Shown here: in pieces, positions 1 through 10,781 of the stretch | Layout of the letters: the number at the start of each line of letters is the position of its first letter | Position numbering within the stretch: the stretch's first letter is position 1 | IMG/VR virus record: IMGVR_UViG_2778261567_000015 | Location: 1 to 10,781 of that record | Direction: 5' to 3' (one strand) | Origin: a virus | Taxonomy: Duplodnaviria; Heunggongvirae; Uroviricota; Caudoviricetes | Length of the DNA: 10,781 bases | Position numbers and translations under genes: made by a program | Notes under the pieces: generated by a model | The model's input: only the letters and a program-made list of their open reading frames with translations | Told to the model about the DNA's origin: nothing | Database searches by the model: none

Positions 1-282
1 TTACCGCCGTAACCGCTCCGGCTTCTTCCAGTGGTACGTTATTTTTTCTTTCTCCCGATACAGTTCAACGCGGCGATTGTAGGCCAGCATTTCCAGAACG
101 CGGATCCGTATGTTGCGCATATCCACATCATTAAGCTGGATACCATCACGGCGCATCACCTCCGCAACAACACGCACATAATTTTCGGCGGTCACGCTGT
201 CCGGCTGCGTGGCCTGTTCGTCAGCCTGCTGGCTGATTCCGGCAACGCGACGGATTAATCGCAGTAGTTCGGCTTCTGTCAT
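1..282 (-). CDS. hypothetical protein (93 aa)
   Basis: Complete ORF: ATG at 280-282 with a GGGGG stretch just upstream on the minus strand, stop at 1-3. No family recognised. Confidence 0.45.
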   Translation of the reverse strand: MTEAELLRLIRRVAGISQQADEQATQPDSVTAENYVRVVAEVMRRDGIQLNDVDMRNIRIRVLEMLAYNRRVELYREKEKITYHWKKPERLRR

Positions 283-314
283 TGTGCCCCCATCGTTCTG
301 ATAGTCTGGTGTCG

Positions 315-530
315 TCGGGTCCTTCCTGGAATTATGGCCCGTTACGGGGCGGCGACCTCGCGGTTTTTATCTGTTTATGAAAATTTTTCTGGAAAAAGCA
401 TGTCGGCACTTCTCGAACATAACTATTTGTTTTTAAATAGATACACAATAAAAAGAAACGACACGGTAATCATCTGAAATGGCGATTTATGACGCTTTCA
501 TGTCGTTTCTCAGTTTTGTTCAATAATTGC
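315..530 (+). other. lambda-type cos site A (cosQ-like, cosN, long cosB-like region)
   Basis: 12-mer GGGCGGCGACCT at 347-358, preceded by CGGGTCCTTCC...GTTACG and followed by CGCGGTTTTTATCTGTTTATGAAAATTTTTCTGG, which closely matches my recollection of the lambda cohesive end and left-end sequence. Further lambda-like blocks follow (CATAACTATTTGTTTTTAAATAGATAC; inverted AGAAACGACA 454-463 / TGTCGTTTCT 501-510, R-site-like). Confidence 0.7.
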
Positions 531-537
531 GCTGCGG

Positions 538-1080
538 TTACTCGCCTTTCTTCTGTAGCAACTTTTCCGGTACGTCTCCGGTAGTTTCCATCAGGTAATC
601 AGCCAGTATCTTCGGGAGGTTGTCGGCAACTGTGGCACTGGCATTACAGGCTTTAGCCACTTCCTTTTTAAGTCCATCCAGCATGGCGGGGGTCATCTGT
701 GGGAATCCCCTTTGCATAGTAAGCGGGAGGCTGTCCATGATTGAAGAAATCTGGTTCGCCAGCTTTGAAAGCGCGTACAGGCAAAAACCTGTATCAATCA
801 CGTCGCCGCGTTCGCGCTCGTTTTTAAGCTCCTGCGCCTCCGCCTGGGCCGTCAGTAATCGGATTCTTACGCGTAAAAGTTCATCATCGTCGATATCGCC
901 TTTGTCGTTTGTAACCTGGTCAATTGCATTGCTTACCCGATTGTCTATCACGCTGGCAACATCGTAAAAAGCCTCGCGGCCTTTACGTTCAACGGGAGTC
1001 ACTCCCCACTTGTCGAACGCTGTCGCACTTACACGGCAGCTTTGCGCCATAGTTTTTTTGTTCATCAGGTGCGATTTCAT
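538..1080 (-). CDS. phage small terminase subunit, lambda Nu1 family (TerS-like)
   Basis: Translation aligns by eye to lambda Nu1 along most of its length (e.g. LLTAQAEAQELKNERERGDVIDTGFCLYALSKLANQISSIMDSLPLTMQRGFP versus Nu1 RLTRAQADAQELKNARDSAEVVETAFCTFVLSRIAGEIASILDGLPLSVQRRFP). Start is ambiguous: GTG 1092, ATG 1080 (GTGGGGA SD upstream) or ATG 1065 (MNKKT, matching Nu1 MEVNKKQ). Confidence 0.8.
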   Translation of the reverse strand: MKSHLMNKKTMAQSCRVSATAFDKWGVTPVERKGREAFYDVASVIDNRVSNAIDQVTNDKGDIDDDELLRVRIRLLTAQAEAQELKNERERGDVIDTGFCLYALSKLANQISSIMDSLPLTMQRGFPQMTPAMLDGLKKEVAKACNASATVADNLPKILADYLMETTGDVPEKLLQKKGE

Positions 1081-1092
1081 CAATATCCCCAC

Positions 1093-1257
1093 TTAGTTAA
1101 GGTTTCAGGTTGGTGTATTGGTTTTATATTTCCCTTTTTATTCATAAAGATAGAGCAAACAACAAAACCACCACCACCACCCTGAAAAAGCTCATAAATA
1201 GCGAAAAACCGCGAGGTCGCCGCCCCGTAACGGGTCCATATGCCGGAAAGGACCCGT
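1093..1257 (-). other. lambda-type cos site B (cosQ-like and cosN conserved, cosB diverged), oriented toward the TerS-like gene
   Basis: Reverse complement of 1201-1257 is a near-identical copy of 315-371 (ACGGGTCCTTTCCGG...GTTACGGGGCGGCGACCTCGCGGTTTTTCGC). cosN 12-mer is the complement of 1214-1225. Lambda-like sequence continues about 25 bp (CGCTATTTATGA), then becomes unique, including an (ACC)5 run at 1167-1182. Confidence 0.7.
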
Positions 1258-1280
1258 AAAAAAAGCCGGATTTCTCCGGC
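1258..1280 (-). terminator. intrinsic terminator (minus strand)
   Basis: Hairpin GCCGGA-TTTC-TCCGGC (1265-1280) followed on the minus strand by a U-run (A-run 1258-1264 on plus). Lies downstream of the decoration-protein gene. Confidence 0.5.
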
Positions 1281-1401
1281 CTGTCTCAGATAGTTTTCAG
1301 TATGCGATCGATGTCGCCGTCATCGCCTGGGTTTCTGCTTTAAATTTACTCGCCAGCGGTAGCGCCATGATGCTTTCATTCGTTGCCATCGTTCCCCCTG
1401 C

Positions 1402-1737
1402 TTATCGCGCCAGCGGCTGAACGGATACGCCAGAACCCGCAAAGGCGGCGCATTTTTTCGCGTCAGTGTCGACGCTCTCAGGCCAGTTTACGGCGGCGAT
1501 ATTAAATATCCCCGTCTTGTAACACTGTGCTGATTTCTGCTTTGACGTGTCCACAGGGTACGAGGTCAGATAAACAGCCTTGCCAGATTCCTGACCATCC
1601 CACGGCTTAAACTCGCCATTGTCCGCCAGCATCAGCGGGGTAAATTCCTGAATGACGCCAGCATCAGCGGCAAAATGTACCAGCGTCGTGGATACCTGCT
1701 GACTGCCTGCAAATAACTCAATGTATGGAGTGTTCAT
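1402..1737 (-). CDS. head decoration protein, lambda gpD-like (111 aa)
   Basis: Same length as gpD and shared blocks TPLMLAD, WDG, and GIFNIAAVNWPES...KKCAAFAGSGVSV versus gpD GTFRYEDVLWPEA...KKRTAFAGTAISIV. GGGGGA SD before the ATG at 1737. Confidence 0.75.
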   Translation of the reverse strand: MNTPYIELFAGSQQVSTTLVHFAADAGVIQEFTPLMLADNGEFKPWDGQESGKAVYLTSYPVDTSKQKSAQCYKTGIFNIAAVNWPESVDTDAKKCAAFAGSGVSVQPLAR

Positions 1738-1748
1738 AGAATCCCCCG

Positions 1749-2804
1749 TTAACCAATTTTGACGGTAACAAATTTGCGAATATCTGCTGGTACCGGCTGC
1801 GGTGCGCTGTGCGTCTGAACGTACTCAATCGCCGGATCGCCGTCTTCAATCCAGTTTTTCGGGTAGTACATGTTTTGCGTTGCACCAGTTCTTACCGCTT
1901 CCTGATCCATAATCGCGCCATAGGCCACCAGCCCTTTATTGTTGGTGTTGCCCAGGACCAGCAAATCAGGCTCAAGGAAATATTTTTCGGTACCGTCGCT
2001 GTCAGTGTATTTGCCGGAATAGACGATAAGGGCCAGATCTCCCAGATAGCCTTTAAAGCTCACCACTTCGCCCAGGTTTTTACAGGCCAGTTCGGCGGCG
2101 GATTCTGAACCACGGGAAAGATCGTACAGCTCACGGAATTTTTTAAAGCTGCGTAACGTGCGCCATACCTCAGCGCCCATAATCATGACGTTGGCGGGGC
2201 AACCTGCCTGATCTGCGTATAGTTCGATGTCATAGATTGGATCGTAAATATCTTTATCATGCTCGGACCATTTTTTACCCTTGGCCTGCTCTATGATGCA
2301 GTTTTCCGGTATTTTCCAGTCGATTTCATAGCGTTCTATGCCTTCGCCCTCAATGATGTTTTTTCCGGTCGTGACCGCATTTACAGCCAGCCATTCAACA
2401 CGCGCTTTAATGGCGTTTATCTGGCGGCGCATGTTGCCAGTAATCAGGCGCATACGGCGGTAGGTAGGGTCGTTAAGCAGTGCCGGATCTTCTCCAGCCA
2501 TGCGCATTATCGTTTTTAATGGATCGATTTCGTGCTTTGGCTTCATGTAGCCTGGTTTAATCGTGCTGGTTTCGTACCCTTTATCGCGCTGAACCTGGCT
2601 ACCCACCACAGGCGAACAAAACGCCGATATAGTGACTTCTTCAATGTCCAGGTTATCAAGCATGATGTTCTGGGTGCTGAATGTCGCCACGTTCGGGAAA
2701 AACAGTGTGGTAAACAGCGGACTGAATTTATATTCCGCAATATCCCCGCGATTCAGGTACGTGAAAAGCTGATTAGTTGTAAGTGCTGTTGCTTTTACTG
2801 TCAT
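1749..2804 (-). CDS. major capsid protein, lambda gpE family (351 aa)
   Basis: Multiple long blocks match lambda gpE from memory: KFSPLFTTLFF/KFDPLFLRLFF, KPGYMKPKHEIDP/TPGYVKPKHEVNP, DPTYRRMRLITGNMR/DPAYRRRRIIMQNMR, WSEHDKDIYDP/WSKRDKSTYDP, FKGYLGDLALIVYSGKY/YKGMYGDVAIVVYSGQY, YPKNWIEDGDPA/YPKNWVTTGDPA. GGGGGTG SD; start overlaps the upstream stop (TAATG). Confidence 0.9.
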   Translation of the reverse strand: MTVKATALTTNQLFTYLNRGDIAEYKFSPLFTTLFFPNVATFSTQNIMLDNLDIEEVTISAFCSPVVGSQVQRDKGYETSTIKPGYMKPKHEIDPLKTIMRMAGEDPALLNDPTYRRMRLITGNMRRQINAIKARVEWLAVNAVTTGKNIIEGEGIERYEIDWKIPENCIIEQAKGKKWSEHDKDIYDPIYDIELYADQAGCPANVMIMGAEVWRTLRSFKKFRELYDLSRGSESAAELACKNLGEVVSFKGYLGDLALIVYSGKYTDSDGTEKYFLEPDLLVLGNTNNKGLVAYGAIMDQEAVRTGATQNMYYPKNWIEDGDPAIEYVQTHSAPQPVPADIRKFVTVKIG

Positions 2805-3010
2805 TATTCACCCCCGTGAACCTGATTCATACCCAGCGCCGCGCGTAAATAGGCGCGTACCTGCCAGCCTGTTGACGGCTCAACCATCGCCAGCGGATCA
2901 AGTCCTGCCGCAATGCCTGCTTTTACGTTCTGCTGGTGGCGTTCCTTGAGCGCCTTCACGATGTCGGGGCTTATGTACACCGAAACACCGCCTTTTTTCT
3001 CTTCAGCCAT
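2804..3010 (-). CDS. hypothetical protein (68 aa), first gene of the morphogenesis operon
   Basis: ATG at 3008-3010 with AGAGGA SD; stop overlaps the capsid ATG (translational coupling). No family recognised. Confidence 0.5.
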   Translation of the reverse strand: MAEEKKGGVSVYISPDIVKALKERHQQNVKAGIAAGLDPLAMVEPSTGWQVRAYLRAALGMNQVHGGE

Positions 3011-3045
3011 AGTAAGAAATTCCTCTTTGACTTAAAAAATCATAA

Positions 3046-3094
3046 CTGGATGTTCATCCAGCTCTGATTATAATCAGGATTGCATTTTGTGCAA
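3046..3094 (-). promoter_or_regulatory. candidate sigma70 promoter of the morphogenesis operon with a perfect palindrome at the start of the leader
   Basis: Minus strand reads TTGCAC (complement of 3089-3094), 16 bp spacer, TATAAT (complement of 3067-3072). Perfect 7-2-7 palindrome CTGGATG-TT-CATCCAG at 3046-3061 sits between promoter and SD. Confidence 0.4.
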
Positions 3095-3174
3095 TGATGT
3101 TGAGTTGTGTTGCAAATTATGAAATGATTATCCCGATCATGTGTGCCAGCGCACCAAAAAACCTCATATGCAAA

Positions 3175-3241
3175 AGCCCGATAAGCCCCCTCTGACCTTA
3201 TCGGGCTTTTTTTGGGTACAAAAAAGCCGGATTTCTCCGGC
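3175..3241. terminator. tandem intrinsic terminators separating replication and morphogenesis modules
   Basis: Hairpin GCCCGATAAG...CTTATCGGGC (3175-3205) followed by a T-run (3206-3212). Second hairpin GCCGGA-TTTC-TCCGGC (3226-3241) with a flanking A-run, acting on the minus strand just after the stop at 3249. Confidence 0.55.
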
Positions 3242-3248
3242 TGTGTGA

Positions 3249-3521
3249 TTAGCTGTCTGGGTAATTACGCCATATTTCATCGCTTACACCATCTATACCC
3301 ATTTCAGCATAAGTGCGATCGACTGCCTTTCTCAGGTCTCCGAAGTTATCCGGCGGCTCCGGTGGCTTCTGTGCCTTCCTGGAACATTCCAGCCGTCGCA
3401 TCGTAACCTGATGCCGTTCCTTGTCTGTCTCCACCAGCTGCATGACTTCACCCCATCGCGCCGCCGCCCTCCGGTAAAATCCTTTCGCCTCGAGTTCCTC
3501 CGCTATGCGGTCATGTACCAT
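3249..3521 (-). CDS. PerC-like small transcriptional regulator (about 90 aa)
   Basis: ATG at 3519-3521 directly after the SSB stop with GGGGTGAGG SD. Motif MVHDRIAEELEAKGFYRRAAARW resembles the PerC family as I recall it. The longer track ORF (to 3641) overlaps SSB and is not favoured. Confidence 0.55.
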   Translation of the reverse strand: MVHDRIAEELEAKGFYRRAAARWGEVMQLVETDKERHQVTMRRLECSRKAQKPPEPPDNFGDLRKAVDRTYAEMGIDGVSDEIWRNYPDS

Positions 3522-3531
3522 CCTCACCCCC

Positions 3532-3942
3532 TCAGAACGGAATACCATCACCGTAAGGGTCATCGCCTCCCGCTGGTGGCTGATTACCCTGTGTGCCTGT
3601 GGTTTTGCGTCTGTTCCCGCCAGGACGTGCCGCGCGGGCACTGATTACGCTGTCTGCGATAACCTGCCAGCCCTGCCGCGTTTCGCCGTTCTGGCCTGTC
3701 CACTGGCTTACCTGCATCGTGCCGGATACGCTGGCAACATCGCCTTTTTGATGTTTAGCCAGGAAATCGGCCTGTTTGCCAAATGCGATGACCGATAACC
3801 ATAACGTCGCCTGTCCGTCCTGTGCCTGGCTGCATGGCAAAGATACCGCCATACGCGCCAGCGTCATCGGTGTGCCCTTGCTGGTCTGTTTTACCTGCGG
3901 GTCGTCCACCAGCCGCCCGTAAGCGGCTATCTGTGCCGTCAT
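3532..3942 (-). CDS. ssb: single-stranded DNA-binding protein (SSB)
   Basis: OB-fold-like N-terminal pattern (YGRLVDDPQV...WLSVIAFGKQADFLAKHQKGDVASVSGTMQVSQWTGQNGE), Gly/Pro/Gln-rich linker and acidic C-terminal tail DDPYGDGIPF, comparable to the DDDIPF tail of bacterial SSB. Confidence 0.8.
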   Translation of the reverse strand: MTAQIAAYGRLVDDPQVKQTSKGTPMTLARMAVSLPCSQAQDGQATLWLSVIAFGKQADFLAKHQKGDVASVSGTMQVSQWTGQNGETRQGWQVIADSVISARAARPGGNRRKTTGTQGNQPPAGGDDPYGDGIPF

Positions 3943-4208
3943 AATTCCACCTCTCCGGTTTTAACGTTGATGGTTGTTACCTGTTCCGCTTCGGCAATCT
4001 CCCGTTCTGTCAGCGTGGCAAAGTTTGCCGCCGCTGTGGTCATGAATGCGCTTATCAGTTCGGGATGTTCCTTCGCGTATCCTTCCCGCGTGTGGCGGTC
4101 TATCGTTCTGATTGCCACCTTTAAGGCGTGCTCTGTCATGTCTAACGCTTTATATTTTGGCGCTGTTCTGTCTCTGCGCATTTTGGTTATCTCCTCACTC
4201 ATGCTCAC
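3939..4208 (-). CDS. hypothetical protein (about 87-89 aa)
   Basis: ORF coupled to the ssb start (overlap). GTG at 4208 or ATG at 4202, with GTGAGG upstream. No family recognised. Confidence 0.45.
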   Translation of the reverse strand: MSMSEEITKMRRDRTAPKYKALDMTEHALKVAIRTIDRHTREGYAKEHPELISAFMTTAAANFATLTEREIAEAEQVTTINVKTGEVEL

Positions 4209-4395
4209 TTTTACGCCTCACTTTTTAAAGCGTCTCGCTTCGTCTCACTTGAGATTTTTGTGTTTTGTATGTGCATGTTTCATAAGTATTTTTTTACTCC
4301 TCACTTTTGAGCATGTATACAGGTGAGAAAGTGAGTAATCGTGTTAATATTTTGTAAAAACCTCACCATTACTCACTTTTGCTACTCACTTTTTA
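4193..4395. repeat. iteron-like array, candidate replication origin
   Basis: At least 7 direct copies of (C)TCACTTTT (e.g. 4203-4213, 4216-4227, 4296-4308, 4371-4380, 4384-4395) plus inverted GTGAG copies (4323-4335) in AT-rich DNA immediately 3' of the replication ATPase gene. Confidence 0.5.
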
Positions 4396-5790
4396 CAGTG
4401 GTCCTACATCATCACCATCAATGTAAATCACGGCGTCTTTTTCCAGTTTGGCTAACCATCGCCGCATATTTTTCACGTCATACCCAAGCCGTTTCATGTC
4501 ATCACGTAACAGCGGGATCGTGCACTTGTCGCCGTTCTGTGTACGTGAACGGATGCACCCCCATAGCGCGGTATGGTTTTCCGTCTTGTTGCCTGCCTCC
4601 TCGATGCGCTCCAGTTCAACGGGAGGGCGCGGCTTATCCACCACCACCAGCGACGTGATTAACTCCCCGTCAGCGTCGGTAAAAAGCTCCACCACCCGCA
4701 AATCATAGGCAGCCTCTTTGAGTTCCTCCGCGTCCTTCATTTTGGTGCATGAGATAACCAGCGCTTCGCTTCCTGCGTCCTCCCTGCGTATCCGGTATTC
4801 AGCATCCAGCGAAGCACGAAATGCACTGGAACCGCGCGCGCCTTTCGTCTCATCCTTGCCGGAATGGTGAACCACCAGCACCGTGGCCCCTGTGCGCCGT
4901 TTCAGTTCGTCACAACCACGGATAAACGCCCCCATATCACGGGAATCATTTTCATCATTGCCACCAAAGCACCGCGCCAGCGTATCCAGAATAATCATGC
5001 GTACAGGTTTACCCGTTTCCCGCTCCACCTGACGGGCAGCGATAACCAGTTCATCAACATCAAGCGGGACAGCCGGAAAGACCGGACGGTTTACCAGATA
5101 CAGATTTTTCACCTGCTCCCCGTGTACAACCTCCCACGCTCTCACGCGACGCGGTACACCAATACCGCCTTCACCAACCACATAGAGAACAGCGCCATGT
5201 GCAACCCTGCGGCCTCCCCACTGGCGGCCCGTGGAAACGTGACACGCCCACGAACCCGCAAGGAATGATTTATAGGAACCGCTTGCCCCGTATATGCTGC
5301 ATAGCGACGATGCCGGAATAATCCCCTTTACCACGTAATCTAATTGCGTGTCGTATCCGGCAGATCCAACGCTCATCGGTAGCGTGGTTTTTCGCTGGTG
5401 GCTCAGGCTTTCCCCGCGTTCCCATGTCTCCCTAAGCCGTGGAAGCTGGTCGCTCCATTCCTCCAGCAATTCGAAATTTTCAGAAAACAGGCGCGCTTCC
5501 TGGACTCCTGCGATTGCCAGTTTCGTGGCGATGGTTAACAACTGCACTTCGTCAATATTTCCGGCACGTATCACTTTCGCCCTGAACCGACCTTTATCAA
5601 CAATCTGCAAGTTATCCAGTTCGCTTAACTGATAACGCCCCAGGTAAACGGGAGGGACTGGATCGCCTGCTTTTTTGGCCTGTGCAATGATGTAGTGCTC
5701 TGCAAATGAGTGAGCATTATCACCCGCAAAAATAACCGCTTCGGTGTGTTTATCTTTCGGTAACAGTTTTACATTCGGTGCCAGTTTCAT
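4393..5790 (-). CDS. replication ATPase / helicase, RepA-DnaB-type RecA fold (465 aa)
   Basis: Walker A-like GASGSYKS, Walker B-like RMIILDT, VLVVHHSGK motif typical of RepA-like helicases; C-terminal basic domain. Start overlaps the upstream ORF stop (ATGA). Confidence 0.8.
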   Translation of the reverse strand: MKLAPNVKLLPKDKHTEAVIFAGDNAHSFAEHYIIAQAKKAGDPVPPVYLGRYQLSELDNLQIVDKGRFRAKVIRAGNIDEVQLLTIATKLAIAGVQEARLFSENFELLEEWSDQLPRLRETWERGESLSHQRKTTLPMSVGSAGYDTQLDYVVKGIIPASSLCSIYGASGSYKSFLAGSWACHVSTGRQWGGRRVAHGAVLYVVGEGGIGVPRRVRAWEVVHGEQVKNLYLVNRPVFPAVPLDVDELVIAARQVERETGKPVRMIILDTLARCFGGNDENDSRDMGAFIRGCDELKRRTGATVLVVHHSGKDETKGARGSSAFRASLDAEYRIRREDAGSEALVISCTKMKDAEELKEAAYDLRVVELFTDADGELITSLVVVDKPRPPVELERIEEAGNKTENHTALWGCIRSRTQNGDKCTIPLLRDDMKRLGYDVKNMRRWLAKLEKDAVIYIDGDDVGPL

Positions 5791-6086
5791 TTTTTACCCC
5801 TGAATCCGTTAATCATGGTTTTCAGCTTCTGGATGTTTGCCCGTGCTCTGGCGTTGCTGGTGGGCACGTTATGCGGCGCGGTCTGTACCAGAGAAAAATC
5901 ACGCCGGAACTGATAAACAGGCATCACGCAATCATATTCGTAACCTTCACGGCGGTAAGTTACGCACCGTCCCGCCACGCCCTTAATCATTACCGTGCCG
6001 CCGTACTGGTCGCGGTAAATATCACCGCGCGTAAATTTAGGGTGAGTGTTGCCACTGGCAGTTAAGCCAGAATATTTAAGTTTCAT
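5787..6086 (-). CDS. hypothetical protein (99 aa), coupled to the replication ATPase
   Basis: Complete ORF; 4-nt overlap with the downstream ATPase start. No family recognised. Confidence 0.5.
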   Translation of the reverse strand: MKLKYSGLTASGNTHPKFTRGDIYRDQYGGTVMIKGVAGRCVTYRREGYEYDCVMPVYQFRRDFSLVQTAPHNVPTSNARARANIQKLKTMINGFRGKK

Positions 6087-6091
6087 TATTT

Positions 6092-6325
6092 TTATTCTCC
6101 GGTGTGCTGTTCTTTATATCTGTCGTGCAATAGATCTATTTCTTGCAGTTCCATTATTACAGGCTCAAGAAGCGTTATTAATGCCGTGGCAATTCTTGAT
6201 TTTTGTTTGTCGCGTTCATTGTCGCCAAGTGTTTCAAGCCATATGCGCAATATTTCCAGCATGTTTTCACTGTGAGAAAGTGCAAGAAATGCGCGGTATA
6301 TTGTTTCGTGGTAAATATCACGCAT
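6092..6325 (-). CDS. hypothetical small acidic protein (77 aa)
   Basis: ORF in a tightly packed co-directional operon; start 2 nt after the upstream stop; Glu/Asp-rich. Confidence 0.5.
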   Translation of the reverse strand: MRDIYHETIYRAFLALSHSENMLEILRIWLETLGDNERDKQKSRIATALITLLEPVIMELQEIDLLHDRYKEQHTGE

Positions 6326-6326
6326 A

Positions 6327-6548
6327 TTAATCCCCGTCCGTCGTTTTTCTTAAAATAACCTCTGTCACGAAATCAGCATAATCGGCGGCGATATTCAGTA
6401 CATCAAGCCCCGTTGATTTATATTCTCTCGTGGAAAGTAAGAAAAAAGCCGCTCTAATAAGTTCTGGCATTGACGAAAGCGCATCAGCCGCATCATCAGG
6501 AACGCCGGAAAATTCCTGTTTCAGGGAATTAAAACGATCATCACGCAT
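6327..6548 (-). CDS. hypothetical small acidic protein (73 aa)
   Basis: Start chosen at ATG 6546-6548 (MRDD...), with GGGGTGGG upstream and just before the upstream gene's stop. The track's longer start at 6596 overlaps the upstream gene. Confidence 0.45.
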   Translation of the reverse strand: MRDDRFNSLKQEFSGVPDDAADALSSMPELIRAAFFLLSTREYKSTGLDVLNIAADYADFVTEVILRKTTDGD

Positions 6549-6762
6549 AACCCACCCCATTTTCACAATCAGCAACAAGAATATTTTTAGCGTCATTCAG
6601 CGACCGCGTGGCGGTGTATCGGATACATTCCAGGGCGAACTGTGTCCGGTCTTTCTGTTCTTCTCCCTGCGCAAGCTCTGCCGTGCATTCAATATCAATA
6701 AGCGCGTGCATCAGCGTAGTGAGTGCGGCGGCGGCTGCGTCCGGTGTGGTTTTATTGCACAT
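6541..6762 (-). CDS. hypothetical small acidic protein (73 aa)
   Basis: Start chosen at ATG 6760-6762 (MCNKTT...), preceded by GGAGGGG SD and overlapping the upstream stop. Confidence 0.45.
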   Translation of the reverse strand: MCNKTTPDAAAAALTTLMHALIDIECTAELAQGEEQKDRTQFALECIRYTATRSLNDAKNILVADCENGVGYA

Positions 6763-6983
6763 GTACCCCTCCGCATTTTTTTTCGTTAGAAATAAGCGTT
6801 CTTCTTTCCTGTTCATCGCTCAGGAATACGCAGACCTCACCGCTAAGGCGTTTAAGTAAGCCGATGATTGCCCCTGATTCGCTGTCGGTCATCATGCCAG
6901 GGTAATCCTCTGCCAGTGCGCAAATAACTTCGATTTGGTGGGCGCGTTCTGCTGCCTGTTGTAGCGTGATTTCCTGGCTCATA
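6752..6983 (-). CDS. hypothetical small acidic protein (76 aa)
   Basis: Start at ATG 6981-6983 overlapping the stop of the Icd-like gene (ATGA); ends at the TAA at 6752-6754. Confidence 0.5.
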
Positions 6984-7146
6984 AGCCTACCCCCTGACGA
7001 ATACGGGCGACAAAAATAAGATGTGCGTGCGGCAGCTGGGCGCGGGCTTCGCGTTCTGTTGCTGCCGTGACGGTAAAGAGTGAGGTTTGTTTTTCCTGGC
7101 ACTGCATAAAGCGCCAGACAAAGTAAGGGCGTGCGGATACAGCCAT
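6979..7146 (-). CDS. Icd-like small protein, paralog 2 (55 aa)
   Basis: ATG at 7144-7146 with AGGAGCC SD. Paralogous to 7433..7630 (FVWRF...TEREAR...FVARIRQG). Family name 'host cell division inhibitor Icd-like' is from memory. The track ORF extending to 7482 is treated as a non-functional extension. Confidence 0.5.
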   Translation of the reverse strand: MAVSARPYFVWRFMQCQEKQTSLFTVTAATEREARAQLPHAHLIFVARIRQGVGL

Positions 7147-7149
7147 GTG

Positions 7150-7432
7150 AAAGGCTCCTGTAGTGAAATTAAGGAGTCTCGCTACTACGCTGCTAAACGG
7201 GGTGGCGAGACGTAACAGGGTTAGCAGACTGGCACTACAGGAACCAGCGAGCGCAAAGGCTCCCCCGTTACGCCCCGCCATAATGCGGGTATGGGTAGGT
7301 TTACGGACACAAAAAAACCGCATATCGGAATGTAAGCGGCTGTCCGCTGTAGTATTCAGGCTGCTAAACCCGGTCGCCATGTGGGCGATGGGTGAAGCAT
7401 ACAGCCCCGTGATAATTTTTTGCAAGCGGTTT
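7150..7432 (-). other. structured spacer between the Icd-like paralogs; candidate riboregulatory leader
   Basis: Open in both strands with no convincing protein. Contains two direct GCTGCTAAAC copies (7189-7198, 7360-7369) and the complementary GGGTTAGCAGAC (7218-7229); inverted CCTGTAGTG/CACTACAGG (7158-7166 / 7233-7241) overlapping the SD of the 7146 gene; weak hairpin plus 7-nt U-run on the minus strand at 7311-7339. Confidence 0.3.
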
Positions 7433-7630
7433 TTACGCATGATGTGACCCCTGACGAATACGGGCGGCAAATACAGCAACACAACCGGACGGGCAACGGT
7501 TACGCGCTTCGCGTTCCGTCCAGGCGGTTACGTGGATTATTTGAGATTCTCCGGCACTCAGTGCCAGAAAACGCCACACAAAGGCCGTTTGTGTGTGTAC
7601 AAGGTGTGGTATATGATTTACAGCAACCAT
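7433..7630 (-). CDS. Icd-like small protein, paralog 1 (65 aa)
   Basis: ATG at 7628-7630 with AGGAGCC SD; motif FVWRFLAL...TAWTEREARNR...FAARIRQG. First gene downstream of the minus-strand promoter at 7732-7761. Confidence 0.55.
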   Translation of the reverse strand: MVAVNHIPHLVHTQTAFVWRFLALSAGESQIIHVTAWTEREARNRCPSGCVAVFAARIRQGSHHA

Positions 7631-7700
7631 AACGGCTCCTAGTTTACGTTGTTGGTTAGAAGCCCCGTATGTGTTCCAGCACTGCGGGGTTTCGTCTTTT
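7585..7700. repeat. copy 1 of a ~115-bp duplicated unit (5' leader plus first codons of the Icd-like gene)
   Basis: Shares with 8330-8447 the blocks CGTTTGTGTGTGTA, CCATAA, TGGTTAGAAGCCC and a GC hairpin followed by a T-run (7663-7700), in the same order and spacing. Confidence 0.6.
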
Positions 7701-7719
7701 CTGTACCTTGCATCAACAA

Positions 7720-7802
7720 GGTGTAAGACACAATGTAAAATAACGGTGTCTTACACGTCAACCCTTCAAAATATTTTTTTTTCGTGTATATTGTCTTACA
7801 CC
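7720..7802. promoter_or_regulatory. divergent promoter pair with inverted-repeat operator
   Basis: Inverted repeat GGTGTAAGACAC (7720-7731) / GGTGTCTTACAC (7745-7756) and a third half-site TGTCTTACACC (7792-7802). Minus-strand promoter TTGACG (complement of 7756-7761) and TACATT (complement of 7732-7737). Plus-strand promoter TTCAAA (7765-7770), 16 bp, TATATT (7787-7792). Confidence 0.45.
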
Positions 7803-7822
7803 AAAAACATGAGGGGTTAAAC

Positions 7823-8002
7823 ATGGCAACGGGTCCAAAGAATGCAAAATCACAATCTGTAACTGCACGTATTGCCCATGAAATTATTGAAGGCATGGAG
7901 AACGTGAAAGAAGAAGGTGAAAGCACGGGGCAGTTTATAAACGCAGCCATGCGCGGCGAAATCAAACGCCGCCAGCGTCGCAAGGCCAAAGAATCAGAAT
8001 AA
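7823..8002 (+). CDS. ribbon-helix-helix (CopG/Arc/MetJ-type) DNA-binding protein (59 aa)
   Basis: ATG at 7823 with GAGGGG SD. Predicted beta-strand QSVTARI followed by two helices (AHEIIEGMENVKEEG, STGQFINAAMRGEI) and a basic tail. The track's GTG start at 7784 lies inside the promoter and is not favoured. Confidence 0.55.
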   Translation: MATGPKNAKSQSVTARIAHEIIEGMENVKEEGESTGQFINAAMRGEIKRRQRRKAKESE

Positions 8003-8059
8003 TCACTATCAGCGCCGTGGTGTGAGGTACTACGGCGCATTGCTTTACAGGGCAGTACC

Positions 8060-8287
8060 ATGACCAACAACACACTATCACCAATACAAGACACGCAAAC
8101 GCAAGATGATGAAATCATCCGGCAAAGGCAGTCAGAAGCCTGCGCCAGACTTGAGGAAGAACTAACCAGAACAAAAATACCACCACCAGCGCCGCGCTTA
8201 GTGCCACCAGAAAAATTTGCCCTTGAAGATTTTGTCGATAAATACCCACGGCGGCTTAAATCCGGCAAAAACCGACCGCCAGGATGA
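8060..8287 (+). CDS. hypothetical protein (75 aa), acidic N-terminus, Pro-rich centre, basic C-terminus
   Basis: ORF downstream of the RHH gene on the same strand. Weak SD (AGGG 12 nt upstream). Followed by hairpin GAAACGGA-TTAT-TCCGTTTC (8308-8327). No family recognised. Confidence 0.4.
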   Translation: MTNNTLSPIQDTQTQDDEIIRQRQSEACARLEEELTRTKIPPPAPRLVPPEKFALEDFVDKYPRRLKSGKNRPPG

Positions 8288-8329
8288 GTGCACAAAACCG
8301 AACTCTGAAACGGATTATTCCGTTTCCGG

Positions 8330-8447
8330 GGCGTTTGTGTGTGTATAAAGAGTAAGCTATGCTCTTTTATAGCCATAATCTTTACCTCAATTAATGGTTT
8401 GGTTAGAAGCCCGTTGGTGTTCATAGCGCCAGCGGGCTTTGCTTTTT
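8330..8447. repeat. copy 2 of the duplicated leader unit, carrying a remnant Icd-like start
   Basis: Same block order as 7585-7700. Minus-strand ATG at 8374-8376 with SD GAGGTA encodes MAIKEHSLLFIHTQT (compare MVAVNHIPHLVHTQTA) and then loses the Icd-like sequence. GC hairpin 8409-8437 plus T-run 8438-8447. Confidence 0.55.
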
Positions 8448-8506
8448 GTGTTGATTGTGTGTAATGTGTCACTACACATAAATACATTACATGAGGTGTA
8501 ATTAAC

Positions 8507-8686
8507 GTGTCAACACACAAAAACGAAAGGCGTGGTAATCCTCCGTTCCAGTTCCGTTTAGATCCTGACTTACGGGAAAAGATGGAAAAGGCACAACAAC
8601 ATGACGGCGATGATTCTCTTGCTGCCTGGATAAAGCGAATAATCCGCAAAGAATTACAGCAACGCGGCATAGAACCCAAAGGGTAA
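8507..8686 (+). CDS. Arc/Mnt-type ribbon-helix-helix repressor (59 aa, GTG start)
   Basis: GTG at 8507 with GAGGTG SD 8 nt upstream; stop TAA at 8684-8686. PPFQFRLDPDLREKMEKAQQ...SLAAWIKRIIRKEL resembles P22 Arc (PQFNLRWPREVLDLVRKVAEE) and Mnt (PHFNFRMPMEVREKLKFRAE). Absent from the ORF track because it is under 60 aa. Confidence 0.55.
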   Translation: MSTHKNERRGNPPFQFRLDPDLREKMEKAQQHDGDDSLAAWIKRIIRKELQQRGIEPKG

Positions 8687-8836
8687 TTACATTGCCCACC
8701 AGCCTGATAGCGGCTATCATTCCCGTGCTTATGTTTGGGATCACATACACATAAGGCGCAGCAGGTTAATTGTTCACAAGGGCGTTCCGGCAACGGGGCG
8801 CTTTTTGTTATGTTCATCGTGTTATGCCTCACACCA

Positions 8837-9043
8837 TTACGCAGCCGTTCCGCGTGCTTCCTGCTCACGTTCTTTCATCCATGCGATTACGTCTTCCTCA
8901 TACCATCCGCGACGGCGTAAACCAACGCGAAAACCCTGCGGAAATTCTCCGGCGTTGATCATGCTTTGAAGCGTGCTGTCTGCCTTGATGTAGATAAGTT
9001 TTTTTACTTCCTGGCGAAAGATGACTTTTTTGATTGCTTCCAT
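8837..9043 (-). CDS. alpA: AlpA-family phage transcriptional regulator (68 aa)
   Basis: ADSTLQSMINAGEFPQGFRVGLRRRGWYEEDVIAWMKERE fits the AlpA/Vis MerR-like HTH pattern (...GxFPKPxKLGxRxxxWxxxEVxxW). Position next to the integrase is typical. Confidence 0.75.
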   Translation of the reverse strand: MEAIKKVIFRQEVKKLIYIKADSTLQSMINAGEFPQGFRVGLRRRGWYEEDVIAWMKEREQEARGTAA

Positions 9044-9060
9044 CGTGATTTACCTTGTGA

Positions 9061-9151
9061 ATCCGGTGTATTCCGGTGACAAATACGGTAAATCATCGGA
9101 TACGGGTAAAAACAGTTCCCACCGTTTTTAAACTGTTAGAACCGTTTTTTA
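9061..9151. promoter_or_regulatory. repeat-rich region upstream of alpA (candidate operator sites)
   Basis: Direct repeats TCCGGTG (9062-9068, 9072-9078), TACGG(G)TAAA (9084-9092, 9101-9110) and ACCGTTTTT (9121-9129, 9141-9149), the last pair forming an inverted arrangement with GGTAAAAAC. Confidence 0.35.
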
Positions 9152-9176
9152 TGTTGGTGATTTGAAAGGGATTTAT

Positions 9177-9198
9177 AAAAAAAGCGGCATTTCTGCCG
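9177..9198 (-). terminator. intrinsic terminator (minus strand)
   Basis: Hairpin GCGGCA-TTTC-TGCCGC (9183-9198) followed on the minus strand by U6 (A-run 9177-9182 on plus), directly after the stop at 9211. Confidence 0.5.
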
Positions 9199-9210
9199 CT
9201 TTGAGGATTG

Positions 9211-9462
9211 TTACCGCCATTTTTTTGGCCTGCCTCCGGTCTTCATGGTTGCCGGACGAACTACCCTGTCGATACTTTCAGCCATATTCCTGGATGCCCC
9301 ACGGGATACCAGGAAATCTACTACCTGTTTTTTTGATGGGGCCGTCGTTCTGTCCTCCGGATCGTAGGTTGACCAAAATTCATGCTGAACCATCAGGGCC
9401 AGTTGCAGCCCGTCGCAATTGCATCTGAAATTTTTTTGCATCTTAACGGTTTCATGTTTCAC
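9211..9462 (-). CDS. hypothetical protein (up to 83 aa), doubtful
   Basis: ORF between int and alpA ending just before a terminator, but GTG start with weak SD and no recognisable family. Confidence 0.3.
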   Translation of the reverse strand: MKHETVKMQKNFRCNCDGLQLALMVQHEFWSTYDPEDRTTAPSKKQVVDFLVSRGASRNMAESIDRVVRPATMKTGGRPKKWR

Positions 9463-9539
9463 GGCCTTGTCGTTAAATTTGATGCAATTATACGACGGTT
9501 TTACATGGTTTTCGTAGTTTTTACTGGTTTTCTGTACAG

Positions 9540-10781
9540 CTAAACGGCTCGGATACCCCTTTTACCACTGGCGAGGGTTACGCCCGTCGCCGCAGCCTCG
9601 ACAAATTCGCCCCACCAGCGCATAAGCACCACGCGTTTTTCTATGTAGTTGCTCCGGTTGTATGCCCGTCTCACTTCGTTAGTGTCGACGTGGGCAAGTG
9701 CGGCCTCGATTACGTCCGGCTCGAATCCTTCCTCGTTCGCTGCTGTACTGAATATGGCGCGTAATCCATGAGACACCAGCACGCCAGCGAACCCCATGCG
9801 TCGTAATGCTGCGTTTGCTGTCTGGCTGTTCATTGGCTGCCGTGGGTCTTTCAGACTCGGGAAAACATAATCGCGGTGGTGGCTGATTGGTTTCATGGCC
9901 TCCAGCACCGCCATAGCCTGACCGGAAAGTGGGATAACGTGATCCCTGCGCATCTTCATGCGTCCGGCGGGTATCGTCCAGCGTTGCGCGTCCAGGTCGA
10001 TTTCATCCTACCGCGTTGATGACGCTTCGGCGGGACGGGTTACGGTCAGTAACTGCCATTCAATCAGTAATCTGGTCTGCCGTTCTGTTGCCGATACTGA
10101 TAAAGCCTGCATAAGCTCCGGCAACTGTTCGGGGCGGATTGTTGGCATATGTTTTTTTACAGGGGAGGGGAACGCCTTACGCACATTCATAGCCGGATTG
10201 GCATCAATCAGCCCACTGTTGGCGGCGTAATCCATTACCTCATTAACGCGCTGTAAAACCCGTTTGAGTGTTTCCAGGTTGCCGCGCTCCTTGATGGGGG
10301 TAAGCACCTCAACGAACCTGCGAGCGGTCAGGGTGTCTATTGGGGTGTTGCCGATGAACGGGAATACATATTTATCCAGCGATCGCCAGATGTCTTTAAT
10401 CGTGTTGGGGGCCAGATTCTGGCTGATTTTCACCTGGTACCATGCCGCCGCCACATTTTCGAACGTGTTCCCTTGTCTTCGGGCCTCTGCCTCTCGTTTT
10501 TTCTTCTCATGGCCCTGCGGGTCAGTTCCGGCACTGATTAACGCTCTGTACTCGCTACGGCGTTTTCTGGCATCAGCCAGGGAAACATCATCAAGCGATC
10601 CAAAACTCAGCAATATTCTTTTTTTGTCCGATGGCCGGTAGTAGGAAAATCGCCAGAGTTTTGATCCGGACGGTTTGACCAGGAGAAAAAGCCCTCCGCC
10701 GTCCTGTAGGGTGTATTCCTTTTCCGCTGGTCTGGCTGCTTTGATCTGCACCGTGGTTAATGGGGGTGTTTTTCTCGCCAT
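9540..10781 (-). pseudogene. int: P4-type tyrosine integrase interrupted by a single in-frame TAG
   Basis: N-terminal ORF 10011-10781 (GGGLFLLVKPSGSKLWRFSYY...) and C-terminal ORF 9540-9959 (HGLRAIF, RRAYNRSNY) are in the same frame, separated only by TAG (complement of 10008-10010). Read-through gives ...SSTR*DEIDLDAQRWTIPAGRMK..., where related integrases usually have Trp, consistent with TGG to TAG. Start codon is at the window edge. Confidence 0.75.

Follow-up and report, generated by a model that had tools for sequence, protein, structure and literature searches.

The window, a stretch of 10,781 nucleotides, is a cos-type PICI of ~11 kb from E. coli and belongs to the EcCIIHE3034/EcCICFT073 family. 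Genes encoding an integrase, an AAA_25 primase/replicase, an SSB, regulators, and lambda E-like capsid and D-like proteins were assigned by Pfam and PHROG. The island has the features by which PICIs are recognised, namely a length of 10-11 kb, an integrase, an AlpA-type regulator, a primase/replicase, a packaging module and synteny with catalogued PICIs. It is syntenic with both EcCIIHE3034, which is catalogued as a PICI in PMC6092414, and EcCICFT073, with 91-95% identity over the aligned flanks in the packaging-end region (1-3098). The integrase gene of the window carries an in-frame stop (amber codon).

The features of the packaging end are listed in Table 1. Nucleotide identity between the window and EcCICFT073 is 94% up to position 393, and the decoration and capsid genes (1402..2804) are syntenic with c1499/c1500 of EcCICFT073. 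The terminator-like hairpin closes the capsid/decoration operon and is kept in CFT073, IHE3034 and the related locus L013. No sigma-70-like promoter was found in 1-1800.

Table 1. Features of the packaging end of the island (window coordinates)
Feature	Position	Strand	Basis or remark
hyp93, 93-aa conserved PICI gene; backbone flanking cos A	1..282	-	PHROG 1561, E=4e-57
Left arm: cosQ core 317-323 (GGGTCCT), spacer, cosN, cosN-proximal ~30 bp of cos A	316..387	+	
cosN of copy A (cos2 type), equal to the lambda 12-nt cohesive end	347..358	+	exact match, lambda alignment
Tripartite lambdoid cosB of copy A	388..520	+	alignment to lambda, PhiR5_1, phage-21-like CFT073 prophage 4, IHE3034
R3-like element of copy A, AAGCATGTCGGCACTT	396-411	+	
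I1-like spacer of copy A, AT-rich	between R3-like and R2-like		
R2-like element of copy A, inverted	450-466		
R1-like element of copy A, CATGTCGTTTCTCAG	499-513	+	
Exchangeable, invertible cassette holding terS together with the cosB of either cos site	394..1183		bounded by both cos cores
terS, 180-aa full-length Nu1-type small terminase	538..1080	-	Pfam Phage_Nu1, E=5e-22
Candidate inverted R2-like element of cos B, AAAACCAATACACCAACC, bp 101-118	1108..1125	-	moderate support
R3-equivalent of copy B, (GGT)5TTTTGTTGTTTG, bp 45-70 from cosN	1156..1181	-	
Right arm: cosQ core 1249-1255 (complement), spacer, cosN, cosN-proximal ~30 bp of cos B	1185..1256	-	
cosN of copy B (cos1 type)	1214..1225	-	exact match
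Terminator-like hairpin and T-run, directly upstream of cos B cosQ	1263..1282	-	
Lambda D-like decoration gene; PICI backbone on cos B side	1402-1737	-	Pfam HDPD
Lambda E-like major capsid gene; PICI backbone on cos B side	1749-2804	-	Pfam Phage_cap_E

Two inverted cos sites around terS

An earlier note on this DNA had proposed that two inverted lambda-type cos sites bracket the small terminase gene, and this was confirmed. The repeat search recovered two inverted arms of 72 nt, 82% complementary and 797 nt apart. The best inverted-repeat local score in 1-2000 was 38, against 12.0 +/- 1.9 (maximum 22) in 200 dinucleotide shuffles, so the repeat is far above chance. The sequence GGGCGGCGACCT occurs exactly at two places only, once in each arm on opposite strands. 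The alignment to lambda cosQ and cosN that the same note had put forward as a check was run and both copies align: each can be followed along the lambda cos junction from cosQ through cosN to ~35 bp beyond, with 82-85% identity to lambda at bp 13-45 from cosN. Both copies have the 12-nt cosN, the cosQ core GGGTCCT some 25-30 bp upstream of it and the cosN-proximal segment of a lambda-type cos. Packaging from the cosN of copy A would run rightwards, and from that of copy B leftwards through terS, the ATG of which lies at bp 146 from the copy B cosN. IMG/VR contig ends coinciding with cosN, taken as a proxy for virion ends, gave no convincing case.

The long lambda-like cosB described earlier for copy A, with no terminase gene after it, was found to hold, since R3, I1, R2 and R1 are all alignable to lambda. 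R2 and R1 form an inverted repeat (445-463 / 501-519). Over bp 46-175, copy A is 64% identical to lambda and 69-71% identical to PhiR5_1, CFT073 prophage 4 and an EDL933 prophage, where unrelated pairs are about 45-50% identical. The R3-I1 part (44 bp) matches at 93% prophage cos sites in roughly 600 genomes, and the matched sites lie just upstream of the prophage terS-terL, e.g., in EDL933; among sequenced phages, none matched the copy A cosB above 82%. The R sequences are mixed, R3 being 21-like and R2/R1 PhiR5_1-like. Like the sites of lambda, phage 21 and PhiR5_1, copy A is a complex cosB with lambda-like spacing that ends where Nu1 would start, but neither terS nor terL follows it; its immediate neighbour, on the opposite strand, is the 3' end of the island's terS. 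Copy A is 98.6% conserved in at least 6 of the 103 genomes that carry it.

The complex arrangement (R3, IHF site, inverted R2, R1) is absent from copy B, and the identity of its cosB to every phage cosB tested was at background level. Copy B is placed before the TerS gene like lambda cos, as stated earlier; its cosB, which had been read as unique sequence with an (ACC)5 run, turned out to carry, at the place of that run, a (GGT)5TTTTGTTGTTTG block at the R3 position that is kept in related islands with a TerS 55-82% identical to the window TerS. The block resembles the phage N15 R3, GAGGTTGTTGTTT (bp 48-60; position from PMC4669245 and PMC9026076), with a register off by several bp, and in the related locus L019 it is 12/13 identical to N15 R3. 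It is a putative R3, assigned by motif similarity and position only. The candidate R2-like element of cos B changes in parallel with the R3-like block in two related loci, L012 and L019. An rR2-like inverted copy inside terS, at a position homologous to N15 rR2, was not above chance: it matches 10/12 at bp 314, but 75 of 200 shuffles reach its score.

The terS reading frame extends to a GTG at 1092, and the likely start is the ATG at 1080, as annotated in IHE3034. The island TerS is 33% identical to lambda Nu1 along its whole length, aligned to residue 180. Residues 1-52 are 58% identical to N15 gp1, with indels in common, compared with 23-27% identity to the TerS of lambda, 21-type phages and PhiR5_1, while residues 96-135 are 70% identical to PhiR5_1 Nu1. 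The predicted DNA-binding domain is of the N15 type and the core is PhiR5_1-like. The protein is not an Rpp, which would have 135-154 aa, a TerS-like winged helix, a separate domain for dimerisation and a C-terminus that does not bind TerL. Identity to RppA was 12% in alignment, and no similarity of TerS to RppC was detectable. The PDB sequence searches, meant to connect TerS with RppC or with the DNA-binding domain of Nu1, gave no significant match, and RppC did not come up even with the threshold at E<=10. A TerS-based scan of species-representative genomes for related loci found nothing.

Variation of the second site and of the cassette among related islands

Among 73 IMG/VR loci that share the cosB1 motif of the window, the downstream site (cos2) was absent in 34 and truncated in three. 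Each of the remaining 36 carried a cosB2 of one type out of at least four. Three of these types (I, II and III) are found alongside terS genes 87-100% identical to that of the window, indicating that cosB2 is uncoupled from the island TerS. The type II cosB2 has an 81% match in strain p11A, to a prophage cos that immediately precedes terS-terL. Its matches per genome have a median of one, with one place in every O157:H7 genome among the matches listed, so there is apparently no resident prophage with a matching cosB there. In diverged islands, the cos2 architecture is kept and the R sequence is changed.

Two inverted cosN sites around terS or rppA were also found in EcCIIHE3034 and EcCICFT073. 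The cassette of the window is unrelated to that of EcCICFT073 while the flanks are 94-95% identical, and the boundary lies at the inner edges of the arms. In E. coli 2014C-4587 the segment 316..1256 is wholly inverted, and the flipped junction is present in PM4-5. The inverted cassette was found in at least six complete genomes, with islands at three chromosomal contexts, and the switch point lies inside cccgttacgGGGCGGCGACCTcgc (cosN). In junction counts, five genomes were flipped and 495 normal, and none of the 73 IMG/VR loci was flipped. What is new here is that the segment between the cosN sites is a swappable cassette, inverted in some genomes with the switch point at cosN. It differs from an invertible segment of the Hin/Gin/Cin type in that it encodes terS alone, without a recombinase.

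In Nissle and IHE3034 the arms are mosaic in patches, indicating that ordinary recombination or gene conversion acts there. The longest identical block of the arms is 31 nt, the cosN core itself; since this is the only long identical block, a terminase-catalysed flip is indistinguishable from homologous recombination. It is a decidedly improbable idea that the 0.87-kb terS/cosB cassette is a module operated by terminase, in which the packaging enzyme drives the inversions and exchanges and so reshuffles specificity and polarity. Cutting at both cosN would then give a fragment with two identical 12-nt 5' overhangs, which could be joined back either way round or be traded between co-replicating islands.

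That the inverted pair is mainly structural, the cos cores being handles for recombination or cleavage by which the cassette is exchanged or flipped to change polarity or terS expression, is very unlikely. The cassette boundary at the inner arm edges relative to EcCICFT073, the inverted genomes with their switch inside cosN, and the mosaic arm patches are all in line with such a role, but inversion is as rare as the junction counts indicate, a functional difference between the orientations is not evident, and islands with a single cos still vary in cassette type.

Proposed specificity of the two cos sites

Two cos sites in this PICI family have already been published, in 2018 in ISME J (PMC6092414) and in 2019 in Mol Cell (PMC6739421), without explanation in the accessible parts of these papers. 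In EcCICFT073, cos1 lies upstream of rppA and is needed for transfer, its cosB confers RppA-dependent packaging, and it is experimentally island-specific (PMC6739421); cos2 lies downstream, and its deletion raised transfer (PMC6092414). The second site is thus costly under laboratory conditions. Cloned cos2 enabled some phage-mediated plasmid transfer. Sequence comparison places the published cos1 upstream of rppA and pairs it with the copy B arm; the published cos2 corresponds to copy A in position and in arm sequence.

The likeness to EcCICFT073 extends to the backbone (E-like capsid, D-like decoration and hyp93 genes at 94-95% nucleotide identity), to the arm sequences, which are the same, and to the architecture, in which an upstream, co-oriented cos1 and a downstream, inverted cos2 flank the packaging-specificity gene and both have lambda cosQ/cosN. 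The inverted orientation of the EcCICFT073 cos2 was found in the present analysis; neither this orientation nor any exchange or inversion of the cassette is mentioned in the accessible text and legends of PMC6092414 and PMC6739421. The two islands differ in the specificity gene, a 144-aa Rpp in EcCICFT073 and a 180-aa full-length Nu1/N15-type TerS in the window, and at the R3 position of cos1, which is ACCACCACC in EcCICFT073 and (GGT)5TTTTGTTGTTTG in the window. In addition, the cos2 of the window is a recognisable lambdoid R3-I1-R2-R1, whereas the papers call both CFT073 cosB regions 'completely divergent'. EcCIIHE3034 and EcCI18098 are of the same island type as the window, with the same terS cassette, both cos sites and ~93% identity across 1-1338; the window differs in the amber codon of the integrase gene and in having no counterpart of the 414-nt gene that lies between cos1 and the decoration gene. 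Both are listed as TerS-encoding in PMC6092414, the main text and searchable supplements of which, as far as searched, do not describe their cos sites. The transfer of EcCIIHE3034 was weak in the single published test.

The cos of N15 has a simple cosB, with R3 only and a remote rR2 (Feiss et al.; PMC4669245). Copy B is similar in its GTT/GGT-rich block at the R3 position without lambda-type R1/I1 and in the N15-type domain of TerS, but its cosN is that of lambda, terS starts at bp 146 instead of bp 89 as in N15, there is the possible inverted R2-like element at bp 101-118, and the TerS core is like PhiR5_1 Nu1. SaPIbov4 and SaPIbov5 are likewise satellites packaged via a helper-type cos, and two putative cos sites have been reported for SaPIbov4 (PMC6092414); they differ in host and phage family, their cos sequences are unrelated, and they have no island TerS. 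Lateral transduction by PICIs was set aside since cos phages are stated not to perform it.

The explanation that we favour, and regard as moderately probable, is that the island carries two packaging signals of different specificity, a private cos (B) and an optional, exchangeable helper-type cos (A). Copy B probably answers to the island's own protein, and copy A probably copies helper-phage sites. Copy B (1156-1257, -) would be the private initiation site, where the N15-type winged helix of the island TerS is expected to bind the GGT-rich block 45-70 bp from cosN and the Nu1-like C-terminal half would recruit the helper large terminase, which would nick at cosN. From there, packaging would cross terS and follow the concatemer until it reaches another copy B, where cosQ and cosN would end it. 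Copy A (317-520, +; cosQ-cosN-R3-I1-R2-R1) would be read by the helper's own TerS in the opposite direction, so that unmodified helper terminase could package the island or be diverted to it. The anatomy, the homologies, the distribution and variation of the second site and the swap and inversion of the cassette are shown by the data; the assignment of proteins to sites and the role of the second site are inferred. Several points weigh against this explanation: the rise in transfer after cos2 deletion in EcCICFT073, the usually single match of the type II cosB2 per genome, the lack of a sequenced phage that matches the copy A cosB above 82%, and the assignment of the copy B R3 by motif and position. 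In addition, N15-specific terminase can package lambda DNA (PMC4669245), so that the island TerS, being of the N15 type, might also recognise some R sites like those of lambda. The combination of one helper-type and one island-specific cos proposed in the earlier note is supported indirectly, by the prophage-like copy A, by the association of copy B with an N15-type TerS and by the position of copy B as cos1. The cosB2 region, optional in relatives and of at least four phage-like types that change independently of terS, also supports the helper-type reading. The selective or bidirectional packaging that the note derived from the pair is not supported, and in EcCICFT073 the loss of the second cos made transfer rise instead of fall. 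The converse assignment, with the three R repeats of copy A marking the island-specific site, was rejected, since in the published Fig. S1A sequences the RppA-responsive cos1 is the upstream, co-oriented site and since cosB2 varies independently of terS.

It is unlikely that copy A acts mainly as a decoy, with a phage-type cosB that, on the amplified island concatemer, would soak up helper TerS and terminase, lead to cuts of no use to the phage and lower the helper yield instead of raising island transfer. Its cosB is helper-like, the increased island transfer after cos2 deletion in EcCICFT073 allows that the benefit lies elsewhere, and the variety of cosB2 types could mirror that of the helpers in an arms race. 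However, about half of the related islands are without copy A, the plasmid transfer obtained with cloned cos2 indicates that it can support packaging, and Rpp already accounts for interference in this family, as TerS competition could too. To regard copy A as a non-functional remnant, a piece of phage cos that was acquired through recombination and has since travelled with the terS cassette, agrees with its absence or truncation in 37 of the 73 loci and with the dispensability of cos2 in EcCICFT073. This reading is rather improbable: islands with a copy A have all of its parts (cosQ, exact cosN, and R3-I1-R2-R1 spaced as in lambda), its conservation is high in at least six carrier genomes, the architecture is kept in diverged islands while R sequences change, the swaps for other intact phage-type cosB variants argue for selection, and the CFT073 cos2 is active in plasmid transfer.

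There is very little likelihood that the island TerS reads both sites, giving bidirectional island-specific packaging with copy A as a Monarch-like complex cosB. Relative to EcCICFT073, both cosB regions lie inside the cassette that is swapped with the gene, Monarch-type prophages pair an N15-like TerS with a tripartite cosB, and N15-specific terminase can use lambda cosB. Against this, cosB2 changes among islands with terS 87-100% identical and is often absent, the R3 of copy A resembles that of phage 21, whose DNA N15-specific terminase is unable to package (PMC4669245), and the copy A R sequences (TGTCGTTTCT) are unlike the GGT/GTT block of copy B.

The comparison of the window with its relatives offers an answer, open to testing, in which the upstream site is constant and island-specific and the downstream inverted site is optional, has a phage-like cosB in one of several versions, and can be acquired, lost, swapped or flipped at cosN. 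It also brings to light a cos-type satellite with a small terminase of its own, and a full-length N15-type TerS in exactly the cassette of the EcCICFT073 Rpp fits the view that Rpp evolved from TerS. Since about 9% of complete E. coli genomes, those of Nissle 1917 and O157:H7 among them, have islands of this type, their choice of helper and mode of packaging bear on gene transfer in pathogens and probiotics.

An inverted cos pair around the island terS gene

The window is in essence one whole island: position 1 belongs to the stop codon of hyp93, a gene for 93 aa, and 10781 is where the integrase starts. Its products are an integrase, AlpA-like regulators, an AAA_25 primase/replicase, SSB and a Nu1-family protein (the island TerS), together with lambda E-like capsid and D-like decoration proteins. 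For region 250-1300, matches spanning 80% or more of the length were obtained in 487 complete E. coli genomes, the best at ~93%; annotated matches were the catalogued PICI EcCIIHE3034, sited between cspD and clpS, a Nissle 1917 island of that type, and an island at phoQ in O157:H7 TW14359.

Inverted arms of 72 nt (316-387 and 1185-1256), 82% complementary, were found by repeat search. The best inverted-repeat local score in 1-2000 was 38, compared with 12.0 +/- 1.9 (maximum 22) in 200 dinucleotide shuffles. Against the lambda cos junction, both copies, copy A on the plus strand and copy B on the minus strand, align over the cosQ core, cosN and ~35 bp beyond. The repeat search, the exact cosN matches and the lambda alignment thus bear out the inverted lambda-type cos pair proposed in the earlier note. 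The features of both sites are listed in the table.

Features of the two cos sites, and state of the second site (cos2) in the 73 surveyed loci
Feature	Position	Loci	Remarks
cosN, lambda cohesive end GGGCGGCGACCT	347-358 (+) and 1214-1225 (-)		exact; two occurrences only
cosQ core GGGTCCT	317-323; complement 1249-1255		alignment to lambda cos junction
R2/R1-like inverted repeat, copy A	445-463 / 501-519		repeat search
R3-position block (GGT)5TTTTGTTGTTTG	bp 45-70 from copy B cosN		the "(ACC)5 run" in cos orientation
Inverted R2-like candidate AAAACCAATACACCAACC	bp 101-118 of copy B cos		sequence varies along with R3 block
Terminator-like hairpin	1263-1282		just upstream of copy B cosQ
cos2 absent		34/73	terS stop 10-11 bp from next gene
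cos2 truncated inside cosN		3/73	
Type I cosB (window type) at cos2		12/73	
Type II cosB at cos2		14/73	R = CAGATCCkTTCT
Type III cosB (phage-21 type) at cos2		1/73	
Type IV cosB at cos2		9/73	different cosN, CACCACCAA block

As judged by alignment, copy A is a full lambdoid cos. The long lambda-like cosB that had been claimed for it was confirmed, since the lambda alignment extends through R3, the I1 region, R2 and R1. At bp 46-175 from cosN, identity was 64% to lambda and 69-71% to PhiR5_1, the 21-like CFT073 prophage 4 and an EDL933 prophage, against a background of ~45-50% for unrelated pairs. The R3-I1 segment is 21-like, and sites 93% identical to it over 44 bp are present in ~600 E. coli genomes; the EDL933 site precedes a prophage terS-terL pair by ~100 bp. 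R2 and R1 (TGTCGTTTCT) resemble those of PhiR5_1, which among phages also matches best overall, at 82% over 150 bp. Copy A ends where Nu1 would begin and abuts the terS 3' end on the opposite strand. A complete copy-A cosB was present in 103 of 5,426 complete genomes.

For copy B, the cosB matched every phage cosB tested only at background level (~45-50%). The earlier description of this region as unique sequence did not hold, because the triplet block occupies the R3 location of lambda and N15 (N15 R3 is GAGGTTGTTGTTT, bp 48-60; PMC4669245) and is kept in relatives with TerS identities of 82%, 74% and 55% to the window protein. In one related island, L019, it reads GtGGTTGTTGTTTAA, identical to N15 R3 at 12 of 13 positions. 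Since the R3 block and the R2-like element change together in L012 and L019, cosB1 (the copy B cosB) may consist of R3 plus an inverted R2, a reading that is no more than suggestive. The rR2-like copy seen within terS was discarded as not above chance.

The island TerS has 180 aa, its most likely start being ATG 1080, as in the IHE3034 annotation. Lambda Nu1 is 33% identical, aligned from residue 3 to residue 180, so that TerS includes the region corresponding to the part of Nu1 that binds the large subunit (PMC9026076). The closest phage relatives are N15 gp1 (46%) and PhiR5_1 Nu1 (42%), and in these alignments the similarity pattern is mosaic: residues 1-52 are 58% identical to N15 gp1, sharing its two deletions, and only 23-27% to lambda, 21-type and PhiR5_1 TerS, while residues 96-135 are 70% identical to PhiR5_1 Nu1 versus 45% to N15 gp1. 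No similarity to RppC was detectable in sequence comparisons, indicating that TerS is not a redirecting phage packaging (Rpp) protein.

Several other properties of the island were observed. An in-frame TAG (10008-10010; "...TR*DEIDL...") splits the integrase (9540-10781, minus strand), and the frame resumes into the catalytic part (9540-9959); the gene is probably an amber pseudogene, and this island copy may therefore have lost the ability to excise unaided. Missing at ~1321-1400 is the 414-nt gene hyp137 (a head-tail connector in some annotations), which CFT073, IHE3034, Nissle and TW14359 carry in the interval from the decoration gene to cos1; at this point all eight complete-genome matches listed needed two aligned pieces. 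A 409-aa ORF (7639-8868, minus strand), at the usual accessory-gene position between the integrase and AlpA-like regulator genes, had no match in Pfam, PHROGs or PADLOC. Adjacent or overlapping 167-aa and 65-aa ORFs (6979-7630, minus strand) both match phrog_1743 and phrog_29966 (small transcriptional regulators) and may be a duplicated or frameshifted regulator.

Comparison with EcCICFT073 and related islands

The arrangement belongs to the two-cos PICI design already published. EcCICFT073, of all Gram-negative PICIs the best studied, shares the backbone at 94-95% identity and likewise carries two inverted cosN sites, around the 144-aa rppA. Its cos1 and cos2 are reported to have lambda-like cosQ/cosN and "completely divergent" cosB regions, and either cloned site gave phage-mediated plasmid transfer (PMC6092414, PMC6739421). 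Island transfer was lower after cos1 deletion, higher after cos2 deletion and abolished by both (PMC6092414); the cosB of cos1 is the target to which RppA, bound to phage TerS, redirects packaging (PMC6739421). By the published Fig. S1A sequences, cos1 is the site upstream of rppA, its arm matching copy B, and cos2 is the site that the present analysis places downstream and inverted, its arm matching copy A. An N15-like simple cosB was proposed for cos1 by Murialdo and Feiss, who put an R3 equivalent at bp 48-65; in Rpp islands this position reads ACCACCACC. Cos2 did not turn up in a term search of their review. The 2018 paper noted that EcCIIHE3034 and EcCI18098 encode TerS, and its main text and searchable supplements yielded no description of their cos sites (PMC6092414).

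In EcCICFT073 cos2, three ATGTCCGGTT repeats (L004 3100-3310; bp 51-60 direct, bp 108-117 and 138-147 inverted) form an R-site-like architecture, not mentioned in the passages and legends consulted in the EcCICFT073 papers. CFT073 cos1 and the helper prophage 4 cos are co-oriented and 37.2 kb apart (L004 2559 and 39745), close to one lambdoid headful. Rpp-type islands have (ACC)3 at cos1 bp 55-63 (L004 2613-2621) and TerS-type islands (GGT)5 at bp 45-59 (window 1167-1181), complementary runs at the same place, as if a protein-binding block had been inverted between the two cassettes.

The second site was surveyed in 73 IMG/VR loci sharing the cosB1 motif, with terS and hyp93 intact. Types I, II and III are found alongside terS genes 87-100% identical to that of the window, indicating that cosB2 has been exchanged independently of terS and cosB1. 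Type II, carried by O157:H7 islands, matches (81%) a strain p11A prophage cos 18 bp before terS-terL. Only the upstream cos was present in L013-L015 (TerS 83% identical) and in helper-embedded PICIs of Citrobacter type (L008-L011; PMC10111431). The latter (TerS 55-58% identical) are inserted in a lambdoid prophage major capsid gene, and FRG and DUF3892 genes follow terS. In L024, L067 and L100, the sequence between terS and hyp93 consists of cosQ, the spacer and GGGCGGCGG and then runs into the terS stop, which puts the end of the deletion at the terminase nick region. In metagenomic L012 (TerS 74% identical), the two sites differ in the 12-nt cosN (GGGCGTCAGCGT versus GGGCGACAGGCG; 1242-1253 and ~2142-2153) and therefore might serve helpers with different cohesive ends.

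Cassette exchange and inversion

Cassette exchange and inversion are newly described here. The window is 94-95% identical to EcCICFT073 up to 393 and from 1184, with no similarity between these positions, indicating that the cosB2-gene-cosB1 unit was replaced exactly at the inner arm edges. Inversion would create a junction of hyp93, arm A, cosB1 and the terS 5' end, and this junction was intact in 5 complete genomes, versus 495 with the normal junction; all 73 IMG/VR loci had normal orientation. In E. coli 2014C-4587 the entire 316..1256 is inverted with unchanged flanks, in PM4-5 the flipped junction belongs to an island elsewhere in the chromosome, where terS and the capsid genes are on opposite strands, and in ST130 the cassette is flipped and degenerate.

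Arms were read in two flipped islands, 2014C-4587 and ST130. In both, each arm's cosQ/spacer half remains beside its flank and the cosB half is relocated, with the switch point inside cccgttacgGGGCGGCGACCTcgc. Because this 31-nt block is the only long identical stretch of the arms, the breakpoint fits homologous recombination as well as terminase cutting with flipped re-ligation. The arms are also mosaic: the Nissle cos1 arm (L017 11827-11880) carries a cosQ spacer of cos2 type, and in IHE3034 and Nissle the arm next to hyp93 has the "GGACCCG" variant of the other arm, indicating that recombination or gene conversion between arms does occur.

Proposed roles of the two sites

The anatomy, homology, distribution and rearrangements of the two-cos cassette were observed directly; the binding partners of both copies and the benefit of copy A are inferred. 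The most likely reading, of moderate probability, is that copy B is a private initiation site, which the N15-type island TerS would read while recruiting helper TerL, and that copy A is an optional phage-type site for helper TerS. Convergent packaging series may conflict, as a cut at the opposed site would break the concatemer under packaging. Such conflict fits the increased EcCICFT073 transfer after cos2 deletion and would explain the loss of cos2 in about half of the islands. Since cos2 is nevertheless kept in several intact, phage-like versions, a conditional benefit is argued, in helper range or helper interference. Rival explanations are that copy A is a decoy or a relic, that both sites are read by the island TerS, or that the inverted pair is a recombination handle.

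The arrangement is not an Rpp system, because the defining Rpp feature was looked for and not found. Relative to the published design, the window uses a full-length TerS, its second cosB is recognisably phage-type, and its cassette is exchangeable and invertible. The bare two-cos finding is known biology; what the comparative pattern adds is a first account of the second cos site that is concrete and can be tested, together with a small probability that terminase drives DNA rearrangement. The question of why some PICIs carry two cos sites was explicitly left open by the EcCICFT073 authors (PMC6092414, PMC6739421).

Follow-up and report, generated by a model that had tools for sequence, protein, structure and literature searches.

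A predicted EcCICFT073-family PICI carries lambda gpE/gpD-type coat and decoration genes

The window analysed here is the whole stretch of 10,781 nucleotides. The following features were identified in it, among them an operon of capsid genes on the minus strand.

1-282, minus strand: last island gene, 93 aa (phrog_1561, E 4e-57), agreeing in size and terminal position with the last gene of EcCICFT073 (93 aa)
316-387, plus strand: cos site 2, with an exact cosN 12-mer at 347-358, inverted relative to cos site 1 (exact match, inverted repeat)
538-1080, minus strand: small terminase (TerS), Nu1-type, 180 aa, full length (PF07471, E 5e-22; phrog_57, E 1e-50)
1185-1256, minus strand: cos site 1, with the exact lambda cosN 12-mer GGGCGGCGACCT at 1214-1225 and a lambda-like flank (exact match, inverted repeat)
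1259-1282, minus strand: terminator-like hairpin closing the capsid operon (hairpin and repeat search)
1297-1389, minus strand: frameshifted remnant, 30 codons long, of the fourth gene of the operon (c1501 type, which has 137 aa in relatives), from alignment with E. coli DEC9B and the remnant translation
1402-1737, minus strand: lambda gpD-type decoration protein, 111 aa, orthologue of CFT073 c1500 (PF02924, phrog_49, PDB)
1749-2804, minus strand: lambda gpE-type (HK97-fold) major capsid protein, 351 aa, orthologue of CFT073 c1499 (PF03864, phrog_29, PDB)
2804-3010, minus strand: first operon gene, 68 aa, orthologue of CFT073 c1498 (phrog_3255, annotated as function unknown, E 8e-37)
3034-3095, minus strand: conserved putative control region of the capsid operon (from sequence and conservation)
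3172-3242, minus strand: two terminator-like hairpins between the PerC gene and the capsid operon (hairpin and repeat search)
3249-3521, minus strand: PerC-family regulator, 90 aa, directly upstream of the capsid operon (PF06069, E 2e-44; 90 aa in L003-L006)
3532-3942, minus strand: SSB homolog (PF00436, E 2e-16)
4200-5790, minus strand: RepA/AAA_25 replicative helicase (4393-5790) and presumed origin (4200-4392) (PF13481, E 3e-44; phrog_2850, E 1e-221)
8837-9043, minus strand: AlpA-type HTH regulator or excisionase, 68 aa (PHROG excisionase/regulator, E 5e-7)
9540-10781, minus strand: tyrosine integrase pseudogene, with codon 258 changed from TGG to TAG (W258*, base 10009), before the catalytic domain

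The initial annotation of this DNA had proposed that it encodes lambda gpE/gpD-type shell proteins, and matches in Pfam, PHROG, PDB and BLASTP searches bore this out. The gpE-family profile named there as a check, Phage_cap_E (PF03864), matched the 351-aa protein over nearly its full length (profile positions 14-328 of 329; E 2e-49, 168.8 bits against a cut-off of 22.9). This protein also matched the phrog_29 major head protein family (E 4e-104) and aligned with lambda gpE over its full length at 42% identity across 343 residues (BLASTP, 1e-91). In the PDB, it matched the lambda gpE structure 7VI9 (E 2e-80) and, at ~95% identity, 3BQW (E 7e-227), an entry named "putative capsid protein of prophage" that is the crystal structure of CFT073 c1499 and has the HK97 fold. 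The 111-aa protein matched the Pfam HDPD family (PF02924; E 5e-18, 65.7 bits against a cut-off of 29.1) and the phrog_49 head decoration family (E 1e-27) and is 36% identical to lambda gpD, while its best PDB match was the phage 21 SHP structure 1TD0 (E 2e-13), with lambda gpD 1C5E also matching (E 4e-9). As first described, both genes lie in a dedicated minus-strand operon behind a 68-aa first gene, in the order E then D, whereas lambda has D (5747-6079) and then E (6135-7160); the helper prophages in loci L011, L012 and L015 are likewise opposite in order to the window.

The stop codon of the 68-aa gene overlaps the ATG of the capsid gene. Its product matched no Pfam or NCBIfam family, and its AF2 model (pLDDT 74.5), which has a strand-helix-helix topology, gave no Foldseek match in the PDB at E<1. 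An assignment as a ribbon-helix-helix protein, guessed from that topology, gained no support, and there was no similarity to lambda gpW, which is likewise 68 aa long. The gene lies upstream of gpE in PICIs with 62-94%-identical gpE and was not called in islands of the 54% gpE class.

Within the putative control region, a palindrome, ATTGCA-N5-TGCAAT, occupies the -35 position (3079-3095) ahead of a TATAAT (3067-3072), and a leader hairpin with a T-run (3034-3063) lies downstream of the TATAAT. The region is kept in the 94%, 85% and 62% E. coli classes while its flanks diverge; in the Salmonella island the promoter block alone is conserved, with one palindrome half-site different. Each of the islands at 9 E. 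coli loci contains one exact copy of the palindrome. A consensus sigma-70 scan of positions 1-4400 returned no promoter, and with no good -35 element, a palindrome in that place and a leader terminator, the conserved, putative operon promoter looks activator-dependent. The DNA upstream of the operon had no match in 50,697 phage records and thus gave no sign of being a copied phage late promoter. At the other end of the operon, the closing hairpin (1259-1282) has a 22-nt core identical to the hairpin at 3220-3241.

The fourth operon gene has been lost from the window by a 310-bp deletion in the c1501-type gene, whose junction falls at 1338/1339 in the alignment with E. coli DEC9B. Intact c1501 is by sequence a homolog of the C-terminal, Nu3-type scaffold extension of the cognate helper head protease. 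Residues 49-131 of c1501 aligned with residues 416-493 of the 501-residue S49 protease of helper phage 4 (37% identity, E 2e-10), in which the S49 domain itself spans residues 146-293, and the c1501 homolog of L008 matched the tail of another helper's protease (E 1e-9). Further, a c1501-type protein gave a C-terminal phrog_53 match (E 2e-8) and a tblastn match to a gene annotated Nu3, and c1501-type proteins and helper protease tails have IMALPxA repeats and an FxxFMxxHSP tail in common. BLASTP of c1501 against lambda Nu3 and FI found nothing; it is the Nu3-type extension found in phage-4-like helpers, and not lambda Nu3, to which c1501 is homologous. We found no sequence match to c1501 in the PDB and, in the literature on Nu3 and PICIs, no relevant paper.

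Beyond the operon lie the packaging determinants. Cos site 1 is upstream of TerS, as in lambda, and the two cos sites form an inverted repeat with 72-nt arms that are 82% complementary; EcCICFT073 too has two functional cos sites (Fillol-Salom 2018, PMC6092414). TerS shares 33% identity with lambda gpNu1 across residues 3-180, including the region that binds TerL in lambda, and an exact protein entry is named "terminase small subunit [Escherichia coli]". It had no sequence match in the PDB, and a close relationship to the crystallised RppC is therefore excluded. When the remaining sizeable open reading frames of the window were all scanned against Pfam and PHROG, none gave a portal, protease, scaffold, TerL, tail or lysis gene, so that E, D and TerS are the only phage-like structural or packaging genes present, in agreement with the initial statement that portal, protease, scaffold and large terminase are missing.

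Of the wider context listed in the initial annotation, the RepA-type replicon, the cos sites and TerS held up, while the integrase proved real but amber-interrupted and the AlpA-type HTH protein matched weakly. Iterons (CTCACTTT) lie at 4200-4392, just downstream of the RepA/AAA_25 helicase gene, and PICI origins are found 3' of the rep gene (Fillol-Salom 2018, PMC6092414). The match of the HTH protein to Pfam Phage_AlpA (E 0.004) was under the curated cut-off; its gene occupies the same position as alpA in related islands, and the L007 and L008 equivalents do match Phage_AlpA. A 409-aa open reading frame at 7639-8868 was discarded as spurious, being antisense to or across small genes annotated in relatives. 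The 93-aa last-gene protein had no PDB or Pfam match, and a terminal gene of 91-94 aa is present in most related islands examined. The integrase is intact, at 413 aa, in L003-L006, and the truncated 257-aa product was found in 4 contigs only. This copy of the island is decaying, and because of its amber integrase and deleted scaffold-like gene it is probably immobile. With the integrase truncated, excision of the island appears unlikely, and E and D may have ceased to serve any function in it.

Near-identical contigs allowed the boundaries of the island to be placed. They match most of the window at 99.4-99.9% identity, L003 covering positions 1-7008 and L004 positions 1-7014 and 7447-10781. 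It had been suggested that the island might continue beyond position 1, but in the near-identical contigs it ends at the 93-aa gene, past which L003-L006 have yejO, narP and ccm; yejM lies before int. The related island of DEC9B has a tRNA-Pro gene between yejM and int, and the site in the closest relatives is between yejM/tRNA-Pro and yejO in E. coli. The same contigs bear on whether the window is simply a fragment of a defective lambdoid prophage, as its lambda-family E, D and Nu1 homologs, its cos sites and the decay signalled by the integrase pseudogene could suggest. Inspection of the flanks, which the initial annotation had put forward as the deciding check, found no lambdoid head module beside L003-L006, with portal, protease and TerL absent from the flanks as well, and its reading as a helper-dependent element stands. 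The prophage explanation is scarcely credible given that the near-identical islands, of ~10.3-10.9 kb and bounded by yejM (with tRNA-Pro in DEC9B) and yejO, carry no portal, protease, TerL, tail or lysis genes, that the backbone is the PICI int-alpA-DUF4222-RepA-SSB-PerC set, and that both the 68-aa gene and the placing of E before D are specific to PICIs. Because chromosomal genes bound the near-identical and related islands, the element is a helper-dependent satellite and not a prophage fragment, with an int-alpA-rep/ori-capsid-terS/cos layout and chromosomal genes on both sides.

The SatelliteFinder PICI model (Moura de Sousa & Rocha) has five core components, namely integrase, alpA/merR/stl regulator, primase-replicase, capsid morphogenesis and small terminase. 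Applying this published definition by hand to our Pfam and PHROG matches, we found all five kinds in the window. The layout is that of Gram-negative PICIs, with int (9540-10781) at one end and essentially all genes on the minus strand, as is the size of the near-identical islands between yejM and yejO (~10.3-10.9 kb from int start to last-gene stop, against ~10-15 kb for the type), and packaging determinants of the PICI kind are present in the two exact cosN 12-mers and the Nu1-type TerS. We are thus almost certain, on sequence grounds, that the region represents the capsid module of an EcCICFT073-family PICI, one of the classical Gram-negative kind and of the TerS-encoding subtype.

The capsid and decoration gene pair is already documented for this common E. 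coli PICI family and is not new. The initial annotation could not tell whether such an organisation was on record for enterobacterial PICIs; it had in fact been published, Fillol-Salom 2018 (PMC6092414) describing EcCICFT073 c1499 (capsid) and c1500 (decoration), and Mageeney 2023 (PMC10111431) reporting a capsid gene in 21 of 29 reference GN-PICIs. EcCICFT073, whose genes c1498-c1504 are covered in Fillol-Salom et al. 2018 ISME J and 2019 Mol Cell, resembles the window in its backbone (int, alpA, Icd-like, DUF4222, replication gene, SSB and PerC), in its 68-aa gene, 351-aa coat (~95% identity) and 111-aa decoration protein (97% identity), and in its two lambda-type cos sites and 93-aa last gene. 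L014 shows the EcCICFT073 gene order, and the c1498-c1501 sizes agree with the published supplementary table. The two islands differ in that the window has a RepA/AAA_25 helicase and a full-length Nu1-type TerS whereas EcCICFT073 has a D5-type primase and RppA, in that the window lacks c1501 through the 310-bp deletion and has an amber codon in its integrase, and in chromosomal site, EcCICFT073 adjoining phoQ and the window's relatives lying at yejM-yejO.

Relatives for the evolutionary comparison were collected by exact-protein look-ups; a coat-protein peptide-pattern scan of genome contigs was too specific and found none. Homologs of gpE at 94, 85, 67, 62 and 54% identity all lay in int-(alpA)-DUF4222-primase/RepA-(SSB)-E-D islands, helper-embedded ones included, with a Salmonella island without SSB and some helper-embedded copies without a recognisable alpA as exceptions in the backbone. 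All islands examined had E before D, and among 409 phage matches to the gpE-type protein the best reached 47% identity. By these sequence comparisons, the E-D module is a satellite-specific lineage, clearly apart from every sequenced phage and inherited as a block in E-then-D order. It is present in ~11-12% of complete E. coli genomes and is under purifying selection (dN/dS ~0.1), with dN/dS of 0.09-0.15 for gpE, 0.03-0.12 for gpD among close relatives (dS 0.1-0.8 for both) and 0.1-0.3 for the 68-aa gene. Copies with the exact gpE sequence of the window have dS = 0, and the selection figures therefore concern its relatives, not this allele.

These data weigh on the suggestion that the genes are dispensable late genes captured from helpers, serving mainly to replace a helper capsid gene cut by an embedded PICI and otherwise being near-neutral cargo. 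The backup idea was put forward in PMC10111431, and the helper-embedded PICIs L011 and L012, inserted in gene E or A, do have the same module; moreover, published deletions had no phenotype, and the window has kept E and D while losing the fourth gene. However, no sequenced phage exceeds 47% identity, so capture was not recent, purifying selection extends across islands that are not helper-embedded, and synteny is conserved, unlike the phage order. We regard this explanation as improbable.

Helper-dependent excision, replication and high-frequency transfer are experimental for EcCICFT073 only (Fillol-Salom 2018, PMC6092414). Deletion of c1499 or c1500 left its resident-helper transfer and its lambda interference unchanged, an island with c1499 replaced by cat and c1501 nominally intact transferred efficiently in phage-sized terms, and the DNA packaged from lambda and EcCICFT073 was all phage-sized (Fillol-Salom 2018, PMC6092414). 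CFT073 lysates gave no PICI-monomer band, and c1499 expressed alone did not inhibit lambda. Since transfer survived both the c1499/c1500 deletions and the c1499::cat replacement, the module is dispensable for packaging in the conditions of those experiments. The published tests used c1501::tetA or c1499::cat islands, with each marker inside the module; by our reading, the negative tests are for this reason not decisive, and the intact module was never put to the test in the published null phenotypes.

The same experiments speak to two other possible roles. In the first, the coat or decoration protein would act as an interference factor or decoy, poisoning the capsid assembly of some helper or non-helper phages or engaging capsid-sensing defence systems. 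PICIs commonly interfere with helpers, and a divergent coat could conceivably give dead-end co-assemblies; however, lambda interference maps to Rpp (c1503), the c1499/c1500 deletions gave no relief and the cloned genes do not inhibit lambda, making this role highly improbable. In the second, the module would redirect capsid size, the coat acting like SaPIbov5 Ccm and/or the Nu3-like scaffold like SaPI1 CpmB, to give shells so small that they take a single ~11-kb island and leave no room for the helper genome. A coat homolog, or a short scaffold with the helper scaffold tail, is already in use in two satellite families, c1501-type proteins have the C-terminal tail of the cognate helper scaffold extension, P. 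multocida PICIs with a capsid homolog produce small capsids, and the published negatives came from the marked islands described above. The phage-sized DNA packaged from lambda and EcCICFT073, the missing monomer band, the ease with which the c1499::cat island moved in phage-sized terms with c1501 nominally intact, and the absence of the scaffold-like gene from the window all count against size redirection, which we consider distinctly unlikely.

Taking the evidence as a whole, we consider it probable that the locus is best explained as a PICI capsid module whose proteins would assemble on helper parts. Helper induction would lead to transcription of the operon from its conserved, seemingly activator-dependent promoter. 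Coat and decoration proteins, joined in intact islands by the short scaffold, would then assemble on the helper portal and protease, and such shells, wholly or partly satellite-made, would take in PICI concatemers that helper TerL, together with the Nu1-type TerS of the PICI, would cut at the two lambda-type cos sites. That all of these steps hold together is a tentative proposal, to which we give somewhat less than an even chance. Whether satellite subunits co-assemble with helper gpE or helper scaffold is uncertain at 42-47% coat identity, and the advantage to the island of its own shell subunits, dispensable in the laboratory prototype EcCICFT073, is unproven. As the initial annotation suggested, they may redirect or remodel helper capsid assembly, for which the prototype gave negative results. 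A bolder form of the assembly model, which we think unlikely, is that intact relatives encode a four-gene "shell kit" (c1498, coat, decoration and Nu3-like c1501) that builds satellite-specific, possibly smaller capsids on the helper portal and protease. Such a kit may have been missed, every published EcCICFT073 derivative having been marked inside the block and lambda Nu3 being unrelated to c1501.

The helper-embedded PICIs (11capE type; Mageeney 2023, PMC10111431), such as L011 (in E) and L012 (in A), have the same E-then-D module and backbone as the window but sit inside a prophage, whereas the relatives of the window lie in the chromosome, adjacent to yejM (with tRNA-Pro alongside in DEC9B). 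The cf-PICIs (EcCIEDL933, Alqurainy et al.) resemble it in having a satellite coat protein and int, alpA and rep genes related to those of classical PICIs, but their gene set further includes portal, protease, head-tail connectors, HNH, TerS and TerL, and the small capsids that they build are complete. Of these extra genes the window has TerS alone, with no match to portal, head maturation protease, head-tail adaptor/connector, TerL or HNH in the window or the L003-L006 islands. P4-like satellites have only AlpA-like and Icd-like proteins in common with the window, in which no open reading frame gave a Pfam or PHROG match to Psu, Sid, Delta or alpha. SaPIbov5 Ccm is similarly a satellite homolog of a helper HK97-fold coat in a cos-packaged island, and SaPI1 CpmB is a short scaffold with the coat-binding tail of the helper scaffold, to which the short Nu3-like protein encoded by the island's relatives is analogous; yet there is no sequence relationship to either, EcCICFT073 showed no small capsids, and the window has lost the scaffold-like gene by deletion. 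From lambda itself, with which it has Nu1 (33%), D (36%) and E (42%) homologs and an identical cosN 12-mer in common, the window differs in its E-D instead of D-E order, in lacking A, W, B, C, FI and FII, and in a coat lineage that no phage coat protein matches at more than 47% identity.

The discovery value of the locus is small, as its organisation is published and built into satellite-detection tools and the crystal structure of the coat is solved. Its remaining interest lies in a conserved coat and decoration pair under purifying selection in a satellite that does not need it for laboratory transfer. That question is sharpened by the homology of the usual fourth gene to a helper scaffold tail and by the module having already been disrupted in all the islands used for the published knock-outs. 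Should the intact module build or reshape capsids, the classical Gram-negative PICIs would take their place among the capsid-remodelling satellites and form a bridge to cf-PICIs, and a four-gene shell kit, if real, would stand between classical PICIs and cf-PICIs in both evolution and mechanism.

The window genes form one array, nearly all on the minus strand, that includes three tightly packed genes of a capsid operon preceded by a conserved control region.

Features of the capsid operon
3034-3095, minus strand: conserved operon control region, a putative promoter and leader terminator, recognized by sequence conservation
2804-3010, minus strand: 68-aa ORF, whose stop overlaps the ATG of the coat gene
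1749-2804, minus strand: 351-aa ORF, coat protein (gpE-type), matching Pfam Phage_cap_E and PHROG major head protein
1402-1737, minus strand: 111-aa ORF, decoration protein (gpD-type), matching Pfam HDPD and PHROG head decoration

The 351-aa protein belongs to the gpE family in profile searches, matching nearly the entire Phage_cap_E profile (E 2e-49) and PHROG major head protein (E 4e-104), and it aligns with lambda gpE over its full length at 42% identity (BLASTP 1e-91). The 111-aa protein matches HDPD (E 5e-18) and PHROG head decoration (E 1e-27) and is 36% identical to lambda gpD. The gene order is E then D, whereas D precedes E in lambda and in the lambdoid helpers examined. The coordinates, the Pfam and PHROG matches and the lambda comparison thus confirm the initial annotation, which had described E and D homologs behind a 68-aa first gene in the reverse of the lambda order. 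Its further claim that portal, protease, scaffold and large terminase are missing was borne out by Pfam and PHROG scans of all other sizeable window ORFs, which detected none of these and no tail or lysis genes.

Where a -35 would be expected, the control region has a perfect palindrome, ATTGCA-N5-TGCAAT; a TATAAT box follows, and then a leader hairpin with a T-run. In nine E. coli loci each island has a single exact copy of this palindrome, and a Salmonella island also keeps the promoter block. Candidate regulators of this promoter are AlpA, PerC, the 68-aa protein and helper antitermination. Immediately before the operon comes a PerC-family gene (3249-3521, minus strand); published results for PICI-borne PerC-like genes are that they either leave LEE unaffected or repress it (PMC11773190). 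Two terminators precede the control region and one closes the operon. A 22-nt hairpin core, AAAAAAGCCGGATTTCTCCGGC, is identical at 1259-1280 and 3220-3241, so placed that the twin terminator cores bracket the capsid block as if it were a cassette. The same hairpin is found upstream of the operon in CFT073 and in the related E. coli island DEC9B.

Along the minus strand, the element encodes an integrase, an AlpA-like HTH protein, two Icd-like proteins, a DUF4222 protein and a RepA/AAA_25 helicase, then iterons, SSB, the PerC-family gene, the capsid operon, a cos site, a Nu1-type TerS, an inverted second cos and a 93-aa gene.

Putative replication origin
4200-4392: multiple iterons, CTCACTTT, in direct and inverted orientation, directly 3' of the RepA gene

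PICI origins are as a rule located 3' of rep, and the iterons are in that position. The TerS is full length (33% identical to gpNu1 over residues 3-180), and both lambda-type cos sites contain the exact cosN 12-mer GGGCGGCGACCT. The cos regions (316-387 and 1185-1256) are the two 72-nt arms of an inverted repeat (82% complementary) on either side of TerS. Because the Nu1 gene of a related island (L008:12138-12722) is on the opposite strand, recombination between the cos repeats may be able to invert the TerS segment. The Icd-like paralogues are encoded by two ORFs (6979-7482 and 7433-7630, minus strand). A 409-aa ORF (7639-8868) is almost certainly not a real gene, given its overlap with small genes that are annotated on the plus strand in relatives.

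At least 109 E. coli contigs encode the identical coat protein sequence. Two near-identical islands match the window at 99.93% over 1-7008 (L003) and at 99.4% over 1-7014 and 99.7% over 7447-10781 (L004); a ~430-bp segment, window 7009-7446, is missing from both of these closest relatives. The near-identical islands are placed between yejM and yejO/narP/ccm, and no phage-like genes were seen in their 10-kb flanks. The DEC9B island, from a complete genome, has the same setting, with a tRNA-Pro gene adjoining int. The flanks are therefore chromosomal, with no lambdoid head module of the kind that a prophage fragment would carry, and the element is a satellite that encodes shell proteins itself.

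The initial annotation could not tell whether this organisation is documented for enterobacterial PICIs; it is already known. PDB 3BQW, a 351-aa entry titled "putative capsid protein of prophage", shares ~95% identity with the coat protein and corresponds to CFT073 c1499, so the fold of an orthologue is solved. The CFT073 locus has the same order of 68-aa, coat, decoration, 137-aa, 144-aa and 93-aa genes; Fillol-Salom et al. 2018 (PMC6092414) tabulate c1498 (68 aa), c1499 (capsid, 351 aa) and c1501 (137 aa) in their supplement and identify c1499 and c1500 as the capsid and head decoration homologs encoded by the PICI EcCICFT073. Mageeney et al. 2023 (PMC10111431) found a major capsid gene in 21 of 29 reference GN-PICIs and described PICIs embedded in late genes of helpers. 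The window matches the PICI definition of Moura de Sousa and Rocha, whose five core components include "capsid morphogenesis" and terS, but not that of cf-PICIs, which need portal, protease, connectors and TerL. The capsid module is present in about 11-12% of complete E. coli genomes at >=90% nucleotide identity (654 of 5426 genomes matched, 598 with >=80% query coverage).

A search of 50,697 phage records gave no coat-protein match above 47% identity. Homologs at 94, 85, 67, 62 and 54% identity all lie within int-(alpA)-DUF4222-primase/RepA-(SSB)-E-D islands from E. coli or Salmonella; the one from Salmonella has no SSB, and some of the islands sit inside helper genes E or A. By sequence, then, the module is a satellite lineage apart from phages rather than a recent capture. 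The identity classes of E and D run in parallel, as expected of a co-inherited pair. A metagenome contig (P0031) encodes a 463-aa protein of the 54%-identity class with both Phage_cap_E and HDPD domains, a fusion or read-through consistent with fixed E-then-D adjacency. dN/dS was 0.09-0.15 for gpE, 0.03-0.12 for gpD (dS 0.1-0.8) and 0.1-0.3 for the 68-aa gene, indicating purifying selection.

Copies with the window's coat allele are all identical (dS = 0), and E and D may no longer be maintained in this copy, which is decaying. Its integrase gene (9540-10781) has an amber codon, W258* (TGG to TAG, base 10009, codon 10008-10010, minus strand), upstream of the catalytic domain, so excision has probably been lost. 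The near-identical islands have an intact 413-aa integrase, the truncated product being found on only four contigs. Relative to DEC9B and CFT073, a 310-bp frame-breaking deletion (junction 1338/1339) has removed nearly all of a fourth operon gene, leaving a 30-codon remnant (1297-1389, minus strand); the nearest relatives (L003-L006) have equally short gpD-to-TerS spacing.

This fourth gene, 134-141 aa in most relatives, is c1501 in CFT073. Residues 49-131 of c1501 are 37% identical (E 2e-10) to residues 416-493/501 of the S49 head protease of phage 4, CFT073's own helper. The matching stretch lies outside the S49 domain (146-293), in a C-terminal extension that contains repeats; lambda also expresses its equivalent of this extension as the scaffold Nu3, from a nested CDS. 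The L008 homolog matches the extension of another helper (E 1e-9), PHROG similarity maps to the C-terminus of the "head maturation protease" family, and tblastn returned a gene annotated Nu3. IMALPxA-type repeats and an FxxFMxxHSPxAV tail are common to the c1501 type and the helper extensions. These matches are evidence that the gene is scaffold-like. Lambda Nu3 itself has no similarity to c1501. RefSeq names the type "phage head-tail connector protein", and no c1501-Nu3 link was found in the literature.

After helper induction, coat and decoration proteins, plus the short scaffold in intact islands, would be made and would assemble on the portal and protease of the helper; the PICI TerS would then bring helper TerL to the PICI cos sites. 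The assembly part of this scheme is tentative, and we put its probability somewhat below even. The initial annotation had gone further, with the inference that the shell proteins might redirect or remodel helper capsid assembly. Remodelling or size redirection remains conjectural: SaPIbov5 Ccm, SaPI1 CpmB and the small capsids of PmCI172 offer precedents, and the homology of c1501 to a scaffold tail makes it more concrete, but the EcCICFT073 prototype data argue against it. Deletion of c1499 or c1500 affected neither lambda interference nor transfer, and packaged DNA was phage-sized (Fillol-Salom 2018, PMC6092414); a 2019 follow-up assigned interference and packaging redirection to Rpp (c1503), the other cloned genes giving no lambda inhibition. 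By the authors' strain names, however, the tested derivatives were all c1501::tetA (main) or c1499::cat.

Marker site in the main EcCICFT073 derivative, by strain name
L014:7084-7497: CFT073 c1501, site of the tetA marker

This nomenclature implies that tetA disrupts c1501, and, as far as strain names indicate, the capsid module was apparently already broken in every island used for the published phenotype, transfer and packaged-DNA-size tests; an intact module with its native helper would thus be absent from them. With the derivatives marked in the module, and with lambda Nu3 unlike c1501, the negative prototype result is probably less than decisive. With the organisation itself already published, the importance of the finding is low to moderate, and its interest lies less in the finding as first stated than in what the module does and in two new angles on it: a fourth gene that resembles a scaffold, and knock-outs that are confounded.

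Follow-up and report, generated by a model that had tools for sequence, protein, structure and literature searches.

The inverted repeat at the predicted start site of the capsid-operon promoter in the 10,781-nt stretch of DNA analysed here (the window) is best explained, with moderate confidence, as a predicted operator for the host SOS repressor LexA. The first-pass annotation had taken it for the operator of an island- or helper-encoded regulator. The operator part of that proposal stands, the repeat being an operator-type site that overlaps the predicted start and is conserved, whereas the ligand named there (PerC, AlpA or a helper protein) gives way to LexA as the likelier one.

The satellite island and its capsid operon

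Judged by its gene content the window is an EcCICFT073-type Gram-negative phage-inducible chromosomal island (PICI) of E. coli: it has int, alpA and a replication module of the primase/helicase kind together with cos sites and Rpp, and it lacks lysis and tail genes. All relevant genes lie on the minus strand. The layout is as follows.

10781..9540, minus strand: integrase
9043..8837, minus strand: AlpA-like gene
next after the AlpA-like gene in minus-strand order: Icd-like ORFs and a C4 antisense RNA
6086..5787, minus strand: DUF4222 protein, 99 aa
5790..4393, minus strand: AAA_25 RepA-type helicase
3942..3532, minus strand: SSB
3249..3521, minus strand: PerC-family gene (PF06069), 90 aa, last of the early/replication module
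2804..3010, minus strand: 68-aa gene (phrog_3255), first of the operon, its stop overlapping the capsid gene start
1749..2804, minus strand: major capsid protein, lambda gpE type, c1499 homologue (PF03864, E=2e-49)
1402..1737, minus strand: head decoration protein, lambda gpD type, c1500 homologue (PF02924, E=5e-18)
1263..1282, minus strand: terminator closing the capsid operon, upstream of cosN and the Nu1-like/Rpp gene
347-358 and 1214-1225: two perfect cosN sites (lambda cosN)
538-1092, minus strand: Nu1-like/Rpp (TerS-like) gene

Gene order and homologues agree with EcCICFT073 (RgdR/DUF4222, primase/helicase, SSB, PerC, 68-aa gene, c1499, c1500, Rpp), which also has two cosN sites and the same promoter and box; the agreement in layout, c1499 capsid homologue included, was confirmed against the EcCICFT073 sequence itself. 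For that island a layout with c1499 as capsid and c1500 as decoration protein, plus Rpp and two cos sites, is published (PMC6092414, PMC6739421; Fillol-Salom et al. 2018, 2019). Unlike EcCICFT073, the window copy looks defective, with a W258* change in int and an internal deletion in the connector-like gene. RgdR is a 99-aa DUF4222 protein in published work, which rules out the 68-aa protein and the Nu1-like protein as candidates for it. Of 5,426 complete E. coli genomes, 908 carry the segment from PerC to the capsid gene, and a search for the capsid protein in a species-representative genome collection yielded no confirmed relatives. E. coli JNEC-KY174 shows 100% identity to the window over 9200-9700 and has a different late module.

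The predicted capsid operon consists of four genes, namely the 68-aa gene, the gpE-type capsid gene, the gpD-type decoration gene and the connector-like gene. Between PerC and the first of them we located the following elements.

3225..3242, minus strand: intrinsic terminator of PerC and the early module, stem AGCCGGA/TCCGGCT then TTTTTT (terminator scan)
3172..3210, minus strand: second hairpin terminator, perfect 14-nt arms (3172-3185/3197-3210) and an 11-nt loop (inverted-repeat search)
3109..3125, minus strand: distal operator-like repeat ATTTCATAATTTGCAAC, a degenerate copy 30 bp upstream of the proximal one (direct-repeat and pattern search)
3079..3095, minus strand: proximal inverted repeat ATTGCA-N5-TGCAAT, exact match, overlapping the -35 hexamer
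3089..3094, minus strand: -35 hexamer TTGCAC, 3/6 matches to TTGACA
3067..3072, minus strand: -10 hexamer TATAAT, 6/6 matches
3044..3063, no strand assigned: predicted LexA (SOS) box AACTGGATGTTCATCCAGCT, core CTG-N10-CAG at 3046-3061, about +1 to +16 of the predicted transcript
3020..3043, minus strand: U-rich leader of the first gene with its ribosome-binding site (AGAGGAA, 3026..3020), read from the sequence

The promoter had been called near-consensus. Its two hexamers are indeed there, with TTGCAC (3094..3089) and TATAAT (3072..3067) separated by a 16-nt spacer on the minus strand, but the -35 hexamer agrees with the consensus at only half of its positions and a consensus promoter scan made no call at TTGCAC-16-TATAAT. 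Among homologues the TTGC of the -35 hexamer is invariant, and TATAAT occurs in all box-bearing promoter variants except L077 (TGTAAT). The -10 hexamer is itself surrounded by a 12-14-bp palindrome, (C)TGATTATAATCA(G) at 3064-3077, of which TGATTATAATCA is also conserved.

The idea that this promoter gates capsid and TerS expression together fits the capsid genes, which lie downstream of it, better than TerS: the TerS-like gene is situated beyond the terminator at 1282..1263 and the cosN site at 1214-1225. Because terminator and cos site intervene, its gating is doubtful, and the TerS-like (Nu1/Rpp) gene probably lies outside the capsid transcription unit. Rpp interference occurs on infection without SOS, which fits rpp as a separate unit.

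The inverted repeat as a candidate LexA box

On the minus strand the repeat CTGGATGAACATCCAG (3061..3046) begins 5 nt past the conserved TATAAT of a promoter that is, like its start site, predicted, and it ends 35 nt before the ATG of the 68-aa ORF. Earlier described as a perfect 16-bp palindrome at the start of the leader, it is an inverted repeat of the form 7+2+7 (CTGGATG-AA-CATCCAG, 3046-3061), in which 7-nt arms flank a non-symmetric AA/TT centre. The window contains 7 inverted repeats with 7-nt arms, compared to 3.1 +/- 2.1 in shuffled sequences; arm length by itself is thus unremarkable, and the significance of the repeat comes from its position, its conservation and its match to LexA boxes.

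The E. coli LexA consensus is TACTG(TA)5CAGTA, with CTG-N10-CAG invariant (PMC11228462), and the invariant trinucleotides are both present in CTGGATGTTCATCCAG at 3046-3061, within a 16-bp dyad. For scoring we used a matrix of 26 known LexA boxes; all 11 that lie in the 253 kb of K-12 sequence examined agreed with it exactly, and the other 15 were entered as given. With this matrix the window 20-mer reaches 20.0-20.7 bits (rank 15 of 26 among the known boxes), or 19.5 bits when ruvAB and cho are left out of the matrix; the same box in EcCICFT073 scores 21.6 bits. None of 2x10^7 random 20-mers reached 20 bits (P < 5e-8 per position), and no unannotated K-12 position reached 13 bits in the 253 kb scanned. 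The heterology index (Berg-von Hippel, 26-box set) is 6.7 for the window box, 6.7 for ruvAB and 6.2 for cho, within a range of 0.9-9.1 for known boxes; our computed indices correlate with published values at r=0.90. A second LexA-like box adjoins int, at 9522-9541.

The ruvAB box CGCTGGATATCTATCCAGCA, read from K-12 at 49 nt before the start codon, shares the arms CTGGAT/ATCCAG with the window box, and just the central 4 nt differ. The cho (ydjQ) box CACTGGATAGATAACCAGCA, read from K-12 at 13 nt before the start codon, is close to the window arms. All three have the 16-bp CTG-N10-CAG form, carry G and C at positions 4 and 13, respectively, and are located within 50 nt of a start codon. In contrast to the window box, which is predicted and stands before capsid genes in a mobile satellite island, ruvAB and cho are established SOS repair genes. 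Both are LexA-dependent (ruvA 1.9-fold, cho 5.1-fold; ruvAB induction about 2-fold; PMC11228462). As ruvAB, the closest box, is induced just about 2-fold, the size of an SOS effect at the window box may be modest. Against the LexA reading, the centre GATGAACATC is AT-poorer than in strong boxes, and palindromic symmetry alone would equally fit another dimeric regulator.

For comparison we assembled homologous promoters from 80 IMG/VR loci, E. coli genomes, divergent relatives reached via the 68-aa protein and two capsid-based scans. CTG-N10-CAG is present in 52 of 62 distinct promoters from E. coli, Salmonella and Pluralibacter (51 in register, 1 displaced). Within the box-bearing variants CTG and CAG do not vary at all, and changes occur at core positions 7-11 and 13. 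Over the 51 in-register variants, mean column entropy is 0.09 in the box, 0.61 in the preceding 5 nt (after the -10 hexamer), 0.20 in the 12 nt past the box and 0.27 for the whole non-coding region. The Salmonella box CTGGATAAATATCCAG has intact arms and an altered centre, and the Pluralibacter box CTGGATGTTTGTCCAG was moved 12 nt downstream by an insertion. Nine of the 62 promoters (L096, L104 and L210 lineages) are box-less and keep the rest of the promoter, with TAAAAT in place of TATAAT and the U-rich leader retained; LexA control would therefore be inessential to the module.

These data also bear on the simplest alternative, a functionless chance palindrome conserved through close kinship of the islands. 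Repeats with arms of this length are common, most capsid-gene homologues are 91-97% identical and the box is absent in some lineages, all as such an origin would have it. Yet the box shows about a third of the variability of the non-coding DNA around it while its immediate flanks vary freely, it is kept in Salmonella and Pluralibacter at about 60-70% capsid-gene identity and despite the 12-nt displacement, and a LexA score of this height is rare at any one position. We consider a chance origin extremely unlikely.

The repeat might instead work as RNA, either as a 5' stem-loop that stabilises the mRNA or, jointly with the U-run downstream, as a terminator or attenuator in the leader, subject to override by a helper antiterminator. 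Its hairpin has a folding energy of -9.0 kcal/mol (z=-2.9), the terminator scan flags AGCTGGATGAACATCCAGTT followed by ATGATTTTTT as terminator-like, and in Pluralibacter the hairpin is directly followed by UUUUUU, with an A-to-G change there that preserves a G-U pair. The natural variant CTGGATGAACATACAG (the ATACAG variant), which occurs on three different promoter backgrounds, speaks against this reading: it takes the LexA score up to 22.8 bits while the hairpin drops to -3.5 kcal/mol (z=-0.4). A change that betters the LexA match and ruins the hairpin points to a protein-binding DNA site rather than an RNA element. Besides, no more than 3 GC pairs make up part of the stem and the E. coli U-run begins 4 nt past it, so that the GC-rich stem, immediate U-tract and conservation of a terminator or attenuator are lacking. 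The U-run also persists in lineages that have no hairpin, and is therefore a feature of the leader rather than a terminator tail. For a 5'-terminal protective stem-loop the Pluralibacter hairpin is unfit, lying about 12 nt farther from the 5' end. A search of the region in Rfam gave no RNA family match. Taking both sides into account, a role as RNA is very unlikely.

A lambdoid pR' promoter offers a parallel, having a strong promoter-like element closely trailed by a hairpin and U-run and an inverted repeat between -35 and -10. Q-binding elements sit between -35 and -10 in lambdoid late promoters. In contrast to pR', natural variants do without the hairpin here and some lineages have none, and comparing the promoter region with phage genomes, as for a borrowed helper late promoter, revealed no similarity. 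Because of these variants and lineages, Q-antitermination and attenuation were rejected as the main reading.

PerC, the module boundary and the upstream repeats

Two parts of the first-pass annotation were borne out upstream of the promoter. The early operon does end with a PerC-like gene (3521..3249, minus strand), which matches PF06069 over residues 1-89 of 90 (E=6e-45), and PerC is followed by tandem terminators, two hairpins with T-runs at 3242..3225 and 3172-3210. The second one is retained in islands that have no PerC (e.g. L003, L094, L095), and by this distribution it is a part that moves together with the capsid module. Megablast matches break at window positions ~3212-3220, between both terminators, and many genomes share the capsid side alone or the PerC side alone. 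As seen in these alignments, there is a recombination breakpoint at ~3212-3220 that separates PerC from the promoter and box. The tandem terminators look like a by-product of modular recombination, each module having its own terminator.

If the promoter depended on PerC, the gene and the target site should occur together, and they do not. Counting the 80 loci with sufficient upstream sequence, we found PerC upstream in 51, and in the other 29 SSB is directly upstream and the same promoter and box are kept. Conversely, JNEC-KY174 combines this early module, PerC included, with an unrelated late module behind it (a ClpP-protease/capsid fusion), upstream of which neither a LexA-like site nor a TTGCA repeat is present. 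Because of these PerC-less loci, the intervening breakpoint and the JNEC-KY174 arrangement, PerC is probably a neighbour that is functionally untied to the capsid promoter. The adjacent gene is clearly PerC-family, like the PerC/Pch activators of the LEE1 promoter, but unlike for these at LEE1, no connection of the window PerC with the capsid promoter was found. PICI-encoded PerC homologues reportedly either have no effect on LEE1 or repress it (PMC11773190).

More broadly, the repeat could be an operator through which some island- or helper-encoded regulator (a PerC-like protein, AlpA, a helper repressor or activator) gates the late genes. Its palindromic form, its overlap with +1 and its conservation are compatible with this; among the island's products are several small putative regulators (PerC, AlpA, a YlcI/YnfO-like protein and the 68-aa protein with faint ribbon-helix-helix, or RHH, matches), and AlpA is known to activate EcCICFT073 early genes. 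However, the early modules differ among islands (int, alpA and primase types) and the promoter and box stay constant; PerC in particular is missing from more than a third of the box-keeping loci counted above and also stands before an unrelated, box-less late module. Known helpers are lambda, phi80 and a CFT073 prophage. These presumably differ in their regulators, and one conserved site is unlikely to suit them all. The high-scoring LexA match, moreover, already accounts for the sequence. We therefore regard an island or helper regulator acting at the repeat as unlikely. Since the capsid module occurs alongside diverse early modules, the best explanation for its conserved cis elements lies in factors that are constantly available, whether host- or module-encoded.

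The two ATTGCA-N5-TGCAAT repeats keep their arms, with variable centres, in E. coli, Salmonella, Pluralibacter, L096 and L104, box-less lineages included; the distal copy persists in every lineage, and L104 has both copies in full. Elsewhere in five islands, near alpA or at other sites, no consistent copies of the motif were found. A reading of the repeats as cos sites was rejected: TGCAA/TTGCA shows no enrichment beside the two perfect cosN sites (347-358 and 1214-1225). Being more deeply conserved than the LexA box, the twin repeats suggest a second regulator. An AF2 monomer model of the 68-aa protein (pLDDT 73) has an extended N-terminus and two helices, and a fold search with this model gave no matches. 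In its family, sub-threshold Pfam matches were obtained to BrnA_antitoxin for 3 of 13 members (E=0.017) and to RHH_1 for 2 of 13 (E=0.15).

A promoter with two inputs is a tentative further possibility, to which we give clearly less than even weight. It would combine a LexA box at +1, gained by E. coli, Salmonella and Pluralibacter lineages, with older cross-genus twin operators at about -28 and about -59 for a dimeric regulator, possibly the 68-aa protein as an RHH-like autorepressor. The second LexA-like box at 9522-9541 would carry SOS sensing to the regulatory end of the island, and SOS would be a direct input into Gram-negative PICI biology that needs no helper.

Proposed regulation and comparison with other satellites

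That the capsid module recombines with different early modules favours an always-available host factor such as LexA. In undamaged cells, a LexA dimer on CTG-N10-CAG (about +1 to +16) would block initiation or promoter escape. DNA damage would activate RecA and lead to self-cleavage of LexA, and the capsid operon would be derepressed; since DNA damage would likewise induce lambdoid helper prophages, derepression would coincide with the lytic programme of helper and island. Repression would probably be partial, given the likeness of the operator to ruvAB and cho, boxes of weak to moderate strength. A second dimeric factor would probably occupy the twin repeats (ATTGCA-N5-TGCAAT) that cover the -35 hexamer and DNA upstream of it.

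Two published observations weigh against the LexA reading: induction of alpA in EcCICFT073 is reportedly helper-dependent and SOS-independent (PMC6092414), and deletion of c1499 or c1500 was reported to be without phenotype. Our literature searches turned up no report of LexA controlling an E. coli PICI or of SOS inducing CP-933C; in the literature searched, LexA appears beside EcCICFT073 in reference lists only, and regulation of the capsid operon is not described.

The nearest precedent comes from Staphylococcus aureus, where operon I of the SaPIs, a packaging/interference module, is given as LexA-controlled, with the experimental demonstration attributed to Ubeda et al. 2007 (cited in PMC5052747). 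The likeness is that a satellite morphogenesis/packaging operon is under the host SOS repressor, which is a prediction in our case, and that LexA control is separate from the helper-dependent switch for excision and replication. The two differ in gene content, which is unrelated, and in the TerS-like gene, which here seemingly lies outside the controlled operon. The Gram-positive LexA box is a different motif from that of E. coli. LexA control is thus already known in staphylococcal satellites; here an SOS box is predicted on the capsid operon of a Gram-negative satellite.

Gram-negative PICIs are described as being switched on by helper-induced AlpA and as SOS-insensitive at that step. If LexA indeed acts at the capsid promoter, E. 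coli satellites would sense host DNA damage directly, in a convergent parallel to SaPI operon I, and SOS-inducing antibiotics could alter island gene expression even without a helper phage. As the EcCICFT073 experimental system carries the same box, the prediction is directly testable there. The LexA reading would also guard against taking the adjacent PerC gene for a late-gene regulator. Should LexA not bind, the conserved repeat and the twin upstream operators still mark a regulatory region, so far uncharacterised, that about 900 of 5,426 complete E. coli genomes carry.

A second LexA-like box beside the integrase gene

Scanning with the position matrix derived from 26 LexA boxes, we found a second LexA-like box, TACTGGTTTTCTGTACAGCT, at window positions 9522-9541 (16.8 bits; P ~9e-7 per position), immediately past the stop codon of int. 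A TATAAT hexamer lies 31 nt downstream and is followed by an ORF of 76-83 aa. The box shows no differences among the related island loci L003, L246 and L247; its flanks in L247 are 85% identical, and divergence begins right past the -10 hexamer.

One nonsense change, W258* (TGG to TAG, window 10008-10010), interrupts the integrase itself and is the sole amino-acid difference from an intact homologue in E. coli JNEC-KY174. Because of this change, the window's copy of the island would probably be incapable of excision.

Four TGCAA/TTGCA pentamers are clustered at window 9403-9487, where the 83-aa ORF adjoining the second LexA-like box begins, three of the four being spaced 16-17 nt apart. This pentamer also makes up the arms of the repeats at the capsid promoter (ATTGCA-N5-TGCAAT), and the cluster and these repeats may be connected.

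Cos sites and the connector-like gene

Two perfect copies of the lambda cosN sequence GGGCGGCGACCT were identified by sequence match:

347-358, plus strand, cosN
1214-1225, minus strand, cosN

The copies bracket the Nu1-like/Rpp gene in inverted orientation and are counterparts of the two cos sites described for the experimental model island EcCICFT073. Compared with the latter, the connector-like gene (window ~1290-1390), which has the decoration gene on one side and the cos site on the other, has lost ~313 nt by deletion, and its remnant is short and out of frame.

Immunity RNA region and small ORFs

The island also contains the following features:

7198-7285, minus strand, C4 antisense RNA (RF01695; 72 bits, E=7e-13)
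7353-7402, minus strand, accompanying a1/b1 target-like segment, scoring under the gathering score
5787-6086, minus strand, 99-aa DUF4222 ORF with RGD at residues 20-22
7784-8002, plus strand, ORF in the slot of an annotated YlcI/YnfO family protein in related islands
8060-8287, plus strand, 75-aa ORF within the 7639-8868 region

The C4 region, which adjoins Icd-like ORFs, is a P1/P4-style immunity RNA module. The DUF4222 ORF is the counterpart of RgdR (ECs1581/c1493), which has been published as an O-island 51 regulator of LEE and motility. The translation of a 409-aa minus-strand ORF at 7639-8868 is of low complexity and implausible, and this ORF is probably not a gene; the two plus-strand ORFs listed above occupy the region instead.

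Exchange of early and late modules

The island at the L246 locus (NZ_AP045170.1, 1877500-1893500) shares int, the early module and PerC with the window but has a different late module, with a ClpP-like protease/major capsid fusion. This shows that islands swap early and late modules among themselves.

Follow-up and report, generated by a model that had tools for sequence, protein, structure and literature searches.

An iteron array downstream of a RepA-family helicase gene as the probable replication origin of an Escherichia coli phage-inducible chromosomal island

The replication origin (ori) of GN-PICIs lies 3′ of pri-rep and is built from two sets of iterons that flank an AT-rich region (Fillol-Salom et al. 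2018, ISME J, PMC6092414). In EcCICFT073, a fragment carrying rep and ori maintained a ts plasmid, and deletion of either rep or ori impaired maintenance (PMC6092414). The origins of SaPIs follow a related plan: 6-12 penta- or hexanucleotide iterons stand directly after rep around a central AT-rich region, with some of the copies in the opposite orientation (PMC9371898). These iterons of 5-6 nt are recognized by a winged helix at the C-terminus of the SaPI Rep protein, an initiator-helicase that loads itself (PMC9371898). Short repeated octamers are likewise read by the winged helix of the P4 alpha protein (in part from PMC6092414).

We analyzed a 10,781-nt stretch of DNA from the IMG/VR collection (hereafter, the window), in which a first-pass annotation had proposed an iteron origin served by an adjacent initiator/helicase, the two making up an autonomous replication module together with an SSB gene. 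Set beside the GN-PICI and SaPI layouts, this interpretation fits an established plan. Four lines of evidence support it, namely the identity of the element, the published layout, conservation across related loci, and co-variation between protein and DNA. The array at 4191-4393 is most probably the replication origin of a PICI of the EcCICFT073/EcCIO42 type. An origin of this type has already been published for the island family, and EcCIO42 has the same allele; since both the existence and the position of the origin were to be expected, the finding is mainly a confirmation of a feature that annotation pipelines omit. Three points appear to be new with respect to the literature consulted: the association of helicase residue 441 with base 4 of the iteron, a conserved dyad, and the chimeric makeup of the Pri-Rep “alleles.” These points are refinements, not surprises, but they open origin specificity to direct testing.

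Gene content and identity of the island

The minus strand encodes every long ORF of the window, in the order int-alpA-...-DUF4222-rep-(ori)-83aa-ssb-perC-capsid. The integrase gene (10781->9540) is interrupted by an in-frame TAG at 10008-10010, at which the 95%-identical integrase of strain DEC9B has Trp. Pfam searches identified an AlpA-like HTH gene (9043->8837), a DUF4222 gene (6086->5787), and two Icd-like ORFs between them; the gene for the 465-aa RepA-family (AAA_25) helicase and putative initiator (rep, 5790->4393) follows. A 202-nt intergenic stretch (4392->4191) separates rep from an 83-aa gene (3939..4190, phrog_1231), which stands directly after the candidate origin. The candidate origin region carries no annotation in RefSeq. 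In agreement with a RefSeq homologue, the 83-aa gene starts with the ATG at 4190, and another possible ATG is at 4181. It is part of a conserved rep-ori-83aa-ssb block, the last member of which encodes the island SSB (3532..3942; 136 aa; Pfam SSB, E=1.7e-16; TIGR00621), whose C-terminus (...DGIPF) resembles the tip of E. coli SSB (DDDIPF). Genes for PerC, a 68-aa ORF, a lambda-E-type capsid protein, and a decoration protein come after ssb in this order, and a Nu1-family small terminase (TerS; 538-1092; Pfam) is the last in transcription order. Given that every gene is on the minus strand, the array sits just 3′ of the 465-aa helicase gene, and the first-pass annotation was right to place it downstream of the ATPase gene. 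Apart from the helicase and the SSB, no replication proteins were found in the island by ORF list and Pfam.

We took as the hallmarks of a PICI a size of ~10-15 kb, int, alpA, a unidirectional operon, genes for phage interference or packaging, and a specific att site. The window carries, on one strand, int and the genes for the AlpA-like HTH, Icd-like, DUF4222, Rep, SSB, PerC, capsid E, decoration, and TerS proteins, and its genes run in the same order as in EcCIO42 and EcCICFT073, two published PICIs. Judged by this gene content, the window is a phage-inducible chromosomal island (PICI) of E. coli and belongs to the EcCICFT073/EcCIO42 type. Its context is also P4-like, with a P4-like integrase, an AlpA/Vis-like regulator, and a C4-type antisense RNA. 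The nearest relative is an ~11-kb island of strain DEC9B, located at tRNA-Pro between yejM and yejO. The module itself is very common: a search of 5426 complete E. coli genomes with rep-ori-ssb DNA gave matches in 1561, nearly always on the chromosome.

Owing to the nonsense codon in the integrase gene, where DEC9B has Trp, the present copy may have lost its mobility, and its origin may never fire from an excised circle. One could go further and regard the array as an origin by descent that is inert here, the island being a decaying remnant. We consider this unlikely: rep is intact and its Walker motifs are invariant, all 11 iterons fit the class that goes with Asn at residue 441, and rep-ori is 97% identical to that of the DEC9B island.

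The repeat array between rep and the 83-aa gene

The array at 4191-4393 contains 10 exact cores (GTGAG/CTCAC) and 1 degenerate core (GCGAG, or CTCGC). It had been said to hold at least seven direct TCACTTTT-type repeats plus inverted copies within 4193-4395. In this interval, we counted five exact direct copies of TCACTTTT on the plus strand, so the number seven is reached only if degenerate copies are counted, and the inverted copies are two (4323-4327 and 4328-4335). Shorter words are more frequent in the same interval, with eight direct and two inverted copies of the 5-nt core CTCAC (GTGAG on the gene strand), six direct and one inverted of CTCACTT, and five direct and one inverted of TCACTTT. 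The interval thereby holds 6 of the 7 TCACTTT copies of the window, for the whole of which 1.33 are expected. The AT-rich setting of the array noted at first was borne out, the intergenic stretch having 64% A+T vs. 50% in the window.

A core of 5 nt in AT-rich intergenic DNA might be suspected to cluster by chance, and 1 of 200 whole-window shuffles did have seven copies of TCACTTT somewhere in the window. However, none of our simulations came near 10 cores in 211 nt. In first-order Markov simulations of the window (n=2000), the richest 211-nt stretch held 2.2 cores on average and at no time more than 5; when the region was simulated from its own composition, the mean was 0.49 cores and the highest count 4. 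Together with positions, orientation, and spacing that are kept across genera, these simulations refute a chance cluster, to which we assign next to no probability.

In gene direction, the array consists of three direct repeats, two inverted repeats, TGTATACA, one direct repeat, a 46-nt spacer (76% A+T), and five direct repeats; the conserved iteron unit is 9 bp. On the rep side, the gene strand reads TAA-AAAGTGAG-TAGC-AAAAGTGAG-TAAT-GGTGAG-(25 nt)-CTCACTTT-CTCAC-C-TGTATACA-TGCTC-AAAAGTGAG, and on the distal side, after the 46 nt, AAGTGAG-ACGA-AGCGAG-(12 nt)-AAAAGTGAG-GCGT-AAAAGTGAG-CAT-GAGTGAG-GAG. The rep-proximal iterons 1-3 (4362..4393, minus strand, as are the elements that follow) are all direct, keep their positions in the alignment, and are spaced by 13 and 10 bp; they are AAAAGTGAG at 4385-4393, AAAAGTGAG at 4372-4380, and ATGGTGAG with its core at 4362-4366. 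A dyad element (4300..4335), detected as an inverted repeat, has outer cores 31 bp apart and is composed of an inverted CTCACTTT (4328-4335), an inverted CTCAC (4323-4327), TGTATACA (4314-4321), and a direct AAAAGTGAG (4300-4308). The AT-rich spacer (4253..4298), with 27 A vs. 8 T on the gene strand, is a candidate DNA-unwinding region. The rep-distal iterons 7-11 (4194..4252) are all direct, have their cores at 4244-4248 (GTGAG), 4234-4238 (GCGAG), 4217-4221, 4204-4208, and 4194-4198, and are spaced by 10, 17, 13, and 10 bp. No Rfam match was found in the origin.

To compare the array with its counterparts, we used 160 related loci, half of them (80) taken from species-representative genomes and the other 80 from IMG/VR. 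In nearly all of them, the 260 nt past the rep stop hold 6-11 copies of a short word, 1-2 of which are inverted, and the order is kept: three direct copies, the inverted copy or copies, a (T/C)ATATA-like center, one direct copy, an AT-rich spacer, and four to five direct copies. This layout follows rep in ~160 loci throughout the Enterobacterales (Escherichia, Salmonella-like, Xenorhabdus, Citrobacter, Pantoea, Pectobacterium, Serratia, Morganella, Photorhabdus, and Yersinia). The rep-proximal set has two inverted and four direct iterons, and no inverted copy occurs in the distal set of E. coli-type islands; a Xenorhabdus locus (L008) has one inverted copy within its distal set. In all homologous loci examined, the array is directly 3′ of rep in the same direction of transcription, and it always adjoins rep, even where the late modules of the islands differ.

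The dyad recurs with similar regularity. Of 129 unique origins with clear iterons, 110 have an inverted iteron, a (T/C)ATATA-like center, and a direct iteron with cores 29 or 31 bp apart, and these origins range from Escherichia to Xenorhabdus, Pantoea, Pectobacterium, Serratia, and Morganella. The cores also stand out by their conservation, which in 61 unique E. coli-type regions is 0.895 vs. 0.742 for the other intergenic positions (Mann-Whitney p=3e-6); the last 60 nt of rep, at 0.83, fall below the cores. A circular 17-kb Klebsiella “plasmid” record proved to be a PICI-like element with a version of the module that combines Ser at residue 441 with GTGCGG iterons, which is suggestive.

The array had also been described as overlapping both neighboring genes. 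At the rep end, this is true of the stop codon but of no coding sequence: the first repeat has just the final two bases in common with the TAA at 4393-4395. At the other end, the overlap is real, as the last repeat (GAGTGAGGAG, core 4194-4198) overlaps both the ribosome-binding (SD) site of the 83-aa gene and the region annotated as its start. An additional regulatory role is therefore possible. It is less easy to see the array as mainly an operator or a translational control element for the 83aa-ssb-perC-capsid genes, bound by the C-terminal domain of the RepA-family protein or by another island protein, with replication starting elsewhere or depending on a helper phage. Plasmid iteron-binding initiators commonly autoregulate, and the co-variation with residue 441 would fit any site bound by the RepA-family protein. 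However, a crude scan of 3900-4700 revealed no sigma-70-like promoter or terminator, and the location of the array after rep, not before it, rules out autoregulation of rep transcription initiation. Moreover, 11 sites in two sets with an AT-rich spacer and a conserved dyad form the layout of an origin, as in the published PICI ori, and origin and regulatory roles can coexist. We thus regard a mainly regulatory array as improbable and retain the origin as the preferred reading.

The helicase and the specificity of its iterons

In the 465-aa helicase, an N-terminal domain of ~125 aa is followed by an AAA_25 ATPase core (residues 147-314; Pfam, E=3e-44) and, as the third part, a predicted C-terminal winged helix. 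It matches phrog_2850 over its full length, a family labeled “unknown function” in PHROGs. The Walker A (GASGSYKS, with K174) and Walker B (IILD269) motifs are invariant in 15 homologues, and phmmer detected similarity to RSF1010 RepA (1g8y; E=0.0055). With the full-length model as the query, Foldseek returned T7 gp4, Twinkle, KaiC, and RSF1010 RepA at a probability of 1.00. The helicase core of this model is of low confidence (pLDDT 30-79), and its poor modeling accounts for huge RMSDs, so these matches are supporting evidence at most. By its RecA-type core, its Walker A and B motifs, and its similarity in sequence and, in the low-confidence model, in fold, the core is a RecA-fold, SF4-like ATPase of the RepA/DnaB/gp4 kind.

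Homologues from Xenorhabdus have a Zn-ribbon and a Toprim primase ahead of the same AAA_25 core and winged helix, and the E. coli helicase has no recognizable primase domain. Its N-terminal ~125 aa have no match in Pfam and are 45% identical to the N-terminus of the EcCICFT073 Pri-Rep protein, whereas the rest of the two proteins is nonhomologous. A shared N-terminal domain on otherwise unrelated proteins means that the published “allelic variants” of Pri-Rep are domain chimeras. On this sequence comparison, the Pri-Rep alleles are a common N-terminal domain joined to nonhomologous cassettes of an SF4 or SF3 helicase with its origin.

AlphaFold2 predicts a winged-helix domain at residues 404-465 (4396..4581, minus strand), which we propose as the reader of the iterons. 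It has helices at 404-418, 425-434, and 442-451 and strands at 455-458 and 461-464, with a pLDDT of 78-90 in the full-length model and >90 when the domain is modeled alone. Foldseek matches of the domain in the PDB were exclusively winged-helix DNA binders (MepR-DNA, DnaD-N, DtxR, LexA-DNA, and ORC). Their scores are weak and generic (E 0.05-0.3, probability up to 0.98), and no specific structural relative can be named. The P4 alpha and SaPI Rep domains were absent from the 50 best matches listed, BLASTP found no similarity between the winged helix and EcCICFT073 Pri-Rep, and, with only the C-terminal 91 aa as the query, a protein search retrieved E. coli fragments and nothing else. Residue 441 (Asn; codon AAT at 4468..4470, minus strand) is the N-cap directly before helix 3, the predicted recognition helix, and we propose that it reads base 4 of the GTG-N-G core.

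The iterons differ between islands in a concerted manner. All 9-11 copies of an island switch jointly at a single base of (G)TG-N-G, giving GTGAG in the window, GTGGG in other islands, and GTGCGG in a third group. The exceptions to this uniformity are two islands of the Asn type (L148 and L166), which hold two to three GTGGG among eight sites. Concerted change of this kind would be the pattern expected for sites that are read by one co-evolving protein.

In an alignment of 124 unique helicase variants over their C-terminal 330 residues, we scored each column against the class of the adjacent iterons. Asn at residue 441 went with A at base 4 in 38/38 unique variants, His with G in 40/40, Lys with G in 33/33, and Ser with C in 7/7. 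Across these 118 unique variants, residue 441 was the sole perfectly predictive column among ~360 alignment columns. The runner-up column had a normalized mutual information (MI/H) of 0.65; in the 42 E. coli-like variants, the runner-up there had 0.41. The 83-aa protein encoded downstream was considered as the iteron reader and rejected: no column of it perfectly tracks the iteron class, the best MI/H being 0.74 at residues that abut the origin.

Recombination has shuffled the remainder of the helicase among the E. coli-like variants. On neighbor-joining trees computed with column 441 masked, we counted at least 5-6 class switches in the E. coli-like variants and 8-9 over all sequences. Pairs of opposite class differ by as few as three C-terminal residues, and residue 451 likewise differs in the nearest of these pairs. 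Columns 451-463 lie nearer the origin than codon 441 and yet associate more weakly with the iteron class (0.24-0.38); linkage or hitchhiking alone, therefore, does not explain the behavior of residue 441.

Contacts of Asn with adenine and of His or Lys with guanine are textbook preferences between side chains and bases. From the co-variation and the predicted fold, we infer that the helicase’s own C-terminal domain would be the reader of the iterons. The co-variation indicates co-evolution and does not imply contact, and there may be a second determinant, such as residue 451. A stricter proposal is that a one-residue/one-base code sets origin specificity, in which Asn, His/Lys, and Ser at residue 441 would read base 4 of AAGTG-N-G as A, G, and C, respectively, and in which at least 5-9 natural switches would each have converted ~10 sites in concert. 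We see the chances for and against this code as evenly balanced. If it is true, the islands would be mutually orthogonal satellite replicons, and a single N441H exchange with A->G changes in the iterons should retarget replication. In a casual look at IMG/VR loci filed under one genome identifier, pairs of the same class and of different classes both occurred, with no evidence that co-resident islands avoid a common iteron class.

The co-variation also bears on a possible function of the array in packaging (cos/pac) or partition, in which the Nu1-like TerS or a centromere-binding protein would read it. The island does encode a Nu1-family TerS, and lambda cosB, too, is made of short repeated protein-binding sites. 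However, 3 kb separate the array from terS, whereas it is always next to rep; its sequence tracks a residue of the RepA-family protein, and the island has no ParA/ParB genes. On grounds of position and co-variation, we rejected both roles as highly unlikely.

Proposed mechanism and comparison with known systems

The repeats and their nonrandomness, the conserved architecture, the joint switching of the copies, and a co-variation confined to residue 441 of a predicted winged helix are established here. Iteron binding, the melting site, self-loading, the role of the SSB, and priming are proposals modeled on SaPI Rep and on viral initiator-helicases. In the resulting scheme, the 465-aa RepA-family protein would act as both initiator and helicase. 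Its C-terminal winged helix would bind the 9-bp iterons (AAAAGTGAG), with Asn441 reading the A at core position 4. The rep-proximal set, with its dyad centered on TGTATACA, and the rep-distal set would bring subunits to both sides of the dyad and spacer, and the DNA may melt at the A-rich 46-nt spacer or at the dyad. The RecA-fold helicase, presumably a hexamer, would then load itself without DnaA or a separate loader, the island SSB would coat the single strands and might recruit parts of the host replisome through its DGIPF tip, and primers could be supplied by host primase or another function.

The natural variants point to a precise determinant of specificity, residue 441 vs. base 4 of the iteron. 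If this determinant is true, it would offer a handle for orthogonal PICI-based replicons or delivery vehicles, and cross-replication between co-resident satellites would become predictable.

Among plasmid systems, classical iteron plasmids (pPS10, R6K, RK2, F, and P1) have tandem iterons of 17-22 bp and Rep proteins that are not helicases. These Reps require DnaA boxes, DnaB, and DnaC. The locus shares with them repeated sites beside an AT-rich element, and plasmid initiators read DNA via winged helices, as is proposed for the window helicase. Nevertheless, a classical plasmid origin was rejected: the repeat unit is 9 bp, the adjacent protein is a helicase, a scan of the origin found no IHF or GATC sites, and no DnaA box was present in it within 1 mismatch except for one weak TTTTACAAA. 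The “classic” iteron layout put forward in the first-pass annotation holds in the sense of PICI and SaPI origins, with iterons of 5-9 bp and a self-loading initiator-helicase, and not in that of the classical plasmids.

RSF1010 RepA (1g8y) is the nearest solved relative of the ATPase core, a hexameric helicase from a DnaA-independent replicon. IncQ plasmids rely on two further proteins, the initiator RepC, which binds the 20-bp iterons of oriV, and the primase RepB, which primes at the ssi sites (ssiA/ssiB). Unlike these plasmids, the window helicase carries its predicted winged helix itself and stands beside 9-bp iterons, and the homology is limited to the helicase core. The ORF list and Pfam revealed no RepC or RepB homologue in the island, and an IncQ (RSF1010) replicon was rejected on these grounds. 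T7 gp4 and Twinkle resemble the protein as the top fold matches of the full-length model and in the Zn-ribbon, Toprim, and AAA_25 arrangement of the Xenorhabdus members; T7 gp4 is not known to have an origin-binding domain or an iteron origin.

Satellite systems come closer in organization. Like the island, P4 is a satellite replicon, and like P4 alpha, the window protein unites in one polypeptide a helicase and a predicted C-terminal winged-helix origin binder. P4 alpha, unlike the window protein, is a primase joined to an SF3 (D5-type) helicase; the P4 iteron sequence differs, and P4 requires two separated repeat clusters, ori and crr. The array resembles a SaPI origin in its short iterons around an AT-rich region, here six on the rep side of the 46-nt spacer and five distal to it. 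SaPI Reps are AAA+ proteins of SF3/SF6 with 3′->5′ polarity and have no sequence similarity to the window helicase, for which, as a RecA-fold AAA_25 protein, 5′->3′ polarity would be expected. The structurally studied initiator-helicases of PICIs belong to SF3/SF6, and the protein proposed here would be a self-loading one with a RecA-type, SF4-like core.

Relative to the GN-PICI references, whose iterons we read directly from the EcCIO42 and EcCICFT073 loci, the window island is a separate copy at another site (tRNA-Pro/yejM in the closest relative). The experimentally tested EcCICFT073 has the same backbone, including a 136-aa ssb (c1497) at the same place as the window SSB, but its Pri-Rep is of the D5_N/DUF5906/Pox_D5 (SF3) type and its iterons are TCTACC/GGTAGA. 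EcCIO42 has the same type of RepA-family helicase, the same 83-aa neighbor, and the same GTGAG iteron as the window.

Mixed and duplicated iteron arrays and a possible episomal form

Two of the IMG/VR loci related to the window, L148 and L166, have mixed iteron arrays in the first 200 nt after rep. In both, the helicase carries Asn441, the residue that accompanies GTGAG iterons, and the rep-proximal iterons are GTGAG; two to three of the distal iterons are GTGGG, and the spacer is similar to that of GTGGG-type origins. By their sequence, these arrays look like the product of either intra-origin recombination or a specificity switch caught midway. Second arrays were found in two further loci. 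In Xenorhabdus beddingii (L008), a GTGGG-class array lies 230–300 nt after rep, behind a GTGAG origin, and in E. coli ETEC1738 (L007), the GTGAG array is present twice in a 478-nt intergenic region. These extra arrays may serve as additional origins, or they may be left over from islands once arranged in tandem.

The origin architecture of the window also recurs on a circular element of 16,971 bp, K. pneumoniae pKp_Goe_795-4 (CP018459.1), where the iterons are GTGCGG and the RepA-type helicase has Ser at the 441 position. Its genes further include an integrase, an AlpA-like protein, a capsid, a head-tail adaptor, and a terminase. Deposited as a "plasmid," the element is nevertheless, judged from its sequence, a PICI-like satellite, and the record suggests a circular episomal form.

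Late genes and integrase

The late module of the window comprises genes for a Nu1-type small terminase (538–1092), a head decoration protein (1402–1737), and a lambda-E-type major capsid protein (1749–2804); no portal, protease, or large terminase gene was found in the window's island. Islands that share its rep-ori differ widely in their late modules, with a ClpP-capsid fusion in L006 and ProQ/FinO in L007. Comparison with the 95% identical integrase of the DEC9B island, the closest relative, revealed an in-frame TAG (10008–10010, minus strand) in the integrase gene (9540–10781), which replaces a Trp (...EASSTR*DEIDL in the window, ...EASSARWEEIDL in DEC9B). This copy of the island is probably incapable of its own excision or integration.

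C4 RNA and neighboring reading frames

An Rfam match to C4 antisense RNA (RF01695; 72 bits, gathering score 45) lies at 7198–7285 on the minus strand, within an ORF (6979–7482) whose RefSeq homologues are labeled "host cell division inhibitor Icd-like protein." C4/isrK matches have been mentioned for GN-PICIs (PMC10111431). The DEC9B island, collinear elsewhere, lacks ∼700 nt (7704–8399) at the corresponding place. A mechanically listed 409-aa ORF (7639–8868), with a Cys/Ser-rich, low-complexity translation, is probably spurious.

SSB and helicase N terminus

The island SSB (3532–3942) has 136 aa vs. 178 aa for the host SSB but, despite its short length, retains a C-terminal tip (...DGIPF) similar to the host's DDDIPF protein-interaction motif. 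In the helicase, residues 1–126 (5413–5790) are predicted to form alternating strands and helices (pLDDT 73–91), and the same domain heads DUF927 proteins of Klebsiella plasmids. It also matches the N terminus of the EcCICFT073 Pri-Rep (L169, 7242–7640) with 45% identity over ∼125 aa (E=1e-29), although Pri-Rep is of the SF3/D5 type and the window protein is a RecA-fold helicase. On this similarity, the N-terminal ∼125 aa are read as a module of unknown function common to otherwise nonhomologous helicases.

What the first reader, a model, noticed from the sequence alone, without database searches (positions are those of the whole stretch)
6092..6983. Four consecutive, translationally coupled small acidic proteins between the Icd-like genes and the replication ATPase
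Genes at 6752..6983, 6541..6762, 6327..6548 and 6092..6325 are each 73-77 aa, strongly Asp/Glu-rich, with overlapping or abutting start/stop codons and no family I recognise. Small acidic early proteins in phages and satellites are often DNA mimics or inhibitors of host or helper functions; that role here is inference only.
Basis: inference. Interest (0 to 1): 0.5.

Follow-up and report, generated by a model that had tools for sequence, protein, structure and literature searches.

The report
Small accessory genes in a phage satellite
The four small genes are real, conserved genes of unknown function in the early operon of a common E. coli phage satellite, but nothing here shows that they are DNA mimics or inhibitors.

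Summary
Four back-to-back minus-strand genes (6752-6982, 6541-6762, 6327-6548, 6092-6325; 76/73/73/77 aa) have Shine-Dalgarno sites and overlapping or abutting stops and starts. They match four PHROG families of unknown function, evolve under purifying selection and recur on hundreds to thousands of E. coli contigs. They are only mildly acidic (15-19.5% D+E, net -5/-6), about a third of the charge density of the DNA mimic Ocr.

The window is an EcCICFT073/OI-51-type PICI, and the prototype carries the same four genes. They do not abut the ATPase: the RgdR (DUF4222) gene lies between. Upstream is a C4 antisense RNA whose loop is complementary to the Shine-Dalgarno site of the second Icd-like gene. 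The layout copies P1 c4-icd-ant and P4 CI-eta-epsilon-ORF151-cnr-alpha, so the coupling probably relays that RNA gate to the replicase.

The four families are unrelated to each other and all-helical. The slot between Icd and DUF4222 is combinatorial, holding 1-4 genes from at least seven families. B+C and A+B+C occur as natural fusions.

Function remains unknown. My best guess is small protein-binding modulators of helper or host. DNA mimicry is unsupported. The finding is ordinary but uncharacterised.

The parts
6752..6982 (-). orfA, 76 aa, phrog_1478. The conserved core is about residues 1-62; the C-terminal tail varies because of the A8 tract.
   Evidence: Relatives occur in the early-left operons of Fels-1 and Klebsiella temperate phages.
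6541..6762 (-). orfB, 73 aa, phrog_5146 (also the N-terminal half of phrog_2512). Conserved N-terminus MCNxxxPDAA.
   Evidence: Commonly fused to orfC in other E. coli.
6327..6548 (-). orfC, 73 aa, phrog_24341 (also the C-terminal half of phrog_2512). Conserved M(R/Y)DDRFxxLK...G.P.DA.
   Evidence: Found fused to B, to A+B, or to an unrelated X domain.
6092..6325 (-). orfD, 77 aa, phrog_2196, predicted two-helix hairpin. Its last codons (HTGE) carry the Shine-Dalgarno site of the next gene.
   Evidence: pLDDT 94. No significant fold match.
6776..6783 (-). A8 homopolymer at the orfA/orfB junction. A7 alleles fuse A to B(+C); alleles consistent with one extra A (inferred from their protein tails) give a different tail.
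   Evidence: Sequence; protein variants P0081, P0093, P0246-P0250.
5787..6086 (-). DUF4222 / RgdR orthologue, 99 aa, pI 10.2, RGD at residues 20-22. Starts 5 nt after the orfD stop; its stop overlaps the replicase start (ATGA).
   Evidence: PMC3378721; CFT073 synteny.
4393..5790 (-). Replication ATPase (AAA_25 / RepA-type helicase), the last gene of the coupled chain.
6979..7146 (-). Short Icd-like ORF (icd2), ATG at 7146. The same frame is open up to the ATG at 7440, giving an Eta-like long form that overlaps the icd1 stop by 8 nt.
   Evidence: NCBIfam NF033153; PHROGs shared with the P4 eta/cI ORF; sequence.
7198..7285 (-). C4-type antisense (immunity) RNA.
   Evidence: Rfam RF01695, 72.2 bits against a gathering score of 45, E = 6.6e-13. 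The same model finds the P4 CI RNA.
7153..7165 (-). a2-like target CACUACAGGAGCC, which contains the Shine-Dalgarno site of short icd2. It is complementary over 13 nt to the C4 loop. A b2-like UUAGCAG lies at 7190-7196.
7311..7402 (-). Upstream a1/b1-like target motifs and an isrK/seqA-like hairpin followed by a U-run.
   Evidence: Rfam RF03163, 36.2 bits (below gathering score, E = 2.9e-6) and RF01394, 29.6 bits (below gathering score); complementarity.
7433..7630 (-). First Icd-like gene (icd1), the head of the coupled chain.
   Evidence: NF033153, E = 5e-18; phrog_1743/29966.

Best explanation
**What is shown**
- The four ORFs are genuine accessory genes of the early (replication) operon of an EcCICFT073/OI-51-type, P4-related phage-inducible chromosomal island.
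- They encode four mutually unrelated, all-helical, mildly acidic proteins of about 65-77 aa.
- They lie in a combinatorial cassette slot between the Icd-like/Eta-like gene and the RgdR(DUF4222)-replicase pair.

**What is inferred by analogy with P1 immI and P4**
- The chain icd1 > eta/icd2 > A > B > C > D > rgdR > rep is translated as a coupled relay.
- In the immune state the C4 RNA pairs with the icd2 Shine-Dalgarno site.
- With no ribosomes on icd2, the downstream genes, including the four ORFs and the replicase, stay silent through loss of coupling and through polarity.
- After helper induction, translation entering from upstream carries expression through the chain.

**What is inferred with weak support**
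- The products act as small protein-binding modulators of helper-phage or host proteins. This is what epsilon does in the same slot of P4 and Ant does in P1.
- A, B and C probably work as one assembly, because they are repeatedly found fused.
- They are not core replication or packaging functions, because any of them can be absent.
For: **Reality and conservation of the genes**
- Established.

**Identity of the element**
- The window has int, AlpA, PerC, SSB, lambda-type capsid E, decoration D and a Nu1-like gene.
- It is collinear with E. coli CFT073 1377764-1393349. There the same four ORFs (231/222/222/234 nt) precede C1493/RgdR and the primase (PMC3378721; PMC6092414).

**The RNA gate**
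- C4 RNA scores 72 bits.
- Its loop has 13-nt complementarity to the icd2 Shine-Dalgarno site.
- The P4 CI RNA is hit by the same model, in the same order relative to an Icd-like ORF. That ORF is followed by epsilon, ORF151, cnr and alpha with 8-nt overlaps.
- In P1, Ant expression depends on C4 and on icd translation (PMC8201110).
- In P4, eta translation prevents termination of the downstream genes (PMC10111431).

**Coupling**
- Overlaps or gaps of at most 5 nt are read from the sequence.
- The same 8-nt overlaps recur in eight other loci.

**Cassette nature of the slot**
- Nine architectures drawn from at least seven families were found.
- They sit next to RepA, D5/DUF5906 or DUF927 replicases and next to different late modules.

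**Natural fusions**
- B+C occurs in more than 100 clusters, some on 150-260 contigs.
- A+B+C occurs on about 70 contigs.
- X+C also occurs.

**Structure**
- All predictions are helical, and orfD is a confident hairpin.
Against: - No binding partner, phenotype or expression data exist for any of the four.
- None matches the epsilon (PF25738), Ant/AntA, ORF151 or Cnr families. The epsilon/Ant parallel is therefore positional only.
- C4 is absent from single-icd variants, including CFT073 and O157 OI-51, so the RNA gate is not universal for these genes.
- In EcCICFT073, lambda interference is explained by RppA alone.
- The AF2 model of the A+B+C fusion has low confidence (pLDDT 45) and gives no support for a defined complex.
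- B and C also occur without each other.
Confidence: 0.45

Rival explanations
1. They are replication accessory factors. On this view they are small regulators or adaptors of the satellite replicase or host replisome, like P4 Cnr, which is encoded just upstream of alpha and controls copy number.
For: - They always lie immediately upstream of, and are co-translated with, the replicase.
- In P4 the cnr/ORF106 gene lies directly upstream of alpha. That Cnr controls copy number is established knowledge, not tested here.
Against: - The same A-B-C-D set is found with two unrelated replicases, RepA helicase and D5-type primase.
- The related cassettes also precede DUF927 replicases.
- Any one family can be missing.
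- orfA relatives sit in temperate-phage early-left operons far from replication genes.
- No match to DUF5375/Cnr was found.
Confidence: 0.15
2. They are partners or neutralisers of the adjacent basic proteins. On this view the acidic proteins bind and buffer the Icd-like division inhibitors (pI 10.3-10.8) or the non-specific DNA binder RgdR (pI 10.2).
For: - There is a sharp charge contrast inside one coupled operon.
- The Icd > cassette > DUF4222 order is invariant.
- RgdR binds DNA non-specifically and is thought to need a cofactor (PMC3378721).
Against: - The cassette content varies while Icd and DUF4222 stay the same.
- Cloned RgdR alone complements its type III secretion phenotype without the upstream genes.
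- No direct evidence exists.
Confidence: 0.12
3. They act as a translational relay only. On this view the act of translating the region matters, because it keeps Rho off the transcript and passes ribosomes to rgdR and rep, and the protein products are unimportant.
For: - The chain of overlaps is unbroken.
- P1 and P4 provide precedents in which translation of the first ORF controls downstream expression.
- Frequent frameshift, fusion and deletion variants are tolerated.
Against: - dN/dS is 0.16-0.45.
- Each family keeps a conserved amphipathic pattern down to 35-50% identity.
- orfA relatives persist in phages without this operon.
- Elements with a single small ORF show that four are not needed as spacers.
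Confidence: 0.08
4. They are DNA mimics or anti-restriction proteins. On this view they imitate DNA to block restriction enzymes, RecBCD or other DNA-binding defences.
For: - They are the most net-negative proteins of the window.
- They are expressed early, and they are small.
Against: - Net charge per residue is -0.07 to -0.08, against -0.24 for Ocr.
- No hit to any Pfam, NCBIfam, PADLOC or PDB family.
- The orfD model is a generic helical hairpin with no significant structural neighbour.
Confidence: 0.07

Closest known systems
EcCICFT073 (E. coli CFT073) and O-island 51 / CP-933C of O157:H7: cos-type Gram-negative PICIs
   Same: - Same gene order: int, alpA, Icd-like, small ORFs, RgdR/DUF4222, replicase, SSB, PerC, capsid E, decoration D, Rpp/Nu1-like.
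- orfA-C are 99.6-100% identical in nucleotide sequence to the CFT073 copies and orfD is 88% identical.
   Different: - The window has a RepA-type helicase instead of the CFT073 primase.
- It has a second Icd-like gene plus a C4 RNA, which CFT073 lacks.
- Its integrase carries an in-frame stop.
- O157 OI-51 carries a different cassette set, Y-A-D'.
Satellite phage P4 left operon: CI RNA, eta/kil, epsilon, ORF151, cnr (ORF106), alpha
   Same: - A C4-family RNA with an isrK/seqA-like element upstream.
- An Icd-like ORF sharing phrog_1743.
- A run of small ORFs with 8-nt overlaps leading to the replicase.
- The four ORFs occupy the slot of epsilon, ORF151 and cnr.
   Different: - No sequence relationship between A-D and epsilon, ORF151 or Cnr.
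- P4 has no DUF4222 by Pfam.
- The helpers differ: lambdoid phages for EcCICFT073 and P2 for P4.
Phage P1/P7 immI operon: c4 RNA, icd, ant1/ant2
   Same: - An antisense RNA with two loops complementary to repeated targets. One target covers the icd ribosome-binding site.
- The downstream gene is coupled to icd by an ATGA overlap.
- Ant expression depends on C4 and Icd (PMC8201110).
   Different: - The genes after icd are not Ant homologues.
- The operon here continues into a replicase.
- There are two Icd-like genes.
DNA-mimic proteins such as T7 Ocr
   Same: Small, early and net negative.
   Different: - Three- to four-fold lower charge density.
- No sequence or fold similarity.

Membership tests
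EcCICFT073-type Gram-negative PICI | Inward-facing integrase, alpA, a replicase with a small-gene operon, no tail or lysis genes, about 10-15 kb, and synteny with the prototype. | tested here: met
   Pfam hits; collinearity with CFT073 1377764-1393349; criteria from PMC6092414. The att sites and the right end of the element lie outside the window.
PHROG families 1478, 5146/2512, 24341 and 2196 | Significant full-length HMM match. | tested here: met
   E = 2.9e-28, 1.4e-12, 3.8e-37 and 3e-41, covering nearly the whole profile. All are annotated 'unknown function'.
C4/Icd-gated operon (P1 immI / P4 immunity type) | C4-family RNA above the Rfam gathering score. | tested here: met
   RF01695, 72.2 bits against 45.
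C4/Icd-gated operon (P1 immI / P4 immunity type) | C4 loops complementary to repeated targets, one of which covers the ribosome-binding site of the icd-like ORF. | tested here: met
   A 13-nt duplex with CACUACAGGAGCC at 7153-7165, 7 nt before the ATG at 7146. A second 7-nt target is present on both sides of C4.
C4/Icd-gated operon (P1 immI / P4 immunity type) | Downstream genes depend on icd translation (coupling or polarity). | not testable with these tools
   The ATGA overlap icd2/orfA and the unbroken chain of overlaps are seen. Dependence itself needs reporter fusions.
P4 epsilon (Pfam PF25738, Derepression protein family) | HMM match to PF25738. | tested here: not met
   No Pfam hit at E <= 1 for A, B or C, and only a sub-threshold chance hit to Adeno_E4 (E = 0.073, 14 bits against a cut-off of 27) for D. 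P4 epsilon itself scores 9e-51. BLAST between them gives nothing below E = 0.08.
P4 epsilon (Pfam PF25738, Derepression protein family) | Binds the helper repressor and derepresses the helper prophage. | not testable with these tools
   Needs induction assays with lambda or phi80 lysogens.
P1 Ant / AntA-AntB antirepressors | Sequence membership in the Ant/AntA families. | tested here: not met
   No Pfam or PHROG hit. AntA-family genes occur elsewhere in related PICIs.
DNA-mimic / anti-restriction proteins (Ocr, ArdA type) | Very high and patterned negative charge (about 25-30% D+E, pI about 4 or lower). | tested here: not met
   15-19.5% D+E and -0.07/-0.08 charge per residue, against 29% and -0.24 for Ocr.
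DNA-mimic / anti-restriction proteins (Ocr, ArdA type) | Sequence or fold similarity to a known mimic. | tested here: not met
   Only orfD has a usable model; A-C could not be tested by fold.
Known anti-phage defence systems (PADLOC) | HMM match to a defence-system component. | tested here: not met
   No hit at E <= 1 for the four ORFs or their neighbours.

The most novel reading that the evidence does not exclude
The slot between the Icd-like gene and DUF4222 in enterobacterial PICIs is a dedicated, recombining hotspot. It would hold small helper-takeover or counter-defence proteins, comparable in logic to anti-CRISPR or P2/P4 defence hotspots. Elements would mix and match at least seven families (A, B, C, D, X, Y, Z) to suit their helper or host. 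A, B and C would form one multi-subunit effector that can be encoded split or fused.
Probability: 0.25. Interest if true: 0.6.

Novelty: new member of a known kind. Interest (0 to 1): 0.35.

Why it matters
These genes occur in about a quarter of complete E. coli genomes. The 2-kb Icd-to-DUF4222 block that contains them matches 1449 of 5426 genomes at least in part, and the adjacent DUF4222 gene matches 1443. They are also present in the model Gram-negative PICI, yet nobody has assigned them a function. If they manipulate helper phages or host defences, they would explain part of how these very common satellites choose and exploit helpers, and would add new small-protein tools. If they only tune the satellite's own cycle, they are a routine annotation gap. 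The practical gain here is a corrected gene model and a testable regulatory picture: a C4 RNA gate followed by a coupled relay to the replicase.

Tried and rejected
- **Family and structure searches.** Pfam, NCBIfam and PADLOC scans of the four proteins and of family alignments found nothing. PDB sequence and profile searches found nothing.\n- **AF2 of the natural A+B+C fusion.** I hoped to see the three domains pack together. The model reached only pLDDT 45, which is unusable, so I ran no fold search on it.\n- **Fold searches with the orfD model.** Searches against PDB and BFVD returned only generic helical hairpins, with the best E-values at 0.39 (PDB) and 0.23 (BFVD).\n- **Paralogy among A-D.** hhalign probabilities were all below 2%, so the array is not a tandem duplication.\n- **Homology to P4 proteins.** No relationship to epsilon, ORF151 or Cnr was found. 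A weak RgdR-ORF151 BLAST hit (E = 0.09) was not backed by Pfam or PHROGs.\n- **GTDB species scan with orfD.** It found one locus only, in Shigella flexneri, so it said little about spread.\n- **Word-indexed homologue search for orfA.** It returned only 22 close variants.\n- **P0274.** This 477-aa apparent fusion of the C domain to a large protein looks like a mis-called ORF and was disregarded.\n- **Cluster 2.** It mixes orfB with long Icd-like ORFs. This is a clustering artefact, not a fusion.\n- **Programmed -1 frameshifting at A AAA AAA.** orfB lies in the +1 frame, so this was rejected. A8 is by far the dominant allele, so phase variation is not supported either.\n- **Literature.** Searches on locus tags and EcCICFT073 found no functional work on these genes.

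Full report
**1. Observation**

On the minus strand there are four consecutive ORFs:

| ORF | Coordinates | Length |
|---|---|---|
| orfA | 6752-6982 | 76 aa |
| orfB | 6541-6762 | 73 aa |
| orfC | 6327-6548 | 73 aa |
| orfD | 6092-6325 | 77 aa |

The junctions, read from the sequence, are:
- The upstream Icd-like ORF ends in ATGA with the orfA start.
- A and B overlap by 11 nt, with GGAGGGG before the orfB ATG.
- B and C overlap by 8 nt (ATGCGTGA).
- C and D are 1 nt apart.
- D is followed after 5 nt by a fifth gene (5787-6086). That gene's stop overlaps the start of the ATPase (ATGA).

So the four genes do not abut the ATPase. A DUF4222 protein lies between.

Composition is D+E 15-19.5%, net charge -5/-6 and pI 4.4-5.1. 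These are the most net-negative proteins per residue in the window. Their charge density is only about a third of that of the DNA mimic T7 Ocr, which has 29% D+E and -0.24 charge per residue.

**2. Are they genes?**

Yes.
- Each matches a PHROG family of unknown function over nearly the full profile: phrog_1478, 5146, 24341 and 2196, with E = 1e-12 to 3e-41.
- The exact proteins are on record from >=1000, 126, >=1000 and 652 contigs.
- An exhaustive phmmer search of 1.84 billion representatives with a natural A+B+C fusion found only 64 representatives. Among them are stand-alone relatives of A, B and C at 35-55% identity with conserved amphipathic patterns.
- dN/dS in the informative comparisons is 0.16-0.45.

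Pfam, NCBIfam, PADLOC and PDB sequence or profile searches give nothing. Profile-profile comparison shows the four families are unrelated to one another.

**3. What the element is**

The window carries:
- a tyrosine integrase;
- an AlpA-like gene;
- two Icd-like genes;
- DUF4222;
- an AAA_25/RepA helicase;
- SSB and PerC;
- lambda-type capsid E and decoration D;
- a Nu1-like gene.

The region around the four genes matches 1449 of 5426 complete E. coli genomes at least in part.

The prototype Gram-negative PICI, EcCICFT073, has the same four ORFs (231/222/222/234 nt) in the same place. They are followed by C1493, the RgdR orthologue (PMC3378721; PMC6092414). orfA-C are 99.6-100% identical in nucleotide sequence to the CFT073 copies and orfD is 88% identical.

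The published work on EcCICFT073 tested only genes downstream of the origin for interference. It found that deleting rppA almost fully restores lambda plaquing (PMC6739421). In O157, the T3S-activating activity of the cloned z1835-z1843 fragment mapped to rgdR (the region between z1841 and z1842), and rgdR alone complemented it. I found no functional study of the four genes.

**4. Regulatory setting**

Rfam finds the following:
- a C4 antisense RNA at 7198-7285 (72 bits; gathering score 45);
- upstream of it, a1/b1-like targets;
- an isrK/seqA-like hairpin.

The last two score below their gathering thresholds.

The C4 loop GGUUCCUGUAGUG is complementary over 13 nt to CACUACAGGAGCC at 7153-7165. 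That sequence contains the Shine-Dalgarno site of the short Icd-like ORF (ATG at 7146). A second 7-nt target lies on both sides of C4.

The same Rfam models find the P4 CI RNA and seqA. In P4 they are followed by an Icd-like ORF (shared phrog_1743), epsilon, ORF151, cnr and alpha, with 8-nt overlaps.

Two precedents bear on this:
- In P1, Ant expression depends on C4 and on icd (PMC8201110).
- In P4, translation of eta prevents termination of the downstream genes (PMC10111431). That paper also already noted C4 and isrK hits in Gram-negative PICIs.

The long form of the second Icd-like ORF (ATG at 7440) overlaps the stop of the first by 8 nt. The coupled chain therefore runs icd1 > eta-like/icd2 > A > B > C > D > rgdR > rep.

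This is an argument by analogy and is untested.

C4 is present only in the two-icd variants (window, L001, L002). It is absent from CFT073, O157 OI-51 and others.

**5. The slot is combinatorial**

I compared thirteen loci in all; ten are listed below:

| Locus | Cassette content |
|---|---|
| window, CFT073, L002 | A-B-C-D |
| L001 | A-(B+C)-D |
| O157 OI-51 (L012) | Y-A-D' |
| L013 | D'' alone |
| L014 | C' alone |
| L015 | B-X-C-X' |
| L006 | B-(X+C)-X' |
| L005 | Z-C |
| L007 | B-D'' |

Further observations:
- The order is kept, no family is universal, and the slot holds 1-4 genes.
- The replicase downstream may be RepA, a D5/DUF5906 primase or DUF927, and the late module also varies.
- B+C fusions are very common (more than 100 clusters, some on 150-260 contigs).
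- A+B+C fusions occur on about 70 contigs. They differ from the window at an A8 tract (6776-6783), which is A7 in the fusions.
- Deletion variants joining C to D, or removing C, also exist.
- orfA relatives also occur in the early-left operons of Fels-1, Klebsiella temperate phages and an unnamed prophage, just downstream of the repressor.
- B, C and D were not found in the phage collection.

**6. Structure**

AF2 gives orfD as a two-helix hairpin (helices 2-32 and 37-75). pLDDT is 94 for the best model, but the five models range from 60 to 94. Foldseek against PDB and BFVD gives only generic hairpins, best E = 0.39 (PDB) and 0.23 (BFVD). The A+B+C fusion is predicted all-helical but at pLDDT 45, so its packing cannot be read.

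**7. Interpretation**

| Status | Claim |
|---|---|
| Shown | Real, conserved, coupled early genes of a known satellite type, in a variable cassette slot, under a C4/Icd-type gate in this variant. |
| Inferred | The relay function of the coupling. |
| Weakly inferred | The products are small protein-binding modulators of helper or host (the epsilon/Ant slot), with A-B-C acting together. |

Independence from replicase type and the dispensability of each family argue against a core replication role. Low charge density and the absence of any match argue against DNA mimicry. Purifying selection argues against mere spacer ORFs.

**8. Verdict**

The interpretation cannot be decided here. The finding is an ordinary but widespread annotation gap in a known system, made somewhat more interesting by the fusions and the cassette shuffling.

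Noticed in passing
window 7198-7285 (-), with targets at 7153-7165, 7190-7196 and 7353-7402: A C4/CI-type antisense RNA lies between the two Icd-like genes. Its loop is complementary to the Shine-Dalgarno site of the second Icd-like ORF. RefSeq annotation of related loci shows only a 153-aa 'Icd-like' CDS across this stretch and no RNA gene.
   Followed up: yes
window 6979-7440 (-): The second Icd-like ORF has a long form that starts 8 nt before the stop of the first Icd-like gene and spans the C4 RNA. This resembles P4 eta, whose short form is Kil. The long form has weak PHROG hits to Ash/Bro-type regulators (phrog_995 and 821, E about 0.01), as P4 eta does more strongly.
   Followed up: partly
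window 10008-10010 (-), inside the integrase 9540-10781: The integrase is collinear with a 413-aa integrase of E. coli RM14516 (95% identity in one frame) but is interrupted by an in-frame TAG. This copy of the island may therefore be unable to excise or integrate by itself.
   Followed up: partly
window 5787-6086 (-): The DUF4222 gene is an orthologue of RgdR (ECs1581/C1493), the O157 prophage regulator of type III secretion and motility. It keeps the RGD motif at residues 20-22 and is strongly basic (pI 10.2).
   Followed up: partly
window 6092-6106 (-) and the equivalent positions in L007, L013 and L014: Whatever family the last cassette gene belongs to, it ends in ...HTGE or ...HTGK. These codons (CAC ACC GGA GAA TAA) contain the Shine-Dalgarno site of rgdR. 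The protein tail is therefore constrained by the next gene's ribosome-binding site.
   Followed up: partly
window 6776-6783 (-): An A8 run at the orfA/orfB junction is a hotspot for length variants in public assemblies. Protein variants consistent with seven, eight or nine A's give an A-B fusion, the separate genes seen here, or a third tail. It is unclear whether the rare variants are real alleles, transcriptional slippage products or sequencing errors.
   Followed up: partly
window 6323-6325 and 6546-6548 (starts of orfD and orfC): orfC and orfD both begin with ATGCGTGAT (MRD). Public variants that lack orfC or join C to D suggest recombination between these short repeats. The window itself switches from 100% (orfC) to 88% (orfD) identity with CFT073 at this boundary.
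   Followed up: partly
window 7639-8868: The 409-aa minus-strand ORF listed here is probably spurious. Related loci annotate short plus-strand genes in this interval, including a YlcI/YnfO-family protein that corresponds to 8507-8686 (+). This would be a divergent unit between alpA and the Icd operon.
   Followed up: no
window 538-1092 (-), 1402-1737 (-), 1749-2804 (-): A Nu1-like small-terminase/Rpp-type gene, a lambda D-like decoration gene and a lambda E-like capsid gene lie here. They are the counterparts of the EcCICFT073 late genes, which are the only part of that island tested for helper interference.
   Followed up: no
L006 3061-3564 and L015 3227-3592 / 2808-3008: A further small domain (X) occurs twice in some islands. 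One copy is fused or adjacent to the C family and the other stands alone just before DUF4222, at 34% identity to each other.
   Followed up: no

Follow-up and report, generated by a model that had tools for sequence, protein, structure and literature searches.

On the minus strand of the window, by which we mean the whole analysed stretch of 10,781 nucleotides, two small Icd-like genes flank the segment 7150-7440. The upstream gene, Icd-like-1 (65 aa; 7630..7433), matches the NCBIfam model NF033153 (phage_ICD_like) at 64.8 bits, and PGAP names its homologue Icd-like; it lies upstream of the RNA module described below. The downstream gene, Kil/Icd-like-2 (55 aa; 7146..6979), matches the same model at 56.2 bits and occupies the position of icd in P1 and of kil in P4. 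The original prediction that Icd-like paralogs flank the spacer held up (both match NF033153 and they are 45% identical), although the downstream gene begins with an ATG at 7146..7144 and not at 7147. No Pfam model matched the Icd-like ORFs, whereas the NCBIfam model did. A longer, eta-like ORF of 153 aa (7440..6979, minus strand) spans the elements designated below as a1/b1, t1, C4 and a2/b2 and ends as Kil/Icd-like; its ATG overlaps the stop codon of Icd-like-1 (ATGCGTAA, 7440..7433), and the Icd-like domain of NCBIfam covers just residues 107-149 of the product.

At gathering thresholds, the sole Rfam match in the whole window was a C4/CI antisense RNA gene at 7285..7198 on the minus strand (RF01695; 72.2 bits against a gathering score of 45; E = 6.6e-13; model positions 1-87 of 87). 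P4's own CI scores 74.9 bits with this model. By alignment to the annotated 77-nt P1 c4, the mature RNA is predicted to extend over approximately 7279..7201 (79 nt). The C4 fold, a long closing stem around two hairpins, has compensatory support in an alignment of 79 sequences, with helices 1-3 paired in 93-100% and compensatory pairs at alignment columns 150/206, 157/170, 158/169 and 173/190. Two parts of this fold have counterparts elsewhere in the segment: b′, the 11-nt loop of hairpin 2 (UUCCUGUAGUG; 7243..7233, minus strand), which is the predicted main specificity determinant of the RNA, and a′ (P4 seqB), the unpaired CUGCUAA that connects hairpin 2 to the closing stem (7227..7221, minus strand). 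RNAs of the c4/CI type are stable molecules of about 77 nt that act in trans and are processed from a leader, which in P1 and P4 is the work of RNase P; this kind of antisense control has been textbook knowledge since the 1990s. As judged from its sequence, 7150-7440 is a segment encoding a C4/CI-type antisense immunity RNA together with two sets of target sites.

The original prediction was built on a triad of short complementary motifs, and its positions were exact: GCTGCTAAAC occurs twice (7189-7198 and 7360-7369), and a repeat search recovered the complement GGGTTAGCAGAC at 7218-7229. Taken alone, the 10-mer repeat is unremarkable (0.74 matches expected at ≤1 mismatch; two or more in 29 of 200 shuffles), and the motif owes its significance to the covariance-model match and to covariation rather than to the repeat itself. 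This triad is the “a” site of P1, equivalent to seqA/seqB/seqC of P4. The upstream copy, a1 (P4 seqA; 7371..7359, minus strand), carries the core UUAGCAG (7367..7361) in the loop of a 4-bp hairpin. The downstream copy, a2 (P4 seqC; UUAGCAG; 7196..7190, minus strand), falls in the loop of a hairpin that may form at 7211..7176, in competition with the 3′ strand of the C4 closing stem; at this putative a2-presenting hairpin, the P1-type rows of the covariation alignment are gapped.

A second, more variable triad constitutes the “b” site, in which b′ is complementary to both b1 and b2. The upstream b1 (ACUACAG; 7353..7347, minus strand) is complementary to the C4 hairpin-2 loop, and the downstream b2 (CACUACAGG, 7165..7157; feature 7165..7155, minus strand) overlaps the Shine-Dalgarno sequence AGGAG (7159..7155) of the Kil/Icd-like gene, 8 nt ahead of its ATG (7146). 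An inverted repeat covering this Shine-Dalgarno sequence had been reported as 9 bp long; the repeat is real, and we found it to be longer, as it joins 7153-7165 to 7233-7245 (13 nt, 92% complementary). Since its distal arm is the C4 hairpin-2 loop, the repeat represents a second site of antisense pairing rather than a local hairpin, with the RNA loop that is the partner of b2 lying 67 nt away. The original prediction had missed that the repeat over the Shine-Dalgarno sequence is this second site, and the one expected to be the main determinant of specificity. The a and b columns of our alignment coincide with the a1, b1, a2 and b2 misc_binding features and the c4 misc_RNA feature of the P1 record NC_005856.

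An earlier alignment comprised the window, related E. coli islands, P1, P7, D6 and P4. Covariation was then assessed in 79 distinct modules from satellites, P1, P7, D6 and viral contigs, gathered from IMG/VR with a 22-nt pattern for the 5′ part of C4. These modules carry 2 a-alleles (CUGCUAA and CUGUCAA) and about 18 b-alleles in many combinations, and the three copies of a and of b agree with one another in every module (79/79); the proposal that one segment could pair with either of two partners is thereby supported for a′ with a1 and a2, which covary across the set. When the C4 helices were considered together with a′-a2 and b′-b2, 98.8% of cells were standard pairs, and sliding the partners by 1-3 columns lowered pairing to 33-48%. 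The same structure contained 426 double-change cells versus 134 in shuffles, a comparison made on related sequences, for which shuffle statistics overstate independence; the conclusion is still robust because of the slid controls and the reassorting alleles. The b′-b2 helix showed compensatory changes at 7 of 9 pairs (97.7% paired). For the upstream sites, a1-a′ and b1-b′ were paired in 98.6% of cells (covariation of 0.653 versus 0.18; 24-37% paired in slid controls), and b1-b′ had compensatory changes at 6 of 7 pairs (97.3% of cells paired). In a cross-matrix of RNA-target duplexes, cognate pairs were the most stable, with upstream-site duplexes at −20 to −23 kcal/mol for cognate and −6 to −17 kcal/mol for non-cognate combinations. 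The combination of a and b is predicted to set immunity specificity.

Ahead of the target sites, a promoter-like element, TTGCAA-N18-TATGCT (7425..7396, minus strand), lies inside the long ORF at the position of P1 P51b (P1c4) and P4 PLE. It aligns with the annotated −35 and −10 of P1 and with TTGCCT-N18-TATAGT of P4, and matches the consensus at 8 of 12 positions, which is under the threshold of our consensus scan. By analogy with P1 and P4, this element is a putative promoter, probably a constitutive one. A candidate upstream regulated promoter, TTGACG-18-TACATT (7761..7732, minus strand), came from the consensus scan and sits among GTGTAAGACAC/GTGTCTTACAC operator-like repeats; the scan returned 3 sites versus 1.9 expected, so this candidate is not significant. 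We propose it as an analogue of P4 PLL that would drive the Icd-like-1/eta-like transcript.

The leader begins with hairpin 1 (AUCGCC-CACAU-GGCGA; 7389..7374, minus strand), which is the first hairpin of the c4-a1b1 and isrK models and has compensatory changes at 3 of 5 pairs. Between a1/b1 and C4, the weak minus-strand hairpin with U7 that had been noticed from the letters is present as a t1-like intrinsic terminator (AGCCGC...GCGGUU plus U7; 7341..7311), and all 79 modules share its four core G-C pairs unchanged. The core stem pairs CCGC (7339..7336) with GCGG (7321..7318) and is extendable to 7341/7316 around a 14-nt loop, with the U7 at 7317..7311. With four G-C pairs plus an A-U and a G-U the hairpin is weak, and a consensus terminator scan misses it, the stem being too weak and the loop too large. 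A conserved helix, CGGAC/GUCCG, with one compensatory pair encloses it. An intrinsic terminator between seqA and the RNA gene is the arrangement of P4.

Within 7100-7760, an interval for which the original prediction had suggested a search for C4-type families, the Rfam models returned C4 at 72.2 bits and, at relaxed thresholds only, two further matches that both contain the upstream motif copy and score under gathering. These were c4-a1b1 (RF03163; 36.2 bits against a gathering score of 46.7; E = 4.6e-7; 7402..7353) and isrK (29.6 bits against a gathering score of 50; E = 4.6e-4; 7389..7311, full model length). The isrK-matching region resembles the RF01394 family and is not a member of it by the Rfam criterion, and homology of the window to P1 a1/b1 is clear from the alignment. 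By analogy, a short RNA of the IsrK/SeqA kind (approximately 7390..7311) would end at the t1-like terminator. In work from 2000 attributed to Briani, P4 t1 reportedly lies between PLE and cI, and termination there is said to need CI and seqA and to autoregulate CI; from this parallel we infer CI-type autoregulatory termination at the t1-like hairpin of the window. A 9-nt complement to the 3′ half of t1, AAAAACCGC (7434..7426), was considered as an anti-terminator for upstream transcripts and rejected, as it is not conserved in L038 or L036-type modules and is hence treated as chance.

The long frame that crosses all of these elements is itself conserved. Upstream of the kil-like ATG it is open for 98-127 codons in 32/32 satellite-type modules, which include variants with cancelling +1/−1 indels, whereas in most P1-type modules the frame through the RNA closes after 11-14 codons. 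P4 has a collinear frame, the old ‘cI’ ORF (the 137-aa “cI protein” of the original record), and, as in P4, the kil-like gene is nested as the 3′ end of an eta-like ORF spanning the RNA. We infer translation of the 153-aa ORF from this conservation of the frame. In P4, Kil forms the 3′ portion of Eta; translation of Eta starts solely on transcripts from an upstream late promoter and prevents termination, while the same DNA encodes the CI RNA (PMC10111431). It had been argued that translation of the frame 7147-7440 would speak against an RNA; that argument is invalid, given that the homologous eta frame of P4 is translated over the CI RNA (PMC10111431). With the satellite frame open in all 32 modules and parallel to P4 eta/kil, translation would instead fit the RNA model.

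Megablast of 6900-7800 against the phage collection gave no match, and a word-11 blastn search matched P1, P7, D6 and numerous P1-like plasmids, the a1-b1-c4 region being 76-81% identical, with c4 annotated in some of the matched records. A search of genome contigs for related loci with the 153-aa ORF gave no confirmed locus, a strict C4 DNA pattern matched just 2 genome loci, and a looser C4 loop pattern in viral contigs recovered mainly unrelated chance matches and a few P4-like RNAs. Segments related to the window occur in more than 1,100 of 5,426 complete E. coli genomes. The closest E. coli relative, an island of strain DEC9B that is 93% identical and adjoins tRNA-Pro, carries an integrase, HTH/AlpA-type regulators, two Icd-like genes, DUF4222, a RepA-like helicase and SSB, as well as genes for PerC, the major capsid protein, head decoration and the small terminase, and the ORFs of the window agree with this set. 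The gene content is that of a PICI/P4-like satellite (integrase, AlpA-type, replication and packaging/capsid genes in a compact element next to a tRNA gene), and because the DEC9B relative has capsid, head decoration and small terminase genes, the island is a capsid-encoding PICI-type satellite. A second region, 8300-8500, had also been suggested for this search, and was rejected as a second RNA gene: Rfam at E ≤ 10 gave nothing credible there (only an R1162-like match, E = 3.3), and what lies there is a remnant duplicate of the 5′ UTR and start of Icd-like-1.

What had been offered as an analogy to P4 CI RNA and P1 c4 turned out to be homology, as argued by the RF01695 match, the same order of elements as in P4 and the 76-81% identity to P1/P7/D6. 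The c4 systems of P1, P7 and D6 (immI; RF01695; targets a1/b1 and a2/b2; icd-ant downstream) have the same RNA fold as the window and are 76-81% identical to it in nucleotide sequence from a1 to the end of c4. They share with it the two-site (a, b) recognition, the element order and the placement of b2 over the Icd-like Shine-Dalgarno sequence, and the a allele of the window (CUGCUAA/UUAGCAG) is the P7 allele. The b allele (CCUGUAGUG), however, was not found in the P1-type set, and the carrier is a chromosomal satellite island rather than a P1-like plasmid prophage. In contrast to the P1 type, the window has no ant antirepressor downstream, where small ORFs, DUF4222 and a RepA-like helicase stand instead; its frame through the RNA is open, and it has an extra upstream Icd-like gene.

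P4 (PLE - seqA - t1 - cI/seqB - seqC - kil in eta) gave the same three Rfam matches in the same order as the window, with isrK at 60.8 bits in the seqA region and c4-a1b1 at 44.1 bits, which is also under threshold; a complementary site, a Shine-Dalgarno sequence and the 65-codon kil gene follow. Window and P4 have in common the terminator between seqA and the RNA, a small Kil/Icd-like gene whose Shine-Dalgarno sequence is covered by a site complementary to the loop, a long ORF spanning the RNA, and a satellite setting that includes an integrase of the P4 type as well as an AlpA-like gene. P4 is too divergent for blastn, and its a′ (UUCUCAC) and b′ (CCUGUGAA) differ from those of the window. 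Its t1 hairpin is strong where that of the window is weak, it has 110 extra nt between t1 and cI, and its Kil falls short of the NF033153 threshold, which Kil/Icd-like-2 passes. The gene coupled to the eta-like ORF is the upstream Icd-like gene in the window and an alpA/vis homologue in P4, and the downstream replication genes are of RepA-helicase type in the window as opposed to the alpha primase of P4.

A third comparison is IsrK of Salmonella Gifsy-1 (RF01394), in which a hairpin, a hairpin with a1 in its loop and a U-run terminator precede a C4-like RNA, as they do in the window; the orf45-anrP-type downstream genes of that system are absent from the window, and the isrK score of 29.6 bits is below the gathering score of 50. 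IsrK has been described as a structural homologue of the SeqA RNA, and P4 CI as pairing with seqA and seqC (PMC4825925). In a study from 2023, the Rfam C4 and isrK models detected CI/seqA relatives in several Gram-negative (GN-PICIs) and helper-embedded PICIs (HE-PICIs), where they were read as immunity functions, and the window belongs to the island type of C4/isrK-positive PICIs portrayed there, with capsid, small terminase, AlpA and primase/helicase zones (PMC10111431). The passages of that paper on C4/isrK PICIs do not describe two-site allele combinations or the upstream Icd-like gene.

We conclude, with a probability of about 0.9, that 7150-7440 is the minus-strand immunity cassette of a PICI/P4-like satellite, homologous to immI (c4) of P1/P7 and to cI of P4. 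On the minus strand, the observed order is a1-b1, t1, C4, a2-b2, Shine-Dalgarno sequence and kil-like gene. In the mechanism that we propose, an internal, probably constitutive promoter (7425..7396) would transcribe all of these elements in turn, and the leader would be processed, as for P1 c4 and P4 CI, to a stable species of about 79 nt (7279..7201). Its two exposed segments, b′ in the hairpin-2 loop and the single-stranded a′, which are complementary to b2 and a2 and covary with them, would pair with these sites; such pairing would mask the Shine-Dalgarno sequence, over which b2 lies, and so prevent the Kil/Icd-like gene from being translated. By analogy, Kil/Icd-like-2 should be the first gene whose translation the RNA blocks. 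If P1 and P4 are a guide, the untranslated transcript would then end prematurely and the downstream replication genes would be kept off, leaving silent an operon of small ORFs, DUF4222, the RepA-like helicase, SSB and others. The same b′ and a′ would also pair with b1 and a1 and raise termination at the weak t1, as at P4 t1, and this termination would place the RNA under its own control and yield a short transcript of the IsrK/SeqA kind. Icd-like-1 and the coupled 153-aa eta-like ORF would be carried on transcripts from the upstream regulated promoter, and ribosomes crossing the cassette may make these transcripts insensitive to immunity, as the conserved ORF and the example of P4 eta suggest.

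The strongest competitor, which we regard as unlikely yet worth serious weight, is a purely P1-style translational repressor acting by a Shine-Dalgarno block and Rho polarity, with no t1-like role for the upstream sites or for the hairpin and U7. The module is indeed far closer to P1/P7/D6 (76-81%) than to P4, which blastn misses, and the t1 hairpin is a weak one that the terminator scan does not pick up. Against this, a1/b1 covary with a′/b′ as tightly as the downstream sites do and so are under selection to pair, the hairpin and U-run are kept in 79/79 modules at the position of P4 t1 and of the IsrK terminator, and the satellite context with an eta-like ORF is like that of P4. A cis-only attenuator, in which a1/b1 or a2/b2 would pair alternatively with b′/a′ and no diffusible stable RNA would be made, is highly improbable. 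Folding of alternative structures, an analysis suggested along with the original prediction, did give a minimum free energy structure of the 253-nt leader in which a1/b1 pair with b′/a′ intramolecularly (−94.8 kcal/mol; z = −3.5), but P1 c4 and P4 CI are trans-acting immunity factors (record annotation; PMC4825925), and the conservation and covariation of the C4 fold, with its long closing stem, suggest that a stable RNA is excised. The idea that the segment does no more than encode the N-terminal part of a 153-aa Icd-like protein, its motifs having no role as RNA, has a very low probability: the frame 7440..6979 is open here as in all 32 satellite modules and PGAP calls homologous 153-155-aa ORFs ‘Icd-like protein’, but the Icd-like domain is confined to residues 107-149, the C4 covariance model recognises the same DNA at 72 bits, substitutions keep pairing at three separated sites rather than the peptide sequence, P1-type modules retain the RNA and its targets though their frame is closed, and the 137-aa ‘cI protein’ ORF of P4 has long since been re-read as an RNA gene (PMC4825925).

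The observation that started this analysis is real and its interpretation correct, and the system is an ordinary one that is already known: Rfam recognises this copy of C4 above threshold, and the established picture of C4/CI control is unchanged. Its value lies chiefly in annotation, as the NCBI pipeline calls the whole 153-aa frame “Icd-like protein”. The C4 RNA is unannotated in the E. coli records that we inspected, so the regulatory core of these islands stays hidden. Once recognised, the a and b alleles make the immunity type readable from sequence, indicating which elements should be mutually immune, and the module would explain how satellite replication genes stay silent. Three features may be undocumented, namely the a × b reassortment common to P1-like plasmids and satellites, the coupled upstream Icd-like gene and the tandem cassettes seen in L038. 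The second of these could be a distinct design for immunity bypass, in which the upstream Icd-like gene is coupled to the eta-like ORF, and tandem cassettes such as those of L038 could give dual immunity.

Both a-alleles (CUGCUAA and CUGUCAA) recur in satellite and P1-like lineages with many b-alleles, and since the a-site is shared with the P7 type, partial cross-pairing might occur between them. That the immunity RNAs of satellites and P1-like plasmid prophages form one interacting network is a long shot; if it were true, a satellite might detect a P1/P7-like prophage resident in the same cell or damp its activity, or the prophage might do so to the satellite. The integrase of the window copy has an in-frame stop, so this particular island may be decaying, and the RNA module itself is intact.

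The a site of the C4 antisense RNA gene and its targets (single-stranded a′ with upstream a1 and downstream a2) was compared across A1, our alignment of 79 distinct modules from satellites, P1, P7, D6 and viral contigs, and only two alleles were found in the a-site columns (193-199, 48-54 and 224-230), CUGCUAA and CUGUCAA. Both were common to P1-type phage-plasmids and satellite islands, and they combined freely with about 18 alleles of the b site (the hairpin-2 loop b′ and its targets b1 and b2), none of which was common to those two groups among the 79 modules. P4-type RNAs differ, carrying the a alleles UUCUCAC, UUCCUAC and UUUCCAC.

Two complete a1/b1-t1-C4-a2/b2 cassettes (t1, a t1-like terminator) lie in tandem in E. 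coli 2012C-4502 (L038; NZ_CP027440; 1041-1318 and 1501-1778), each with a short Icd-like ORF ahead of it. These cassettes differ in specificity (a = CUGCUAA with b = CCCAAUUUG versus a = CUGUCAA with b = CCUGUAGUG) and could provide dual immunity.

The window itself contains two "switch" modules in tandem, since the ~700 bases (7705-8398) it holds in excess of the 93%-identical island of E. coli DEC9B bring another small RHH-like gene (7823..8002, plus strand), an ORF (8060..8287) and, counted with them, a minus-strand remnant of the 5′ UTR and start of Icd-like-1, the 65-aa ORF upstream of the RNA module. This remnant (8280-8470) is a second copy of 7540-7720 (minus strand; 75% identity) that spans the 5′ UTR and first ~15 codons, with no similarity beyond. 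Both copies of the 5′ UTR share a hairpin and an invariant GGGCUUCUAACCAA, and each resembles an intrinsic terminator when read on the plus strand; the one at 8406-8440 was called by the terminator scan. Operator-like repeats (GGTGTAAGACAC / GGTGTCTTACAC / TTGTCTTACACC; 7705-7790) separate the Icd-like-1 operon from the divergent gene at 7823..8002, and another set, TGTAATGT...ACATTACA (8455-8495), precedes the plus-strand gene 8507..8686.

In the C4 closing stem, the 3′ strand (GUCUCGC) has an alternative downstream partner, GCGAGAC, and the resulting hairpin (7176-7211, minus strand) would carry a2 in its loop. This choice of pairing, with equivalents in P4 (GCUAUCGCC/GGCGAUAGC) and P1 (CCUG/CAGG), suggests a precursor with alternative folds.

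None of the six E. coli RefSeq records (L001, L003, L036-L039) has an annotated C4 RNA feature; PGAP labels the long frame over the RNA as a 153-175-aa "host cell division inhibitor Icd-like protein" or, in L039, as frameshifted.

The P4-type integrase of the window island (10781..9540, minus strand) is collinear in a single frame with the 413-aa DEC9B integrase (94.7% identity). It is interrupted by an in-frame stop (ORF 10781..10008, restart at 9959), and therefore this island copy may have lost the ability to excise.

Follow-up and report, generated by a model that had tools for sequence, protein, structure and literature searches.

We propose that two hairpins followed by U-rich tracts in a phage satellite are the terminators of conserved ~77-nt cis-antisense RNA genes, which probably block translation of the first cistron of the satellite early operon. 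The analyzed window, a stretch of 10,781 nucleotides of viral DNA, is a P4/PICI-like phage satellite, in which the genes for a split integrase, an AlpA-like protein and a RepA/primase-like protein (Table 1), as well as the capsid genes, are carried on the minus strand. The hairpins belong to a strand-specific two-hairpin element that is conserved together with a -10 hexamer and a fixed spacing between hexamer and terminator. As a family of related sequences and structures the element is well supported by the comparative analysis, and from its features we infer transcription, pairing with the operon mRNA in vivo, repression and polarity.

Two homologous modules, one of them at the 5' end of the early operon

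The first-pass annotation had described two plus-strand elements resembling intrinsic terminators, and inspection of the sequence confirms both of them, namely CCCCGTATGTG...CACTGCGGGG followed by TTTCGTCTTTT (7663-7700, copy 1) and GCCCGTTGG...CCAGCGGGC followed by TTTGCTTTTT (8409-8447, copy 2), along with the reported complements of the minus-strand start codon (CAT, 7628-7630) and Shine-Dalgarno (SD) sequence (GGCTCCT, 7634-7640). The terminator-like appearance also stands, as both elements have a stable stem-loop followed by a U-rich tail (UUUCGUCUUUU in copy 1, CUUUGCUUUUU in copy 2). The plus-strand folds reach -23.3 kcal/mol for copy 1 (z -5.7) and -26.3 kcal/mol for copy 2 (z -5.5), with none of 200 shuffles as good in either case, versus -13.2 and -15.3 kcal/mol, respectively, for the minus strand. 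A simple terminator scan flags copy 2 (8406-8440) and leaves copy 1 unflagged; the stem of the latter has a one-base bulge and its T-run is interrupted. The ORF list contains no plus-strand gene upstream of copy 1, in agreement with the earlier description.

The two elements are homologous to each other. They share 14 identical bases, TTGGTTAGAAGCCC, at positions 7652-7665 and 8399-8412, and can be aligned from ~7583 and ~8330, respectively, to the end of the T-run, the homology beginning at a module boundary ~5 nt upstream of the TTGTGT -35 sequence. The initial suggestion that both face Icd-like start sites holds for copy 1, which lies opposite a complete Icd-like gene, but not fully for copy 2, where only a 5' remnant is present: the ORF opposite this copy lacks the FVWRF/TEREAR core and diverges into an open frame after MAIKEHSLLFIHTQT. 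The homology of copy 2 extends from the module boundary through the terminator, the Icd core being entirely lost, and the stretch retained by this orphan is, judging by its predicted signals, exactly one transcription unit. The same orphan arrangement is also found in four related loci (L001, L073, L077 and L084), and the sense promoter of module 2 is the promoter driving the full operon in two others (L041 and L003). Copy 2 lies 120 nt 3' of the plus-strand ORF 8060-8287, and its terminator could also end the ylcI-orf75 transcript to which this ORF belongs.

Table 1. Coordinates of the predicted RNA genes, their signals and the neighboring features of the satellite (positions in the window)
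Feature	Position	Strand	Evidence and remarks
Copy 1, putative -35 TTGTGT	7589-7594	+	3/6 vs TTGACA; 17 nt upstream of -10; overlaps icd-like His-Thr-Gln codons; tentative
Copy 1, -10 hexamer TATGAT	7612-7617	+	invariant T1, A2, T6
Copy 1, predicted antisense RNA (~77 nt)	~7624-7700	+	predicted 5' end ~7 nt past -10; 3' end at U-tract end
Copy 1, SL1	7625-7657	+	stem AACCAUAACG / CGUUG-UUGGUU
Copy 1, SL2 with U-rich tail	7659-7700	+	intrinsic-terminator hairpin 7659-7693, tail UUUCGUCUUUU 7690-7700; first element
Copy 2, putative -35 TTGTGT	8335-8340	+	17 nt upstream of -10
Copy 2, -10 hexamer TATGCT	8358-8363	+	
Copy 2, predicted antisense RNA (~78 nt)	~8370-8447	+	R1 72.2 bits; MFE -32.9 kcal/mol; terminator scan; second element
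Copy 2, SL1	8370-8405	+	anti-SD CCUC in loop (8385-8388)
Copy 2, SL2 terminator	8406-8440	+	U-tail to 8447
icd-like 5' remnant opposite copy 2	8332-8376	-	ATG 8376-8374, MAIKEHSLLFIHTQT...
Sense promoter of module 2, TTGACA-18 nt-TAATGT	8484-8513	-	
Sense promoter of icd-like operon, TTGACG-18 nt-TACATT	7732-7761	-	promoter scan and sequence
SD AGGAG of Icd-like-1	7640-7636	-	
Icd-like-1 CDS (65 aa), target of copy 1	7433-7630	-	ORF list; NCBIfam NF033153 phage_ICD_like, 64.8 bits
c4-a1b1 element	7353-7402	-	Rfam RF03163, 36.2 bits
C4 antisense RNA, bona fide	7198-7285	- (icd strand)	Rfam RF01695, 72.2 bits
C4 targets	a2 7153-7165, b2 7189-7197	-	inverted repeat I7, direct repeat D8
Icd-like-2	6982-7146	-	
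RepA/primase-like gene	4393-5790	-	
AlpA-like gene	8837-9043	-	
Split integrase	9540-10781	-	

On the minus strand the early operon consists, in order, of the sense promoter, which is flanked by the inverted repeats GTGTAAGACAC and GTGTCTTACAC, the 5' UTR, Icd-like-1, the c4-a1b1 element, the C4 RNA, the b2/a2 sites and Icd-like-2. Three small plus-strand genes diverge from it, of which the first belongs to the YlcI/YnfO family, to which the third is weakly related; these names came from NCBIfam, the Pfam searches with the small flanking proteins being uninformative. The predicted sense transcription start at ~7725 places the copy 1 RNA wholly within the 5' region of the operon mRNA.

The copy 1 RNA is predicted to form two hairpins, SL1 and SL2 (MFE -32.0 kcal/mol), and to be fully complementary to the 5' UTR, SD and start codon of icd-like-1. 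The 5' arm of SL1 contains CAU (7628-7630), the complement of the start codon, and the 12-nt loop (7635-7646) contains the anti-SD CUCCU (7636-7640).

At the loci examined in detail (the window, L041 and L126) a module lies opposite the TIR that comes first after the operon promoter, which in the window is the case for copy 1 at promoter A and for copy 2 at promoter B. No module is found at the internal, C4-preceded icd-like genes in the window or in L041. Furthermore, the first ORF opposite 21 of the 59 distinct copies is a chimeric leader running into the a1b1/C4 region and contains no full Icd-like gene; thus, the association is with the first TIR or leader of the operon rather than with Icd as such.

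Conservation, covariation and strand

Searching IMG/VR with a degenerate DNA pattern for the Icd-like core (WRF...TEREA), we collected 120 loci, and a profile search of genome contigs with the Icd-like alignment returned one locus only. Two arrangements occur upstream of icd-like genes, a C4 RNA on the same strand or the hairpin module. Alignment A3 contains 44 distinct module copies, read in the orientation antisense to icd, all of which adopt the same fold, comprised of a long imperfect SL1, a linker of 1-2 bases, the terminator hairpin SL2 and a U-tract. The SL1 loop is 7-12 nt long and carries the anti-SD (CUCC or CCUC) in most groups, whereas in the MKDH... group the anti-SD is located within the SL1 stem. 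The antisense strand is the more stable one in all 44 cases (mean -33.8 vs -23.3 kcal/mol for the sense strand, an average gap of 10.5 kcal/mol).

RNAalifold applied to the MAFFT alignment detected only the outer 4 bp of SL1, and the inner stem was set from per-sequence folds. With this hand-set structure 90.3% of the cells in A3 are paired and compensatory changes are observed in 16 of the 26 pairs. None of 500 shuffles reaches these values, a control that overstates independence because the loci are related mobile elements; slid controls have 38-45% of cells paired for A3 and 35-50% across both alignments.

The covariance model R1 finds in the window only copies 1 and 2 (86 and 72 bits), everything else scoring at most 14 bits; the copy 1 match has 86.2 bits and covers 7609-7705. 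Applied to the window together with L001-L099 the model gives 98 matches, and 24 more were found in the remaining loci, for a total of 122 matches across ~125 related satellite loci, nearly every one of which has one or two copies. One of the matches is in a record deposited as a 'phage' (LR881103). Among the 59 distinct copies, aligned by fitting to R1 and hence biased towards the structure, 92% of the cells are paired with compensatory changes in 18 of the 26 pairs. Helix 2, the SL2 terminator, is paired in 97% of the cells (compensatory changes in 12 of 14 pairs), and helix 1, corresponding to SL1, in 83-86% (6 of 12 pairs). The overlap of the predicted RNA with the start codon and its anti-SD are the same in all 59 copies.

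The test for strand is independent of the bias introduced by model fitting. The 59 copies contain 228 G.U cells as opposed to 7 A.C cells, which argues that the structure has been selected on the strand antisense to icd, i.e. on the plus strand of the window. SL1 alone accounts for 114 of such strand-specific G.U cells, summed over the rows of helix 1. Taken with the conserved SL1, the -10 hexamer and the module boundary, this strand preference supports the early proposal that plus-strand terminators would end RNAs antisense to the icd-like start.

Outside the collected loci, 1380 of the 5426 complete E. coli genomes searched by blastn match the element, with a coverage of at least 80% in 617 of them; O157:H7 lineages are included, an example being strain TW14359 (NC_013008.1, 1538478-1538599, minus strand). 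No ncRNA is annotated at the element in the matched genomes; in at least one public record an annotated CDS spans it. Phage records gave no match to the element by blastn; a tblastn search of the same kind of records with Icd-like-1 detected one satellite-like record, in which R1 confirmed the presence of the RNA.

The candidate promoter

The earlier statement that no plus-strand promoter is convincing may have to be modified. Against it speaks the putative -10 hexamer, in which the bases T1, A2 and T6 are invariant in all 44 sequences of A3 and in all 59 distinct copies (TAnnnT), while positions 3-5 vary: TATGAT is found in 41 copies, TATGCT in 11, TAGACT in 6 and TATAAT in one. T1, A2 and T6 are the three most conserved positions of the sigma-70 -10 box. 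It is upheld by the weak -35 sequence and by the consensus promoter scan of the window, which called no plus-strand promoter at the elements. The TTGTGT sequence at a spacing of 17 nt is present in two sequence groups and in copy 2, whereas other groups have different weak -35 sequences and one group has a TGn extended -10. Being weak (3/6) and variable between groups, the -35 is the softest part of the promoter case.

In every one of the 59 copies, 76-80 nt separate the end of the hexamer from the final base of the terminator stem. By contrast, 22 copies have the complement of the icd start codon 4 nt from the hexamer, and in at least 35 this interval is 10 nt. A terminator spacing that is fixed while the spacing to the ORF shifts is what would be predicted for a transcript of fixed length, and this comparative evidence points to a candidate promoter belonging to the antisense RNA gene itself, with a constant distance to the terminator.

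Conservation of the hexamer could partly stem from homology of the N-terminal peptides encoded on the opposite strand. On that strand, the base opposite the invariant A2 is the third one in His (CAT), Ser (TCT) and Tyr (TAT) codons, a synonymous site that is always T. Opposite the invariant T6 stands the second base of Asn, Gln, Asp, Lys and Glu codons, such that the residue differs and the base stays constant. A promoter at this place would explain the odd nucleotide-level conservation of the N-terminal codons of the Icd-like genes.

Mode of action, alternatives and relation to known RNAs

The antisense RNA gene would occupy the extreme 5' end of the minus-strand early operon. Its promoter would lie within the initial 10-15 codons of the first cistron, the transcribed part would span the start codon, the SD and most of the 5' UTR, and the terminator would follow the sense transcription start by 25-40 nt. 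The predicted RNA would pair with the nascent icd-like mRNA and occlude the ribosome-binding site, possibly creating a substrate for RNase III, and the first cistron would remain untranslated. A precedent within the same operon is the C4 RNA, which pairs at the SD of Icd-like-2. If P1 c4/icd-ant and P4 CI/kil are a guide, a leader left untranslated would be prone to premature termination, which would keep the downstream replication and packaging genes off, and collision of the face-to-face promoters may add to the silencing.

The hairpins might instead be mere plus-strand terminators, insulating the divergent regulatory region from stray or read-through transcription, with no dedicated small RNA being made. 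The location of copy 2 downstream of the plus-strand ORF 8060-8287, its detection as a terminator and the lack of a called consensus promoter on the plus strand are consistent with this explanation. We nevertheless consider it rather improbable, since neither copy 1 nor its equivalent in most of the loci is preceded by a plus-strand gene, and since it leaves unexplained the SL1 with its strand-specific G.U cells, the invariant TAnnnT at fixed distance and the exact retention in the orphan copy of everything from the -35 to the terminator. A purely obstructive role of the antisense promoter, which would block or collide with polymerases that start at the operon promoter ~100 bp away and yield the RNA as a by-product, agrees with the closeness of the two facing promoters (sense start at ~7725, antisense start at ~7624); interference alone would not select for covariation in SL1 or for an anti-SD in its loop, and we assign this possibility a low likelihood, well short of a serious contender.

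It is quite unlikely that the RNA acts mainly in trans, with host mRNAs as targets or, in a form of cross-immunity, the early operons of satellites that share the cell or enter it, and that its overlap with its own icd-like gene is secondary. A role in trans would account for the conserved stretch UGGUUAGA, common to otherwise divergent variants, for the preservation of promoter and fold in orphan copy 2, which has no intact cis target, and for the complementarity between copy 2 and the icd-like-1 leader, whose duplex energy is -71 kcal/mol compared with -36 kcal/mol for shuffles. However, most of UGGUUAG is base-paired within SL1 to the segment complementary to the start-codon region, and this pairing can explain its conservation; moreover, the perfect 77-nt complementarity in cis is always present and no trans target was identified. 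Hardly credible is a function of the structure on the sense strand, as an element of the icd-like mRNA 5' UTR, for example a stabilizing or translation-controlling hairpin. The complement of the hairpin does lie in this UTR and can form the weaker minus-strand folds given above, but only 77% of the cells pair in the sense orientation vs 92% in the antisense one, 228 pairs turn into C.A mismatches, the sense strand is less stable in each of the 44 sequences, and the flanking run becomes an upstream A-tract on the minus strand and not a functional tail.

The RNA gene that we favor, acting at the translation start of the first cistron, resembles several known regulators. The P1/P7 c4 RNA and the Rfam family C4 (RF01695) are likewise small structured RNAs over the SD of an icd-type first early ('immunity') cistron, and in related islands the place in front of an icd-like gene is taken by a C4 gene. 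The C4 RNA shares the coding strand of icd, is released from the operon transcript by processing and reaches its targets in trans through two short loops (a' and b'), whereas the RNA described here is on the opposite strand, has an apparent promoter and terminator of its own and is fully complementary to its target. The genomic setting, with an integrase, an AlpA/Vis-like gene and a primase, is that of P4. In P4, the CI RNA of the kil-eta region blocks the first short ORF of the left operon, and premature termination silences the replication genes; in P1 c4/icd-ant, blocked translation likewise exposes the leader to premature termination. Unlike the cis-antisense RNA proposed here, P4 CI is sense-encoded and processed.

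Antisense RNAs of the P22 sar, SymR/symE and Sok/hok type are ~70-80 nt long, have promoters within or next to the target, cover its ribosome-binding site and start codon, and end at an intrinsic terminator. The satellite RNA is similar to them in being short, in its position over these sites, in its terminator and in having as its target a potentially harmful small protein. In contrast to type I toxins, the Icd-like proteins are not small hydrophobic membrane peptides, and the target here heads a long operon. With respect to a type I toxin-antitoxin assignment, the antisense overlap is present, toxicity of Icd-like-1 is suggested solely by the family name NF033153, and 21 of the 59 copies face a first ORF that is not a full Icd-like gene.

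RNA-based immunity is a defining regulatory feature of P1 and P4, and the proposed RNA would add a third, cis-antisense form of such immunity at the translation start of the first early cistron. If correct, it would also provide a handle on how the satellite is kept silent until a helper phage arrives, because a synonymous change in the -10 hexamer would remove the 77-nt RNA. A more far-reaching idea, in our opinion unlikely, would make the RNA the primary switch for immunity in a large enterobacterial group of PICI/P4-like satellites, the specificity of immunity being determined by the variable SL1; orphan copies such as 8370-8447 would be retained because they silence the early operons of competing or incoming related satellites in trans.

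The RNA is unannotated and belongs to no Rfam family, and in its working it is kin to C4 and CI on the one hand and to sar and the type I antitoxins on the other. Scanning with the Rfam 15 models (cmscan, E<=1) gave no family at either element, including the sar, Sok and OOP-type antisense RNAs, and the models of the C4 clan (CL00128) gave no plus-strand match at 7600-7705 or 8350-8450. A literature search retrieved no paper in which an antisense RNA is described at icd-like genes. The Hfq-CLIP list of small RNAs in E. coli O157 Sakai (Tree et al. 2014, PMC4104026), which covers Hfq-bound RNAs only, has no entries labeled SpLE2, SpLE5, SpLE6, Sp7 or Sp16, and the island may carry another label there. 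Two candidates from published work were set aside: EcOnc33 (PMC4104026), a minus-strand RNA of ~71 nt, maps to the lambda-like prophage Sp6, where an esterase gene lies on the opposite strand, and the Pas small RNAs (10.64898/2026.05.13.724894) are encoded by Stx phages and differ from the RNA described here.

The window also has a C4 system of its own, and the only C4/a1b1 matches (cmscan, E<=1) are on the minus strand at 7198-7402. Pairing of this C4 RNA with the icd-like-1 TIR or with the antisense RNA was considered and dropped, the duplex energies being no better than those of shuffles. The C4 RNA of the window controls Icd-like-2 through the a2 and b2 sites, pairing at its SD.

Reading frames over the icd-like starts

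The long minus-strand frame that runs against the plus-strand genes of the window is probably spurious. It stops at a TAG within the Shine-Dalgarno (SD) region of icd-like-1, the first cistron of the early operon (CTAGGAGCC), and over the matching stretch of O157:H7 TW14359 (L124 6200-6793) RefSeq annotates a partial pseudogene, 'Icd-like'. The minus-strand promoter of module 2, the region of the second predicted antisense RNA copy, lies at 8513-8484 with a perfect TTGACA, and would carry transcription across this frame, antisense to ylcI and orf75. The hypothetical CDS deposited in LR881103.1, which covers the start of the icd-like gene as well as the predicted gene for the antisense RNA, is probably an over-call.

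Features of the window and of related satellite loci
Feature	Position	Strand	Details
Open frame, 409 codons	7639-8868	-	antisense to all three plus-strand genes
Hypothetical CDS, 975 nt	L126 2200-3174		LR881103.1, vB_KppS-Ant; deposited annotation
ORF with PerC-like motif	3249-3641	-	..GFYRRAAARWGEVM..
Canonical C4 system	7153-7402	-	order: a1b1 element, isrK-like terminator, C4, b2 and a2 targets
Icd-like-start fused ORF	L041 2700-2850		also L014, L022, L071, L080
Operator-like inverted repeats, divergent promoter region	7725-7810		GTGTAAGACAC/GTGTCTTACAC and third half-site
Operator-like inverted repeats, divergent promoter region	8455-8500		TGTAATG...CATTACA
Two tandem 20-nt direct repeats	9110-9149	+	AAACAGTTCCCACCGTTTTT and AAACTGTTAGAACCGTTTTT
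Tyrosine integrase, two ORFs (257 aa, 139 aa)	9540-9959 and 10008-10781	-	

The C4 system and fused first ORFs

The b2 and a2 targets of the C4 antisense RNA in the window overlie the SD of Icd-like-2. The joint variation of C4 loop and a2 target across loci, for example GGTTCCTGTAGTG/CACTACAGGAGCC versus GGTTTCCAGATGA/TCATCTGGGAGCC, suggests that distinct C4 specificity types exist. In many islands the first ORF has an Icd-like start followed by a fused conserved stretch (..KN.LIA...GYDSRAPHKTG..), which ends in a hairpin and T-run directly ahead of a C4 gene; the seeming peptide conservation may be RNA-level conservation of a leader of the a1b1/isrK type.

Repeats, cargo and integrase

Each of the two divergent promoter regions has its own operator-like inverted repeats. 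Between islands these repeats vary in step with the adjoining YlcI/YnfO-type gene, which suggests that the small proteins of this type are module-specific repressors. The tandem direct repeats, immediately upstream of the start of the AlpA-like gene, may serve as a binding site or belong to the attachment/regulatory region.

The O157:H7 counterpart of the PerC-like ORF bears the annotation PerC family transcriptional regulator, so the satellite may carry a virulence-regulator homologue. The integrase is annotated as a single gene of 1230 nt (~409 aa) in related islands, whereas that of the window is split and has probably become a pseudogene through a frameshift or an interruption; the island in the window may therefore be immobile.

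Follow-up and report, generated by a model that had tools for sequence, protein, structure and literature searches.

A ribbon-helix-helix gene antisense to an eta-like open frame as the probable immunity repressor of a P4-like phage satellite

The window, a stretch of 10,781 nucleotides that was analysed as a whole, contains at 7640-8870 two small plus-strand genes, RHH1 (59 aa) and p75 (75 aa), a second ribbon-helix-helix (RHH) gene, RHH2, and a long stop-free frame on the minus strand, termed here the eta-like ORF (Table 1). Promoters and terminators were called by consensus match. The initial annotation had described a pair of plus-strand genes with a promoter of their own, running against the backbone and lying between two copies of a leader. 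These elements were all recovered: both ORFs are present, a sigma-70-like consensus match is located directly 5' of RHH1, and all flanking backbone genes (alpA, the Icd-like gene and the helicase gene) are encoded by the minus strand. The leader copies are also real, though diverged (approximately 65% in alignment, with an exact common 14-mer, TTGGTTAGAAGCCC). An Rfam E-value scan detected no known RNA within 7765-8290, and its only matches were the C4 RNA and its a1b1 target, located further downstream. The RHH1 cassette runs from its promoter and operators over the RHH gene, the hairpin and the small gene to a predicted terminator for the plus strand only, and is placed antisense inside the eta-like ORF. 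This nesting of the cassette in a long open frame of the backbone strand had been overlooked in the initial annotation.

Table 1. Features of the regulatory region and its surroundings, in window coordinates
Feature	Position	Strand	Remarks
Icd-like gene 2	6979..7104	-	after the C4 RNA
C4/CI-type immunity RNA	7198-7285	-	Rfam RF01695, 72.2 bits against a gathering score of 45
a1/b1 target of C4 RNA	7353-7402	-	RF03163, 36.2 bits, under the gathering score of 46.7
Icd-like gene 1	7433..7630	-	NF033153, 64.8 bits; first gene of the predicted repressed operon
Leader copy A	7575..7715		5' end and leader of icd-like gene 1; hairpin terminator-like on plus strand only
Eta-like ORF, stop-free	7639..8868	-	whole plus-strand cassette region antisense inside
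Operator O1	7720..7731		GGTGTAAGACAC; just downstream of -10 of minus-strand promoter
Icd/replication operon promoter, predicted	7732..7761	-	TTGACG-18-TACATT; internal to long minus ORF; proposed counterpart of P4 PLE, by analogy
Operator O2	7746..7756		GTGTCTTACAC; in spacer of minus-strand promoter, abuts its -35
RHH1-p75 operon promoter, predicted	7765..7792	+	TTCAAA-16-TATATT; sigma-70-like consensus match
Operator O3	7792..7802		TGTCTTACACC; begins at last base of RHH1 promoter -10; predicted autoregulation site
RHH1	7823..8002	+	YlcI/YnfO-family ribbon-helix-helix, 59 aa; SD GAGGGG, 7811-7816; predicted operator-specific repressor and autoregulator
Hairpin	8012..8048	+	GCGCCGT..ACGGCGC with AUUGCUUUAC tail, between RHH1 and p75; candidate attenuator, holds p75 SD context
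p75	8060..8287	+	small protein, 75 aa, narrow unclassified family; SD CAGGG, 8048-8052
Leader copy B	8318..8450		holds in-frame icd 5' end remnant on minus strand (MAIKEHSLLFIHTQT)
RHH1-p75 operon terminator, intrinsic, strong	about 8406..8450	+	no U-tract on minus strand; part of leader copy B
Inverted repeat of RHH2	8460-8491		TGTAATGTGT/ATACATTACA
RHH2	8507..8686	+	Arc-like RHH gene of module 2, between RHH1-p75 pair and alpA
Terminator, predicted	8778..8815	+	would shield alpA from plus-strand transcription; conserved in other genera
alpA	8837..9043	-	activator (PMC6092414), P4 vis homolog; Pfam Phage_AlpA (weak), phrog_66, phrog_2790

RHH1 aligned with the NCBIfam profile NF041551 (YlcI/YnfO) over positions 1-42 of 42, with 64.8 bits against a cutoff of 30 (E=5.2e-18), and its orthologs carry the YlcI/YnfO name in RefSeq. 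The structural model, an N-terminal strand followed by two helices, has the ribbon-helix-helix fold of the Arc/MetJ/CopG superfamily. The sequence gave a chance match only against PDB chains, a chance-level match only against the PADLOC models (E=0.028, 12 bits), and no match in a tblastn search of the phage collection. In the sources searched, a function assignment for the YlcI/YnfO family (DUF3950) was absent. A spurious origin of the RHH1 ORF was also considered but rejected in view of the curated family match, the RHH fold, and the covariation with the operators.

An 11-bp palindrome, GTGTAAGACAC, occurs in three copies that overlap two predicted back-to-back promoters. The three matches in the window compare with 0.10 expected by chance, and three or more were obtained in none of 200 shuffles. 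Related loci were collected in a search based on a three-sequence alignment; the 31 loci examined come from Escherichia, Xenorhabdus, Yersinia, Kosakonia, Pectobacterium, Hafnia, Raoultella and other genera, and a set of 24 loci with the RHH gene belongs to genera other than that of E. coli. The offsets of the operators from the RHH start codon are conserved (about -103, -77 and -31). Both predicted divergent promoters were found at equal offsets in E. coli and Xenorhabdus, and the minus-strand one also in Kosakonia; the RHH1 promoter has its counterpart in Xenorhabdus L008, and the minus-strand promoter in L008 (TTGACA-18-TATTAT, 11 of 12) and L030. Across the 31 loci, eight operator classes were distinguished, each paired with one variant of the RHH beta-strand (Table 2). 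This pairing is strong indirect support for sequence-specific recognition of the palindromes by the beta-strand. Since operators lie over both promoters and the operator class matches the beta-strand variant, RHH1 is most likely the immunity repressor of the island as well as its own regulator. Autoregulation, which the initial annotation had already supposed for the RHH protein, is very likely, because one operator copy is situated directly 3' of the -10 element of the RHH1 promoter. The role of an operator-specific repressor in satellites is a new proposal for the YlcI/YnfO family, to which these sequence comparisons point.

Table 2. RHH beta-strand variants and the operator cores paired with them
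Beta-strand	Operator core	Occurrence
SVTA / SITV	GTGTAAGACAC	E. coli, Xenorhabdus
MTTV	GTGTATTTCAC	at least 10 genera
ALKA	GTGTGGCCCAC	E. coli, Pseudocitrobacter, Enterobacter
TVAA / TIAA	GTGTTGAACAC	E. coli, Kosakonia
KLQA	GGTGGACTCC	Enterobacter pulveris (L015)
QLNA	GTGGTATTCAC	E. coli (L006)
KTSV	GTGACGGACAC	Limnobaculum (L007)
KKLE	GGTGTCAGCCAC	E. coli O157:H7 (L037)

The interpretation of the gene pair as cargo, inserted at a variable hotspot between the leader copies, was not borne out. The RHH gene, the operators and the divergent promoters keep this position in the 31 loci, which come from at least 12 genera, and where the flanks are identifiable, the RHH gene lies between alpA and the Icd-like gene. 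The two leader copies, in turn, stem from a tandem repetition of the whole regulatory module. RHH2, the RHH gene of module 2, matches an Arc-like repressor family (phrog_228, 3.4e-6), reaches 17.6 bits with the YlcI/YnfO profile NF041551, which is under the cutoff of 30, has no match among the PADLOC models, and is accompanied by an inverted repeat of its own. Module 2 carries no partner small gene owing to a deletion of exactly 240 nt, and the frame is therefore preserved. Among relatives, the regulatory region is recombinogenic and mosaic. The region at 7640-8870 is probably not cargo; we consider it rather likely to be the regulatory (immunity) region of a P4-like or Gram-negative PICI-type phage satellite, with RHH1 as the repressor. 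Sequence comparison shows the ORFs, the family and predicted fold of RHH1, the covariation of operators and RHH variants, the overlap of operators with consensus promoters, the open minus-strand frame and the absence of constraint on its protein, and the narrow conservation of p75; repression, read-through with protection from Rho, transcriptional interference and any role of p75 are steps that we infer.

The eta-like ORF is closely tied to its neighbours at both ends. The alpA stop codon (8839-8837) is followed by a Shine-Dalgarno (SD) sequence, GAGG (8830-8827), and by an ATG at 8817, approximately 20 nt past the alpA stop, which gives a length of 393 codons, stop included, or of 410 when counted from the GTG at 8868. 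The close spacing is conserved, with an SD sequence and an ATG no more than about 20 nt from the alpA stop, and in four loci (L014, L022, L024, L030) GTGAGG or TAAGGGG together with an ATG is found within about 10 nt of it. This arrangement, in which an alpA/vis homolog immediately precedes a long ORF whose start is tightly linked to it, is that of the P4 type. At the other end, the TAG (7641..7639) lies inside the SD sequence of icd-like gene 1 and precedes the icd ATG, which is in a different frame, by 9 nt. Over 411 codons the eta-like frame contains no stop, versus 23 and 31 in the other two minus-strand frames; in the parts that are noncoding on the plus strand alone, 11.5 stops were expected and none was seen (0 of 20,000 simulations). 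In 24 of the 24 loci from other genera the RHH gene is spanned by an open stretch, 148-414 codons long, and in about half of these the long frame is in frame with an Icd-like domain; such an in-frame Icd-like end was noted in L011-L014, L019, L022-L024, L026, L027, L029, L030, L034, L035 and P4. Moreover, 39 of 41 plus-strand genes are phase-locked to the eta-like frame. The long minus-strand ORF was also considered as a conserved protein. This was rejected, as its non-Icd part has no family match, substitutions outside the stretch antisense to the RHH gene show no 3-base periodicity, and indels of lengths not divisible by three are compensated. The frame thus appears as one selected to stay open, with no constraint on the protein sequence, a signature that would fit translation against (Rho-dependent) termination. 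A single continuous translation product is not universal, because the open stretch switches to another frame near the module junction in several relatives from E. coli (L002, L003, L006).

For the product of the second gene of the cassette, p75, the model shows a single long helix at residues 8-38, then a linker rich in proline and a short C-terminal helix or motif. This motif, KFALEDFVDKYPRRLKSGKNRPPG, is conserved across the variants, and the tail is basic. Of the homology search and structure prediction proposed in the initial annotation, the latter yielded this single-helix model and the former no family; the remark that the 75-aa protein belongs to no recognisable family agrees with the lack of a match in Pfam, NCBIfam, PHROGs and PADLOC. 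In a set of 5.8 billion proteins p75 is represented by 17 clusters, all from E. coli, and a profile search among 1.84 billion cluster representatives gave 19 matches. Conservation of the ORF in relatives, the lack of which would have spoken against the initial annotation, was found: the length is 74-78 aa across mosaic variants, and start, SD sequence, stop and length are kept down to about 49% identity with the window protein, and also in the more distant members obtained by the profile search. The hairpin between RHH1 and p75 is kept in 10 modules with differing RHH and small-protein types, with changes that are G-U-compatible on the plus strand. The slot after it is variable and may be occupied by p75 types, by small2 types, by unrelated small genes (L023, L030), or be empty. 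RHH1 and p75 share one reading frame with a single TAA between them. A fusion by readthrough of this TAA was considered and rejected, the shared frame being judged a consequence of the general phase-lock of plus-strand genes to the antisense frame. The grouping of p75 with the small protein of module 2 in one superfamily was also dismissed, the similarity (16-17 bits with the p75 profile, BLASTP E=0.009) being weak; one sequence from O157:H7 apparently bridges the two.

The initial annotation had suggested a toxin-antitoxin-like or defence module. In a type II toxin-antitoxin system RHH1 would be the antitoxin and autoregulator, and p75 a toxin stabilising the island, which is extremely improbable. 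The p75 protein matches no toxin or defence family and its model, one long helix with a short motif, shows no toxin fold, and RHH1, with just 59 aa, has no C-terminal toxin-binding extension. The two genes do not co-occur obligately either: the 24 loci of other genera that bear the RHH gene yielded no relative of p75, p75 relatives in L031 and L035 have no upstream RHH gene, and an identical p75 is found behind four different RHH specificity classes. RHH1 and p75 are, moreover, uncoupled, because they are 57 nt apart and a terminator-like hairpin lies between them. From the first reading the RHH protein as a very likely autoregulator was retained, and the inserted cargo, the toxin-antitoxin pair and, as the PADLOC models gave no defence match for p75, the defence module found no support. 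The p75 relatives in L031 and L035 have no obvious promoter and may be decaying. We also regard it as very unlikely that the 75-codon ORF is non-functional, its conservation being a by-product of the antisense-frame constraint and of recent recombination. Periodicity cannot separate the strands, because their third codon positions coincide, the ORF is left unannotated by PGAP in some genomes (L002, L003), and the mosaic nature of the region would fit such an origin. However, wherever constraint on the protein can be measured, the eta-like frame shows none, and in the 14 non-identical of 15 pairs the p75 frame is better conserved than the antisense frame, with fewer and more conservative changes (pair totals of 105 versus 133 differences and BLOSUM scores of 1336 versus 1078). 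The retention of start, SD sequence, stop and length to about 49% identity and beyond also speaks against it. Judged from these comparisons, p75 is a genuine coding gene and an optional accessory.

What p75 does can be read in two further ways. As a lysogenic-conversion or defence accessory directed against incoming phages, rival satellites or the helper, it would act independently of the RHH switch. Its predicted co-transcription with the maintenance repressor would place it in the classic position of exclusion genes, such as rexAB of lambda beside the maintenance repressor, and both the variable content of the slot and the missing covariation between p75 type and RHH class would agree with such a role. 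Nevertheless, this is unlikely: 5027 PADLOC models left p75 unmatched, tblastn against 50,697 phage records found no homolog, and the protein is very small, its model showing no enzymatic or sensor features. Moreover, its C-terminal motif is constant across all variants, which suggests a single constant partner and not an arms-race target. Alternatively, p75 may be a part of the switch, that is an adaptor for RHH1 (co- or anti-repressor), a neutraliser of a leaky division inhibitor of the Icd/Kil type, or an effector of Rho or RNA polymerase by which the threshold for read-through is set. Within the repressor operon its position is fixed, after the conserved hairpin that resembles an attenuator, the family was found in this single slot of satellite regulatory regions only, and the C-terminal motif with the basic tail resembles a peptide-type interaction motif. 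The neighbouring operon encodes Icd-like proteins, and Kil of P4 is described as toxic (PMC10111431). Still, such a role is rather unlikely, as the RHH C-terminal tail does not covary with the small-protein type, and the switch works without p75, since p75 is missing from most genera with the same RHH, eta-like ORF and Icd design. In our opinion, the most likely role of p75 would be to modulate either the switch or some partner protein.

In the proposed switch with RHH1 as the immunity repressor, RHH1 dimers most likely bind to O1, O2 and O3, all palindromes of the GTGTAAGACAC type. The first two lie over the spacer and the start region of the promoter on the minus strand (7761-7732), which would drive icd, the C4 RNA and the replication operon, and O3 occupies the -10/+1 region of the RHH1 promoter; because of this placement, RHH1 is predicted both to repress the replication operon, with an immunity specificity that falls into at least eight classes among relatives, and to regulate its own synthesis. 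The p75 protein would be made behind the conserved hairpin, presumably in the quiescent state, since it is carried by the repressor operon. By analogy with P4 eta, translation of the eta-like ORF would allow AlpA-activated upstream transcription to escape termination and to continue across the cassette as far as icd and the genes for replication. This read-through may bypass RHH repression and oppose RHH expression via convergent transcription; bound RHH might equally block the read-through instead of being bypassed. RHH may also be one of two locks, because the window has a C4-type immunity RNA as well, or mainly a tuner of C4 production. A joint reading can be offered tentatively as one possibility: RHH proteins of the YlcI/YnfO type would be the repressors that have been missing for satellites of the Gram-negative PICI and P4-like kinds, with complete RHH cassettes nested antisense in an eta-like ORF that is translated only against termination of AlpA-driven transcription. 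On induction, translated read-through from alpA would pass the repressed internal promoter to enter the replication operon and would simultaneously, by convergent transcription, silence the repressor gene that it traverses, and proteins of the p75 type would tune this switch.

These results make the YlcI/YnfO (DUF3950) family a concrete candidate, with at least eight operator specificities and a place over the replication-operon promoter. The layout is unusual, in that a whole repressor cassette appears to lie within, and phase-locked to, an antisense ORF selected only for openness. It would extend the P4 principle, in which translation of eta prevents termination, and could explain how AlpA overrides immunity. 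The finding also bears on annotation, since pipelines are inconsistent, calling the small plus-strand genes in some cases and parts of the long minus-strand ORF in others.

Among known proteins, RHH1 is a clear member of the family of the YlcI/YnfO (DUF3950) proteins of E. coli prophages. With type II systems that use RHH antitoxins (CopA_SO, MazE, TacA and ParD types) the cassette shares the fold of the first gene, the two-gene layout and, very likely, autoregulation. It differs from them in that p75 has no toxin fold or family, is optional and uncoupled, and RHH1 has no toxin-binding tail. The immI region of P22 employs the RHH repressors Mnt and Arc at the divergent promoters Pant and Pmnt, and loci of the P1/N15 immI type comprise a c4 RNA, icd and ant. 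The proposed small RHH repressor, the short palindromic operators over predicted back-to-back divergent promoters, and a controlled operon with an icd-type gene and an antisense immunity RNA resemble these loci; unlike them, the island has no antirepressor gene, and its repressor gene is nested antisense in a putatively translated ORF. To our knowledge, RHH1 has no detectable sequence relationship to Arc or Mnt, and the Arc-like PHROG is matched by RHH2 only. Stl is not known to be an RHH protein, and its fold would differ from that of RHH1. The master repressors Stl and Rpr keep SaPIs and Gram-positive PICIs quiescent from a gene divergent from the replication operon (PMC6092414), and the role proposed for RHH1, a divergent repressor of the replication operon, is similar, whereas the antisense nesting of the RHH cassette is not. 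In Gram-negative PICIs, induction relies on AlpA activation and not on a phage anti-repressor (PMC6092414).

The closest parallel in layout is P4. According to the P4 account drawn on here, eta has a promoter within it, its translation is coupled to that of the alpA homolog, and translating it keeps transcription from terminating; the internal promoter PLE is described there as constitutive, with no protein repressor mentioned (PMC10111431). The P4 sequence has a like open frame with an Icd-like domain at its end. In the window, as in P4, a long ORF that is probably linked in translation comes after the alpA homolog; its end is in an Icd-like domain in P4 and just before one in the window. Inside the ORF there is a promoter, a predicted one in the window, and a C4/CI-type RNA with target sites is located downstream. 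Control by translation-dependent escape from termination, as described for P4 (PMC10111431), is proposed here by analogy. However, the eta open frame of P4 has 217 codons and no antisense gene, all of its plus-strand frames being rich in stops, whereas the frame in the window has 393-410 codons, holds one or two complete RHH cassettes in antisense orientation, and is not fused to the Icd-like domain, as its stop comes 9 nt ahead of the icd ATG.

This window represents a phage satellite, an island of the Gram-negative PICI / P4-like type, whose backbone genes are all encoded on the minus strand. Besides alpA, the two Icd-like genes and the integrase gene, the backbone comprises DUF4222, RepA-like helicase, SSB and PerC, along with genes for lambda-type capsid E, decoration protein D and the Nu1 small terminase. 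The integrase gene is split by an in-frame TGA into 257-aa and 139-aa ORFs, due to which self-excision of the island may be impossible. Related islands are common in E. coli; segment 7640-8520 is matched in 406 of 5426 complete genomes. The sequence patterns described below indicate that the region between alpA and the replication genes is the satellite's immunity switch, a P4-type design in a new variant.

Features of the island's regulatory region and neighbouring backbone
Feature	Position	Strand	Remarks
Icd-like ORFs, paralogous pair	7433..7630 and 6979..7104	minus	flank the C4-type immunity RNA
C4/CI-type antisense immunity RNA with a1/b1-like target site	7198-7402	minus	RNA, 72 bits
Leader copies	~7575-7715 and 8318-8450		diverged duplicates
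Operator O1	7720-7731		starts one base past the -10 of the predicted minus-strand promoter
Operator O2	7746-7756		within the spacer of the predicted minus-strand promoter
Operator O3	7792-7802		its first base is the final -10 base of the predicted RHH1 promoter
Minus-strand promoter, TTGACG-18-TACATT	7761-7732	minus	predicted; directed into the icd/replication operon
RHH1 promoter	7765-7792	plus	predicted; sigma-70-like match
RHH1 gene	7823..8002	plus	ribbon-helix-helix (RHH), 59 aa; Shine-Dalgarno (SD) present
p75 gene	8060..8287	plus	75 aa; SD present
Terminator after p75	8406-8440	plus	predicted, strong
Inverted repeat of module 2	8460-8491		TGTAATGTGT / ATACATTACA
RHH2 gene (module 2)	8507..8686	plus	Arc-like RHH
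eta-like ORF	7639-8868	minus	393- to 410-codon; lies opposite the three plus-strand genes and the DNA between them
alpA	8837..9043	minus	backbone
Integrase gene	10781..9540	minus	in-frame TGA at 10008-10010 (…AEASSTR*DEIDLD…)

The two-gene cassette proposed in the initial annotation is present, with a predicted promoter of its own, and the most probable role of its first gene, RHH1, is that of the operator-specific repressor of the island. The window contains exactly three copies of the 11-mer GTGTAAGACAC, at O1 to O3, against 0.10 copies expected by chance. The same region was compared in 6 E. coli genomes, 24 genomes of other species and O157:H7. Most of these loci carry three operator-like repeats at the same offsets, and four loci carry two or four. 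Moreover, across the 31 loci the central operator bases covary with the predicted beta-strand residues of the RHH protein: SVTA or SITV is found with GTGTAAGACAC (E. coli and Xenorhabdus), MTTV with GTGTATTTCAC (at least ten genera), ALKA with GTGTGGCCCAC, TVAA or TIAA with GTGTTGAACAC, KLQA with GGTGGACTCC, QLNA with GTGGTATTCAC, KTSV with GTGACGGACAC and KKLE with GGTGTCAGCCAC. An immunity repressor occurring in several specificities would be expected to give such a pattern, from which we infer binding and repression. Both members of the back-to-back promoter pair have predicted counterparts at these positions in Xenorhabdus, where the minus-strand one has 11/12 consensus bases; in Kosakonia this holds for the minus-strand promoter. 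The same design was seen at 4200-5050 of locus L037 (E. coli O157:H7 TB21-1, island at tqsA/pntB), where the eighth operator class, GGTGTCAGCCAC, occurs three times and the small protein has 57 aa and carries FALEQFLKEY.

The cassette lies opposite a long open frame. One minus-strand frame is stop-free from 8874 to 7642 (411 codons), with 23 and 31 stops in the other two; the limits of the open run coincide exactly with the end of alpA on one side and, on the other, with a TAG situated within the SD of the Icd-like gene. Such a frame might be a by-product of the plus-strand genes; this explanation is ruled out by the portion that faces plus-strand non-coding DNA, roughly half of the total, in which no stop occurs although 11.5 would be expected (0/20,000 simulations). 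An open stretch of 148-414 codons covers the RHH gene in 24/24 loci from other genera, which pooled contain no stop in 9808 codons versus 607 and 638 in the two alternative frames. The frame runs on into the Icd-like domain in about half of the loci, and an SD and ATG are conserved within ~20 nt of the alpA stop. Outside the part antisense to RHH, substitutions are spread over the three codon positions without periodicity (13/12/12, 15/20/17 and 31/25/31), and indels that are not multiples of three are compensated. Across ~30 related loci the frame is kept open but shows no constraint at the protein level, the encoded sequence being unconserved. The third codon positions of both strands coincide for 39 of the 41 plus-strand genes in the window and 29 related loci (RHH, p75 and small2, the module-2-type small protein), and RHH1, p75 and RHH2 therefore share one plus-strand frame.

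Gene callers are inconsistent here, reporting the small plus-strand genes in some genomes and the long minus-strand ORF in others; in L037, the PGAP annotation has a partial 'hypothetical protein' on the minus strand across part of the eta-like frame. In Raoultella (L023, 3692-3955) and Kosakonia (L030, 3695-3934) the slot after the RHH gene is occupied by an unrelated gene of 79-87 aa, whose start overlaps the RHH stop and which lies in a different phase relative to the antisense frame; the latter nonetheless stays open across it. The open frame reaches 619 codons in L031 (2334-4190) and 515 in L035 (2088-3632), where it crosses remnants of several p75-type genes and hairpins, a sign that cassettes may have accreted and decayed repeatedly within the eta-like ORF.

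Many E. coli islands contain two tandem repressor modules. The duplicated leaders noted initially are real, and the second copy is a remnant of module 2's own icd leader and start codon, kept in frame. In the window, module 2 has lost its hairpin and 67-aa small gene by a clean deletion of exactly 240 nt (window 8686-8700 versus 3040-3290 of the related locus L004), which leaves the antisense frame open, with the final codons of the small gene now fused to the RHH2 stop region. L004 carries instead a different RHH2-type variant (MSTPLEKRSPPYQMRL) with three GGTAATTACC palindromes, and the operator covariation therefore also holds for repressors of the module-2 type.

The comparative evidence indicates that p75 is a real gene. 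Its ORF is conserved in related islands, where mosaic variants of 74-78 aa retain the start, the stop and the C-terminal motif (K/R)FALE(D/A)F(V/L)xKYPRRLKxxKxRPPG; the SD and ATG are invariant behind a conserved hairpin, and the p75 frame is conserved better than the antisense frame in all 14 non-identical of 15 pairs. The protein belongs to no recognised family (no match in Pfam, NCBIfam, PHROGs or PADLOC), and when 1.84 billion cluster representatives were searched exhaustively with a profile, 19 matched, mostly proteins of 55-94 aa. The relatives examined occupy the same slot of satellite regulatory regions. In the predicted model, a long helix modelled with confidence (residues 8-38) is joined through a Pro-rich linker to a short helix.

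The suggestion of an RHH autoregulator is retained, but the cargo, toxin-antitoxin and defence readings attached to it are not. Insertion of cargo at a variable hotspot is contradicted by the RHH gene itself, which, in this position and orientation between alpA and the Icd-like gene, is conserved in the island family throughout Enterobacterales. A toxin-antitoxin pair is argued against by several results: no p75 relative was found in any of the 24 RHH-bearing loci of other genera, some relatives have no upstream RHH gene, an identical p75 is found behind four different RHH classes, and a terminator-like hairpin lies between the two genes. As for a defence module, p75 matched no defence system in PADLOC. 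The module-2 small protein and the 57-aa O157:H7 protein weakly share the motif FxLExF..KY with p75, which suggests that members of one loose superfamily fill the variable slot that follows the repressor gene. Among candidate functions of p75, modulation of the switch or binding of a partner is ranked slightly above exclusion by a protein expressed in lysogeny.

Sequence patterns and comparative evidence are the basis of the proposed mechanism. While the island is quiescent, RHH1 produced from its autoregulated promoter would keep the internal icd/replication-operon promoter down, and the C4 RNA would act as a second lock; this lock, made up of the C4/CI-type RNA and its target between the Icd-like ORFs, resembles those of P1 immI and P4 and lies downstream of the promoter that RHH1 would control. 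AlpA is an activator, also of its own expression (PMC6092414). A helper phage would activate alpA, and the alpA-promoter transcript, being translated through the eta-like ORF, would escape termination and reach icd and the replication genes whether or not the internal promoter is repressed. All hairpins of the region are predicted terminators on the plus strand only and are without U-tracts on the minus strand. The read-through would meet the RHH genes head-on and may lower repressor synthesis. The repressor of Gram-negative PICIs is said by the field to be missing (PMC6092414), and RHH1 is a testable candidate for it.

The eta gene of P4, of the Phage_ASH type, has a constitutive promoter within it, and its translation prevents transcription termination (PMC10111431). 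In the P4 sequence the same frame is open and terminates in an Icd-like domain, and the long ORF of the window is therefore considered eta-like. By analogy, the predicted minus-strand promoter would be the counterpart of PLE, the P4 promoter internal to eta. However, the P4 open frame holds no antisense gene; what is new relative to P4 is the nesting of complete RHH repressor cassettes antisense within the eta-like ORF.

Follow-up and report, generated by a model that had tools for sequence, protein, structure and literature searches.

A nonsense mutation in the integrase gene of an EcCICFT073-type PICI that probably immobilizes the island in a few Escherichia coli isolates

Can a mobile element still move when a single in-frame stop codon interrupts its integrase gene, and is such a codon really there? 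Both questions are raised by a 10,781-nucleotide stretch of viral DNA (hereafter, the window), which corresponds to positions 1 to 10,781 of the IMG/VR record IMGVR_UViG_2778261567_000015. A sequence-only reading had pointed out that two integrase open reading frames (ORFs) at one end of the window share a frame and are separated only by TAG, at what it took to be a conserved tryptophan position, and had proposed that the island is probably unable to excise or integrate unless the stop is suppressed or is a sequencing error. Here we follow the codon through its relatives, its effect on the protein, the assemblies that carry it and the island in which it lies.

One amber codon splits the integrase gene

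The integrase gene of the island, now a pseudogene, spans 413 codons on the minus strand (positions 9540–10781), as defined by translation, Pfam matches and comparison with WP_000101909.1. Read from 10781 to 9540, its frame contains one internal stop and no other defect. That stop is codon 258, an amber TAG given by the complement of positions 10008–10010, and in translation it falls between LLTVTRPAEASSTR, which ends in PAEASSTR, and DEIDLDAQRWTIPAGRMKMRRDH. The list of ORFs shows two pieces on the minus strand: one that encodes a truncated product of 257 amino acids (10008–10781), and an orphaned C-terminal ORF of 139 amino acids that starts at Met275 (9540–9959). Both are in one frame, and the 16 codons from the stop to Met275 are all open. 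The sequence-only reading was therefore correct in its coordinates, its peptide context and its count of a single stop in a shared frame.

When the stop is read as tryptophan, the protein is matched end to end by the three domains of its family: Arm-DNA-bind_3 (PF13356, residues 8–94, E = 5e-23), Phage_int_M (PF22022, residues 107–203, E = 5e-25) and Phage_integrase (PF00589, residues 215–379, E = 8e-30). The N-terminal domains also match the solved CP4-like integrase domains 3ju0 and 2kkv.

The TAG allele is rare and derived

We searched 5,426 complete E. coli genomes with the integrase gene by megablast, and 438 of them carry it. The best match, WP_000101909.1 of E. coli JNEC-KY174, differs at 1 base of 1242, namely window position 10009, where the plus strand has T and the relatives have C. 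On the coding strand this is a G-to-A transition that turns TGG (Trp) into TAG. Because intact alleles lie one nucleotide away, the amber reading is unambiguous, even though a single SNP offers no test against chance. The C-to-T change might have arisen at a Dcm (CCWGG) hotspot, but the local coding-strand sequence, GGTGGGAT, ruled this out.

Nineteen other loci that carry part of int were fetched. Setting aside the three TAG-bearing assemblies described below and one locus that stops short of the codon, there are 15 relatives in which the fetched sequence includes the site, and codon 258 is TGG in every one (15/15). In L001, L007, L008, L009, L011 and L016, this codon is the sole difference in int over the part covered, which is the whole gene in L001 and L011. 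Conservation extends well beyond these close relatives: in an alignment of 33 cluster representatives with 56–96% identity (from Escherichia, Salmonella, Klebsiella, Pectobacterium, Dickeya, Serratia, Providencia and others), the W258 column is invariant (33/33). The description of the site as a conserved tryptophan, with TGG in the nearest allele, is thus borne out, and the comparison with orthologous integrases that had been suggested as a check returned TGG in all relatives that cover the site. The residue aligned with W258 in the distant recombinase XerA is valine, indicating that the tryptophan is a trait of this integrase family and not of all tyrosine recombinases.

Integrases of 412–413 amino acids are also present in 20 of the 20 island relatives listed through the 93-amino-acid and small-terminase (TerS) proteins (the two lists share some assemblies). 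Contigs that encode the exact protein with W258 number at least 1,000, and those with the truncated version 4, from which we conclude that TAG is a rare derived allele in a small clone. An exact 34-mer pattern around the codon, with R at the variable base, had no match in genome_contigs; the GTDB species representatives are without the TAG allele.

The truncated product would lack most of the active site

All six residues of the R-K-H-R-H-Y set are encoded in frame across the integrase gene (all codons on the minus strand). The catalytic Arg249 (codon 10037–10035) is invariant in the alignment and falls opposite the arginine in the LRVSE motif of XerA. The residues Lys276 (codon 9956–9954), His338 (9770–9768), Arg341 (9761–9759), His364 (9692–9690) and Tyr374 (9662–9660), all encoded in the orphaned ORF, are each invariant in the 33 homologues. 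A sequence search of the PDB with the catalytic domain gave a weak match to XerA of Pyrococcus (4a8e; E = 0.0016), which anchors the HxxR motif (His338 and Arg341) and His III (His364), and not the tyrosine. From its invariance and position, and from what is known of the family, we take Tyr374 (in RAYNR) to be the nucleophile.

The stop at codon 258 lies nine residues past R249 and ahead of the five other catalytic residues (K276, H338, R341, H364 and Y374), so that TAG parts R249 from the rest and no uninterrupted frame yields the whole active site. What is retained in the 257-amino-acid product is the arm-DNA-binding domain, the core-binding domain and about 45 residues at the start of the catalytic domain, Arg249 among them; precomputed Pfam results for the called truncated gene list Arm-DNA-bind_3 and Phage_int_M only. 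As predicted from its sequence, this product is without an active site and would be unable to cleave or rejoin DNA, because Lys276, His338, Arg341, His364 and the presumed nucleophile Tyr374 are missing. The orphaned Met275 ORF, for its part, is without the arm-binding domain, the core-binding domain and Arg I, and upstream of its ATG there is just a weak GGA. By descent the gene belongs to the P4/CP4-57-type tyrosine integrases, but it is a pseudogene.

The host element is an EcCICFT073-type PICI

Nearly all genes of the island lie on the minus strand. From the integrase end, the order begins with int, a 76-amino-acid ORF and an alpA-like regulator, then two small divergent genes, a C4 antisense RNA accompanied by Icd-like ORFs, and DUF4222; next are the RepA/AAA_25 helicase, SSB and PerC, and at the far end are the capsid protein (gpE-like), the decoration protein (gpD-like), the small terminase (Nu1-like) and the 93-amino-acid protein. 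The AlpA-like excisionase or transcriptional regulator (8837–9043, minus strand) looks intact; it matches phrog_66 and phrog_2790 (E = 5e-7), and its homologue is annotated as an HTH regulator in RefSeq. The replication protein, a RepA-family AAA_25 helicase of 465 amino acids (4393–5790, minus strand), is intact, with the same called length in L007, L013 and L017. All genes are intact, too, in the packaging and capsid-hijack module (538–2804, minus strand; Pfam Phage_cap_E, HDPD and Phage_Nu1; PHROGs 29, 49 and 57), which comprises the lambda gpE-like major capsid protein (1749–2804, minus strand), the gpD-like decoration protein (1402–1737, minus strand) and the Nu1-like TerS (538–1080, minus strand). 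No portal, large terminase (TerL), tail or lysis gene was called in the window. The presence of capsid and TerS genes without portal or TerL suggests that the island hijacks the capsid and packaging of a lambdoid cos helper.

The integrase lies at one end, most genes point in one direction, an alpA-type regulator adjoins int, and the island encodes its own means of replication together with packaging or capsid-interference functions, but not a complete set of virion genes. By gene content, the element is an EcCICFT073-type phage-inducible chromosomal island (PICI), a kind of phage satellite; judged by the relative L017, it would measure approximately 11.4 kb. Its closest whole-island relative (L007/L017, GCA_050597055.1) shows 5 mismatches over window positions 1–7008 and has the same called gene lengths there; around 870 bp of the regulatory region of the window (7009–7876) are missing from L007. 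Apart from int, the genes of the island (alpA, C4 RNA/icd-like, rep, ssb, perC, capsid, decoration and terS) look intact, as if decay had not begun.

Several other features of the island deserve mention in their own right. The C4 antisense RNA (7198–7285, minus strand; Rfam RF01695, 72 bits, full length) sits inside a called ORF (6979–7482, minus strand) with an Icd-like C-terminus, and a second Icd-like ORF (7433–7630, minus strand) lies just upstream of it; together, RNA and ORFs look like a P1/P4-type c4–icd immunity cassette inside a PICI. An open frame of 409 codons (7639–8868, minus strand), with a Cys/Ser-rich translation unlike a protein, crosses the divergent regulatory region and overlaps the plus-strand genes at 7784–8002 (phrog_949) and 8060–8287. 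Gene callers report it as a 392-amino-acid protein with no Pfam match, and at the corresponding position L013/L024 and L026 have called ORFs of 461 and 371 amino acids, respectively. The frame is probably spurious, but it is unusual for 1.2 kb to run without a stop codon. The 309-bp gap that separates the decoration gene from terS (1093–1401) is without the 137-amino-acid gene that many relatives have there (L003, L008, L010, L012 and L019–L021). That gene is also missing from L007, L013 and L016, and its absence here therefore looks like a polymorphism for the presence of the gene, not like decay of this one island. In JNEC-KY174, whose int allele is one base apart, the island cargo differs (a ClpP-like protease/capsid fusion and a primase); this pairing of a near-identical int with other cargo shows modular exchange behind one integrase.

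The island sits at the 3′ end of a tRNA gene

The source contig places the island after the tRNA-Pro(GGG) gene proL, downstream of yejM. The insertion is at the 3′ end of proL, between yejM and yejO. Comparing L017 with the empty K-12 site, in which both flanks are joined, revealed an imperfect direct repeat, with CTCTCGTGCCGACCAAA at the 3′ end of proL and CTCTCGTGGACCAAA approximately 870 bp past the last gene; the element between these repeats measures about 11.4 kb in L017. Both att sites lie outside the window. The attL at the proL 3′ end (L004 9768–9785, approximately 230 nt past window end 10781) is intact in the source contig, and the attR defined by the K-12 comparison is at L017 11953–11967. 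Copies of attR vary among relatives by small indels (CTCTCGTGGACCAAA, CTCTCGTGCCAAA and CTCTCGTGCAAA).

An exact k-mer search had brought up a 25-bp repeat of the TTTTAGTTATACG type as a candidate att core, which we rejected, because the empty K-12 site puts the crossover at the tRNA 3′ end. Just upstream of int, between attL and the int start (L004 9913–9975), AGTTATACG occurs in two direct and two inverted copies, and a 25-bp near-copy, TTTTAGTTATACGTTTGGTTATACG, is found near the other end of the element, approximately 790 nt beyond window position 1 in L007. With the crossover placed in the tRNA 3′ end, the AGTTATACG repeats are more likely to be protein-binding sites inside the element, candidate arm-type sites for Int or for AlpA.

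Weighing an error, a leaky stop and mobilization in trans

The TAG could be an artefact of sequencing or assembly, in which case the true base would be G, the codon TGG and the integrase intact. The window is identical to NJZF01000001.1 of the E. coli assembly GCA_002460155.1 (0 mismatches in 10,774 nt), and the exact 257-amino-acid protein is encoded on seven contigs of public collections, including GCA_002515785.1 and the Logan assembly of SRR4340482. TAG is read in all three of these loci. It is true that this single base makes up the whole difference from common intact alleles, that the prefixes NJZF and NJTH suggest a single submission batch for both GenBank assemblies, and that a systematic base-calling error would be possible had all seven contigs come from one sequencing batch. 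However, the two GenBank assemblies have unlike contigs (307 kb and 92 kb), and between the source and GCA_002515785.1 there is a single SNP in 14,752 nt, which lies in the chromosomal flank, within a gene called with Pfam NA37 (yejK in the RefSeq annotation of the same region). Because the contig structures differ and there is this one SNP, at least two read sets must be involved. The Logan assembly, moreover, was built separately from raw reads, and a consensus substitution is uncommon at normal coverage in a context that is neither repetitive nor homopolymeric. As TAG recurs in separate assemblies, a random consensus error is unlikely, and we regard an error of any kind as extremely improbable; the exception that the sequence-only reading had made for a sequencing error has lost most of its force now that the codon is seen in two GenBank assemblies and in one assembled from raw reads.

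If the stop is real, the island might nonetheless still move. A suppressor tRNA or basal read-through of UAG could supply enough Int, and the codon could even serve to throttle mobility. Integrases work in few copies, and E. coli has both amber suppressors and a low level of UAG read-through; the lack of a second lesion in int would fit continued selection, but would fit recency just as well. Against a leaky stop, the codon is not conserved, with TGG in 15 of the 15 relatives that cover the site and W in all 33 homologues, and the TAG allele is on 4–7 contigs as opposed to at least 1,000 for the Trp allele. No tRNA is found in the window, in which an Rfam scan at gathering thresholds detected the C4 RNA only, far from the amber site. 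Amber suppressors of the usual kinds, like near-cognate tRNAs, insert Gln, Tyr, Lys or Ser and would place another residue at the invariant Trp; strong suppressors are, in addition, rare in natural isolates. Nothing points to programmed read-through, and we consider suppression very unlikely. Alternatively, the gene could be dead and the island mobilized in trans by a closely related integrase of another satellite in the same genome, or moved unexcised by a helper phage through generalized or lateral transduction. Related islands with this type of integrase often occur several per E. coli genome (int at up to 3 places, and parts of the window at up to 11), and attL is intact in the source contig. 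Yet an integrase of the same att specificity would normally occupy the proL site, which is already filled, and paralogues elsewhere imply the use of different sites, as for the 97.7% identical one in strain S19-651, which adjoins a partial isocitrate-dehydrogenase fragment. Strain CFT073, which has other prophages and islands, still lost detectable transfer on int knock-out. We give mobilization by such routes only a slim chance.

Discussion

The reading that we very much prefer, and hold to be highly probable, is a very recent nonsense mutation in a PICI integrase, carried by a few near-identical E. coli isolates, with the island probably immobilized as a result. That the event is very recent is indicated by an int without a second lesion and by other genes that look intact. 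The sequences show a G-to-A transition at Trp258 that changed TGG to TAG in the int of the PICI; on this reading, translation would halt after residue 257, with the DNA-binding domains and Arg249 kept and the other catalytic residues lost; and the island would no longer be able to excise, circularize or integrate by itself and would be fixed in the chromosome. In EcCICFT073, int inactivation “abolished detectable excision and transfer” (PMC6092414), and by analogy with that deletion the island described here is most likely immobilized. The proposal that it is probably unable to excise or integrate thus gains support by inference, both from this knock-out and from the loss of five of the six catalytic residues.

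The resemblance to EcCICFT073-type PICIs (Fillol-Salom et al. 2018, PMC6092414) extends to a terminal int with an alpA-like neighbour, a rep module, PerC, a terS packaging module and transcription mostly in one direction, and probably also to a dedicated attachment site and the size of about 11.4 kb measured in L017. The window matches the island of Nissle 1917 and its relatives with 94% identity over 66% of the window length. Unlike those elements, the island has a premature amber codon in its integrase, and its replication protein is a RepA/AAA_25 helicase, whereas many relatives have a D5_N/DUF5906 primase. With the IntA-like integrases of P4 and CP4-57 it shares three domains, R-K-H-R-H-Y in frame and an element in the 3′ end of a tRNA gene, but the frame is broken at codon 258 and the encoded protein is without the active site. 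A functional parallel is the EcCICFT073 int knock-out, in which the integrase is lost and the island is otherwise intact; that mutant was engineered, whereas the allele in the window arose naturally. The SatelliteFinder study lists gene loss or pseudogenization as one possible reason for a missing core component in a detected satellite (PMC10085698). The nonsense codon is the only departure from the known type, and it is an ordinary, well-explained feature.

We also entertain, as a very faint prospect, that the amber allele keeps the island conditionally mobile by rare UAG read-through, or that the 257-amino-acid fragment, with its arm-binding and core-binding domains, still occupies att DNA and so locks in place an island of use to its host, PerC-type regulation and phage interference being two conceivable uses. 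If this were true, the clone would have taken a first step in domesticating a satellite.

A recent nonsense mutation, our preferred reading, has a small wider significance and opens no unresolved question. It does carry a warning for annotation, in that gene callers split the integrase into products of 257 and 137 amino acids and automated satellite finders may misjudge the element. The allele could also serve as a natural int-null control in assays of excision and transfer. For the biology of these islands, it would represent a clean natural case of a satellite immobilized by one base change, before further decay.
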